Assembly (NCBI RefSeq): GCF_018977255.1
Contig: NW_024704743.1
Span: 12,526,001-12,590,000 of the forward strand
Direction: 5' to 3'
DNA length: 64,000 bases
Source of the DNA: Callorhinchus milii
Taxonomy: Eukaryota
This document shows positions 1-64,000 of this stretch, in pieces. The stretch's first letter is position 1; every line of letters starts with the position of its first letter. A model generated the notes under the pieces. The model saw nothing but the letters and a program-made list of their open reading frames with translations, was not told the origin of the DNA and searched no databases. The position numbers were made by a program, and so were the translations under genes.

Positions 1-159
1 TACCCTCCACTCATGGAAGTAAGTTGTATTTTGCAAATATAATAATTGATTATGTTTAATAGACTATTATATTAGAAAATATTTCATTTCAAATAATAGT
101 GTATATTATGGTTTCCTTTGGACAACTCAGTATTGACGTTTTTCTCCCCTATTTTACAG

Positions 160-231
160 GGAAGTCTTCGTTGACCATTCAGTTTGTTGAAGGGCAGTTT
201 GTTGACTCATATGACCCCACAATAGAAAACA
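160..231 (+). CDS. RHEB: RHEB coding exon 2 (GKSSLTIQFVEGQFVDSYDPTIEN; end of P-loop and switch I)
   Basis: Acceptor ttttacag|, donor |gtaagt; 72 nt; translation matches Rheb G1/effector region. Exon 1 is outside the window. Confidence 0.97.
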
Positions 232-787
232 GTAAGTAATTATTTAATAAGCACTATTTATCTTGCATAACTTTGGGATTTAATTCCTTATATAACACAC
301 AAACCAACTGGCACCTATAAACCTATAAACTGGCCTTTCAGATAGCGAATGCTAAGGGCATCATTAAGATCGTTAGCAAACAAGCAAATGGTTATGCACA
401 GAGTATTTCGGATGTAGTATGTGGTTGAGGCAGGATCTATACAAGCTTTCAGAAGGGAACTAGATAAATATCTAAAAGAGAGTAAACTGGATAGGGGTAT
501 TGGGAAAGGGTAGGTAAATGGAACTGAAGAATTGCTCTTAAAGGAGCCAACACAGACACAATGGGCTGAATGGCCTTCTTCTGTGCTGTAAATTTCTATG
601 ATTCTATGGTTTTAAAATGCTTCACAGACATGAGTGAATGGGAGCCTGAGAAGGATGGGAGGTGTGAATAATAGAGAGGTGACTGAACACACAATAAGAG
701 GTGGGTTTCAGAAACAAAGAGGAAAAGTGTGAGGTGAGTTATTTAGAGAGAGAGTTCCATAGATCAAGAGCAAAGTGTTTGAAAACT

Positions 788-1400
788 CAACAACAACTTG
801 GATTTATATAGCGCCCTCCACCCCGGACGGTGTCTCAGAGCGCCTTACAGTTTAGGATCCCGGGAACGAGCCAGGAGGAGGGGTGGGAAGGTGACCAAAG
901 ACGCGGTCGAAAAGAAAGGTCTTCAGCAGAGACCTAAAAATAGAAAGGGAGGAAGCGAGACGAAGGGAGTGAGGAAGGCAGTTCCAGAGCCTCGGGGCAT
1001 AGTGGCTGAAGGCACGGCCGCCGAGGGTGGAGCGGAGGACTCGGGGGTCAAGGAGGAGGCCAGACCCAGAAGAACGAAGGCAACGGGTACTGTGCTGAGG
1101 AGAGAGGGTCAGAGAGGTAGGGGAGTGCAGAGGAGTGCAGGGACTTGAATACGGGGGTGAGGATCTTGAAATCGATCCTTTCTGGGATAGGGAGTCAGTG
1201 CAGTCTGGCAAAGACGGGTGATCGGGGAGCGGAGTTTCGGGGGGGGAGGGTTGATGTTCTGGGGAACATGAAGCAGACTGAGTTAGTAGAGTGGGGTGAT
1301 AGGGCGGGGACTTAGTACTGCAGGAAATCAGAGAAGACAGATGTAGGGTGTGGAGATGTTTGAAAATTAGCACAGGGATCTTAAAATCAATCTGGGTGAT
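788..1400 (-). mobile_element. L2 LINE 3' fragment (older subfamily)
   Basis: GGRAFSHYAPRLWNCLP..FRSLLKTFLF C-terminus and (TTG)n tail. Confidence 0.85.
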
Positions 1401-2235
1401 GGAATACGGAGCCAATTGTGACTGGTGAAGATGCGATGATGGACTACATTCACTTGAAGGACATACATGCTCGTCCAGGACTTGATGTCTGAATGGTCGT
1501 CTGTCAGGGAAGGTGCAATCCTAGAGTCAAGTGTGGAAGAACACACAGGGACAAGTGTGCTACATGGAGCATGCAAAGCAGAATAACTTTGAAATTTTCT
1601 AATGAATGGATAACAGGATAACTGGACTACACTGTTTTAGAATTTGCCAAATATTAAAAATTACTTTTTCTACATTTTCTACAAAAAATTTACAGCAGGC
1701 ACAGATCTATTTTCCCCTTTATTATTTGATTCACTGTAGTAATGCCACTATCTGCAAATTGCAAGTATTCTAACCCAATTATTTCTGATGAAATTACTGA
1801 AGGGTATGTGGAAAGAACAGAGATAGTGTTCAGAACAGCGTCTTTAGTTTGATGTTGCTATGGAAATAAGCACAGCAAATTTGAAATTTTTNAATGCAAA
1901 TGTTATGAATCTGTTTCAATGCTACAGGGGTGGATTCTGCCTTTATTTTGTAGGGTAAGAGATTTGGGCTTGCATGATTTCAGTTTTAATTTCTGGCAGT
2001 TCCCCGTAGGAGAGGACACCTTATGTCGGAATCGCTACCTGTATTTAAAAAAAACAGGGTGTGTGGTGCTGCTAGAACCAGCGAGAGAAGAGGGAGAGGA
2101 GAGGAGTAACTATAGGCACAGTTCAAGCGCTATAATTACAGTTATAGTTTGATAGATTTACAGTTCGATAAATATTTGTTAGGTAAGGATATCAAGGGAT
2201 ACGGAACAAAGGTGGGTGAATGGAGTTGAAGCTTA

Positions 2236-3010
2236 GTATCCTGTATGTTTTTTTAACAGCTTTACTTACCTGCCTAACAACTTCAAAGATTTACTTATAT
2301 GAACCCCCAGCTATCTCTGTTCCTTCACCCCCTTTAAGATTGTACCATCAGTCTATATTGCCTCTCCTCATTCATCCTCCCAAAAGGCATCACTTCGCAT
2401 TTCTCCACATTAAGCTTCATCTGCCCATTTTACCAGTCTGTTTATGTCCATTTGCAGTCTGCTATTATCCTCCTCACTGTTTATTACTTTTCCTAGCTCA
2501 GTATCATCTGCAATCTTGGAAATTGTACCCCCTATACCCAAGTCCAGGTCATTTATATAGATCAAAAAGAGCAGTGGTCCCAATACAGACTCCTGGGGGA
2601 CACCACTACACAATTCCCTCCAGTCAAAAAAACAACCATTCACCACCACTCTCTGCTTTCTGTCTCCCAGCCAGTTCTGTATCCATGCTGTCACTGTCCC
2701 TTTAACTCCGTGGGCTTCTATTTTGCTTACAAGTCTCTTATGTGGCACTTTACCAAACGCCTTTTGAAAATCCATATAAACTACATCAACTGCACTACCT
2801 TCATCCACCCTCTCCGTTACTTCATCAAAAAACTCTTATCAGGTTTGTTAGACATGATTTGCCTTTAACAAATACGTGTTAGCTGTCCTTTATTAACCCA
2901 TATTTTTCTAAGTTAAAATTTATTTTGTCCCGGTTTATAGTCTCTAGAAGTTTCCCCACTACTGGCATTAGGCTGACTGGCCTGTAGTTCCCAGGTTTAT
3001 CCTGCCCCTA
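2236..3010 (-). mobile_element. CR1 LINE ORF2 (RT) fragment
   Basis: [30 protein letters not shown] and KIADDTEL (FADD variant) in ORF 2410..2808. Confidence 0.92.
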
Positions 3011-5407
3011 ATTTGTACAGGGGAGTAACATTTGCATGGTGGAATAGGCTTGAGGGGCTGAAAGGGATACTCCTGTTTCTATGTTATATTTTAAAGACAC
3101 ATAGAAAGGAGATAGGTAATGAAATGTAAGAGTAAGTTCATGAGGGTAGGGGTATAGTATCTGAAGGCTCAACCACATTATGAGCAGAGGAGGTGAGGAG
3201 CGCGCAGTAATCTTTGAGTTTTTCAAGTGGAGCAGATCGGCATGGGAGTGAGGCTGGGGAAAATCACATGGTTGGAGAGGGACTATGGCATTTAGGAACT
3301 TGCAGGTGAGAATGAGGAACTTGTGGTTAATTCACAGGAAGAATATTGAGCCTTGTGAGGGCAGAGTTGATGGGCATACAAAGCTTAGTGCGGTTGAGGA
3401 TATGAGTAGCTCCGTTTTGAATGGGCTGGTGCTTGTGGTTGGTAGAGCTATGGAGGTTGGCGAGGAGATGCTTTACAGTAGTTTTAAAAGTAAAAATGGA
3501 CAAATATAATAATAAACCTTGCATTTGATATCGTGCCTTATTCCATCTTCGAGACGTCTCAAAGCGTTTCACAGAATATTCTGTAAAGTGAATTGACTGT
3601 ATATTTTGTGGGTGAAACACGGCAGCCAATTGTGTGGATCAGTGTCCCACTGGGTTGTGAGTTGAGTTTTATGATAACTACCGATTTTGTTTTCTAATTA
3701 CACATCATCTTATTCCCCTCTTCCCGCCCCCCCCCCCCCCCCGCATAATGGAGTCCTATAGAGTAATGGTTAGAGCACTCACCTCGCAAGCGAGAGAGCC
3801 CGGGTTCTATTCCCGGGAAGGGCTAAACCTTAGGCAAATTTCTTTACTCAACATGCCCCTGTTTACCTATCAGTAAGTAGTGACCCGATTGGCAGATCGC
3901 TTTTCGGGGGTAATATTCCCTTAAAAAAATTGGTCACTCAATGCACGACTGTTTGTGGGACACTGCGCAGTTGGCTGCCACGATTCGCCCACAAATATAC
4001 AGTCAATTCACTTCACAATATATTCTGTGAAGCACTTTGAGGTGTCTCAATGAGGTGATAAGGTGGTATATCCAGTGCAATTATTATTATGTTTCTTAGA
4101 CAAATTGTATCTGAAGTAAACAATACACTTTGTCCTCTTTGTGTAATCATCAGTCCTTTTTCCCATTTTGAGCTCAGCAGCTGTATTATTGTGAATACTG
4201 CAGATGCTGGAAATCTGAAACAAAAACAGAAGTCGCTGGGAACAACTCAGCAGGTCAGGCAGCATCTGTGGAGAAAGGAACCTTCACTCTCTGATACTTC
4301 CCTACCTCTCTGACCTCCTCACTTCCCAATCCACCACCCAGTGCCTCCGCTCGACCGGCACCGGCCTCCTGCTTGTCCCTCACACCCTCCGCTGCACCAT
4401 CGGAGGTCGCGCTTTCAGCCACTATGCCCCGAAACTCTGGAACACTCTCCCACAATCCCTCCACTTGCCCCCTTTCTCCTGCCTGAAAACCTTCCTCCCT
4501 CTCCCCTCCAGCTATATAAAGTGAAAGTTGTAAGTGAGAGATGAACCACACGAATCACATTAAACAGCTTATTGAAGAATTTTATGGAGGAATCAGTACA
4601 GATTTAATATGTTGAAGGGTTTCTATTTTGGGCTGATGATGTACCTCCGTTTTTTCATACAGCATTTGTAAAGTGCTTTTCACGTCGGGAGGATGTCCCA
4701 AGGTGCTGGACAGACAGAGTTTCGGACCTGAGCTCGGGGTCGGGGAGGGTGGAGTGCAGGGGGGAAAGCAGGGAGATCGAAAGCACAGTCGAAGAGGAGG
4801 GTCTTGAGATGGGTCTTGAAGGACTCAGAAAAAAAGTCATTAATGTTACTGGGGAGAATTTCCCTTCCAGAATAATTGATACACCGTTCATAGAAAAGCA
4901 ATGAATTGTTGGATTGCTGAGGTTTCAGCCTACAGTTGCAGTATTACGTAATAATAATCTTTGCATTTGATATAGTGCCTCATCACATCGTTTTTTTTGG
5001 TCAGCCAGGTATCTGACACATGTGGAAACCCATCACCATGCTTAAAAGTAACCAAACTGAGAATTCCATGCATCCCTCCTACACATGGAAATTCTAGAAA
5101 TAGATTGTGTAAGTTTCATACATCTTTGAGACGTCTCAAAGCACTTCACAGGATATACTGTAAAGTGGATTGATTGTGTATTTTGTGGGTGAAACTCAGC
5201 AGCCAGTTGTGCACAGTAGTGCCCCACAAACAGCCATGCAATGAGTGAACAATTTTATTGGGGGATTGTTGGCTAGGACACTGGAAGAAACTCACTTCAG
5301 TTTTCATACAGTGCAATGGGAGCTTCAACATCCACTTTAACAGGCAGGTGGTATCTTGGTTTAACATCTCATCCGAAGGACGGCACCTCTGACAATGTAA
5401 CACACAT

Positions 5408-8237
5408 TAGAGTGTTATCTTTCTTGATCAGTACGTTTCCAGCCCAACGAGGAAGGAAGCAGTGCTGGATCTAGTTCTGGGGAATGAAGTAGGGCAAGTG
5501 GAGCAGGTTTCAGTGGGAGAGCATCTGGGCAATAGTGATCACAACATCATTAGATTCAGAGTGCATATGGAAAGAGACGAGGAACCATCTAAGGTGCAGA
5601 TACTCAACTGGAAGAGGGCTAATTTCAATGAGTTAAAAAGGGACCTAGCCAAGGTGGACTGGAAAGAAAGATTGGCAGGTAAAACAACTAAAGAGAAGTG
5701 GGAAGTCTTAAAGGATGAGATAGCTCAGGGACAGAATAAATGCATTCCCACAAAAGGGAAAAGTAGGGCATCCAAACCTCCCTGGATGATGAAGGTATTT
5801 GTATCTAGAATGAAGCAGAAAAAAAGAGGCATATGACAAATATCAAACCGAAGATACCGAAGACAACCAAATAGAATATAGGAAGTGCAGAAGAGGTTTG
5901 AAAAAGGAAATAAGAGGGGCAAAAAGATTATACGAGAAAAGGTTAGTGGGTAACATTAAAAGGAATTCTAAAATACTTTACAAACATATCAAGAAAAAAA
6001 GGTTAGTCAAAGGTAGTGTGGGGTCAATTAAGGACCAACGCGGAAATCTTACTGTGGAGGCAGAGGGTATGGCTGATGTACTGAATGAGTACTTTGCATC
6101 TGTCTTCACAAAAGAAGTGGATGCACCAAATGCCACAGTATCGGAGGAGAGGGTAGAGGAAATGGATAGGATAAGTATAAACAGAGAGGAAGGACTGAAA
6201 AGGTTGACTGGGCTGAAGGTAGATAAGTCACCCGGTCCGGACGGGATGCAGCCAAGGGTACTATGGGAGGCAAGGGTACAAATAGCGGAGGCTTTGGCTA
6301 CAATTTTTCAATCTTCGTTGGACACAGGGGCGGTGCCAGAGGACTGGAGAGTGGCCAATGTTACTCTCCTGTACAAAAAGGACAGAAGGACAAACCTGGG
6401 CACTACAGACCAGTCAGCCTAACATCAGTAGTGGGGGAACTCCTGGAGACTATAATCCGGGACAGAATAAATCTTCACTTAGAAGAATATGGGCTAATTA
6501 GGGACAGCCAGCAAGGATTTGTTGAAGGTAAACCTTGTCTAACAAATCTAACAGAATTTTTCGATGAGGTAACAGAGGAAGTGGATAAAGGTAGTGCAGT
6601 TGATGTATTTTATATGGACTTTCAAAAGGCATTTGACAAAGTGCCACATTTTCATTTTCTTTCGACTTGGAAGAAAGATAGAAGCCAATGGTATAAAAGG
6701 GACAACAACAACAAGATTCCATTTATAGAGCGCCTTTCACATCGGGAGGACGTCCCAAGGCGCTGTACAGTTGGGTCAGGACCTGAGCAGGGGGGAAGTG
6801 GTCAGGGTGAGGGGAGGGAAGGGAGGGAGCGAGGAGGGGGTAGAGAATCAAGAGGGGAGCTGAAGGCACGGTCAAAGAGAAAGGTCTTGAGACCGGCCTT
6901 GAAGGAGGAAAGGGAGGAGGCGGCGAAGGCACTGGGGGATAGAGTTCCAGAGCCTAGGGGCTGAGAGGCTGAAGGCCCACCATCGATGGTAGGGCGGTTG
7001 GGGCGGGGGATGTGGAGCAGACCGGAGTCAGAGGAACGGAGGGTACGGGCAGGTAGGTAGGGGGATAATAGGTCAGAGAGGTAGGAGGGAGCAAGGCCGT
7101 GAATGGCCTTGTAGGTGAGGATGAGGATCTTGAATTCGACAGTGGCAGCATGGATCCAGAACTGGCTGGGAGACAGATAGCAGAGAGTTGTGGTGACCGG
7201 TTGCTTTTCTGACTGGAGGGAAATGTACAGTGGCATCCCCCAGGGATCGGTATTAGGACCACTGCTCTTCTTAATATACATAAATGATCTGGACTTGGGT
7301 ATAGCAAGTAGCATTTCCAAGTTTGCGGATGACACAAAGTGAGGTAGGGTGGTAAACAGTGAGAAGGATAGCAGCCAACTGCAGGAAAACATAGACAGAA
7401 TGGTCAAATGGGCAGAGATATGGCAGATGAATTTCAATGTGGAGAAATGCGAGGTAATGCATTTTGGAAGAAAGAATGAGGGGAGGCAATATAGACTGGT
7501 AATACAATCTTAAGGGGTGTGAAAGAACAGAGAGACCTGGGGGTTCAGGTAAATGAATCCTTGAAGGTGGCAGGACAGGTAGATAAAGCTGTAAAAAGGG
7601 CATATGGGATACTAGGCTTTATAAATAGGGGCATAGAGTAAAAGAGTCAGGAGGTTATGATTAACCCATGTAAAACACTGGTTAGGCCTCAGTTAGAATA
7701 CTGCGCCCAGTTCTGGGCACCACACTATAGGAAGGATGTTAAGGCATTGTAAAGGGTGCAGAGGAGTTTTACAAGGATGGTACCAGGAATGAGGGACCTT
7801 GATTATGAGGAAAGGCACGAGAGGCTGGGATTATTCTCATTGGAGCAGAGAAGGTTACGAGGAGACCTAATAGAGGTTTTCAAAATCATGAGGGGTTTAG
7901 AAAAGGGAAAAACTGTTCCCACTGGTGGGTGTGTCGGTGACTCGAGGTCACAGATTTAAAATAGTTTCTAAAAGAAACAGAGGAGGTGAGAAGAAATTTC
8001 TTCACACAGCGAGTTGTTCAAATCTGGAACACATTGCCTGAAAGGGTGGTGGAGGCTGATTCGATAACAACTTTTAAAAACACGGTGGATGGGTATTTGA
8101 GGAGGACGGGTTTGCAGGGTTATGGGGAAAGGGCTGGGGAGTGGGATTGACATTACATTGCTCTTTTCAAAGGGCCGGCACAGACTCGATGGGCCGAATG
8201 CCCTCTTTTTGTGCTCTATGATTTTAGACTATGATTT
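5408..8237 (+). mobile_element. 5'-truncated CR1 LINE (endonuclease end, RT, 3' end), interrupted by an L2 fragment
   Basis: LDLVLGNE..HLGNSDH, KSPGPDG, YRPVSLTS, MDFQKAFDKVPH, FADDTK; short 3' tail with ctatgatt repeats; many stops. Confidence 0.95.
6705..7139 (-). mobile_element. Young L2 3' fragment nested in CR1
   Basis: (TTG)n tail, hairpin 3' end, FKILILTYKAIHGLAPSYL; the CR1 frame (GIKG|TVAAWIQNWL) resumes after it. Confidence 0.92.
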
Positions 8238-11200
8238 CAAGTCCCGAAGTGGGGCTTGAACCCTCAACCTTCTGACTCTTGAGCCGAACGTTAGAAGGTT
8301 GTGGATTCAAGACTCGCGCGCCAGGCTGACACACAGCGACCTAAAAAATAAAATGATAATTTATTATGCATTATCTAGGAAATAACTGGCAAATGTTTGG
8401 AATTGTAACAATTTAATTGAAGAATGGCTTCATGGCTAGAGTATTATCGTAGTTAAAAATATTTTTAGTTGAGGTGATAGTGTTTTTGTGTTAATGTTCC
8501 AATGAAGAAACAAATGGGAAGTACTATAATCTATGCAGTTAGTCTATTCTTCCTTCTATAATTGTGATGATTTTAAGCCTCGAAAACCCCAAATAAGTGC
8601 ACAGAATCAATTTACTCATAATAATGACACAAATATTAATTTTGAGTATCCTAAATCCAATCTGCCCCATCTGTTTGGTGGTGGCTTCCATCCCTCTACA
8701 CCGCGGACTCATTTCCCACCTTTAAATCCTGTCTTAAAGACCTTTCTGTTTGACTGCTCTTGGTCACCCCTCCCTCCTACTTTATCCCCAGCTCAGGCTC
8801 CAAGCCCCTTGAGACATCTTCCTGATGTAATAAGGACTAAAAATATGTAAAATTGGTATTGTAAACAGATTCAAATTTGTAGTCTTAAAATAATAATCCT
8901 TCCATTTCACCCACAAAATATATAGTGAATTCATTTTACAGTATATTCTGTGAAAATGCTTTGAAATGTCTTGAAGGCATGATAAAGCACTATATCAAAT
9001 GCAACGATTATTATAAAGTACTTTTCATAGTGCAAAGTTGCACTAGAACTACTCTATGGAGGCTTCCATTGCATATGAAGAAAGCCTTGCCAACCTTCCA
9101 GTTTAGTTTTCTTAGTTAAATCCTGTACCACTTTGGCAGAGTCCTCCACTTCTGCATTATACAAGGAATACTACAACAAGCATAAATTATTTGACTACAT
9201 TTCTGTATATTGTAAAATATTTTAATGCCATTTTCAACATTTAATGCTACAACCATTTAAAAAGCTAAATCTTGTGTTACTCATGTCTGTCCAAATGATT
9301 TCACCAATGTTTTCTTATGGTTCATCTCAAAAGTTAAATATGTTAAACTGCATAATACTTCACCAATTTGTTTGGTTGAGCAAATGACCGACAAGGGCTC
9401 CTCCAAAGCTATTGGCACCAGCAGGGAGGCAGGCAATCAATGTAGTAGCAGTCATGTTTTTGTTGGCTTTCACGTACTTCGCTTTCTCCTGATGGAACTG
9501 TCCCACAGTATAAATAGGGCAGCTTGACAGGATGGGGAAACTGAATGCATAGAGAGACTATACAAATTCTAGAGGAATAAAGAGGAGAAAAAATTGAAGG
9601 GAAGATTTGATGGAATGCAGAACCATCAGCTCTCTGTGATTTGTGTTGCTGGATTTGGCATGGCATAACCTGACATTGTGGAAGCTGCATTGCATTCTCA
9701 AATCAAACCAGTCTGTCTATCTTTCACCCTACAGTGGAATGCCATCTCTTAAGCTCCCACTTCCTCGCAAACACAACATGCACTGGCTGGAGATTTTGCT
9801 TTTCATTGATTTGCTTTGCTCTAACTTTTATTGGAATGGACTTAACAGTAATTTCACAAGGGAGCAGGTCATTCAGTCCTTCAAACTTGTTTGGCATTTT
9901 ATTAAATTGTATCAGATCTTTTAATCCCATTTGCCTCCCAATCTTTCCTCCACAGACGTGTATTACAGTAGGATTTGTATGAGACATCTTAGTGTATTCA
10001 GGAAAAGAAAATCAAGTGGGCTGTGAAATCATTTCCACTGTAGCTGCTTGCCCTCATTCAGTCTTGGAATATTTATTTAATGAGTACAAAGCCATGTTGG
10101 ACTGTTGCCCATAAACAACCAGTGATTGATTATAAAGTTGTGTTGCAATCTTATGGTTGGGCACTTGTCCAGCACGACTTTGCATTTAATAAATACAAAT
10201 GTTCCAAGATGGACTGACCATGTGTGACTACACTGCAATTGCCACAGAAGCTGCTCCGTAACCCACTCTTGCTCTAGACTTGCCTCATTACCTTGCTGCA
10301 GCATGTGGAGAAACTGGGCACATCTGCCTGATATTAGCAATTTCAGTGCACATTCTATTGTGAGGAATAATATTTTTACAACCATTGTTTTCTGAAGGTT
10401 TGACTGTAGCAACATTTGGGCATATTTTGAAATATCACAATATGGTTTGCTGTTTAATGAACTTGCTGCAATGATCAGCAGAGGATGAAGCATAATGTAG
10501 CAGAGCCCCGTTATGACGCAGTAGTTGACCATAAAATTCCAATTAGCACTGTAACGGTGTGTAGCCATCGGTAAGCACATCTGCATTTACCTCACAAGGG
10601 CAAAATGACAGTGGTTTCTATCAGCTCTTCAAAACATTGTCTGACTTCCAGGTCATTCGTTTGCTTCCTACGTCATTTCATATGCATGAATAGTTTACAG
10701 GAAGTGACATGGATAGTGACCTGGTGACTATTTTGACTTGCTGCATGCCGGCTGTTGTTTTGAGGTGCTGGTAGAATCTGCGAATTTTCAACTTTTTTGG
10801 GGTGTGTACAAAGGCTGGGTCCACACTGTAAGAGAAGTGTTACACTGAAGCATGTCATACCTGGGGGAGCGCAGAAGGAGAGGTTTTCCACTTATGACTT
10901 CAATACATTATAGTCTCGCTTATAAGACGGATAGATTATGGAGCACTGCTCACAAATAAAGCCGTACATCGCGAGAGAAGCTGGCAGTGCTCCCTAGTGA
11001 AATTACTGTTAACATCACTATTTCGGAAGTGCTGACAGGCACTGCCTGTTTAACAATAATAATCTATTTTATTTATCTACAACTGGTAGATGAAACTTTA
11101 GAAGGGGAAACAAAGCTTAGATACAATGAAAATTCCAGCAGAATATTTTCAGTTGATGTATATCTTTTTGGATTTGATGTGCTTCATCTCTATTGAGCTG

Positions 11201-12234
11201 TAAAATGTTCATTTGCAAAGTGCCACCTTTTAACAAAATGACAACTTTTTGTGGCTCAGAATCAGATCAGAAGAGTTTATTTTGCAGATTGCAAAATACA
11301 GTATACATGGTACAAGAACAGGAAGGTGAAAGACTGCTGATATCTTAACATGTAGTTTGGATGGACGTTCTACTTTTAGCACTGACCGATTGCAGAATCA
11401 ACTTGTGTGTTACTGTGCTGAGCTATCCTTGCGTTTTAGGTCAGTTGCTGTTGCTGATGCTGTTGGAGTTGTAATGAATGGAAAGGCACTTTCACATTGA
11501 GTATTTCTTACCACTGACACAGCCTTTCTTAATAGGCATGGTTGCTTCCTAACAAAGAATGTTGTCATAGAACAAATGCACCAGAATTTAGCAATGCATC
11601 AAAATTCACTTATAATATAATCTTTGATTTGATATAGCAACTTATCACATCATCGAGAGGTCTCGAAGTGCTTCACAGAACATATTGTAAAATTGAATTG
11701 ACTGTATATTTTGTGGGCGAAACGCAGCCAATTGCGCACAGCAGTGTCCCACAAACAGTCGTGGATTGAGTGACCACATTTTTTTAAGGGTTTATCACTC
11801 CGTCTAGACTGATGTATTGCTGCATTATTGGAGATGCGGTCCTTTAGATGAGGTGTTAAAGCAATATCCTCAGGTGGACATTAAGGATCCCCATGACGTT
11901 TGAAAAGAGAAGGGAGTTTCTCTACATGTCCTAGTAACAATTCTCCAGCTAAAATTAGTCTCTCACTTTAACAGGAGTCAGCTGGCTTGGTTGTTGTTGG
12001 TAGCCCCTGGTTAGCTGATTAAACTTCAGCAGCACTGCAACACGCACCAAAGATTTGGCTCTTGCCAACCTGCACAGAATACACTCCAGAATTAAGTGAA
12101 CAAGATGCATCCCTCCGGGGAGAGATTGTACATTCCATTCCAGACAAGGAAATTCCCATATGAAGGTGACATACATGTAAAGCTGTCTCGTCTGGATACT
12201 CTTAAACACAGTGATGGATTTCTGCATTTGTTAA

Positions 12235-12711
12235 CAACAACAATAACAAGATTCCATTTATTGAGCGCCTTTCACGTCGGGAGGATGTCCCAAGGCGCTG
12301 TACAGTTGGGTCAGGACTCGAGCAGGGGGGAAATGGTCAGGGGGAGGGAAGGGAGGGAGCGAAGAGGGGGGAAATGGTCAGGGGGAGGGAAGGGAAGGAG
12401 CGAGGAGGGGGTAGAGAGTCGAGATGGGAGCTGAAGGCACGGTCAAAGAGAAAGGTCTTGAGACCGGCCTTGAAGGAGGAAAGGGAGGAGGCGGCGAAGG
12501 CACTGGGGGATAGAGTTCCAGAGCCTCGGGGCTGAGAGGCTGAAGGCCCGGCCACCGATGGTAGGGCGGTTGGGGCGGGGGATGTGGAGCAGACAGGAGC
12601 CAGAGGAACGGAGGGTACGGGCAGGTAGGTAGGGGGATAGTAGTTCAAAGAGGTAGGAGGGAGCGAGGCCGTGAATGGCCTTGTAGGTGAGGATGAGGAT
12701 CTTGAATTCGA
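12235..12711 (-). mobile_element. Young L2 3' fragment with TSD TTGTTAA
   Basis: Near-identical to 6705-7139; TSD at 12228-12234 and 12715-12721. Confidence 0.92.
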
Positions 12712-14569
12712 GGATTGTTAAATACCTGGCTGACCTGAAAAGGTGACTCTGAAATATCTGTATTGTAAAGTGTGCATGTCCTGTGCTGTCCTGTGATCAT
12801 GCCTTCTATAAATGAGTAGAGCTACTCTGGGATATGTGAGGGAAGTCCTGAAGTGGTACCCATCTATGCGACTAAATGAAAATTTTCTTGCTTTTATTTT
12901 AGCACTATCTGTGGGGAGTTTACATAAATCTCACAACAAACCAGGGTTTCCAGAGCTTTACATCCAACTAAAGTAGAATGTTTAATCCAGAATGAATTAT
13001 TTGCTTCATTGATTCAACGTGACTCTCTTCGATTTTTTAGATATGCCCATTTGGAAGAAATAATGACAATCCTTGCATTTGATATAGCGCCTATCAACTG
13101 TTATAAATACGGTATAATAATAATCCTTGCATTTGGTATGGCACTTCATGACAGGAGAGCATCTTGAAGCGCTTCACTCCTCCTTACTGTAAAATGGAAT
13201 GAACGCGGTAGCCAATTTGAGTTCCGAGTCTGATATGGGGCTTGAACTCTAAACCTTCTGACTCAGAAGTAAAAGTTCTACTAATTGAGCCAGGCTGACC
13301 CATGGTTTGTAACAAACAACAGAAGATAATAATCTTCCAGTTAATGTGGTTGCTTACCTTGTGGCTATTTTGGTGCCTTTGCTTAATGCAAAATAATAGG
13401 TATGGAATGTCATCTGCCCTACTTGTTCCCATTTTCCCAGCTTTTCATTTTCGAGCTGGATCTCTGGTTTCAGAGGCAACAAGATGTACAAACTGCAGCT
13501 CTTTCCAGAGTCTAGAAATTGGCGATCATATAATACTAACTGCCTCTGAAGATAAACGACAACATGAGGACGTTATACTGTGCTTCAGTATTCAGCAATA
13601 ACTCAAGAACCTTCAGAATATAGAAGTGTGGTATGTTTCCTGTTTCCAGCCCTGACTGGCCAGTTTCTTATACATAGCGCACAGACACAGAGGGCATCCC
13701 ATCCACGGTGCCCCCAGCACCCACTGACTCTGAGAGCAGTCACTGCTGGCCAGTCTGCTTCCTGTGTACTCTGCACATGTGCAGCATGAATCAGTGATAA
13801 CAGCAGTGGACTTGACGACCCTGGAAGTGCTGACCAGCAATAACAGTAACACACTCCATTATACCATGGGGGTCCCATTTTATGTAACCCAGTCAGTGTG
13901 ATACAGTCAGACTGTCATGTAAAAGCAGCATTAGTCCAGGTATAGAACTTTGTAAATGTAGGGCATTGAATGCATGTTGTTGAAAAGCAAGTTTTCTACT
14001 TGAAATGTTTCAGTGCAGTAGTAAATAGATAAGGTAATTTTATGAATAGATAAGCTTGTTTTAATCAATGTGGTAATATTGTATTGTAGTTCCATGCTGT
14101 GAAGTACAAAGGCCACTGGATTAATAGTTTTATTTTCTCGAAAGAAAAGCCCTGTGAGAAATATGCAGTAAATTGCTATATCAGAGCCTGCCTTTCAGCT
14201 TTGAATAATGCTCTGAAAGAAATCTTTCTTCATGAAATGGGGACTGCTGACCAACCTTTGTTTTTAATGTGAAAAATTTGGGCCTTGAGCAGATATACAG
14301 TAGGTTTAGTCTGAGAAGCATGCAGTGCAGACAATAAATGGTACAGCATAAGCTGCTGAAGTGATCAGAAATGAAATGCAGTATAGTATTGCAGTTTTGT
14401 AAAGTCTGCAATTAAGCAGTATTTTTTCAAAAAATATTGTGGCTGAGGGAGGAAGAAAGGATTTTAAAGGTTGTAAGTAATAACAATCTTTGCATTTGAT
14501 ATAGTGTCTTATCACATCTTCGAGGAGTCTCAAAGCACTTCACACAATATACTGTAAAGTCATCCACAG

Positions 14570-15450
14570 ACACGTGGTAATAACCTTCCATATGTACGCG
14601 GCTGACCCACAAATCTACTTCTCCTCCAGCTGCAACTCCAGGCCCGCCGATGTTTTCTCTGCTTGTCTGGTGGACATCAGGGCCTGGATGAACAAAAACT
14701 TTCTACAATTCAATGTTGACAAGACAGAAGCCATACTCATTGGCTCCCTTCAACGTTTATTATCCTGTGGTTCTGACCTCCTCAACCTCCCTGGCCTATC
14801 CCTCAAACTTGCCAGTGCTCAACCTAGGCGTCAGATTCAACCCACAGCTGTTCTTCCTTCCCCATATCCAGTCCCTGACCCGGACTGCCTTCCTCCATCT
14901 CCGCCCCATTGCGCTGCCTCCGACGTACCTAACCCCAGAAGCAGCAGAAACACTCAAACATGCATTTGTCACCTTCCAACTCGACTTCTCAAATGCCTTC
15001 TTTGCCGGTCTCCCCAGCTCCACCATGCACAGGATCCAGATGATCCCCAAATCTGCTGTCTGCATACTCACCCGCACTAAACTCCGTAACCCTATCACAC
15101 CAGTTCTAGTCAGGCTCCACTGGCTCCCTATTGCTGAATGGGTCGATTTTAAGATCCTAGCACTCGTTTTTAAATCCCTTCATGCTCTGGCACCTCCCTA
15201 CCTTTCCAACCTGCTTTTCCCCCAACCTACTGCCTCTGCTCAACTGGCTTCTGCATGACCCTCGTGCCCTCCGCTTCCACCATTGGTGGCCGCGCTTTCA
15301 GTCACTGCTCCCCGAAACTCTGGAACATTCTTCCTCTATCCCTCCGCCTTCCCCTGAAGACCATCCTATTCGACAGTGCCTATAGTCACCTTCTACCGGT
15401 TCAGTGTCATACTCCGCCACTGTCAAACGCTCTGGGACGCTACCACGTAC
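14570..15450 (+). mobile_element. L2 LINE RT C-terminal fragment
   Basis: FHMYAADPQIY, FLQFNVDKTEAILIG, LHWLPI..DFKILAL. Confidence 0.88.
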
Positions 15451-15817
15451 AGCCAATTGCACATAGCAGTGTCCCACAAACAGTCGTAGATTGAATGACC
15501 AAATTATTATTTTTTAAATTATTTTTTGAAGGGATTATTTACCCCCGGAAAAGCGATCTGCCAATTAACTAACAATCAGATTCCTACTTACTACTAGGTA
15601 AACAGAGGAATGTAGAGTAAGGAAACTTGCCTAAGGTTTCACCCTGCACGAGAATTAAATCCGGGTCCGCTGACTTGTGAAGCGATATGCTACAGGACTC
15701 CACGTATCACAAGTCATGTTCACAAAGGAGAAAAAGGGATTAGGAAAATGTATTTTTTCCCACCAAAAAATTGCCACATTTCACTAAACAATTACACCCC
15801 ACCCTCTTTACTTTCAG

Positions 15818-15885
15818 CATTTACAAAATTGATCACAGTCAATGGGCAGGAATACCATCTGCAGCTTGTGGACACAGCTGGACAG
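15818..15885 (+). CDS. RHEB: RHEB exon 3 (TFTKLITVNGQEYHLQLVDTAGQ; G3 motif)
   Basis: ctttcag| and |gtaagg; 68 nt; phase matches exon 2; DTAGQ motif. Confidence 0.97.
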
Positions 15886-16017
15886 GTAAGGGCACTTTTA
15901 GACTCATTTCATGCCTCATGATGCATGTGCAATAACAATATGAATTTATAGCAGAATTTTGCAGTTTAAAGTCAGTGAATTGTGCGGGAATTCTTATGTT
16001 TATTGATTCACAAGTTT

Positions 16018-16545
16018 TTTTTTGGTCAGCCGGGTGTCTTGACACATGCGTGCTTCAGAGTATCTAAATAAAACTGATGGTTATAAGAATGCCATCTACT
16101 CATGGAAATTCTTGTGTATTGGAATGGAATTGTGCACTCTCTCTCCCTGGAGGGACGTATCCTGCTTAATTAATTCCAGAGAGTATTCGGCGCCGAATAG
16201 ATTGGGGACCCAGAATGTGCTTTGGGGTACTGCTGGAGTTTAACCAGTTAAAACTGCCATTGAAAGCATTGTCTGGCAGTCTTTCCTGCTGCTTATCCAG
16301 CTAGGAACCACTTCAGGGTTAACAGGAGACAAGTGGGAAGAATCCCTGCCCCCGGTGACTTGTCTGCTCCTCCCAAGTCTTATCAGTGGGTTAGGCTTGC
16401 TGGGCTGTCATCAGCGGTGCCTTGGAGTACTTCAGACCTGCCTTGCTCAGGAACCGCGTTACCCAGATTGTCACAGAGGGGTTGACTCAAGTCACCTTGG
16501 AGGCAGGTCAGCTTCCCTTCCCCCTCCCTCGCCAGGAAGATGAAT
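16018..16545 (+). repeat. Unclassified dispersed repeat (ttttggtcagccgggtgtctgacacatg...catggaaattc...ggaatggaat)
   Basis: Related copies near 4995, 11960-12745(-), 39348, 46830 and 55548. Confidence 0.7.
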
Positions 16546-16612
16546 GTTCATGTGTGCAATTAACAGAATCTTTTGTCAGAAAAATAAGAGTCAAATGTAA
16601 GACAAGCGTGAA

Positions 16613-16967
16613 ATCCTCGCTCTCGCTCCCCCTCTCCTCCTCGCTCCCCCCACTCCTCCTCGCTCCCCCCACTCCTCCTCGCTCCCCCCCTCCTCCTCGC
16701 TCACCCCCTCCTCCTCGCTCACCCCCTCCTCCTCGCTCCCCCCCTCCTCCTCGCTCACCCCCCTCCTCCTCGCTCCCCCCCTCCTCCTCGCTCCCCCCTC
16801 CTCCTCGCTCCCCCCCTCCTCCTCGCTCCCCCCCTCCTCCTCGCTCCCCCCCCCTCCTCCTCTCTCCCCCCCCCCTCCTCCTCGCTCCCCCCCCTCCTCC
16901 TCGCTCCCCCCACTCCTCCTCGCTCCCCCCACTCCTCCTCGCCCCCCCCGCCCCTCCTCCTCGCTCC
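16613..16967. repeat. C-rich minisatellite (CCTCCTCGCTCCCCC-type unit) in RHEB intron 3
   Basis: Tandem units of about 15-18 nt. Confidence 0.95.
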
Positions 16968-17247
16968 TGGTCGAGGCTGTCCCTGCAGTGCAGTGCTAGG
17001 CGAGCCCTGCGAAGGCATCATTCGGATGACATCAAACCAAGTCCTGCCTATTCAGGTGGTCATTAATAATCCCGATCCAGACCCATTAATATAGTTCAAA
17101 CACTAAGAAATTAAAGTTTAACAATGCAAAATTTTTTCCATAATTTCAAGAAAATTGGGAAACTTGAAGAACGCCAATTTTGGTTTATTTTAACGATTTT
17201 AAAACCTGAATTCAGCAAGCTTGAGTACGTGTTTTTTTGTCTATTAG

Positions 17248-17330
17248 GATGAGTACTCCATTTTTCCTCAAACCTACTCCATAGACATAAACGGATACAT
17301 TCTGGTGTATTCAGTTACTTCCAACAAAAG
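17248..17330 (+). CDS. RHEB: RHEB exon 4 (DEYSIFPQTYSIDINGYILVYSVTSNK)
   Basis: ctattag| and |gtaagg; 83 nt; Rheb switch II region. Confidence 0.97.
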
Positions 17331-20149
17331 GTAAGGATCTCAAGTTAACCTTTCATTTCACTTGGGTATTTACATATCATTTAAAATTCTATGTCTCTCT
17401 TTGATTGAGGATAGCATGTTCCAGTTAATGGGGGTTAGCTGCTTTCTTTTGTGTTGCATGAAAATTGCCTAAAGATCTTCCCTCCTATTCCCTACAATAT
17501 TGGTGTCTGAATGATTTGCTTTGTGTGTGAGAGGAGGATGGGGGAAATGCATTTAATCATAGTTAATTTCCTGGAATGCTAGGCAATATTTACAGTGTTT
17601 TAGTATAATGTATTGGTGATTGCTTTTTATGTGGCCACTGTTGAACACTTGTAAGAAAATTGGGGATGAAAACTTTTGGGTATTAACCTCATAATACTTG
17701 GCCTCCAAATCAAGACTTGTATTGCTGAATGTATCTGCAGCTGAAGGACTCTGTCCCAGAGCTCACTTCAGAAGGCAAGGTGGTGATTTAGTGTTGGAGT
17801 ATCTTTAAGCATTTAGTGAAAACTGGTATTCCATTTATTAATGACTTGCTCTGTTATTTACACTCCTACACATAATATTAACTCCTACACCTCTATTATA
17901 GTAACTGATATCAGTCAATTGTACAGTATTAGTGTAAACCTTATGATGACTGTAACATCTTAATTGTATTCATGCAGAGGTGAAAACAATGTAGTTTTTC
18001 ATAATTGGTTGCTATAACAAGCGCTTCTGTCAGTACAGCTAAACTGTTCATATATTAGTTAAGAAATCTCATGGCCTAGGGCACAGTAGCCATTTATTAC
18101 AGAAGACTTTTTACACAATTGGACACGTCTCACATTTTTTAAGTGGAACTTTTTTTAAAAAAAATAAAAGATATGAACAAGGAAACCAGTCACTAGACAG
18201 CTTTGTTTCTTCCTATTTTATCCTCTTCTGAAATAATTTGACTTACTTTTCTCCCTTTTGCTGAGAGCACAGACCTTGAGCGGCAGCCTCTGAAACCTCA
18301 TCTGTTCTTATTTATGTGTAATATAGTGTTGTTAGCAGTAAAGAGATTATTATATAGTGGTACAAATCTTTTCGGAAGAGCTATCTTTACAAGGTTTGAT
18401 ATTCAGTGGGAGAATACTACAGAAAAGAAGAACAAATATTAAAATAGAGAAGAGGAGGGGAGTGGGATAGTTGGCACAGGCTCGATGGCCCGAATGGCCT
18501 CCTTCTATCCTGTAAGATTCTATGATTTTATGAGAACAAATAAAAGGGCAGATGACCATCTCTTAAGTCCATCATCATCTGTACTTTGTATTCCAAAGCT
18601 TAAATTACTGAATTCTCCTTTGAACATTTAGACACACAGGTTTTTACTGAGGTGATTAAATTTAATGAGGTTGATATTTGATTGTAGGATTACATTTCTG
18701 CATTGCTTCGTTAACATGGGAGTTGCAATCATTGTCCTTGGAATGTTATTTTGTGTGATTTCCGAGCACTTCACCATAGGTCAGAGAAACTTGCTATGGT
18801 ATTTCAGCACTTAATATTCAGATAACTGCAGTGACAGTTAAACCTTGCCCTTTACTAAAATCATATTATAAATTATTTCTGTGCAAAAAATGATTTGCAG
18901 CCCAGTTGGTATCCCACCACAATTTCAAACAGTTGGTCACCACTCCCAGAGTGACTATATTAGTCACATCTTGTGGCTTTTTTTGTATATACTGTTGTAT
19001 TGCAAGTGTGTGTCTTTTTAAGGGAGTTGACCCTTGCAACTGTTTGACTTGTTTCAGTATTGGAGACTATATAGTAGAATAGCCTTTCCTACATGTTAAT
19101 TAATGTACTGTGGTCTTTCACTATAATGCATGCCACCAGTAGTGGCGTGTCATGTGCAATCAACATAGTCAAGAAAACAGAATTGGCATTTAAAGACTAC
19201 TAATTTTAGACTGCTATGTATTCCATCAGTAGATAAGGACTTTATGGTGAAATGTGATTGAAGCCAAATCAGTATCTTATTTGTGGTCTTATCAAGTCCT
19301 CTTCAGGTTCCCCAACAGGATTGAGCAATGTGCGAGGGTACTGCCTCCCAAGTCCAAAAAATTTTGTTTTACCTCAAAAAATAATTTGGTCACTCAATCC
19401 ATGACTGTCTATGGGATACTGTTATGCACAATTGGCTGCCACGAAATATACAGTCAATCAACAATATATTCTGTTAAGGGCTTTGACACATTTCAACGAC
19501 ATAATAGGACGCTATATCAAATGCAAGGATTATTATTATTAAGTCCCTGCCACTGCTAGTTGCGAGCTAGTCGATGGGAAGACTGAAACCACTGTGTTTG
19601 CTTTCTAATCTTCCCTTGCTCACTGTTTTGGTTTGGACCTAAAGCTCACTGTATGGTGAATCAGAGGCACAGACCTGCCTTCCAGTTCTAACTCTCTGTG
19701 GATGTGCTCCAAAGCTGGAGTTTTTACAGTATTTTAGAAAAAGATCATGTTTTCAAACACTTCCTTCAAGAACCAAGTGGTGATGGAGAAGATAAGAGAC
19801 CGAGTACAGGTTTCTACACAATAGTGTTTTTTATTGTATCAAATGTACTTGATGTTTTACTGATTTTAATCAGGTTACAACAGTAAGCAGACTTTATTGA
19901 ACAAAGTTAGGGACACAACTTTTGTTGTAACAAAGAAAAAAAATAATGGTACAGGTCAAAATTACAGTATTCCTAAATGCATTCCATTCCGTAGTTAAGG
20001 AGGGAGGTTATAAACTTCTCTCCCCCTCTTTCCTCCCCCACGCCACCTCTAAATAATGGTAACACCTGAAACCATGGGAGTTACCATCTTGAATTCTTTC
20101 TTTAATTGTGCAAGGATTGTTAATTGTATTTTGCTTTGTGTGTCTGCAG

Positions 20150-20206
20150 TTTTGAAGTGATCAAAGTAATTCACGATAAATTGTTGGATATGGTGGGGAA
20201 AGTTCA
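20150..20206 (+). CDS. RHEB: RHEB exon 5 (SFEVIKVIHDKLLDMVGKVQ)
   Basis: tctgcag| and |gtaagt; 57 nt, in phase. Confidence 0.96.
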
Positions 20207-20306
20207 GTAAGTAGATCATTTATATATTTTTCAATCTCTCTTGGTTATGCTCTTCTGTTTTATCTCTGATGTGTACTAAACTGCTGGGTACCTTTTACTT
20301 TTGCAG

Positions 20307-20354
20307 AGTACCGATTATGTTGGTTGGAAATAAAAAGGATTTGCATATGGAAAG
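20307..20354 (+). CDS. RHEB: RHEB exon 6 (VPIMLVGNKKDLHMER; G4 NKxD)
   Basis: ttttgcag| and |gtaggt; 48 nt; follows a 100-nt intron. Confidence 0.96.
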
Positions 20355-22496
20355 GTAGGTGGCGATGAGTGATGTAGGTTAAAAGCTCTGACCTCCTCAA
20401 TGTCTGTGACCTCTTTCAAACTCACCAAACCAGCATTGAGCCTTAGCATTGAATTTGATTATTTGCTCTCCATCCTTCCTCACATTCAGTCCATTACCAA
20501 GACTGCTTTTCATCCTCATTTGCACCCTTGTGACTTCCTGATATTTTTTAAATGCACTTCTCGACATTCTCCTTAGTTCCACCGTCCAAAAGTGCCAGCT
20601 CATACAAAACTCTGCTGCCTGCACCCGGGTCCTCAGCCGGATCCACTGAATCTTGTCTCGCAAGGGATTAATTTCAAGGTTCTTGCCCTCACCTATAAAT
20701 CCCTTCATTCCCAAGCACCTCCCTATTTCTTTAATCTTCTCCTACCTCACCCTTCTGCTTGCTCCCATCACTGACAAACTTTGGCCGACTGCTGTTGATT
20801 TTCCCCACTTACCCCATTGGTAAGTGATTGGTAATCCCCATTGGTGATTGAGTCTTCAACAATTATGCACCCAACTACTGGAACTCCATTTGCTTCTTCT
20901 CCAGCATGTTCCATTTTAATGCACAAAGTTCACGGTGTTAAATATGGTCACATGGAATTGATATTTTTCTAATGAGAAATGTAATTTGTTTTGAGCAGTG
21001 TATAGGACTTCCCTTCACATTTCCCCTTCACAAAATAATAAATAAGGTGGAAGTATTTTATAGCCAATAGCGCTTTTACATGTAGTTTTCCCTGTTCAGA
21101 TTTTTAAAAAAAAAATCTTATCCCTATTAGAAGACCAATGCCATTCCTAGGTCAGAGCCAACTGTTTAGATGGCGTACAAGCACTGAATCCCGTTCAACT
21201 GATACTTCAAGGAATTGAGTGGAAACTGAGATTAGCATCTGGGAATGAGAGGGCAGCCGGTTAGGGTCAACACTGACATCAGCTGTGCCTGATCTAAGTG
21301 GTGTGTCTCCTTACTATACTACAGGTCTAAGAACAAAACCTATCTCCTAATAGAGGGAAGGATTTTTTCAGATCAGTTCTTACTTGCTGTAAGAAAAGTT
21401 TGTTCCTTGATGGATATTGCTACACACTCACCATAAAAACAGCCAAACTAAATTAAACTAAGCATTAACAATGACATCTATTCACGTTTATGAACAGATA
21501 TCAATGTTAATGGTTAGTTAGCAACATAGGAATATTCATCCCCTCTAGCCTGTTTTGCCATTCTGTTAGATCATGGCTAATCTGTACCTCAACTCCAATT
21601 ACCCGCCTTTACCCCATATAGCTTTGATACCCTTACTTAACAAAGATTTGGTGTTGGAGAATAAATGTGGTATTCATAACTGGAGTTGCAAACAGCAACC
21701 GGAAATGCATCATGCTGACCAATAGAAACTGCTCTGAATTGAGAATCTTCCAGCACAGAGGATCTGCAGGTTGGCAAGATGCATTGAAGTTACTGACAGA
21801 TGTCACTGTTTACAGCTCATCATTGCAAGTATTTTTAGTGCTGAAAAGACACCCAGTGGCTGCTAATCATACTACATCAGATTCTTTATGAAATCTCTTG
21901 CCAAAACTTGTTACACAGTGGAAGTACGCACAAACGTATTGGCAGCATGGTAGCTGTAAAGCAACCTTTGATGCAATTAAAATGAGTTCTGAAGAGTATT
22001 AACCCAGCCAGCTGATTTTTGCAGAGATCCCCTGGATTCTTAAAATCATCAAGTGAATAACTTGACATTTCTGTTGTTCTGCAGGTGCAGCAAGAGTAGT
22101 GTAGTATCATGCTTTTTCAATTGAAATATTTCTCAAGGTTGGAAAAGATGAATCTATACTTTTATTTTTGCCTTTGCAACAAATTTGGAATACTACAGCA
22201 AAAAAAACACTTGCACCACTACTAATTATAGTGAAATCTAGTTTCTCTTTAGTCTAGTTTCACCCTTTAGGTCAAATACAAGGATTACTCTGTTTGCAAA
22301 ACTGCAGCACAGCTCAGTTGTCCTAAACAAGACATTTGTTTCTCAGCTGCACAAACTTGCTTTTGTTTACAGAAATATTCCTTGGTTTTTCTCCAAGGAA
22401 TGTTAGCAACTTAACTCTTGCCAAGTATTTCCCCCGCTCAACGTGCGACAAACATAAACTGCTGGAGTGTCGACGTGTTTTTGTGTTTGCTTTTAG

Positions 22497-22578
22497 GGTG
22501 ATCAGCTATGAAGAAGGGAAGAGCTTAGCTGATTCCTGGAACGCTGCTTTCATGGAATCATCTGCAAAAGAGAACCAG
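22497..22578 (+). CDS. RHEB: RHEB exon 7 (VISYEEGKSLADSWNAAFMESSAKENQ; G5 SAK)
   Basis: cttttag| and |gtaagg; 82 nt. Confidence 0.97.
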
Positions 22579-24760
22579 GTAAGGAGAGTGTAAACCTCTG
22601 AAAGCGGGGGAGCCTAAAGCAGCACTGGCTCACTTTAGGCAGGGATGCTTTTATGCCAGAGATAAAAAAAAACTGCTGTAGTTGCACTGCAGTTTGGCAT
22701 TGGGTATCCATCCAAAAGTCCTGTAGCATATTGGTTAGAGCACTTTCCTCACAAACGAAGGGCCCTGGGTTTGATTCCCGGCAGGGCTAAATGATACGCA
22801 AGTTTCCTTACTCCACACGCCTCTGTTTACCTAACAGGAACCAGGTTGTTAGTCGATTGGCGGATTGTTTTTCTCGGTGTAATGATCCCTTCAAAAAAAA
22901 AAATGACTGTTTGTGGGACACTGCTGTGCTGCCGCATTTCATCCACAAAATATATGGTCAGTTCGCTTTACGGTATATTCTGTGAAGCGCTTTGAGACGT
23001 CTTGAAAACGTAATAAGGCGCTATATCAAATGCAAGGATGATTATTATTAAAAGGTAGATATGGTGCATGAATAGAAAAGCTAGGATCACAAGAAAGGTT
23101 TAGATGAAGGTGTTCTTCAGCCCATTTTATATGAATATGAGTATTTAATACAGCTAACAATTGTTAAAGACGACAATTTCACAGTCTTTGGGGTCATATT
23201 TTATTTATATATGAATAGAACTTAATTCACTAGCCTACATTTAAATTTTCGGATCCAGACCAGTGGAAATTAAAAGGTCAGTAACGGTATTTTCATTTGT
23301 TACATCTCTCGATTCTGCAGAGCAGGCAACCCAGTGCATTAAAGCTCCCCCAAGGGATGAAATCTGCAGCTTTCAGTTTATGTAATGTAACGTACTTAAC
23401 TTATGGCAGGCTCCACAAAACTATATATGGGGGCAGAGAGTGCTGTTGGATTTCTGAAGTGTGTAGTGCAATAACTGATTTGTGTTGTGCGTGGACCCCT
23501 GTTTATTGATTTCTTCCAGCTCTGGTGGAAACTTGTTATTCCAGTCAGTTTAATGTAGAGGCAAGCATATTAATGAATCTGCCATCTTTGTCTTTGTCAA
23601 AGGTTCTGTCTACAAAAATCCTTGTGCAAAGCAATAAGCCCTCCTCAGTTACAAAGCTTGACGTAAATCCAGTTGGACTGTTGCCAAAACAGCATGAGGT
23701 CTGCTTGGCTCTGCAGTGGCATTTTAGGCACATGTAGCTCAGTGTTTAGAGCACTCGCCTCGCAAGTGATTCCTGGCAGGGCGAAACCTTGGGCAAGTTT
23801 CCTTACTCCGCATGCCTGATAATAATCCCTCAAGAAAAAAAACAATAATAAAATTGGTCAAATGTGAAAAGTGCTATATCAAATGCAAGGACTATTATCG
23901 TTATTATTATGTAGGCAGAGCCTAAGCACGAGGACTAAGGCATGAACAATTTGTGTGTTCACTGGCCACCCACAGCACGGCAACAGATGCTCTTCAGTTT
24001 CTTATCATATGTTTTACAAAAGACAGTTTGTACTGCACATAATCTGATATGTTTGAATGCATGTTTGTGGTGGTCTGATCTAAGATAGTGTGTAGACTGC
24101 CAAACAAAGTCAAGCTCAAGTATCAAATAAGGAGATGTCACAAGGAGAATAAAAAAAAGGGGAAGTTAGAGGATTTTGTTCTTTAACAAACGCATTCACG
24201 ATATTAAAGTGAAATGCCTTACCACAAATGGCTGTCGGAGGTGTGTCCATAAGTATAGTTGAAAAGAAATTGGACAAATGCTTGAGCAAAAACATCAAAG
24301 GGTATGGCGAAAGAGCAGGGGAGTGGGTTAGAGTAGAGAGCACCAGTGAAGAAGATAGAATCAGCAAGTTGCAAAGGACTTAACGGCCTCTTTGTACCTG
24401 TAATTCTTGATTCACCAGTGTACAGACTTTATTCTGTCAGTGTGGAGACAGTTATAATAGTAATCCTTATATTTGATGTAGCTCTTTTCACATCTTTGAG
24501 ATGCCTCAAAGCGCTTCACAGAATATACTGTAAAGTGAATTGACAATATACTTGTGGGTGAAACGTGGCAGCCAATTGCAAGCAGCATTGGACGAAGCTC
24601 TTTAAGCCTTACAAACCACATTTGTCAGTAAGTCCTGTGAAGAGCTTCGAGTCGTCCTCTCAACTTGAAAGATGCTATATCAAATGCACAGATTAGTGTA
24701 TTTTATGATTAGGTCTTAACTTGTACCTTGTCTGTTGACAATACCAGACAAGGTACAAGT

Positions 24761-25170
24761 CAGTAGAATTCTCACTTCTGAGTCAGAAGGTTGTGGTTTT
24801 AAGTCCGACTTGGGAACTTAAAACTCACATTGTCTAAGTTGACATCCATTGCGGTGCTGGGGGTATGCTGCATTATCTGAGACACTGTCCTTCTGGTGAG
24901 AAGTAAAACCGAGGTCCAGTCTGCGTATCCAGGTGGACATTAAAGATCCCATGGCACTATTCGAAAAAAGGAGTTTATCTTGGCCAGCAGTCCCCCAAAT
25001 AAAATTGGTCAGACACTCGATGGCTATTTGTGGGACATTGCTGTGTGCAAATTGGCTGTGGTGTTTGCCCACAAAATATACAGTCACTACAGTTGACAGC
25101 CTATTTTGTGAAGCATTTTGAGATGTCTTGACAGTGTGATAAGGTGCCATATCAAATGTAAGTATTATTA
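24761..25170 (+). mobile_element. SacSINE1/AmnSINE1-like SINE (older family)
   Basis: ctctgagtcagaaggttgtgg head, caggtggacattaaagatcccatggcactattcg middle, Deu core. Related copies near 5110(-), 11810, 32235, 33700, 35590/37510. Confidence 0.75.
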
Positions 25171-26204
25171 CAACTAGCTTCAGATCCCTGGGTTAAGAAG
25201 GGGGAAATCGTCAGCTTTCTTGCTCATGCTTGCTGCCTGGTGACCTTTGCTGGAGTGGCACATGTGCAGTTTTCAGGTGAACACAGCATCTGATTTTGGC
25301 TGTAATTTCTTCCCTTTCCTTTCCATCAGTGTGGGCAATCACCCCATGGGTACTCATTTTAAATAAATTTTCAAAATATCTTGGTAGCTATTTGTACCTA
25401 TAAAATTCACTGGATGCTGTAGGAAGCTTTTTTAATATTATTTTGTAATAATAATCCTTGCATTTGATATAGCGCCTTATTACAGAATATACTGTGACCT
25501 ACACAGAATATACTGTAAAGTGTAGTGCTTGTGTATTTTGTGGGTGAAACGCAGTAGCCAGTTGCATATAGCAGTGTCCCACAAACAGTTGTGGATTGAG
25601 TGACCCAAATTATTTTTTTGGGGAAAGGATTATTACCCCTGGAAAGCAATTTGCCAATCGACTAACAAGTGGGTTTCCACTTACTGCTAGGTAAACAGAG
25701 GTGTGTTTGTGGAGTTAGGATACTTGCCTAAGGTTTTGCCCTGGCCGGAATCGAACCCAGATTTTCTTGCTTGCGAGGTTAGTGCTCTAACCGCTACATA
25801 AGGGATTAGAGCACTCGGAATTGTGCTGATGACATCTAGTGTAGTTTTGCGTCTTTCCCCTTTGCGAGCAGGAATGTTAATCTTAAAAAAAATTTCCCCC
25901 CCAAAAAATCGATTCCCACATTACAAGCATATGTACCTTGGCTGATAAAATACCACAATGAGCTAGCCTTTACAGTATCACCACATTCCTTGAGAGACTC
26001 TGTCATTGATGTGTGTTTTGTTGAATTGCATTGTTCATGATGTAAAATAAGCTTGCATAGTGATATATGAGTTGTTGAAACTCATGCACAATATCGGACT
26101 TTGCTATGACATTAATTGGTCTTTTATATTCAGGTTGGTTGTGGGACCTGCTAACGGTATCTTGGTGAAAGGTTATTTCCACTGTTCTCCCTTTTTCTTC
26201 CCAG

Positions 26205-26297
26205 ACTGCAGTGGAAGTCTTCAAGCGAATAATAATGGAAGCAGAAAGGGGAGACGGAGGCACTCAACAAGGGAAAACCACATGCTCAGTAATGTGA
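26205..26297 (+). CDS. RHEB: RHEB last coding exon (TAVEVFKRIIMEAERGDGGTQQGKTTCSVM*), CAAX farnesylation motif
   Basis: Polypyrimidine tract and ccag| acceptor; 30 codons then TGA at 26295-26297; CSVM terminus. Confidence 0.97.
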   Translation, partial: TAVEVFKRIIMEAERGDGGTQQGKTTCSVM

Positions 26298-26356
26298 GGC
26301 CTGAAAACGCTGACAGAACTACTCTACTTGAAGAGGCAAACTGCCTCTTTCCCTTT

Positions 26357-26747
26357 AATAAAAACTGCCACTTTCCCTTTAATAAAAACTATGCCTTTCT
26401 TTTTACCGGTCCTACAGATGGTCAGAGAGTTGCTTTCCCTCCACGTACCACCCTGTCTCCCCCCACCCCCCCCCCCTTTATGTTGAACTCTGATCATTTT
26501 GCAAATGGCTTCACTATCGCATAAAACTTTTTAAAAAGGCAATTCATTTTTTTGATTTGTAAATTGGCATGGGGCAAGGAGCAGTCGTTCACTGTCATTC
26601 ATTGTTCACGTAGTGTGAATGTCAGTTGGAAGTAGTTGATTGTAAACTTTGAAATCAAAAAAAGTGCATCTTGTTACACTACTATTTACACAAACAGGCT
26701 TGAACATCAGTGTTTCCTCATGTGTTGTATGTATACTTGTAAATAAA
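26357..26747 (+). terminator. Candidate RHEB polyadenylation signals (AATAAA at 26357, 26381, 26742)
   Basis: AATAAA hexamers in AT-rich sequence after the stop; which site is used is unknown. Confidence 0.45.
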
Positions 26748-27961
26748 TATTAGCAGCAAATCAATTTGTTTTAATACTTGCCGGTAGAAGAGATCCCATT
26801 GTTTAAGATTAGTGCTGTATTGTTTTTAAAACTAGATTCGCTGTACAAAGTATTTTAAAACGATCCAACACCCCACTGAGTTTAAAGTGACCCTTTGACC
26901 TGAAAGCAGAGAATGATTCACAGGTTGATTGAGATCACATTTTCTTTGGATTGTTTCTTTAAAAAAACAAGACTGAAACAATTTATTTTCAGCCGACTGC
27001 ACACTTAATTTTCACTGTATTTAAATGGACTGTCAGCAGGTAGAGGCTAAACTTAGATGTAATGCAATATGAGATGTAATGCAACAAATTATATATATTA
27101 TATGTGTGTATATATATATGAGAGAATCATTCAAATTGACATTTGTATTATCAAAGGCTGTAAGCTGGGCGCAGGGAAAAGCGATGAATTAATATAGCTA
27201 TAGACAATCCTCAGCAGTATAACTGCTTTCTACTATATTTTATACCGTTATTCAATAATTACAGAGCACTGCTTTAGAATGCAGTCTCCTGTGTTCAGTA
27301 ACTCGTTTATATAAGCAAAGTGCAAAAAATGACCAACTTCCAGGTTGCTGCTTATGTCACTTCCCGTGTGCAGCAAGTGGCCCGTGTGCAGCAAGTGGGG
27401 TCAGCAAACTGGTAACCTGGAAGTCGGCCATTTATTAGCATAGTGAAGCTGGATCTACAGATGTTTAGGCGTGCTCTGAGCAAACTTGTGCTCGACCAGA
27501 AGATGTTTGTTGGGGAAGGGGCCTGCAGAGAGGTACTCTGTATGCGTGCAGACGATATCACTAATGTCAAACTATTCATAGAGGGAGTTGAAAATCACAA
27601 ACTGATTTGAAGGGAATCATAAGCCTCATGCTGACCACGGGGAATTTGGCTTCAACACACGTGGCCGGGGTTGGTATCGAAGCGACCTTCCCAAGGGTCA
27701 GCGTGACATTCATCTGGTTTCCTGTGGAATTCAGTATCTTTGAATGCAGTCCTGTACTTCAGGACCATGCCCCTCTCCTCCCTCCCTACCTCCTTCTCCT
27801 CTCCCCACCCACCACTACCATCACCTACTGGCACCGTAGGCGATCTTCAGTATTTCTTGTTGGTAATATTGTTGTTGACGTGCAGGAAATGAGTTTGATA
27901 GTTTTAAGTGAGTGCCTTGACAACAGTGTGCTGCAGATCTAGTATACCCAATCTCTGCCGC

Positions 27962-28281
27962 GTGGAGTCCTGTAGCTCAGTGGTTAGAGCACTCGCTTTG
28001 CAAGTGAGAGACCTGAGTTCAATTCCAGGCAGGGCGAAACCTTGGGCAAGTTTCCTTACTCCACACACCTAATAATAATCCCTCCAAAACAAAAAAANCA
28101 ATAATAAATTGGTCATTTTCAATCCATGACTGTTTGTGGGACATTACTGTGCGCAATTGGCTACCGCGTTCACCCACAAATATATAGTCAATTCACTTTA
28201 CAGTGTGTTCTGTGAAGCACTTTGGGACGTCCTCCTGATGTGAAAAGCGCCATATCTAATGCAAGGATTATTATTATTATT
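27962..28281 (+). mobile_element. Representative full-length tRNA-derived DeuSINE-type SINE with L2-like tail
   Basis: A box TAGCTCAGTGG, B box GAGTTCAATTCC, Ala-like TGC loop, Deu-like core gactgtttgtgggac..gtgcgcaattggct, (ATT)n tail. Other copies near 3749(+), 15450(-), 22715(+), 23733(+), 25445(-), 34910(-), 37808(-), 40828(+), 50652(-), 62267(+). Confidence 0.9.
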
Positions 28282-30179
28282 CCTACAGAGAGAGGTAACG
28301 CTATCCATACATTTTCCAGATGAGTGGATGTACTAGTTTCTATCTGTCTTCCCAGTGTGATGCAGTATATTTGGGTATGATTTAAGTTGATGAAAAATGA
28401 AGCTATCTTCTTTCTATCTTCCTGATTTAAACAGTTCTTCTCCAAATCGTTAACACGCTTTTACTTTATCTTAGATGCTGAGTTGACCCCGTTGCGCGTC
28501 TTTAAAGTCTTCTGTTTTGATTTGTGTTGTGATTTGGAGATATTTTGAATTGCCTGTGTCTTTTTCCTCTACCCCCCCCCGGGGGCAACCTGGGCAAAAG
28601 CATTTACAGCAGCTGATAAAAACATTAACTGTGATGGATCGGAAATGCAAATAAAAGAAATTTTAGATCTCACCTCATTCTCACCTCATTTGAATAATCG
28701 CAGAAATTGTGGCGTGTGATCTCCCACAGGATTCAACCGTGTGGAATGGATGAAGATTCCTGAGCAGCATTGTGAAGTTTTCTTTTAAAATAAGTCAATT
28801 CACTTTACACTATATTCTGTGAAATGCTTTGAGACGTCTCAAAGACGTGATAAGGCTCTACATCACATGCAACGATTATTATTACTAAAGTAGTTTAAAG
28901 GTGATTGAACTGTGTACAGAACAAGACTTCTATCCTTCCTACCCATTTTCTAACCCTTTTTCCTCCCTTTGTGCAAGGGTTCTACCTTTCAACGCTTAAA
29001 ATCACTTGGTCTCAATCTGTGACTCATGTCAGTGATTCTTTTGACCATCCATTAGGAGACGTGAGCCTGCCTTTACCCTCCTTTTTTGCCTCCTCTCTGA
29101 GGTCAGGCTCCCAGCTGATTCTGTGAAGCACTTTTGAGATATCTGCTAGGCGTGAAAGGTGCTGTATAACTAAAATTAATTGAGCGATGAGTGCTGTGGG
29201 TTAGGGTGTATGGACCCAATGTTTGTATCTTACCTGTCCATGCAAAGAGATCTGAACATTCTGCCTGACAATTCCTTGCCTCAGACCCAGCACAGTTGGA
29301 GGGTAACCTAGCCTCTCTCCCTCAGTATTCCAGCACCAGCCATATTAACCTACAAATGCTCAGCCACTAGACTTTACAGTAAATTCTGGTGACATGCTTT
29401 GAAATGTGCCAATGATGTGATAGCATATCAAATGCAAGGGCTGTTACAGCCCCTGAGCAGCTGCTTAACATCCTGCCTGGTGTAATTTGGGTTCCTGCCC
29501 ACTCCATTTGACCTCATCTTTGCACCGTTGATTTCCTCCGCTAATGTCTGGTTGCTGGTTGCTCATCCACACTTTCCCATCAAGGCTTGATTACTCCAAC
29601 ACCTTGCTCACTGAATTCCTCAATTCTGCTCTATACAAACTGCAGACTATCCAGAACTTTGTGATCCATGCTCTCCTGCACCAGGCTCCACAAGCTTATT
29701 GTCCCTTGCTCAGTTCTTCTAGCTCTCCATCCCCCAGCCGATCGAATTCAAGCTTCTTGCCCTCCTTTTCAAATGATTCCATGACCTTGCTCCCATTCTA
29801 CCTATGTGACTTAGGTAATAATAATCCTTGCATTTGATATAGCGCCTTATCACATCTTCGAGATGCCTCAAAGCGCTTCATAGGCTACATTGTATACTGT
29901 GTTTTGTGGGCGAAACCTGGCAGCCAATTGAGCCCCGCAGTGTCCCACAAACAGTTGTGCATTGAGTGACCACCCTAATTTTAAGGGATTATATGTTTAT
30001 CTCTATACGTTTTGTATAAAGACTTTCTGTCACCCTACTGGCATCTCCTCTCAGCAAATGCTGGGTTGGTTCATGTCCCCTGCCCACTCTGCCCCATCAT
30101 CAGTGGCCGAGCTATGACATTCTGTCCCGATTCCCTGAAGCTCCATTGTGGGATCATACAGCCTTGCCCTCTCTCCCCA

Positions 30180-30970
30180 ACAACAACAAAATTACAATTG
30201 CATAGCGCCTTTCACGTCGGGAGGATATCCCAAGGTGCTGGACAATCAGTGTTTCGGACCCGAACTGAGGAGGGTGACCAAAGGCATGGTTGAATAGAAG
30301 GATCTTGAGATGGGGCTTGAAGGAGGCGAGGGAGTGGGCAAGGTGGAGGGACTGCAGGATGGAGTTCCAGAGGGTGAGGGCAGACTGGCTGATGGCCCTC
30401 CCGCCAATGGTGGGGTAGGCGAAGCCCGCTGAGCTGAGGGAGCGGGCAGGTTGGTAGGGGGTTAGGAGGTCTTAGAGCGCTTTGAAGGTGAGGACCAGTA
30501 TCCTCCCTGATGGGAAGCCAGTGGAGTCGGGTGAGAATGGAGGTGATAGGGTCATGGAGCCTGGTGCGGGAGAGTGCGAGAGAACACAGCCTGCAGAGTT
30601 CTGGATGATCTACTGCCTATGGAGGGAGGAGTTAGGGAAGCCGACAAGCAGTCAAGCCTGGATGTTATCAATGCGTGTATGAGGGTTTCGATGGCCTGTG
30701 CTGTGAGACAGTGGCGGAACCGGGCGATGTTGCGGAGGTGAGGGAAGGCAGAGCGGGTCATGACATGGATGTGGGGTAGAAAGGATAGTTGAAGGTCAAA
30801 CAAGACCCCAAGCTTCCGGACTGGCTTAGCAAGGTGGAGTGTGCATCCAGGGCAGGTGATGCCTGAGGTGTGGAGGCGCTGACGGGAGCCAATCAGGAGA
30901 GCCTCAGTCTTGTTGACGTTCAACTGAAGAAAGTTAGCTCTCATCCAGGACTTGATGTCTGACAGACATC
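30180..30970 (-). mobile_element. L2 LINE 3' fragment
   Basis: MRANFLQLNVNKTEALLIGS (ORF 30552..30944) and L2 tail. Confidence 0.85.
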
Positions 30971-33900
30971 ACCTCTACCACCATGCTTTCGGCCATCTTT
31001 CCCTCCTCAATTTCCCCCTCCCACTTCCAACTTTGCACTTTGAAATGTCTTCTCAATGTGAAAAGTACTATGTACATGAAATTTGTGGGTGCCAGAGACT
31101 TTGACTGTGTGCCAGAAATAATGTCTGTGTATGTGCATGCTCAAGCCACAAATGTGGGTGTGCCAGAGACAGTATATTCCAGAGAAAATCAATAACAGTG
31201 AATGACAGAAAATGCATGTGGTTCAATGCAGAGAGTGTCTGTGTATGCTTGTGTGTGAGAAACCAAGGGCTGGGAGAGATGGTGGGGTTGTTGAGAGTTC
31301 AGATGACTGCCTTCATGCCTAGTACAATGGCTGTTTTTGCACTAGAAAGTGGGCTAATTTACATTTTTTAAAAAAAAAGTTTTTTTGCGTGGATGTATGA
31401 AGCAGAGCTGCTCCCAATATGCAGAGCAATCACTTACTGGGTCATTCTAGGGGACAATATAAGTGAGTCCAACAACAGAATGTCTGAGCTGGCGTTCTTT
31501 CACGTCAGGATTAAAAGCTGACATTGTTCTTGGTGATCACATTTGTTGCTGACCACGTTGAAAGCGGAAGATTGAATTTCACATTTGACACTGAGGTGCA
31601 TGTCTAGTTAACGGGCTGGAATTTTGCCCTGGGCAAATGTACAGAATCTTGAGTGAATAAATCTCTCAACCACTAGTTTATCAAAACACTCAGGCTGTAT
31701 AAAGTCTCTGCTACCTACTTTTACATCAGTCATTACATTTGAATGGTTACAACAACTGCAACGTATATAGCAAGTTGCTGTTTTATTTATTTTTAGTAAA
31801 TAATAATTGTAATAGTATAAATCCAAGTGCTATTGCAAATTTTGCAGCCACTCTGTGCTGGCAAAGTACTCACAATTAATCTGAAAATTTGGAGGTGAAT
31901 TGAAACAATGCTCTGGATTCATTCATCTTAACCTTTTCTTCACAAAGTTAGAAATATCAGTAAATGCATCTTATTTCAACACTTTGTTTTTCACCAGTAG
32001 AAACTCACATTAGTCTCCATTTGCAGTTTGGCACATGGCCCGTTGTACCATACTGCACTATGGAGACTACTGGAACATTCCAGCTGGCAGTCTAGATTTA
32101 CTCTTATTGAAAACAGCATTTCCAAGTTCATCTTGAAAAAACCTACAGAAACTGGCCTCAAAATTAAAGAACATAATTTAAGAATTTTACAAATTCTGCA
32201 TGCTCTGAAATGTTATATTTATCGAGTAAACGTGTCAGCCTCACTCAGTCAGTAGCTTTCCCTCCTCTAAATCAGAAGTTTGTGGATTCAAGCACTACAT
32301 CGGAACTTTGAACTCAGTCTAGGCTGACAATCCAATGCAGTGCTATGGGTATGCTGCTTTGACTGGAGTGCTGTCTTTTGGACGAGATGACAATCCGAGG
32401 TCCCGTCTGCTTGTTGAGGTGGACATTAAAAGATCTCATGGCACTATTCAAAAAGAGAAGTTTCTTCCGGTGTCCTGGCCAACAATCCTCCAGATGAAAT
32501 GTGTCATTCACTCAATGGCTGGCTGTGGAACATTACACAAATGGGCTGCAGTGTTCGCCTACAAAAACACAGTCACTCCAGTTAATTCTGTGAATCGCTT
32601 TGAGACGTATTGCTGATGTGAAAGGCTGTACTAAATGTAATGGTCTTGCTCCTCCCTATCTCTGTAATCTCCTCCAGCTCTATTCTGCCTATATCCTCTG
32701 CTCCCCGAATTCTGGTCGTTGCTTGTTCCTCATTCCGTCCATCCAACTCTGTGCCCTTGCCTTCCGCAACTCTCTCCCAGCTTCCTTTAGCTTCCTTGTT
32801 CCTGCCTTAAAATCCCTCCTAAAAAGCATATCAATTGTGCTTTACATCAACTTTATTAACTCTCCTTTCTTACTCCCTTCTCGGTGCTCCGCATCATATC
32901 TCTGTTAAGTGTTTTGAAATGGAAAGGAGCTTAAATCTAGCCTTAATTTGGAAGAAGATTTCTTTTTATTATTTTGCTACACGTCCCCGCGCTCTCCACC
33001 CAACAATTGGTGGCACAGCCTTTAGATGCCAAGCCATTAACCTCTAGAACTCCCTCCCTCTTCCCCTCTGTTCAGCGTTCTGAGACGCTACATAGGGTAA
33101 AGCATGTTATATAAATATACAATGTTGTGACTGATTTCTAAATCGTGACTGAATTCAAGAATTTTCCATGATTCTTAGTGATCTCAAATTTAAATTGATT
33201 TAATTGAAATTAAATTACAGGTGGAATTTTGAGTCTGTTCTCCCGAGGCCTGGTATGCTTGTGACTACACTGTAAACCTGTCCCTAACAGTGCAGGAATG
33301 AGGCTCATACAGATTTCATTACAACAACAATAACTTGTGTTTAAATAGCAACCTTCAAACGGGGTAGCAACTCAGAGCACTTAACAATTGCAGAGCTTGA
33401 TGCCGAGCCAGAAACGGTGTTAGAAGAAGGTCTTCAAGTGTGATCTGAAGACAGGGCAAGGCGAAGGGGTTGAGGCAGCATTGATTGATTACAGTGCGTC
33501 CTGTGAAGCTCTTTGAGATGTTCTCCTGATGTGCGCTGTATCAAATGTAAGGATTATTATTTTAGAAGACCTTTGTTATGCCAACGATGTTATATTACTG
33601 CACTAGAATATATTACCACAATAAAACCTTTTTGCAATTTTAAATAAAACATTTGAAAACTTTGCTCCTGTTTCGCCTCCAATCTTTTCCTTTTTCCACT
33701 TATTGTCAGGTGTCAGAAGGTTCTGGAGTCAAGCCCCATGCTGTAATTTGTTGTTGTTTGAGCTCAGAGTACAGGCTGGCACTAGAGAGCTGCATTGTCG
33801 GAGGTGCCGTCCTTCTGATGTGATGGTAAAACGAGGTTGCCTGTTCAGGCATACGTTAAAGATCCACTAATTGAAAACAGTAGGGAGTTTTTTTCCTGTC

Positions 33901-35699
33901 CAGCAATCCCTAAATAAAATTGGTCATTCACTTCATGGCTGTTTGTGGGACATTGCTGCATGCAAATTGGCTGCCATGTTCAAAGACAAGCACAGCGTCA
34001 CTACCCTTCACAGGAAATCCTGACTCAGAAGTGAGAGTGCTAGCAACTGAGCCAGACTGACACACAACAGGCTAATTAACAGTTAGAGAAGCTAATGCTG
34101 AATCTGGATGAGGCATTGGTTAGGTCTCACTACGCAGTTTGGACAACACAGAGGAGAGCAAGAAGGAATAATCCCGAATGTCAGAGGCTGAGCTATGAGC
34201 AATGATTAGATAATTCCATTAAAAAGAGACATTTTCCACCCCACTCCCTTGGAGCAAACCCTGGACTTGTCCCCCTGGGATGTCCTCCCAACATTTAAAG
34301 CGCTATGTAAATGTAAATTTGTATTGTATTCTATCTTAGTGGAGAATTTATATAAGATTCTAAATGAGATTAGGAATGTAAACCCACAACAATCCTTTCA
34401 GATATGCCGAGGCAGCAGAACAAGGGGGCCACAGGTTCAGGGTTAAAGGACAACTTCAGGCTAGATAGCAGAAAGTATTTTATTTATATAGAGGGTAATT
34501 ACAACAACAAACATTTATATAGTGCCCTTCAGGTGGGGTAGGGTCTTGGAGCACTTAACAGTGGTGGAGCTTGACACTGAGGTGGGTGGGAAAGGGGAGG
34601 TAACTGTAGGCACAGTCAAAGAGGAAAGTATTCAAATGCAATCTGATGATTGACTAGGAGGGGACAAGGCAAAGCGATTGAGTCAGAGTTCTACAGTTTC
34701 AGTATGTAGGACCTGAAAGCATGTCCGCCGATGGTGGAGCGGAGGGGATGAGGGACGTGCGGGAGACTGGTGCCAGTTGTTTGGCAGGTAGAGGAGTGGG
34801 GCAGTTAGAGGAGTGGGGTATAAATAGGACGGAGAGGTAGGGGTTGCCAGGGCATCAAGTGATTTGTAGAAGCCTAGCCAACAATCCTCCAGACAACATC
34901 TACACTATATAATAATAATCCTTGCATTTGATATAGCACCTTATCATGTTGTTGAGACATCTCAAAGCGCTTCACAGAATATACAGTAAAATAAATTGAC
35001 TATATTTTGTGGGTGAAACACAGCAGCCTATTGAATACAGCCATATCTCACAGTCGTGGATTGAGTGACCAAATAATTATTATTTTTGAAGGGATTATTG
35101 AAAGGGATCTACCAATCGACTGACAACTGGGTTCCTTCTTACTGCTAGGTAAACAGGCGTGCCTAAGGTTTTGCCCTGTCTGGGATTTGAACACAGGCAG
35201 CCTCCCTCTTGCCAGGCGAGTACCAATACGCTGCAGGATTCCAATTATCTTCCAATTGCAAGGATGATTATTATTATTATTATTAATTTCATGGCTGTTT
35301 GTGAGACATTGTTGTGCACAAGTTGGCTGCCACGTTCACCTAAAAATACAGTTACTATACTGTAAATTCTGTGAAGCGCTTTACATGAAAAGTACTGTAT
35401 CAAATCCAAGGATTATTATTATGACTAAGTGAATTACCACAATATTTGGAAGATTTAATTGTTAATGTTCAAACATCTTGAGGGTAGATTTCTCCACAGA
35501 TCCTCTCTCCAGGGACCTAAGTTCCACTTTTCATAAGCTCTAGCTCATAGACTACACTCTCTGTTTCACTGTTGGTAATTCTTTTCATGGCTTAGGCTGA
35601 CACTCCAATACAGTGATGAGGGAAGCTGCATTGTTAGAAATGTTGTCCATTCGATGAGACATTAAACGTGGAGTCCTTTAGCTCAATAGTTGGAGCACT

Positions 35700-37253
35700 C
35701 CTCTGGCTCTGTTCCCATTCCCCTCAAAACTGCTACCATCACTCCCACACTGAAAAAACCCTCCTTTGATGTGTCGCAGCTATCAAGCTACCGGCCCATC
35801 TCCAACCTCCCCTTCCTGTCCAAGGTTCTTGAAAAAGTCGTCGCCTCCCAGCTGCGCTCTTTCCTCTCCATCCATTCATTATTCGAAACCCTTCAGTCAG
35901 GTTTCCGTGCTGCCCATAGCACAGAAACCGCCCTGGTCAAGGTCACTAATGACATCTTGACCATCTGTGACCAGGGCTCCCTCTGCTTCCTCGTCCTCCT
36001 CAACCTATCAGCAGCATTCGATATGGTCGACCACTCTGTCCTCCTCCACCACTTGTCCTCCCACCTCAACCTTCAAGGCCCTGTTCTTGAGTGGTTTAGG
36101 TCCTACCTCTCCCACCGTCTTCATTTTGTCTCCGCTAACGTTTTTTTCTCCAGCCTCCGCACTGTCTTGTGCGGTGTCCCTCAGGGCTCTGTCCTCGGTC
36201 CCCTCCTCTTCACCTGCTGTATGCTCCCCCTGTGGTGACATCATCCGCAGACATGCGGATGACACCCAACTCTACCTCTCCTCCTCTACCCTCAACTCCA
36301 CGACCACCGATGTCCTGACAGCTGCCTGTGCGACATCGAGTCCTGGACAAGAGACAACTTTCTTCAGCTCAATGTGCGCAAAACTGAGGCCCTCCTGATT
36401 GGTTCGCATCAGCGCCTCTGCACCTCAGGCGCTGACAGCATCAGCATCCAAGGCTGCACTCTCCACCTCTCAAAGCCAATCAGGAACCTCGGGGTTCTGT
36501 TCGACCCTGAGCTGTCCTTTCTTCCCCACATCCGCGCCACAACTGGTACCGCCTTCCACCACCTCCGGAACATCGCCAGACTACGGCACTACCTCACCCC
36601 TCACGCTGCTGAAACCCTGGTCCACGCCTTTATTACCTCAAGGCTGGACTATGGGAACTCTCTCCTCGCCGGCCTTCCCGCCACCTCCCTCCACAAGCTG
36701 CAGGTCATTCAGAACTCTGCAGCTCATGTACTGTCCCGCACCAGGCTTCGGGACCACATCACTCCCACCCTCGCTCGCCTCCACTGGCTCCCCATCCCCC
36801 AGAGGATCGAATTCAAGATCCTCATCCTCACCTACAAGGCCATTCACGGCCTTGCTCCCTCCTACCTCTCCGACCTACTATCCCCCTACTTACCTGCCCA
36901 TACCCTCCGTTCCTCTGGCTCCGGTCTGCTCCACATCCCCCGCCCTAACCGCCCTACCATCGGTGGCCGGGCCTTCAGCCTCTCAGCCCCTAGGCTCTGG
37001 AACTCCATTCCCCAGTGCCTTCACCGCCTCCTCCCTTTCCTCCTTCAAGGCCGGTCTCAAGACCTTTCTCTTCAACCGAGCCTTCACCTCCCCTCTCGAC
37101 TGTCTACCCCCTCCTCACTCCCTCCCTTCCCTCCCCTCACCCTGACCATTGCCCCCCTGCTCGGGTCCGACCCAACTGTCCAGCGCCTTGGGACGTTCTC
37201 CCGACGTGAAAGGCGCTCTATAAATGCAATCTTCTTGTTGTTGTTGTTGTTGT
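35700..37253 (+). mobile_element. Young 5'-truncated L2 LINE (RT domain, 3' UTR, (TTG)n tail)
   Basis: [51 protein letters not shown]; few frameshifts. Confidence 0.95.
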
Positions 37254-38447
37254 TTCATTCCTTGGGCAAACCTTGGGCAAGTTTGCTTACACCACACACC
37301 TGATAATAATCCCTCAAGAGAAAAAAATAATAACAATTTGGTCACTCAATCCACGACTGTTTGTGGGACACTGCTGTGTGCAATTGGCTGCCGTGTTTTA
37401 CCCACAAAATATATAGTCAATTCACTGTACAGTGTATTCTGTGAAGCACTTTGAGACGTCTAGAAGACGTGAAAAGCGCTATATCAAATGCAAGTATTAT
37501 TATTATTAAACTGAGCTCCCATCTGCCTGGTTAGCTGGACATTAAGGCACTTACAGCACTATTGGGGAGGAGAAGACAATTTTTCCCACGAACTGGCTAA
37601 CAATCCTCCAAATAAAATCAACCATTTACTTTGTGGCTGTTTGCTGGTCAGTGTTGCAAGCAACATACACAGTCACTACACTTTACAGTGAAATGCTATA
37701 AAGTGCTTGACGACATCCTCCTATCATGAAAGGCGCTGTATCAAATCAAAGGAACCGTCAAACCTCACACTGCAATGCTACAACTATTATATATTCCTTA
37801 TAATATAATAATAATCCTTGCATTTGACGTCTTCTAGACATCCCAAAGCACTTCACAAAATGTACTGTAAAGTGAATTGACTATATATTTTGTGGCAGCC
37901 AATTGCGCACACCAGTGTCCCACAAACAGTCGTGGATTGAAGTGACCAATTTAATTTTTTTTTCTTGAGGGATTATTATCAGGCATGTGTAGTAAGGAAA
38001 CTTGCCCAAGGTTTTGCTCTGCCAGCATCGAACTCAGGTTTCTCGCTTGCTAGGCGAGTGCTCTAACTACTGAGCTACAGGATTCCTTCCCTGTTTAGAT
38101 CATAAGAATATAAGAATTGCTAGATGAAAGAAGACCAAGATCCATCCAGTTTGCCTTCCAACTGTCATATCCCAGATTATATACTGTATCCTGAGAAATT
38201 ATTTCCTAAAATAAATCTAATTTGTTCTTAGTTCTTCAAAGATACATGTTAAAAAGTCTCTCCCAAGTTATTACCTGTATTCAGTTCCAATGTAAAGCCG
38301 TTATTTTCCGACTGTTTTTTTGCGCTCGGATTACACTTTACTCTGTCAAATGTTAGCATGTTGGCAGTACTTTCCTGAATCAATGCATCACTCGCCAGCA
38401 GATTAAACTCACTGAATGAGGGGCCTAATCCTCCCAAATCCCTCCCA

Positions 38448-38613
38448 GCAATTCCTTTGTCAGGCCGTCTGCGTGAACTACAAAGCCACTGAATCAGCAG
38501 AACGTATTTCCCAATGGTTTTGTTTGTCCAGCAAAACTTTTCAGCCTCATGTTGCAATTTTATTGATGAGCAAGTCTCGCGAGAGAGATGCTCATGGCCC
38601 CAGGAGTATATAT
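38448..38613 (+). promoter_or_regulatory. Putative CRYGN lens promoter: SOX-like site, MARE-like site, TATA box
   Basis: ATTCCTTTGTC near 38451; CACTGAATCAGCA at 38487-38499 (reverse complement TGCTGATTCAGTG, MARE-like); TATATAT at 38607-38613, about 80 nt before the ATG. Confidence 0.55.
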
Positions 38614-38686
38614 TGGGGTGTCCAATTTTTCTTTGGTGTCAAAGCATTCTGGCATTTAGTTCTGTTGGACACAATCCAGTAGCAAC

Positions 38687-38707
38687 ATGTCACAGTATTC
38701 TGGCAAG
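38687..38707 (+). CDS. CRYGN: Gamma-N crystallin exon 1 (MSQYSGK)
   Basis: caacATG start, |gtgagt donor; N-terminal arm typical of fish gammaN; phase 0 joins exon 2. Confidence 0.9.
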
Positions 38708-39834
38708 GTGAGTAGCCAGCAAATTCACTTCTGTTCTTTTTTATTTGAAAACTTTACTATTGATACTAGGAATGAGGGACTTCAGTTATGTGGAGAGACT
38801 AGAGAGGCTGGGATTGTTCTCCTTAGAGCAGAGAAGGTTGAGGGGAGATTTAATAGATGTGTTCAAACTTATGAGGGGTTTTGATAAGAATAAATAAGGA
38901 GAAGTTTCCACTAGTGGGTGGTCTGGAACACACTGCCTGAAAGGGTGGTGCAAGCAGATTCATTCAACAATAACTTTCTAAAGGGAATTGTATATATACT
39001 TGAAAAGATAAATAAAAATTGCAGAGCTATGGGGAATGTGGTGGTGGTTGGGGACTATTCGGTAGCTCTTTCAAAGAGCCGACACAGGCATGATGGGCCA
39101 AATGACCTCCATCTGCGCTGTAAGAATCTATGATTCTATTGTTTATAATATAGATATGATACGCAGAGCAAATTTTGCTCAGGCATAGAACGTTTGCAGA
39201 GTGTTGTAAATGGACTTTGCTCAGATCATCAGCACAGTTACTGTTAAGAGCTACTCCTTTGACAACTTGTGTTCAATTTGGCTTCAGTACGGACTGTGAT
39301 GGGAGTAATTGGAGAGTAGAGGGGGTGGCTAATTTAACAGATTTTTGTTTTGGTCAGGTGGGTGTCTGACGCATATGAAAACCCATCATCAACCTCCAAA
39401 CTAGACTGAGAGTCCCAAATACGTTTGTCATCTACGCATGGAAATTCCCATGTGTCTGGAATGGAATCCAATGAGACAATCCCACTTACCTAATTCTGAG
39501 AGTATCAGGGGCAGGTTGGCAAGAGCCAAGGCTTGGGGATCCCAGAGAGTGTGTTGGGGTACTGTAACTCTTTCTCAAAGCGTTTCACAGAATATACTGT
39601 AAAGTGAATTGACTGTATATTTTGTGGGCGAAACATACCGTCCCCCATCACAGCATCAAGCTGCTTTTTAAATAATATCAGCCTGGCTCAGTTGGTAACA
39701 CTCTCGCCTCTGAGTCAGAAGGTTGTGGGTTCAACCCCCACTTTGGGGACTTTGAACTCACACAGTTCACACCGGCTGCATCGGTGGTGGGGGTGGGGGG
39801 AGAGTGATGCAGAGTTGAGTGCTGATGAGAGAAC

Positions 39835-40290
39835 ACAACAAATTGCATTTATATAACGTCTTTCACATCGGGAGGATGTCCCAAGGCGCTGGACAGTCAA
39901 GAGTTTGCCCCTGAGCTGTGGGCTGAAATCAAGAGGGGTGGAGAGCAAGGTGGGTGGTGATGGGAAGATGACCAAAGGCACTTTCGAAGAGGAACGTCTT
40001 GAGATGGGCCTTGAAGGAGGCAAGAGAGGGGGCAAGGTGGATGTGCTCCAGGATGGAGTCAGAAGGTGGTTACAAAAAGGCTAAAGGTCCAACATTCGAT
40101 GGTGAAGTGGGCAGGGCTGGGGTCGTGGAGCAGGCCAGTATCTGCTGAGTGGGGGGAGCGAACAGGTTGGTAAGGTTTTAGGAGGTCCTAGAGGTAAGGC
40201 GTAGCAAGACCGTGGAGACCTTTAAAGCTAAGGACATAGATTTTATGAATCCTCTGGGAGATGGGGAGCCAGTGAAGGATGGAGGTGATT
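39835..40290 (-). mobile_element. L2 3' fragment inserted in a SacSINE1-like SINE (head 39680-39780, body resumes near 40300)
   Basis: L2 hairpin tail; flanked by collinear SINE halves. Confidence 0.75.
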
Positions 40291-41879
40291 GGTGTTAATC
40301 TAACATCCCTCCTGCCTGTTCAGGTTAAAGATGTTAAAGATCCCGTGGCACTATTCAAAAATAATTTCTCCTGGAGTCCTGGGGAACCATCGACTAGATA
40401 AAATCATTCATCCACTGCATGGCTGTTTGGTTTTTGGATATTGGTTTTACGCAAATTGGTTGCTGCGTTCATCTACAAAACACACAGTTACCTTACAGGG
40501 AATCCTGTGAAGTGACTTGAGACATCTTCCTGATGTGAAAGGCCCTGTATCAAATGCAAAGATTATTATGATTATTTTTATGTTGAATGTTAGCCTTATA
40601 TAATGTTAGCTCCATATATTGTCAGCTCATTGGGACCAATGAAATGTCTTCTCTCAGCAACAGCTTCAAACTGTTCTCTGAGGCTACTGCAATACATAGA
40701 ATTACATAGACTGTACAGCACTGATTTGGTTACTTAAACATGGTGAATGGTTCTGCACGTAGCTGACTTCCCAAAAAACAATGAAACAGGCCATTTGGCC
40801 CAACTAATCCATTCCAGTGTTTATACTCTGGAGTGCTGTAGCGTAGTCGGTAACGTGCTAGCCTTGCAAGCAAGAAAACCTGGGTTTGATTCCCGGGCGG
40901 GGCAAAACCTTAAACAAGTTTCCTTACTCCACACATCTCTGTTTACCTAGCAGTAAGCAGGAACTCAGTTGTTAGTCAATTGGTGGATTACTTTGCAAGG
41001 GTAATAATCCATCAAAAAAAATGTGGTCACTCAATCTACAACTGTTTGTGGGCATCTCTGTGCGCAATTGGCTGCTGCGTTTCGCCCATAAAATATACAG
41101 TCTTTACAATATATTTCCTTGAAGAACTTTGAGACATTTCAATGACATGATAAGGTGCTATATCAAATGCAAGGATGATTATTCTCCACACAATCCCTTA
41201 TCCGTCCTGTTCCCCTCTCCTGTACCCCTCCATGTCCTTCTCCCTCATTTATGCATTGAGTTTCCTCTTAAACTTATTGACACTTTCTGCTACAAATCAC
41301 AGCTTCTGACAGTATGTTCTACATTTTACCTCAGCCTCAGCCACGTTCATTTTAAATTCTCTTTTACATCTGCTACTGGCTATTGTACGCTTCTTTAGTT
41401 TAGGCCTCACCGACAAGTGGACACAGCCTATTTATGGCTATTGATGTAGGGGGGGATCTACCTTCAGAAACAGAGAATGATAGTTATAGCAGGACAACCA
41501 AGCTCCACTAGGTGCAGGAACTCCAATTCCATGGATTCCTAGGAGGATTCTCAAACACCAAGCCAGAGAGGCGTAGAAATTTACAGCAACACCACTTTAC
41601 AGTATATCCTGTGAAATGTTTTGAGACATCTCGATGACATAAATAAGGCACTGTAGCAAATAGAAGGCTTATTATTATTTTACGTTATTCACTGACCATG
41701 AGCCAATCTCATAATATCAGCTCACAGGAATTCTTTTCTTTCTTACACAAATCTGCCCCTTTTCGCCCACAAATATACAGTCAATTCACTTTACAGCATA
41801 TTCTGTGAAGCGCTTTGAGACGTCTAGAAGACGTGAAAAGCACTATATCAAATGCAAGGATTATTATTATTATTAAATC

Positions 41880-42532
41880 CTTCATCATCATCTCTCTTTC
41901 TGTCTGTCTCACTGTTTCCCTCAGTCTCTCTCTGTGTCTCCATCTCTGTCTCGTTCTGTCTTTCTCTCTCTTGTTCTGTCCCTCACATTTCTCTCTCCCT
42001 CTGTCTCTCGCTCTGTCTCTCTCATTTCTCTCTTACTCTCTCTCTGGCTCTCTGTTCCACTCTCTCTCTCTTTCTGGATCTACCTCTTTCTCTCTCTCTG
42101 AGTCTCACTGTATCCGCTCAGTCTCACTCTGTCTCCTCCCTCTTTCTGTGTGTTTCACTATCTTTCTCTTTCACTGTCTCTCTCTTCCTCTCTTCTCTCT
42201 GCCACTCTTTTCTCTCTCTATCTGTTTAGCTCTCTATCTCTTATTGTCTCTCTTTTACTATCTCTCTCTATCTCTCACTGTCTCTGCCTCTCTCCATCTC
42301 TCACTGTCTCTCTCTCACCGTCTCTCTCTGCCTATCTATCTCTCACTCTCTCTCTATATATATATCTTTCTCCCACTCCCTCTCTCTCTCTCTATGTCTC
42401 AATCTGTCTCTCTCTGTCTGTCTCTCTCTCTGTCTTACTCTCTCTCTTTCTGTCTGTCTCTGTCTCTTTCTATCTCTCACTGTCTCCCTATCTCTCACTC
42501 TCATTCACACTCTCTGTCTCTCTCTCTCTATC
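41880..42532. repeat. (CT)n-rich low-complexity pyrimidine tract directly upstream of CRYGN exon 2
   Basis: About 650 nt of degenerate CT repeats. Confidence 0.95.
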
Positions 42533-42534
42533 AG

Positions 42535-42783
42535 ATCGTTTTCTATGAGGGGAAATGCTTCACTGGTCGGAAGCTGGAGGTGTATGGTGACTGCGACAAC
42601 TTCCAGGACAAGGGTTTCATGAACAGAGTCAACTCCATCCGCGTGGAGAGCAGTGCCTGGATCTGCTATGATCACCCTGACTTCAAGGGCCAGCAGTACA
42701 TCCTGGAGCGGGGCGAGTACCCCGAGTTCCACCGCTGGAACGCTCACAACGACCACATGGGCTCCTGCAAGCCTGTGAGAATG
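42535..42783 (+). CDS. CRYGN: Gamma-N crystallin exon 2 (IVFYEGKCFTGRKLEV...HMGSCKPVRM; Greek keys 1-2)
   Basis: tatcag| and |gtaggt; 83 codons; beta/gamma-crystallin motifs. Confidence 0.97.
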
Positions 42784-43129
42784 GTAGGTCAGACCCTCCG
42801 GGGAGTGGGGGAGAGGGTTGTGATCTGTTGGTTGACACCATCCCCCAGAACGTTTCACACACAAAATACACAGTCGATCCACTTTACAGTATATTCTGTG
42901 AAGCGCTTTGAGACGTTACAACTAAGTGATAAGGTGCTATATCAAATGAAAGGATTATTATTTTATTCTCTCCCAGCCTGTTCTCTTCCTTCTCTCTCTA
43001 CTCTCTTCCATCTCTTCCTCTCCTTCCCTCCCTTCCTCTCCTCTCTCTCGCCTCACTTCCCTCTATTCCTCTCCTCCCTCTATTCTGCCTTCCTCTACTC
43101 CCTCTACTCTCCTTCCTATCTATGCCCCT

Positions 43130-43448
43130 TAATAATAATAATACTCCTTGCATTTGATATAGTGCTTTTCACGTCTTCTCGTCATTTCCAAGCTCTTCAC
43201 AGAATAAACTGTAAAGCGAATTGACTGTACATTTTCTGGGCGAAATGTGGCAGCCAATTGCGCACAGCAGTGTCCCACAATCAGTCGAGGATTGAAAGTG
43301 ACCAATTTATTATTGTTTTGTTTTGGAGGGATTATTATTAGGCGTATGGAGTAAGGAAACTTGCCCAAGGTTTCGCCCTCTGCCTGGAATTGAACTCAGG
43401 TGTCTCACTTGCAAGGCGAGTGCTCTAACCACTGAGCTACAGGACTCC
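43130..43448 (-). mobile_element. tRNA-derived DeuSINE copy in CRYGN intron 2
   Basis: Same head, core and tail as 27962-28281. Confidence 0.9.
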
Positions 43449-43702
43449 TTCCTCCCTCTCCTCCTTCCCTCCACTCCCGCCCCTACCTTACTCCCTTCCT
43501 CGTTCTGAAGTGCTCTGAGATGCTACCCCAGGTGAAAGGCACCATATAAATGCAAGCTGTTGTTGTTGTTCCCTCCTTCTATCTACCTCTCTGTCGCATC
43601 TGCTTAGTATGTCCTTAAATACTGCCTTAAACCCTCCCTCCTTGATCCGCACGAATGACTGATGCTGTGAACTCTCTCCTCTGACTCGTTTTCTGTCCCC
43701 AG

Positions 43703-43848
43703 CATGGCGAGCATTACAGAATAGAACTGTTTGACACCTGCAACTTCACTGGCCAATGCATGGAGTTCTGTGAGGACTGCCCATTCCTGCAGGGCAGAGG
43801 CTGGAATAAGACCTGTGTGAACTCCCTCAAGGTTTACGGCGATGGAGC
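43703..43848 (+). CDS. CRYGN: Gamma-N crystallin exon 3 (HGEHYRIELFDTCNFTGQCMEFCEDCPFLQGRGWNKTCVNSLKVYGDG; Greek key 3)
   Basis: tccccag| and |gtaagt; 146 nt. A C-terminal domain split over two exons is the gammaN beta/gamma hybrid gene structure. Confidence 0.96.
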
Positions 43849-43969
43849 GTAAGTACTGTATAGACAGCCATTTCTTGAACGAAAGAGCCACTTAAGTCAT
43901 TACTTGGGTTTTTGTAGAGATTGTAGGTCGGTGGGAGGGTAGTGGAAATCTGTAACTCACTCCACCAGA

Positions 43970-44061
43970 AGCAGTGTCTGGATTTTCTATGATCACCCTG
44001 AATTCAAGGGCCAGCAGTACATCTGGAGCAGGGCGAGTACCCCGAGTTCCACTGCTGGAAC
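43970..44061 (+). pseudogene. Partial copy of CRYGN exon 2 (42649-42741) inside intron 3
   Basis: 92 nt aligning to 93 nt of exon 2 with 6 substitutions and a 1-nt deletion; no splice sites. Confidence 0.93.
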
Positions 44062-46686
44062 TTGAGCAGAGAACCCAGCAGGACTTCAGCAGGGAGCCCA
44101 GCAGCGTGAGGAGGGAATTGAGTGAGGTGGAACAGAGTGAGAATCCTGTTAAGGAATTTGGTGAGAGTGGGAATTCAGTACAGAGGGGGAACGAGGTGCA
44201 TAATTATAAAATATGCTAAAATAATACAAAACATGTCTGAGAATATGGCAGGGTAGCTGAGACCGGATGCATGCACAATGTGTGTCATGTATGAACTCCA
44301 GGATGCTTTGTGTGCCCTGGACAGACACGTGTGTAGATAGTGCCTCTGGCTGCAAGAGCTTTAGTTCAGAGTTTCTGAGCTTGAGGAGAGGCTGGTGTCA
44401 TTCCATAACATACGGGAGGCTGAAAAGTACATGGATGAAATGTTTCAGGAGGTGGTCACCCCACAGCCACCTCTGGGGAGGGGAGTCAAAAACAAATGGA
44501 TGCACACGGGGACCCATGGAAGCATGTCAATGTGATTGTCAAGGGGACACAATGGTGAAAGGAGTAGATAGGCACTTCTGCAACCAAAGACGTGACTCTC
44601 GGATGGTATGTTGCCTCCCTGGGACCAGTTCTGGGGCAGGTGGGATCTGTACAAGGCGGATGGGTTACACATGAATAGGGCTGGGACCAATGTCCTTGCA
44701 GGGAGGTTAACTGGTGCTGTGGGAAAGGTTTACACTAATTTTGAGGCGGGAAGGGAATCAGGATGTAGCATTAGGGAGGACAAAAAAGTTACATAGAGGG
44801 CTGGGAGAGACGAATAGCAATGTAATAAGGAGTAATCCAGAAAAAGGAGGAACTAGACAGGGGAGAAATGCAGACAGGCTATGTCAGTCTTGGAGTGCAT
44901 GTGTGTAAATGCACGGAGTGTGACAAATAAGGTTCGTGAGTTGCAGGCTCAAGTTGTCATATGATGTAGTGGCAATAACAGAGGCTTGGCTCAAAGAAGG
45001 GCAGGAATGGGAGCTGAATATTCCTCGCTACAATGTATTCACTAGGGATAGGGAAGGAAAACAAGGAAGGGGGACTGGCAATATTGATTAAAAACACTGT
45101 TATGGCCCTGGAAAGGGACAATGTGCTAGATGGTCCCAAAACAGAATCTATTTGATTAGAGTTAAGGAGCAGAAAAGGAGCTGTTACTCTCTTATGTGTA
45201 TACTAAAGGCCACCAAATAGTGGGAAGGAGATAGACGAGGAAATCTGTAAGCAGATTTCAGAAAGATGTAAAACCAATAGAGCAGTGATAATGGGGGACT
45301 TCAATTATCCTAACATAGACTGGCAAAATAACAGTGTAAAGGCCAAGAGGGGGAAGGATTTCTGAAATATGTGCAGAATAACTTTCTGGATCAGTATGTT
45401 TCCAGCCCAACGGGAAGGAAGCAGTGTTGGATTTAGTTCTGGGGAATGAAGTGGGGCAAGTGGAGCAGGTTTCAGTATGAGAGCATCTGGACAACAGTGA
45501 TCACAACATCCATCATTAGGTTTAGAGTACTTATGGAAAGGGACAAGAAACAATCAAAGGTGAAGATACTCAACTGGAAGAGGGCTAATTCCAGTGAGTT
45601 AAAAAAAGAGCTAGCTAAGGTGGACTGGAAAGAAAGCTTAGCAGATTAAACAACTAATGAGCAATGGGAAACCTTCAAGGAGGAGATAGTTTAAGAACAG
45701 AACAAATACATTCCCACAATGGGGAAAGGTAGGGCATCCAAACCTCCCTGGATGAATAAGGAAATTCGGATTAAAATAAAACAGAAAAGGAGGCTTATGA
45801 TAAATGTCAGGTCCAAAATACAGAAGATAATCAAATAGAATACAGAACTGATAAAGGAAATAAAAGGGCCCCAAAGAGACAGTATGAGAAAAGATTAGCG
45901 GGTAACATAAAAGGGAACCCTAAGGTATTTTATAAACATATAAAGAATAAAAGGTTAATCAAAGGTAGGGTGGGTCCAATTAGGGGACAAAGAGGAAATC
46001 TTCTTGTGGAGGCAGAGGGCATGTGTTAAAAAAAAAAGTGTACAGGACTCTTGGCTTTGTAAATAGGGGCATAGAATACAAAAGTCAAGAAGTTATCATA
46101 AACCTTTATAAAACACTGATTAGGCTTCACTAGAGTGCTGTCTTCAGTTCTGGACACCACACTTTAGGAAGGATGTCAAGGCATTGGAGAAGGTGCAAAG
46201 GAGATTTACCAGGATGGTACCTGAGATGAGGGACTTCAGTTATCAGGAGAGGCTGGAGAAGCGAGGATTATTCTCCTTGGAGCAGAGAAGGTTAAGAGGA
46301 GACTTGCTAGAGGTTTTCAAAATTATGAGGGGATTTGATATGGTGAACAAGGAGAAACTATTTCCACTGGCGATTGGGTAGGTAACCCAAGGACACCGAT
46401 TTAAAATAGTTGTTAAAAGAAACAGAGGGGAGGTGAGAAGAATTTTTTTTACACAGCGAGTTGTTGGGATGTGGAATGCGGTGCCTGGGTGGTGGAAGCC
46501 GATTCGATAACAGTTTTTACGAGAGAAGTAGATAATTATTTGGGGAGGACAAGTTTGCAGGGCTATGGGGAGAGAGAGGGGGAGTGGGATTGAATTCGAT
46601 AGCTCTTTTCAAAGAGCCGGCACAGACACTATGGGCTCAATGGCCTCCTTCTGTGCTGTATAATTGTTTGATACTATGATTCTATG
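44062..46686 (+). mobile_element. Internally deleted CR1 with 5' UTR, ORF1 (zinc finger, coiled coil, esterase remnants), ORF2 endonuclease and 3' end, in CRYGN intron 3
   Basis: ORF1 CTMC..VCR*C and RVSELEERL; GDTMVKG, DGLHMNRAG; ORF2 NARSVTNK, YDVVAITEAWL; most of RT deleted near 46020; ctatgattctatga tail. Confidence 0.88.
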
Positions 46687-47035
46687 AAACGTCTGCGATG
46701 CCGGGTCAATAGAAATTTTCAAGACATGATCTGACAGAATGGCAGAGCAGGCTCAAGGGCCGAATAACCTATATTCCTATTTTAGGAGGAAAGTGCCCTG
46801 TGTCAGTTTGGCTCAGCTGATAGCAGCACTGCATCCCACCTACACATGGAAATTCCAGACATAGATTGTTGGAATGGAATGTGCACTCTCTCCATGGAGG
46901 AAAGCATCCTGCTTGCCTAATTCCAAAATGTATTAGGCATAGGTTAGCAAAAAAAGATGGTTCATGGTAATCAATAATAAAGATGAATATTTTCCTTTTA
47001 TTCCTCTACCCTCCCCCAACCCTTCCAATCCACAG

Positions 47036-47171
47036 CTGGGTTCTGTATGAAGAGCCAAACTATCGCGGCAGAATGTACATCGTGGAGAGAGGATACTATC
47101 ATTCCCACTCGGTGTGGCAGAGCCAAAGTGCCAACATCCAGTCCATTCGCAGAGTGGTCAATTACTTCTAG
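47036..47171 (+). CDS. CRYGN: Gamma-N crystallin exon 4 (WVLYEEPNYRGRMYIVERG...IQSIRRVVNYF*; Greek key 4)
   Basis: ccacag| acceptor, phase matches exon 3 (GC|C Ala), TAG stop; joined ORF is 183 aa. Confidence 0.96.
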
Positions 47172-47230
47172 TGAGATAGACAAAGAGAATCATCTCATCC
47201 CTCCTGCCGAAATCAAACTTGAACCTTCAA

Positions 47231-47240
47231 AATAAATAAA
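47231..47240 (+). terminator. CRYGN polyadenylation signal (overlapping AATAAATAAA)
   Basis: 60 nt after the stop codon. Confidence 0.7.
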
Positions 47241-47336
47241 ACATAACAGCATGTTTTGAAAAAGAGAATATCGCCCCAGTTTGTGAGTGTGTCGTTTCAT
47301 ATTCAAATCACCAATACAATACAATTCACATTTATA

Positions 47337-47950
47337 CAACAATAACAGTAAATTGCATTCACATCAAGAGGATGTCCCAAGGTGCTGGACAATGAGGGGT
47401 TTGCATCTGAGCTGTGGGTTGGGATCAGCGAGGGGTGGTTGGCAGTGGGGTGGTGGTGGTGGAGGGGGGAAATTGACCAAAGGTACAGTCGAAAATGAAG
47501 GGCTGGAGACATGCCTTGAAGGAGCCAAGGGAGGGGATGAGGCTGAGGGGCTCCAGGATGGAGATCCAGAAGGTGGCGGCAGAAAGGCTGAAGGCCCAAC
47601 CACTGATTGTGGAGCAGGCAGTGGAGGACATGAGGCAGGGCAGTGCCTGAAGAGCAGAAGAAGCGGACAGATTGGTGAAGTTTTAATAAGTTGCAGAGAT
47701 AGGCACAAGCTAGCCCGTGGAAGGATTTAAATGTGAGGATGAGGATCTTGAACTCGATCCTCTGGGGATGGGGAGCCATTGAAGCTGGGCAAGGATGGGG
47801 GTGATTGGTTCACAAAGTTTGGTGCTTGAGGCCATGAGCTGCAGAGTTCTAAATAATCTGCAATTTGTGGATGAAAGAGTTGGGACGTACAGCAAATGGG
47901 GAGATAGCATAGTCAAGTCTGTAGGTAATGAAAGCATAAATGAGGGTTTC
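47337..47950 (-). mobile_element. L2 3' fragment
   Basis: PQRIEFKILILTFKSFHGLA; L2 tail. Confidence 0.82.
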
Positions 47951-48479
47951 AGCAGTCGTTCACATTGGGAGGACGTCTCAAAGCACTCAATTATGCTAAG
48001 CCAAGGTCCTCTCGCTGCCCTGAAGGCAGATGTGTGTCAAATAGCCGACATTGAAACTCTGAGGCTAGGGAGGACAACTGGTGGAAGGGGCTACCTGGAA
48101 TCTGGGTTTGTGAACACAAGGCCATATGAACAGGGCTTGGAATCCACCTTGATTGGTGCACAACAGCTGTTGTTCAAGCTCAGCTTGAGCTCCTGCTTCT
48201 CAGGGAGAGAGGACGTATTCCATTACAGACATGTTTCTTTCAGCCACTGCACCCCAAATTTCTGGTACTTCCTACCTCCATCCTTCCATATTGCCCCTTC
48301 TTTGGCCATCTTGAAATCGCACCTGAAGACCTTCCTTTTCACCCGTGCCATTGGTTACCTCCCCTCTCTTTCCTGTTTGGCATCAAGCCGTGCTGCTGTT
48401 AAACGCTCTGAGACGTGATATAAATGCAAGTTGTTGTTGTTGACACAGGGACATTTTCATGTGACAGTTATATTTCCTT

Positions 48480-49951
48480 GCATCCTCAAAAAACTTCCTT
48501 GGACCCATCCCTGCTCTCAAATTACCACCCCATCTCCAACCTCCCTTTCCTTTCCAAGGTCCTTGAATGAGTTGTTGCTTCCCAGCTATGCTCCTTCCTC
48601 TCCTACCACCTCCTATACAAACCCCTCCAATTGTCACCAAAATGCTGCCTACAGCACAGAAACAGCCTTGGTCAAAGTGACAAATGACTTACTGTCCATC
48701 TATGACCAGGGCTCCCTCTGTCTTGTCCTCCTCCTCCTTGACCTCTCTGCTTTCTTTGATACAATTGACCATTCTATCCCACTCCACCACCTCTCCTCTC
48801 ACCTCAACCTTCGTGGTTCTGCCCTTGAATGGTTCAGATCCTATCTCTCACACTGACTCCACTTTGTCCCCACAAACAGTTGCTCCTCCAATCCCCGCAC
48901 CACCTCGTACAGTGTTCCTCAGAGCTCTGTCTTTGGTCCTCTCCACTTCAACTTGGTCAACTTCCACATGTATGCGGATGACTCCCAACTCTATCTCTCT
49001 GCCTTCATCCACAACTTCAGTACTACTGCTGTCCTGACAGACTGTCTGTCAGATATCAAGCCCTGGATGAGAGCCAATATTCTACTGTTGAACGTCAACA
49101 AGACCAAGGCTCGCCTGATTGGCTCCAGTCAGCGCCTCCTCACTTCAGGCGCTGACAGCATCACCATCCATGGTTGCACACTCCACCTCACTGAGCCAGT
49201 CTGGAACCTTGGCAACCTGTTCGATCTTAAACTGTCCTTGATCCCCCACAACCGTGCCATGACCTGCTCCGCCTTTCCCCACTTCCACAATATCGCCCGG
49301 CTCCGCCACTTCCTCTCATCACAGGCTGTCGAGACCCTCATCCACACATTCATCACATCCAGGCCCGACTACACAAACTCCCTGCTTGTCGGCCTCCCAA
49401 ACGCTTCCCTCCTCTGGCTGCAGATCATCCAGAACTCTGCAGCTCGTATCCTCTCCCATACCAGGCTCCACGACTCTATCACCCCAATCCTCAACCAGCT
49501 CCACTGGCTCCCCAGCACTCAGAAGATACAGTTCAATATCCTGGTCCTCACCTTCAAAGCCCTCCATTCCCTTGCTCCTCCCTACCTCTGTGACCTCCTA
49601 ACACCCTACCAACCTATTCGCTCCCTTCTCTTAGCGGGCTCCAGCCTGATTCACGGCCCCGCCTCGCCTGCCCCACCATTGATGGGCGTGCCTTCAGCTT
49701 CTCTGTTCCCACCTCCTGGAATCCCAACCCACATTCGCTCTGCCTCGCCCCCTTCCCTGCCTCCTTCAAGACCCGTCTCAAGACTCTCCTCTTCAACTGT
49801 GCCTTTGGTCATTCTCCTACACCTATCCTCCTTGCCCTCCACCCCTCTTGATCCCAAGCACCAGCTTGGGTGGGGATCCCTGACTGTCCAGCGCCTTGGG
49901 ATCTCCTCCTGATGTGAAAGGCGTTTTACAAATATAATCTGTTGTTGTTGT
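48480..49951 (+). mobile_element. L2 LINE RT fragment with 3' tail
   Basis: [28 protein letters not shown]; (TTG)n end. Confidence 0.9.
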
Positions 49952-51060
49952 ATCTCCCTTGTTGTATCTCCCTTCTGGTTTCTGAATGGAATAGATTTTT
50001 GTTTGCTAATGTTCTGATGAAGGTTTCCTCTTATTTAGTCTCTTCTTTTATTTTCCTCGCTCCCTTTTTCCTTCCTTCTCTTTTCCCGTCTTGGAAACTT
50101 CTTCTTCTATCTTCTTCCTCTCCCATTACTGCAGCAGACCATAAGTAATCAGGCTGTGTCAGAGAACAAAGATAAAAGAGGTTGATGATCTGTCAAAATG
50201 TTTTTTGCCTTGTGATGATGCCGATTGAAGTCAATTTAATGTTAGTTGACTGTAAATTACAGAATGAGTGCACGATGGAGAAGCCAATGAAAGGCAACTA
50301 AATTGGGTGGAAGCATTTCAGTTTTTTGACTGGTTATTAAATGAGGACTTGAAAATTATTGATGATAAGGCAACCTTTCTAATCTAGGTAGGAAGTTGTG
50401 ACTGAATTTAAATGTTTACCAGAAACTAATTGAGAAATATTCTGGCCTTAATCTCAGTTATTCATAACTAATTTGTTTTGTCTAAATTCTTACAATAACA
50501 CGCAGAGGTAAATAGGCTGATACCTAATATTTGTGCTTTTATCAAATAAGGTCACACAAGAATGGCAGAGTAAAATATTGCAAAAACAATCAATTTCTGC
50601 ATTAATGAAAGTGAAACACACAACATTATTCAGTGGCCTCATAATTATACAATAATAACTCTTGCATTTGATATTGTGCCTATCACTTTGTTGAGATATC
50701 TCAAATGTTTCACAGAATATATTGTAAAGTGAATTAACTGTGTATTTTGTGGGCAAAACACGGCAACTAATTACTCACAGCACTGTCGCACAAACAGTTG
50801 TAGATTGAGTGATCAAATGTATTTATTTATTTTAGGGATTATTACCCCCTACTAACAACTGGGTTCCTACTTACTGCTAGGTAAACAGATGCTTGTGGAG
50901 TAAGCAAACTTGCCAAAGGTTTTGCTCCGCCTGGGAATCCAATTATTTGCCAACCACGATGCTACGGTCCTCTACAAAGTGGAGTCATCACGGCAAAAGT
51001 GCATACATTATGTCTTTCAATGCAATAACTTTTGTCTCAATACAAACACCCCATTCTCCT

Positions 51061-52690
51061 TGCTTTGTGTGCCCTGGACAGACACGTGTGCCTCAGATAG
51101 TGCCTCTGGCTGCAAGAGCTTTAGTTCAGAGTTTCTGAGCTTGAGGAGAGGCTGGTGTCATTCCATAACATACGGGAAGCTGAAAAGTACATGGATCAAA
51201 TGTTTCAGGAGGTGGTCACCCCACAGCCACCTCTGGGGAGGGGAGTCAAAAGCAAATAGATGCACACGGGGACCCATGGAAGCATGTCAATGTGATTGTC
51301 AAGGGGACACAATGGTGAAAGGAGTAGATAGGCACTTCTGCAACCAAAGACGTGACTCTCGGATGGTATGTTGCCTCCCTGGGACCAGTTCTGGGGCAGG
51401 TGGGATCTGTACAAGGCGGATGGGTTACACATGAATAGGGCTGGGACCAATGTCCTCCCGTGGAGGTTAACTAGTGCTGTGGGGAAAAGTTTAAACTAAT
51501 TTTCAGGGGGGAAGGGTATCAGGATGTAGTATTAGAGAGGACAAACAAGTTACATAGAGGTCTGGGAGAGACAAATAGCAATGTAATAAGGAGCGAATAG
51601 ACGGGGGAGAAATGCAAAACATACTAAGTTGGTCTTGGAGTGCATGTGCGTAAATGCACGGAGTGTGACGAATAAGGTTGGTGAGCTGCAGGCTCAAGTT
51701 GCCACATGGGGTTATGATGTAGTGGCGATAACAGAGATCTGGCTCAAACAAAGGCAGGAATGAGAGCTGAATAATTCCGGCTACAATGTATTCAGGAGGG
51801 ATAGGGAAGGAAAAAAAGGAAGGGGGTGGGTAGCAATATTGATTAAAGACATGTTACGGCCCTGGAAAGGGACGATGTGCCAGAGGGTCCAAAAACAGAA
51901 TCGACATTAGAATACATTAGAATATACAGCACAGCAACAGGCCATTCGGCACAACTGGTCTATGCCGGTGTTTATGCTCCACATGAGCATCCTCCTGCCC
52001 TTCCTCAACTAAGCCTTCAAGCATAACCTTCTCTTCCTTTCTCCCTCATGTACCTATCTAGCTTTTCCTTATGCTATTTGCCTCAACAACTCCTTGTGGT
52101 ACCACGTTCCCACTACTCTCTATGTGAAGAAATTTCTTCTAACTTCCCTATTTGATCTATTTGTGGTTATTTTATATTGATGGCCCCTGGTTTTAGTCTC
52201 CCCCACAAGTGGAAATATCTTCCCTACGTCTCAAAACTTTTCATCATTTTAAAGACCTCTATCAGGTCACCCCTTACCCTCCTCTTTTCAAGAAGAGTCC
52301 AAGCATGTTCAGCCTTTCCTGATAGGTATAACCTTTCAGTTCTGGGATCGTCCTTGTGAATCTCCTTTGCACCCTCTCCAGTGCCTCTGCATCCCTTCTA
52401 TAATGTGGGGACCAGAACTGCACACAGTATTCTAAGTGTGGTCTAAACAAGGTTCAATAGAAGTTTACCATAACTTCCCTGCTTTTCATTTCTATCCCTC
52501 TAGAAATTAACCCCAATGCCTGGTTTGCTTTTTTTATGGCCTTATTAACCTGTGTTGCTACATTTAGTGAATTGTGTATGTGTACACCTAGATCCTTTTG
52601 CTCCTCTACCCCATGTAGGTTTTTATTTTTCAGGATGTATGTAACCAATTCTATCTGGTTAGAGTTAAGGAACAGAAAAGGAGCTGTTTC
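51061..52690 (+). mobile_element. Second copy of the deleted CR1 ORF1/endonuclease region, with an antisense CR1 3' fragment nested at about 51905-52645
   Basis: 51061-51902 is near-identical to 44304-45148; collinear sequence resumes at 52649-52690. Confidence 0.85.
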
Positions 52691-54559
52691 CTCCAAATCA
52701 GTTGTCTTAAAGGAATCCCGCTGATCTGAAATGTTGTAGATCTTAGAATCATAGAAATTATATCCATTCAGTTCGTCAAACCTATATTGCTGCTGAATTC
52801 TCCAACTGAGTTATGTAATCCCAATTCCTTCCTCTTTTCCCATATCCTTTTATGTTATTCCTCTTCAACTGTCTAGAAGACATGAAAAGCGCTATATCAA
52901 ATGCAAGGATTATTTAAGTTATTATATCCATTTTTGTTTAAATGCTGTATATTAGCTCCATGTTCTAATAACTGTCTGCATGAAATTGCTCCTTCTAGTC
53001 TCCCCCTTAACTCTTCAGTGAAGCTCCCGAATTGATGACCCCTTGTTAGTGACTTGTTAATGTGACCTTGAACACTCCAGAAAAAAATCTGATTCACAAG
53101 TAAAAGCAAGACTTGCATACTACAAACCCAGTAATGTCAGTAATTAAAGCACATCAATTTAAGATAATTAGCACAGGTCAGAGGGAGAGATTGTTAGGAT
53201 ATTTAATACCAAGTTGAGTGTGGTAGCCAAAGCAAAATGCAAATTAGCTTTGAAGAGGGAATTAAATAAATACTGTATCTAAAAATAAGTATTTTTCAGG
53301 GTTATGGGGAAAGCACAAATACATGGGACTGAATAGGTTGCTCTTTCCCTTTTGATATTAGAGATCCCTCGCTTATTCCATACGTGCAAAATTATGCCCG
53401 AAACAACTCGCATTTATATAACACCCTTCACATGGGGTAGAGTCCTGGTGCGCTTTACAGTCTGATACCGAGTCAGGGGGAGAGGGATGGGGTTGGTGCC
53501 CATTAGCACGATCAAAAAGGAAGGTCTTTAGGCTGGATTTGAAGATGGGGAGGAAGGGGATAAGGCGGAGGGATTGAGGGAGAGAGTTTGCAGCTCAGTG
53601 TCCGGGTGGCGGAGTTTTGGATTAGTTGAATTTTGTGTGTGGGAGAACTGGGGAGACCATTGAGGAGGGCTTTGAAACAGTCCAGCTGGGAAGTAAGAAA
53701 GGCTTGGATGATCATTTCGGCATCATGCTGGAACTCCCTGCCTCAATTCATCCATCTTGTCTCCTCTTTGCCTGTTTTCAAACCCCAACTGAGGACTTTC
53801 CTCTTCGACCGTGACTTTGGTCACCTCCCCACCCCCCACCCCCAAACCGCTTTCCAACTCAGTGTCAAGGAGTTGACACTGCTGTTAAGCACTCTGAGAT
53901 GTTACCCATGTGAAGGGTGCTATATAAATGCAAGTTGTGTTGCCTTTTGAAACCTCTCTCTCTCTCTCTCCATCTTAGACCCTTTCTCCAGATAAAACTA
54001 CCCCAAAAATATCCTGAATCAGGATTCGCTGCCCATTTCATCATAAGTAGAAATTAATCCGGTATGCAAAATAAATGATCAATTATGTGAAGTATATTTG
54101 GACTCACAAAATTCACTGAATTATGTTTCACCCACAAAATATACAGTCAATCCACTTTATAATATATTGTGTGAAGTGCTTTGAGACCTCTCAATGATGT
54201 GATAAGATGCTATATCAAATGCAAGGCTTATTATATTAAGTACCAGAGGGCTGCCAGCACATGGAACTGCATCCAAGCAAGAGTGAGAAAAATGGGAACA
54301 AACAGGATATGTTCCATCAATTCATTGTTTTGACACTAATGTTTGCAAGCAGTTTTTGAACAAAACAGGCTAGAACCTTGTTCGGTGCAAAATATTTGCT
54401 TAGTGCACAGGCTGAGTGAGCACTTAGTGTTGTGATATGTTTATCTGCTGCTGGAGTCAAAATGCTACAGTATGTACTAATCTGAGTGCACTGCTAATGT
54501 ACATTCACTCTTGGTCAGATAAAGCCAGACTCTGTTATGAAGCAGAAATATAGTACATA

Positions 54560-55040
54560 ACAACAACAACCTACACTTAATAGTCCCCTCCATGCAGGGT
54601 AGAGTCTCAGAGTGCTTAACAGTGGCGGAGCCGGTGGTGGGGTAGGGGTTCAGGTGACCGTAAGCACGGTTGAAAACGAAGGTTTTCAGGCACGACTTAA
54701 AAAAGGGGAGGGGGCAAGGTGAGGGATTGAGGGAGTGTTCCACAGTTTTGGGGCGTAGTGACTGAAAGCGCGACCTCCAATACTTGTGTGGAGGATGCGA
54801 GAGACAAGTAGGAGGCCGGTGCCAGTCGAGTGGTTGGGAAATGAGAAGGTTGGAGAGGTAGGGGGTGTGAAGATTTTGAAGTTGATCAGTTCGGTGATGG
54901 GGAGCCAGGGGAGCAAGTGGAGCCTGGCCAGAACTGGTGAGATAGGGGTACAGAGTTTGGTCCAGGTAAGTATGTGGGCAGCAGAGTTCTGAATGAGCTG
55001 GATTTTTTGAATAGTGGAGCTGGGGACTGAGTAACCAGGC
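54560..55040 (-). mobile_element. Old L2 3' fragment
   Basis: IQLIQNSAAHILT..GGRAFSHYAPKLWN. Confidence 0.8.
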
Positions 55041-56369
55041 AAATGTTATGTTAAGTGTCCAGCACAAGAAGCGGAATGAGTAACTACAAACAATTTCAAA
55101 ATGGTTCTCCATAAGTTCTTGCCAACTGAAAGATGAAAGGTTATTAGATTGAAATACATTTTGTAGATACATCAAAAGAGTCGTGTAAGAAATTACATGT
55201 TCCTGTCTGAAACTATGAAGCGATATTGGAGCAAGCAACATACAGTTCAAAACTTGGGTGCATTAGATTTCTGAGGCCCAGCATGTCATCTAAATGGTTT
55301 TAGCCAACATGGTTTTAGTCATAAGACCATTTTGTTTCAAAATTTAAGATCTTGAAGTATTTTGGAAAATTCTTAATTTTGGAAGTCAGTTATCCAAAAT
55401 TCTTCGAAAGACTTGTGCAAGAGTAGCTTCCAAATTAAGACTGAATTATGAGTTTCCCTAAAATTCTGCACAGCCTTAAATTTTAAGAAAATGGTCTTAA
55501 GGCAAAGGAGTTTGAACCTCACGCTAAATAATTCATACAAACACTTTGTTTTGGTCAGCTGGGTGTCTGACACATGTGGAAGCCCATTACTATGCTTTCA
55601 CTTTACAGTATATTCTGTGAAGCGCTTTGAGACATCTCAAAGACACGATAAGGCGCTATATCAAATGCAAGGATTATTATTAAGAGAAATCAAACCAAAT
55701 AAGTTTCATGCATCCCACTTACACATGGAAAATACTGTGTATTGGAATGGAATGTGCACTCCTCCATGGAGTGAGTGCACATTCTATTCCAATACACAAA
55801 TCCAGAGAATATTAGGTGCAGGTTGGCAAAAACCAAGCTTGGGAACCCCAGAGTGTGCTGGAGACTAACCAGTTCAAATTTGCCATAGAAAGCACTATCT
55901 GGTAAGCTTTCCTGATGCTTGTTCAGCTAGGACCACCCTACCATAAGGACCTTGCCTTCCAGGGTTTACAAGAGCTGAGTGAGAAGAATGCGTGTCCAGA
56001 GCCACCCGCCCAGAGTAACATCAGATAAACAATGAAAGACCTACGACCTGGAAACTTTCTTTTTTAGTGGGTTTGTAGCAGAGGAGGATGTTTGTGGCAG
56101 ATTCTGTGGAAAAAGTGTAGCCGCATTTTTCTATTGACCCAGCTCATTAGTCACTCTTCCCTCACCCACCTCTGTGGGCCACTCGTAGTTCCAGTACCTG
56201 AGCCATTGCTTCCACTTTGTTTCCTCTAACAGTTCCTCCTCCCGCATCCACACGTCACCTGCAGTGTATCCTCAGCCCTCTGCTTTTCCTCATCTACATG
56301 CTCCGTTTGGCAACATCAACTGTAGACTTGGGGTTAACTTCCACATGTATGCAGATGACACCCAAATCT

Positions 56370-56820
56370 GTGGAGTCCTGTAGCTCAGTGGTTAGAGCAC
56401 TCGCCTCACAAGCGAGAGACCTGAATTCGATTCCTGCCAGGGCGAAACCCTGGGCAAGTTTCCTTATAATAATAATAATAATCCTTGCATTTGATATAGC
56501 GCTTTTCACGTCGGGAGGACGTCCCAAAGCGCTTCACAGAACACACTGTAAAGTGAATTGACTGTATATTTGTGGGCGAACGCGGCAGCCAATTGCGCAC
56601 AGCAATGTCCCACAAACAGTCATGGATTGAAAATGACCAATTTTATTATTGTTTTGGAGGGATTATTATTAGGCGTGTAGAGTAAGGAAACTTGCCCAAG
56701 GTTTCGTCCTCTGCCTGGAATTGAACTCAGGTCTCTCGCTTGCAAAGCGAGTGCTCTAACCACTGAGCTACAGGACTCCTTACTCCACATACCGGATAAT
56801 AATCCCTCAAGAAAAACAAT
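56370..56820. mobile_element. SINE inserted antisense into another SINE of the same family
   Basis: Plus head 56370-56466, full minus copy 56467-56778, plus body resumes; TSD TCCTTA. Confidence 0.88.
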
Positions 56821-56967
56821 TGCTCTACTTTTCCTTCTACTATTGATTCCAGGTCCTCTAATGTTCTGTACTCTTGCCTGTCAGTCATCAAGGCCTGGAG
56901 GAGCCAAAATTTCCTCCAACTGAACATGGATAAGTTAGTGGTTAGTGATTGGTTACACCTTCAGGAT

Positions 56968-57904
56968 TAAATGAACATTAGACTTTAAACTAAATAGATC
57001 ACATACAGTCCCGTAGTTGGTCACATACTAATCCCGAATACAGCTCGATAAATCATAAGTTTGAATCACATAATAGCAAAGGTTTTCAGCGAAAGAGGGC
57101 GCGTTTATGCATGGATGCGTGGAAGTGCAAAACTATACTACCGGTAACTGGCAGTCAATCACCCTGTTCAGGGAGAAGCAGCGTGCTGGCTGGGAAAGGA
57201 GGCTGGGTCAGCGGTCACATCCAACTGGTGTCTGGAGTCTGTGACAAGGCTTTCTTTTCTCTCTCTCTCTCTGCTACCCTGTCTCCCTCTGGAGTGGCTG
57301 TGCTATTCTGCCTCAGTCAATCTTTCCCCTGAAGTCCGCAGTCCAGAGTTCTCCAGTGATCAGCGTGACCGACTGGAAGAGCTGCCAGTTTGCTGGTCTC
57401 TGAGTTTTAACTCGGAGTCCGTGTGGTTCTCCCTCCTTCAGCCCTCCTGCTCGTCCTCTGAGGAGTCGTTCTCAATCTTGAGTTTCTGTGGAGGTCAACC
57501 CTTTGCAAGAGTGACCGGAGTTCCTCCTCTGTTCTCTCTCTGGTCTGAGAAAACTTCACTCAGTTTCTGAAAGTACTAACTCTTACACTCACATCACCTT
57601 TTGACCGTTACCTTCCTTCAGATCTGCTCATCTTAACCTGCTCATGGTGTTCATTGTATCGGTGCCCCTCACGCATTCCTTTGCCCCCCATGATCTTCTC
57701 ATGGCTCCTAATCTCCTCATCCCAGGCTCCCTGTCCTGGCCTTGAAACCGTTTTCTGACATGGTTCTTTGTTCTAGAAAATATAACTTCGTCTAACTTCT
57801 TTGATAGCTCTAAACCAGTTTGTACCAGCCTGCTGACCGCGAGGTTCAATTTACTGCTGACTTCAGGGGTTTCATAGGTCATTCAATTGCCCATTTTCCT
57901 TATT
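56968..57904 (-). mobile_element. Possible 3' LTR and degenerate polypurine tract of the gag element
   Basis: Minus strand reads aataaggaaaatggg-caat-TGAATGACC at 57904-57877; imperfect inverted end gttcattta at 56976-56968; no partner LTR in the window. Confidence 0.3.
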
Positions 57905-58049
57905 AAACAACAGCGAGTACATTACCCATAATGATATGAGTCATGATCATACACAACATAATCATCCATAACTGACCATTATTTACATCTATGTGTGAAT
58001 AGGGCAGCGGAGGAGGAGAAGAGGACCGGGCTTGGGAAAGATCAGATTA

Positions 58050-59760
58050 GATCAGATCGCGGTTTGGTTGGCTGGGTGAAGGGCTTGGTGGCAATCCATT
58101 TCCCCTGGGGGCAGCCTCGAGCCTAGTGACCGTCCTGGCCACATACAGAGCAGAACCAGCGTATCCCCGGGGGACTGCTTGTCGCTGGCCCTGGTCCCTG
58201 CATAGCTGAACCGGCGGTTGCTCGCGACAAGGTGTGGAGACCTCAAGAGTTTAGTCTGGGGCACGCTCCCTCTACGAAGCACATCTCCTTCCCAGCCTCT
58301 GTGTTTGTATGCCCCATCCGACACATATCTCACTCCTGGGTCATTTTTGAGATGATCTCTCTCCACTCCACTCAGAGTGGCCTGATTGGACCTTAGGGTG
58401 CAGTTTAGCCAGATACTTCTAGTTATATTTTGGAAGGGAATGTGGGTCTGTCTCATCATCGTCTGGGGTGTAAGCTTGTGACAGATCAAATAGCTCGACA
58501 AGTCTTTTATCGAATACCAAGGGGTGTTCTCTAAGATCCTGGTTTGCCTTGTTCTCGCTCTACATCCACTGAGTTGATACCCAGCGCCACCTCGACTGCT
58601 TCCCTCAATGTTAAAAATGAAACTCCGGATAGAAACATTTCCTCGGGAAGTTGTCTGTGCAGCCCTGGCTCTATTGCTCCTAGTAAAATGCGCTTCAAAT
58701 CCTTGTTTTCTAATTCAGGATGGTGCTGCACAAAGGAATCCATGTCCTGGTGAAAGGCTAATGGGTGCTTCCCTGCGGGAATCTGGTCTAACAACGTTAT
58801 TACGGTAATTACTTCTACTTGCGGACACTCAATTTTATGGGTTTCTTTAACTGCCGCGTGCAGTACTACTGGTTCAGGCTTTTTGGTTATTACCGAGGTG
58901 GCGGCCCCCGTTGCCAGTATCTCTTCTATAGCCTCTACAAACGTGTGCTGGTGACCCAGTGCGGTTTGCAGCTCTGCTGTCTGTCTGTCTGAGGCATTCG
59001 CTGTGGTCATCCCCCCCATGTTTTGCTTATTTCTCTGTACCTCGTCCCGCAGAGCGCATCTCGCATCACTTACATTTAATAATAATAATAATCCTTGCAT
59101 TTGATATAGCGCTTTTCACGTCGGGAGGACGTCCCAAAGCGCTTCACTGTAAAGTGAATTGACTGTATATTTGTGGGCAAACGCGGCAGCCAATTGCGCA
59201 CAGCAATGTCCCACAAACAGTCGTAGATTGAAAATGACCAATTTATTATTGTTTTTGTTTTGGAGCGATTATTATTAGGCTCTGTGTGGAGTAAGGAAAC
59301 TTGCCCAAGGTTTCGCCCTCTGCCTGGAATTGGACTCAGGTCTCTCACTTGCAAACCGAGTGCTGTAACCACTGAGCTACAGGACTCCACATTCCAGCTT
59401 TACACAGGTCGTCACATTTTTGCCCTTTGCCGGCGGTCTCCTGTCTCTGTTGAGTGGCCCTCTGCACTGAGCGCTGTTGAGTGCCCATCATCCATCAATT
59501 TGTGTACTTGGAGGCGCAGCTGAACGACCTTCTCTTTCCCCTCCGCCGGACATGTCTCGGGATCAGCTGTTTAACGTGGAACTCACACACGGTACCATCT
59601 CCCGGTATCTCTTCTCTGCCTCGTCTCGCACTGACTGACACCTTTGCTCAGCTGTTTCCTGCCGGGACTGGCACTTGGCCCTCAGACTCTCCTGGTCTGC
59701 TTCTGGATGAGCTGTAGCTGCTCTTTATTTTTCTGTACGTTTGCGTCATTTGTTTTCATG
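58050..59760 (-). mobile_element. Decayed gag-like gene of an LTR retroelement/ERV (coiled coil, capsid-like region, CCHC zinc knuckle), interrupted by a SINE
   Basis: Minus-strand frames give QDLREHPLVFDKRL (MHR-like), YLAKLHPKVQ, and C-SV-C-GQDG-H-*ARG-C at 58111-58152; several stops and frameshifts. Confidence 0.7.
59077..59390 (-). mobile_element. Full-length young SINE inserted into the gag-like element
   Basis: Flanking direct repeat ACATT at 59072-59076 and 59389-59393. Confidence 0.9.
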
Positions 59761-59916
59761 GTGAACTATATATAGCGTATCGCAGGACCGTCCATTGCTA
59801 ATCACTCGGTAATGCTGCATCAAAGGGTACGGATGGGCTTTATTTTCACAGCAATTTCACACGTTTTAATAACTGAAACTGCCCGTCCGTTCGGATACTT
59901 CACTTTAAACACGTGA

Positions 59917-61066
59917 ACGGGGGGGTCCCGGAGAGAGGCCCGGGGGGGGTCCCGGAGAGAGGCCCCGGGGGGGGGGGTCCCGGAGAGAGGCCCCGGGGGG
60001 GGGGTCCCGGAGAGAGGCCCGGGGGGGGGGGTCCCGGAGAGAGGCCCCGGGGGGGGGGTCCCGGAGAGAGGCCCCGGGGGGGGGGGTCCCGGAGAGAGGC
60101 CCCGGGGGGGGGTCCCGGAGAGAGGCCCGGGGGGGGGTCCCGGAGAGAGGCCCCGGGGGGGGTCCCGGAGAGAGGCCCCGGGGGGGGGGTCCCGGAGAGA
60201 GGCCCCGGGGGGGGGTCCCGGAGAGAGGCCCCGGGGGGGGTCCCGGAGAGAGGCCCCGGGGGGGGGGGTCCCGGAGAGAGGCCCGGGGGGAGGGGGGTCC
60301 CGGAGAGAGGCCCCGGGGGGGGGGTCCCGGAGAGAGGCCCCGGGGGGGGGGGGTCCCGGAGAGAGGCCCCGGGGGGGGGGGTCCCGGAGAGAGGCCCCGG
60401 GGGGGGGTCCCGGAGAGAGGCCCGGGGGGGGGTCCCGGAGAGAGGCCCGGGGGGGGGGGTCCGGAGAGAGGCCCGGGGGGGGGGGCCCCGGAGAGAGGCC
60501 CGGGGGGGGGGGTCCCGGAGAGAGGCCCCGGGGGGGGGTCCCGGAGAGAGGCCCCGGGGGGGGGGGTCCCGGAGAGAGGCCCCGGGGGGGTCCCGGAGAG
60601 AGGCCCCAGGGGGGGGGGGTCCCGGAGAGAGGCCCCGGGGGGTCCCGGAGAGAGGCCCCGGGGGGGGTCCCGGAGAGAGGCCCCGGGGGGAGGGGTCCCG
60701 GAGAGAGGCCCCGGGGGGGGGGGGGGGGGTCCCGGAGAGAGGCCCCGGGGGGGGGTCCCGGAGAGAGGCCCCGGGGGGGGGGGGGGGTCCCGGAGAGAGG
60801 CCACGGGGGGGGGTCCCGGAGAGAGGCCCCGGGGGGGGGTCCCGGAGAGAGGCCCCGGGGGGGGGGTCCCGGAGAGAGGCCCCGGGGGGGGGTCCCGGAC
60901 AGAGGCCCGGGGGGGGGTCCCGGAGAGAGGCCACGGGGGGGGGTCCGGACAGAGAGGCCCCGGGGGGGGGTCCCGGAGAGAGGCCCCGGGGGGGGGGTCC
61001 GGAGAGAGAGGCCCCGGGGGGGGTCCCGGAGAGAGGCCCCGGGGGGTCCCGGAGAGAGAGGCCCGG
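59917..61066. repeat. G-rich minisatellite, unit G(n)TCCCGGAGAGAGGCCC(C), about 43 copies, followed by a degenerate GA-rich tract to about 61340
   Basis: Direct reading; constant core with variable G-run length. Confidence 0.97.
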
Positions 61067-61319
61067 GGGGCCCGGGGAGGAGGAGGAGGGAGGGCCCGGG
61101 GGGGGGGGAGGTACGGAGGGGAGAGAGAGAGGAGGGCCCGGGGAGGAGGGAGGGAGAGGGAGGAGGGAGGGGGCCCGGGGAGGGAGGGGGAGGGCCCGGG
61201 GAGCGGGAGGGGGGGAGGGGGAGGGCCCGGGGAGGGAGGGAGGCAGGGAGGGCCCGGGGAGGAGGAAGGGGGGCGGGGAGGGCCCGGGGAGCGGGAGGGG
61301 GAGCGGGAGGGGGAGGGCC

Positions 61320-61540
61320 CGGGGAGGGAGGGCCCGGGCTGCCCTGCAGACGCGGCGCGGGCACTGGCTTTGTTAGAGGAGGGGCGGACGGCAGTGACTG
61401 ACTGACTGACCGTGAACCTGGGCCCTGGTGAGCGCCGCTCGGGTTATTATTATTTAAGGTGATCATTGGGGCCTGAAATGTTGGTGAAGACAATTCCCTC
61501 CTGAAAGCCCCCCCGCAGCCCCGAGCTGTGAGTCCGGGGC
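61320..61540 (+). promoter_or_regulatory. GC/CpG-rich putative TBC1D7 promoter and non-coding first exon
   Basis: CpG cluster (gacgcggcgcggg), GC box GGGGCGG at 61381, candidate donor ctg|gtgagc after 61427; 2.3 kb upstream of the ATG exon. Confidence 0.5.
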
Positions 61541-61668
61541 AGGAGACAGGTTTGTTACAAACAGATCTTTCTTATGCAGCTTTTCGCGGTGGCAAAACTT
61601 TTTTAGTCTCTCTTCGCTTCAGGTGGAGCGCTAATTTTTATAATCTCTCGTGGATTGTGTGTCAGCGG

Positions 61669-62193
61669 TAACAACAACAACAAGATTGCATTTATAGAGC
61701 GCCTTTCACGTCAGGAGGACGTCCCAAAGCGCTGCACAGTTGGGTCAGGACCCGAGCATTGGGGGAAATGGTCAGGATGAGGGAGGGAAGGGAGGGAGCG
61801 AGGAGGGGGGAAATGGTCAGGGGAGGGAGGGAAGGGAGGGAGCGAGGAGGGGGAAATGGTTAGGGTGAGGGGAGGGAAGGGAGGGAGCGAGGAGGAGGAA
61901 GAGAGTCGAGAGGGGAGCTGAAGGCTCGGTCACAGAGAAAGGTCTTGAGACCGGCCTTGAAGGAGGAAAGGGAGGAGGCGGCGAAGGCACTGGGGGATAG
62001 AGTTCCAGAGCCTCGGGGCTGAGAGGCTGAAGGCCCGGCCACTGATGGTGGGGCGGTTGGGGCGGGGGATGTGGAGCAGACCGGAGCCGGAGGAACGGAG
62101 GGTACGGGCAGGTAGGTAGGGGGACAGTAGGTCGGAGAGGTAGGGGGGAGCGAGGCCGTGAATGGCCTTGTAGGTGAGGATGAGGATCTTGAA
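61669..62193 (-). mobile_element. Young L2 3' fragment with an expanded 3' UTR repeat
   Basis: Same subfamily as 6705-7139 and 12235-12711. Confidence 0.92.
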
Positions 62194-63714
62194 CATTATC
62201 ACTGAGCGCTCTGAGACACTCACCATATGAAGGGTGGTGTTGTAGTTGTTGAAATGGCAGCAGTATGGTGGAGTCCTGTTGGTTAGAGCACTCGCCTTAC
62301 AAGCCAAGCCGGAGGACTGGGGTTCAAATCCGGGGAGGGGGAAACATTAGGCAAGGAAGCCACCTGCCTGCTTACCCAGCAGTAAATAGGAACCCAATTG
62401 TTAATCGATTGGTGATGATCCTTTTTTTAAAAAAATGTGATCACTCAATCCGTGACTGTTTGTGCTACATTACACAAAATGCACAGTCAATTCACTTTAT
62501 AGTATAATCTGTGAAGCGCTTTGAAACATCTTGAAGAGGGTGCAGAAAAGATTTACTATGATACTCTCTGAAAATGAGTGTTTTTTGTACTGGAATAGAG
62601 AAAGTGATAAGGCGCTATATCAAATGCAAGGTTTGTTATTATGTATGACTTCAATTAGATTGACTTGCTCTGCCTAACGTTTATAAATTGTTTGTTAAAC
62701 CACAGTTGGGAGTAATGTGTCCAGTTTTGGTGACCCGACTTCAGTGACAATGTCACAGGCTGTAGAAAAGGTGCAGAAGAGATTTAATAGGAATATACTC
62801 TCTGGGGATGAGCTTTTTGTCCTGGAACAGAGGAAGTTAAGGGGATCATATGAAGGGTTTTGATAGTCCATAGTGAGAAATGATTTGTATTGGTCGGTGA
62901 GTCAGGAAGTATATCAGAACATAAGAAATGCTAGAGGAAAAAAGAACAAGTTCCATCTAGTTCGCTTTCCACCTGCCCGGCGGTCGCATGCACATTTGTC
63001 CCAAAACTACCTATAATGTCCCATAATGTTATTTCCTAAAAGAAAATGATCTAATCTGTGTTTGAAGGAATCTACGCTTTCTGCTTCAACATGATAAGCA
63101 AAATGGCCTTGATCTGTGTTGTAAATTTCTATGGTTCTGCCTTTTCCATTTATAACACTTCTGCAGGGTGCCCTCTGGATCTCTTGCAAGCAGCCACATT
63201 ATTCATATTTGAGCCTTGACAGTCACTTTTGGCAGAATATTCAAGAAAGCAGATATTACATCCACTCCAATCCTGTCCACACCTGACATCTATACATGCG
63301 ACCAGTCACTAGATGACAATAGAGTATCTGGATGGTTTCCCAATCTAACCCAGACTGCTGATGCCAACAGAAGTGACCTAACTGCTCCCTCGTATGAAAA
63401 CCTTACTGCAATACGTAGCAGATTATGTTGGCAGATTTCTGGCTTTGAGTGGGATTTTAAGAAATTTGTGGGTTCCAAAATAGTTATGTAAAATATTTAT
63501 TCCAATTGGTAGGAATTGTATTTGGTGCTTTTCCTTCTCTCTAAGTGTGCACAATTGCCATTTTATATCCCTTACTAAAATATCCTCCTAATTACTGTTC
63601 TGCAGAGCATCAATTGGATTGCTAACCCACTGTGGTGGTGCATTTGGAATTTAAGAAGCCCTGGGCATTTAAGAGCTAAGAAGCACTACACCACAATTTA
63701 TTTCTCATTGGAAA

Positions 63715-63826
63715 ATGGCAGAAGACCCACAGAGAAACTTCCGTTCCCACTATTATGAAAAGGTTGGGTTTCGTGGCGTTGAAGAGAAGAAATCCCTGGA
63801 GATTCTGCTGAAGGACGATCCATTGG
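63715..63826 (+). CDS. TBC1D7: TBC1D7 first coding exon ([37 protein letters not shown]); gene continues beyond the window
   Basis: aaaATGG Kozak context; N-terminus matches TBC1D7 ([27 protein letters not shown]); 112 nt then |gtaaat donor; likely acceptor ttctgcag| at 63605. Confidence 0.93.
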
Positions 63827-64000
63827 GTAAATCAATGTTACATGTTTCAGTGTATCTGAGATAAATTGGTGTTAAAGTAGAAGTTTATATGATACAGTAA
63901 GTGAAATCCTCTGCTGTGCAATTTAGTATTGTGGATGAGTTGGAATGAGATATGGTATTTTGTATGAAATTTGGACATGGGAAATTTGTAATCTTTTTTA

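What the first reader, a model, noticed from the sequence alone, without database searches (positions are those of the whole stretch)
56968..59760. Hidden gag-only retroelement (coiled coil, capsid MHR-like motif, CCHC knuckle, no pol) head-to-head with TBC1D7
Seen in sequence: joining the minus-strand frames across a SINE insertion (TSD ACATT) gives an N-terminal coiled-coil-like region (MKTNDANVQKNKEQLQL / EKVVQLRLQVHKL), a long open helical segment (58531-59076), QDLREHPLVFDKRL, YLAKLHPKVQ, and an exact Cx2Cx4Hx4C knuckle (CSVCGQDGH*ARGC, 58111-58152) containing a TAG that could derive from TGG. Established: QxxxExxxxFxxRL-type motifs plus a CCHC knuckle are Gag hallmarks. After the knuckle I see no protease, RT or integrase; about 200 nt later come a purine tract and a TG-starting unique segment that may be an LTR. 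No 5' LTR is visible; the minisatellite occupies that position. Inference: a non-autonomous gag-only LTR/ERV family, or a decayed domesticated gag (ARC/PNMA-like) sharing a bidirectional promoter with TBC1D7.
Basis: partly seen in the sequence, partly recalled or inferred. Interest (0 to 1): 0.72.

Follow-up and report, generated by a model that had tools for sequence, protein, structure and literature searches.

The report
Dead retroviral gag fossil beside TBC1D7
This is a broken, long-dead capsid (gag) gene left by a retrovirus-like jumping element next to the TBC1D7 gene; it has no close known relative, but nothing shows it is a working gag-only element or a gene the host uses.

Summary
The gag remnant is real. 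The window's only Cx2Cx4Hx4C knuckle and only QX3EX4FX2RL capsid motif lie 389 bases apart on the minus strand in gag order (jointly 0 of 5000 shuffles). A language-model search points to retrotransposon Gag (0.92, a lead). No profile, homologue or fold confirmed it.

The frame is dead: at least eight breaks, including a SINE with an ACATT duplication. A contig from another sample repeats the core without gaps.

The proposed LTR at 56968-57885 is not supported as drawn. The segment is multi-copy (87-92% identical relatives), but homology runs about 56940-57990. There is no target-site duplication, no matching 5' LTR, and no minus-strand poly(A) signal. Relatives leave the window sequence at 57987-57997 instead of continuing into this gag. 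The gag core has only two or three patchy relatives.

Best reading: a decayed, truncated copy of a low-copy ERV/LTR family. Whether the family itself lacks pol is untested, because no genome was held. Gag-only ERV families are already described (zebrafish Bik-1/Bik-2, chicken ENS-1). Head-to-head orientation with TBC1D7 holds; a shared promoter is unproven. The scan had not noted this sequence elsewhere.

The parts
59685..59759 (-). First gag-like piece from the Met at 59759 (25 codons, E/K/Q/R 48%), ends at a stop
   Evidence: no Pfam hit; belonging to gag is inferred from position
59566..59724 (-). Second piece, other frame (53 codons), ends at stop 59565
   Evidence: no Pfam or NCBIfam hit
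59415..59570 (-). Third piece (52 codons, includes EKVVQLRLQVHKL), followed by stops at 59414 and 59402
59077..59388 (-). tRNA-derived SINE inserted into gag; ACATT duplicated at 59072-59076 and 59389-59393
   Evidence: 293 of 304 aligned bases identical to the SINE at 56466-56790; single-locus contigs of X1, X2 and X7 run into its edge
58534..59073 (-). 180 open codons: helical stretch, linker, probable capsid N-terminal domain
   Evidence: ESM Atlas features nearest to Retrotrans_gag clusters, 0.92/0.91, 118-122 of 256 shared; no sequence homologue; AF2 models pLDDT 36 and 49
58422..58559 (-). Frame with the major homology region QDLREHPLVFDKRL (58541-58500); stop at 58421
   Evidence: fits QX3EX4PhiX2R of PMC8278194 Table 2; no Pfam or PDB hit
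58344..58418 (-). Rest of probable capsid C-terminal domain (YLAKLHPKVQ), stop at 58343
   Evidence: domain identity inferred
58111..58152 (-). Single Cys-His zinc knuckle with an in-frame stop at 58125; this frame ends at stop 58044
   Evidence: Pfam zf-CCHC E 0.013, 16.1 bits, below the 20.8 cut-off; PDB knuckles of TUT4/7 and nucleocapsids
56940..57990 (.). Multi-copy unit of about 1.05 kb (LTR, or 3' end of the element); strand and inner boundaries unresolved
   Evidence: many contigs 87-92% identical; ends at 56940 (X9 records 27, 28) and 57987/57997 (X1 record 5, X9 record 31); no TSD
57631..57882 (-). 84 open codons inside the repeat unit; possible decayed second ORF (lead only)
   Evidence: Atlas recognition 2365 but only phage/hypothetical hits; no Pfam, viral or metagenome relative
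57250..57272 (-). 23-base pure purine run followed after three bases by TGTCAC (57246): alternative polypurine tract / LTR start; overlaps a (TC)n microsatellite
   Evidence: untested
59760..59918 (.). CpG-rich leader between gag start and minisatellite; no similarity to the 3' unit
   Evidence: CpG o/e 1.34, reached by 2 of 344 background windows; best match to the 3' unit E 0.83
59919..61070 (.). GC-rich minisatellite, 26-27-base unit, 43 copies
63715..63864 (+). First coding exon of TBC1D7

Best explanation
A dead, truncated copy of a low-copy endogenous-retrovirus-like LTR element. The ancestor made a Gag with a helical N-terminal part, a capsid with a major homology region and one Cys-His knuckle for RNA packaging, and it integrated upstream of TBC1D7 in the opposite orientation. 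This copy lacks pol and a 5' LTR, most simply through internal deletion or recombination joining the end of gag to the 3' unit. It then decayed neutrally (stops, frameshifts, a SINE). It makes no Gag. Its 5' end may be passively transcribed from the neighbouring CpG-rich region. Shown: motifs, breaks, multi-copy relatives. Inferred: capsid fold, common origin of gag and 3' unit, deletion as the cause of missing pol, any transcription. That it is a dead gag of a repeated element is about 0.9 likely; the confidence given is for the whole account.
For: Motif pair in gag order, 0 of 5000 shuffles, matching the published consensus of both motifs. Atlas nearest clusters are Retrotrans_gag, and 10 of the 10 best family hits share a family or clan. 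At least eight breaks. X1 record 6 covers 57903-58839 with 6 substitutions and 0 gaps, so the frameshifts there are not assembly errors. Relatives of the gag core (X1 record 7: 40 differences and 38 gaps over 391 letters; X2 records 14, 15: 19 of 178 and 24 of 183) and of the 3' unit (e.g. 26 of 271, 38 of 295, 20 of 257) are about equally diverged, as one family of one age would be. Other copies of the 3' unit leave the window sequence at 57987-57997; one has 842 other letters there. Internally deleted ERV copies are usual: 19 deleted copies in X. tropicalis (PMC8278194 section 10); coelacanth CoeERV1-1 mostly internally deleted or solo LTRs (PMC4977317 passage).
Against: No HMMER profile for any capsid or gag family, and no sequence homologue. 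The Atlas shared-feature count (118-122) is below the 170 typical of true family members, and 4-10 in 100 shuffled proteins score 0.9. No pol-bearing relative was seen, and no pol or env remnant lies at the junction. No TSD ties gag and 3' unit into one insertion. The 842 unlike letters could be mere flank of a solo LTR. Only 32 of some 284,000 laid pieces were shown, and summed depth is not a copy number.
Confidence: 0.5

Rival explanations
1. Decayed member of a true non-autonomous family carrying gag (perhaps plus one small second ORF) and no pol, mobilised in trans like zebrafish Bik-1/Bik-2 or chicken ENS-1.
For: The knuckle frame ends in a stop only 57 bases before the multi-copy unit, with no pol remnant. 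An 84-codon frame and further protein-like pieces follow on the same strand. Such families exist (bioRxiv 2024.03.25.586437). An unchecked note reports a young pol-bearing ERV in this genome, a conceivable helper.
Against: 58097-58378 is covered as one locus (summed depth 9-14, against 93-345 over 56969-57955), and contigs of other copies diverge at 57987-57997, so the gag-to-repeat junction is not seen in other copies. No paired LTR and no TSD. Purine bias of the putative second ORF (0.63) is reached by 15 of 92 background windows.
Confidence: 0.2
2. Two unrelated fossils side by side: an orphan gag fragment, and an independent solo LTR or other repeat (56940-57990), possibly on the plus strand.
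For: On the plus strand the unit has TATAA at 57781, ATTAAA at 57902 and ends in TACA at 57987, an LTR-like order. The minus strand has no AATAAA/ATTAAA. The unit has many more relatives than the gag.
Against: No exact 5-6-base TSD for any TG..CA pair tried; only one exact 4-mer and three one-mismatch pairs came up. Divergence of unit and gag relatives is similar. The longest protein-like frame of the unit is on the gag strand.
Confidence: 0.2
3. A formerly domesticated gag gene (ARC/PNMA-like) driven by a bidirectional TBC1D7 promoter, now a pseudogene.
For: Head-to-head layout, ATGs 3956 bases apart. CpG-rich leader. A 567-letter contig of depth 63 over 59366-59915 in run X7, where single-locus DNA contigs have depth 6-15. 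A PNMA cluster is among the Atlas leads at 0.87.
Against: Partial relatives at 87-90% identity, a repeat joined to its 3' end, and at least eight breaks. X7's RNA status is a guess, contigs give no strand, and that contig is bounded by repeats at both ends.
Confidence: 0.05
4. Not a gag at all: chance motifs, or ORF1 of another retroelement.
For: All profile, homologue and fold searches for the capsid were blank.
Against: Joint motif occurrence 0 of 5000; independent language-model signal for Gag; motif order and spacing fit gag.
Confidence: 0.05

Closest known systems
Zebrafish BHIKHARI Bik-1 / Bik-2 (crestin), gag-only endogenous lokiretroviruses (bioRxiv 10.1101/2024.03.25.586437; read parts 1-2 of 6 and passages)
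   Same: Gag without pol or env; helical or coiled-coil N-terminal part before a capsid domain.
   Different: Bik-1 has paired LTRs, TSDs, one intact 617-aa ORF, near-identical young copies and a glycine-rich patch. Here there is one possible LTR, no TSD, a shattered frame, about 10% divergence and a Cys-His knuckle. No sequence link was tested.
Chicken ENS-1/ERNI, non-autonomous variant of ENS-3 (same paper)
   Same: Capsid preceded by an extended coiled coil; non-autonomous ERV family.
   Different: ERV-L-related, young and intact. The capsid motif here looks unlike the class III rows of PMC8278194 Fig. S6 (4 or fewer of 14 identities by eye).
Class I (gamma/epsilon-like) ERV Gag
   Same: QX3EX4PhiX2R motif and a Cys-His box. 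By eye against the 23 rows of Fig. S6, positions 7-20 match the 5 gammaretrovirus rows at 6-8 of 14 and the other orthoretrovirus rows at 2-6. The proline at position 9 occurs only in those 5 rows.
   Different: No Gag_p30-type Pfam hit, no N-terminal myristoylation glycine at the first Met, and no pol to place it. Ty3/gypsy and fish ERV rows are not in that figure.
Ty3/gypsy (Metaviridae) Retrotrans_gag PF03732
   Same: Nearest Atlas clusters, 0.91-0.92; a single knuckle and helical N-terminus are usual there (recalled).
   Different: No HMMER hit to PF03732 at E up to 10; low shared-feature count.
CmiERVs of the elephant shark (PMC4422223; read part 1 of 2, searched supplement 1)
   Same: ERVs of a cartilaginous fish, mostly fragments.
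   Different: 0 hits for 4 twelve-base probes (2 sites, both strands) in the three sequences, a weak test. The LTR ends shown in the passages do not resemble the unit's ends by eye.

Membership tests
Orthoretrovirus-type / class I ERV Gag | Major homology region QX3EX4PhiX2R | tested here: met
   exact match from 58541; consensus from PMC8278194 Table 2
Orthoretrovirus-type / class I ERV Gag | Cys-His box CX2CX4HX4C downstream of capsid | tested here: met
   58152-58111, one copy, interrupted by a stop
Orthoretrovirus-type / class I ERV Gag | Capsid fold or profile match | tested here: inconclusive
   single-sequence models pLDDT 36 and 49; no capsid among matches; no Pfam hit
Orthoretrovirus-type / class I ERV Gag | N-terminal myristoylation signal GX2-3[S/T] | tested here: inconclusive
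   absent at Met 59759, but the true start is uncertain
Orthoretrovirus-type / class I ERV Gag | RT phylogeny places the element in the class | not testable with these tools
   no pol in this copy; no genome held
LTR element (provirus structure) | Two related LTRs flanking the internal region | tested here: not met
   no match of 56935-58000 elsewhere in the window beyond one 36-base hit at E 0.057; leader versus 3' unit best E 0.83
LTR element (provirus structure) | TG..CA termini with 4-6-base target-site duplication | tested here: not met
   no exact 5-6-base duplication for 5 left and up to 19 right ends of the unit; single exact 4-mers only
LTR element (provirus structure) | Polypurine tract directly before the 3' LTR | tested here: inconclusive
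   no run of 10 before 57885; pyrimidine-rich before 57987; a 23-base run before TGTCAC at 57246 overlaps a microsatellite
LTR element (provirus structure) | Primer-binding site behind the 5' LTR | not tested
   none recognised by eye in 59760-59918; host tRNA ends were not compared
LTR element (provirus structure) | Dispersed related copies | tested here: met
   2-15 contigs per listed variant site over 57023-57954 in X1 and X2, 1-3 over the gag core
Gag-only non-autonomous ERV (Bik/ENS-1 kind) | No copy of the family carries pol; copies share the gag-to-LTR junction | tested here: inconclusive
   genome not held; contigs of other copies diverge at 57987-57997
Gag-only non-autonomous ERV (Bik/ENS-1 kind) | Single long intact gag ORF between paired LTRs | tested here: not met
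   at least eight breaks, no 5' LTR in this copy
Domesticated gag gene (ARC/PNMA kind) | Intact, single-copy ORF free of element context | tested here: not met
Domesticated gag gene (ARC/PNMA kind) | Conserved orthologue under purifying selection | not testable with these tools
   no animal genomes held; no homologue among 1.84 billion representatives for the 180-aa piece
Ty3/gypsy Retrotrans_gag | PF03732 match | tested here: inconclusive
   no HMMER hit; Atlas 0.92 with 118 of 256 shared features

The most novel reading that the evidence does not exclude
The locus is a fossil of an undescribed pol-less ERV family of cartilaginous fish. Its Gag, with no detectable sequence relative, joins a Bik/ERNI-like helical N-terminus to a gamma-like capsid motif and one knuckle, and is followed by a small second ORF inside or before a long LTR. 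Other copies may still be intact and expressed, extending the gag-only strategy seen in zebrafish and chicken to a third vertebrate lineage.
Probability: 0.12. Interest if true: 0.6.

Novelty: new member of a known kind. Interest (0 to 1): 0.27.

Why it matters
As it stands it is one more ERV/LTR fossil. Its modest value is that pol-based screens (the method of PMC4422223) miss such pieces, and that its Gag has no detectable relative in very large protein collections, so it marks an unsampled gag lineage. If the family proved pol-less with intact expressed copies, it would offer a test of whether developmentally used gag-only ERVs (Bik-1, Bik-2, ERNI) recur across jawed vertebrates.

Tried and rejected
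No genome was held, so copy number, paired-LTR copies and pol linkage could not be counted.

Homologue searches were blank: the 180-aa piece among 316-2000-aa proteins (1420 candidates, 0 at E 0.01) and against 1.84 billion representatives (0). The 243-residue read-through was blank among 133-426-aa proteins (563 candidates, 0 at E 1), Pfam, PDB sequences and viral contigs. The 84-aa frame was blank in viral (21 pattern hits, 0 confirmed) and metagenome contigs (249, 0).

A frame slip: the reference 58424-58558 used (protein 2), (protein 2) is not the capsid-motif frame. Those results say nothing about the motif, and the last protein-database search was lost. The right frame was rerun against Pfam and PDB: 0 families and one irrelevant hit at E 1.2. 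It was too short for the locus search.

Folds: both single-sequence models were poor, and four fold searches listed no retroviral capsid; best Z 5.7 (rmsd 3.3, 78 aligned) to RecC. This is no evidence either way. Atlas hits of the 84-aa frame to phage HK97-gp10-like clusters (0.94, 127 shared) were rejected as implausible. Heptad test not significant. Rfam found only SINE tRNA heads above cut-off.

No holder on record as RNA was listed. The missing cover of 58379-58942 in the guessed-RNA run X7, and near-missing cover in X9, is not used as evidence. The composition argument for a second ORF was weakened by its control.

Troyka-type elements were rejected on termini (abstract only). DIRS-type and LINE ORF1 readings were set aside from recalled knowledge, because they lack this capsid motif.

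Literature searches showed no paper describing this element or a TBC1D7-linked gag. The library omits most subscription papers and Repbase, so this does not show it is unpublished. Supplements of the bioRxiv preprints were not seen and could bear on Bik relatives.
Full report
1. What is in the sequence. Along the path Met 59759 to stop 58044 there are stops at 59684, 59565, 59414, 59402, 58533, 58421, 58343 and 58125, four of them with a change of frame, plus a 312-base tRNA-derived SINE with a perfect ACATT duplication. That is at least eight breaks in about 1.4 kb. TBC1D7's first coding exon starts at 63715 on the plus strand, 3956 bases from the gag Met. Between them lie a CpG-rich leader, a 1.15-kb minisatellite and a donor-like site near 61428.

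2. Is it gag? The window holds exactly one Cx2Cx4Hx4C and exactly one QxxxExxxx[FY]xxRL in six frames, 389 bases apart, capsid motif first. In 5000 shuffles of the region they occur 42 times (2 with the GH pair) and 12 times, and never together in order (patterns chosen after the fact). Both fit the consensus in Table 2 of PMC8278194 (passages). The ESM Atlas ranks Retrotrans_gag clusters first for the 180-aa piece (0.92, 0.91; recognition 2633), with foamy Gag and PNMA as lower leads at 0.87; shared features are only 118-122 of 256. Against this, HMMER finds only a sub-threshold zf-CCHC, no homologue was found, and the folds were too poor to test. Poor detectability of fish ERV gag by domain search is itself reported (PMC10699275 passage; PMC5512871 passages). 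I put gag origin at about 0.9-0.95. By eye against Fig. S6 of PMC8278194 the motif is closest to the five gammaretrovirus rows (6-8 of 14 identities; proline at position 9 only there). Lokiretrovirus capsid is also reported as MuLV-like (PMC7947760 passage), and gypsy rows are missing, so the class stays open. The 'coiled coil' is compositionally plausible but showed no significant heptad pattern.

3. Copies. With no genome held, contigs of four public runs of the same species label were laid at 80% likeness (4 of 24 listed runs; 32 of about 284,000 pieces shown, most of the rest from the SINEs). Single-locus contigs have depth 6-15. Summed depth is 93-303 (X1) and 128-345 (X2) over 56969-57955, 9-14 over 58097-58378, 17-39 over 58379-58942, and 20-34 over 59507-59788. 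The tool warns that this is no copy number. Listed variant sites are carried by 2-15 contigs in the 3' unit and 1-3 in the gag core. Relatives are 87-92% identical in both parts. So the 3' unit is a dispersed repeat with of the order of ten relatives, and the gag core has two or three patchy ones. X1 record 6 repeats 57903-58839 without a gap, so those frameshifts are real; 4 of its 6 substitutions are listed, none in the stop codons at 58421 or 58125.

4. The supposed LTR. Homology to other copies runs from 56940 (two X9 contigs) to 57987-57997 (X1 record 5; X9 record 31, whose other 842 letters are unlike the window). It does not stop at 57885. No purine run of 10 precedes 57885, and the minus strand has no AATAAA or ATTAAA. 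No boundary pair gives an exact 5-6-base duplication, and the 5' leader has no similarity to the unit. Three readings stay open. (a) A 1.05-kb LTR with a frame inside it. (b) A second ORF (84 open codons at 57882-57631 and further pieces), then a 23-base purine run and a short LTR from TGTCAC at 57246; the even depth across the unit does not favour this. (c) A plus-strand LTR with TATAA 57781, ATTAAA 57902 and end TACA 57987. The purine bias I first took as support for a second ORF is reached by 15 of 92 background windows.

5. The TBC1D7 link. Orientation is head-to-head. The leader has CpG o/e 1.34, reached by 2 of 344 background windows, which suggests it lies in an unmethylated region (inference). 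Run X7 has one 567-letter contig of depth 63 over 59366-59915, nearly identical to this locus and carrying a 10-base length variant also seen in X1. The run's RNA status is a guess, no strand is given, the contig ends at repeats on both sides, and reduced-representation DNA could give the same picture. At most this hints at passive transcription of the 5' end. A search for TBC1D7 with 'bidirectional promoter' listed 1 unrelated paper.

6. How it most likely works. The ancestor was a reverse-transcribing LTR element whose Gag assembled a particle and packaged RNA by its knuckle (established knowledge of these motifs). This copy lost or never had pol and a 5' LTR and has decayed; it does nothing as protein. 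A local deletion is preferred over a pol-less family, because the junction between knuckle and 3' unit is not seen in any other contig shown, and deleted derivatives are common in frog and coelacanth ERVs. The preference is modest (0.5 against 0.2 for a pol-less family and 0.2 for two unrelated fossils), since solo LTRs would give the same divergence point.

7. Comparison and novelty. Gag-only ERV families with a coiled-coil plus capsid Gag are described: Bik-1 and Bik-2 in zebrafish and ENS-1/ERNI in chicken (bioRxiv 10.1101/2024.03.25.586437; parts 1-2 of 6 and passages). This locus resembles them in layout but fails the tests of paired LTRs and an intact ORF. It does not appear to be one of the three CmiERVs (PMC4422223; weak test, and the host species was not determined here). 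Other papers seen: passages of bioRxiv 2024.07.05.601823 on knuckle number by genus, passages of PMC8672886, abstract of PMC12440569. Earlier notes of this scan showed no look-alike sequence and nothing near.

8. Verdict. A real, previously unlabelled gag fossil of a divergent ERV/LTR lineage: a new member of a known kind, interest 0.27. The bolder reading, a pol-less family with intact copies in a cartilaginous fish, has about 0.12 probability and would merit 0.6.

Noticed in passing
window 56369-56790: Two tRNA-derived SINE heads on opposite strands (56374-56445 +, 56711-56773 -) flank one SINE body, giving a 69-base 90% inverted repeat; the minus-strand copy is 96% identical to the SINE inside gag.
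   Followed up: partly
window 59919-61070: 43-copy, 26-27-base, 85% GC minisatellite with G-runs of variable length, directly upstream of the putative TBC1D7 first exon; could form G-quadruplexes or vary in length (untested).
   Followed up: no
window 61340-61436: GC-rich stretch with a GC box and a donor-like GGTGAG near 61428: candidate non-coding first exon of TBC1D7 (by eye).
   Followed up: partly
window 59366-59915: A 10-base length variant segregates in this piece (X1 record 8, X7 record 24 against the window and X2 record 16).
   Followed up: no
window 55723-55818: Near-perfect hairpin giving only sub-threshold microRNA-family hits; high summed contig depth next to it suggests a repeat.
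   Followed up: no
window 56828-56968: A separate repeat (63-68 contigs at site 56900; weak matches elsewhere in the window) abuts the left end of the 3' unit and may be the sequence into which it inserted.
   Followed up: partly
window 6227-6961: LINE-type reverse transcriptase fragment (RVT_1, E 9e-09); many other long frames in the window look like LINE debris, and 10 of 11 frames tested had no Pfam hit.
   Followed up: partly
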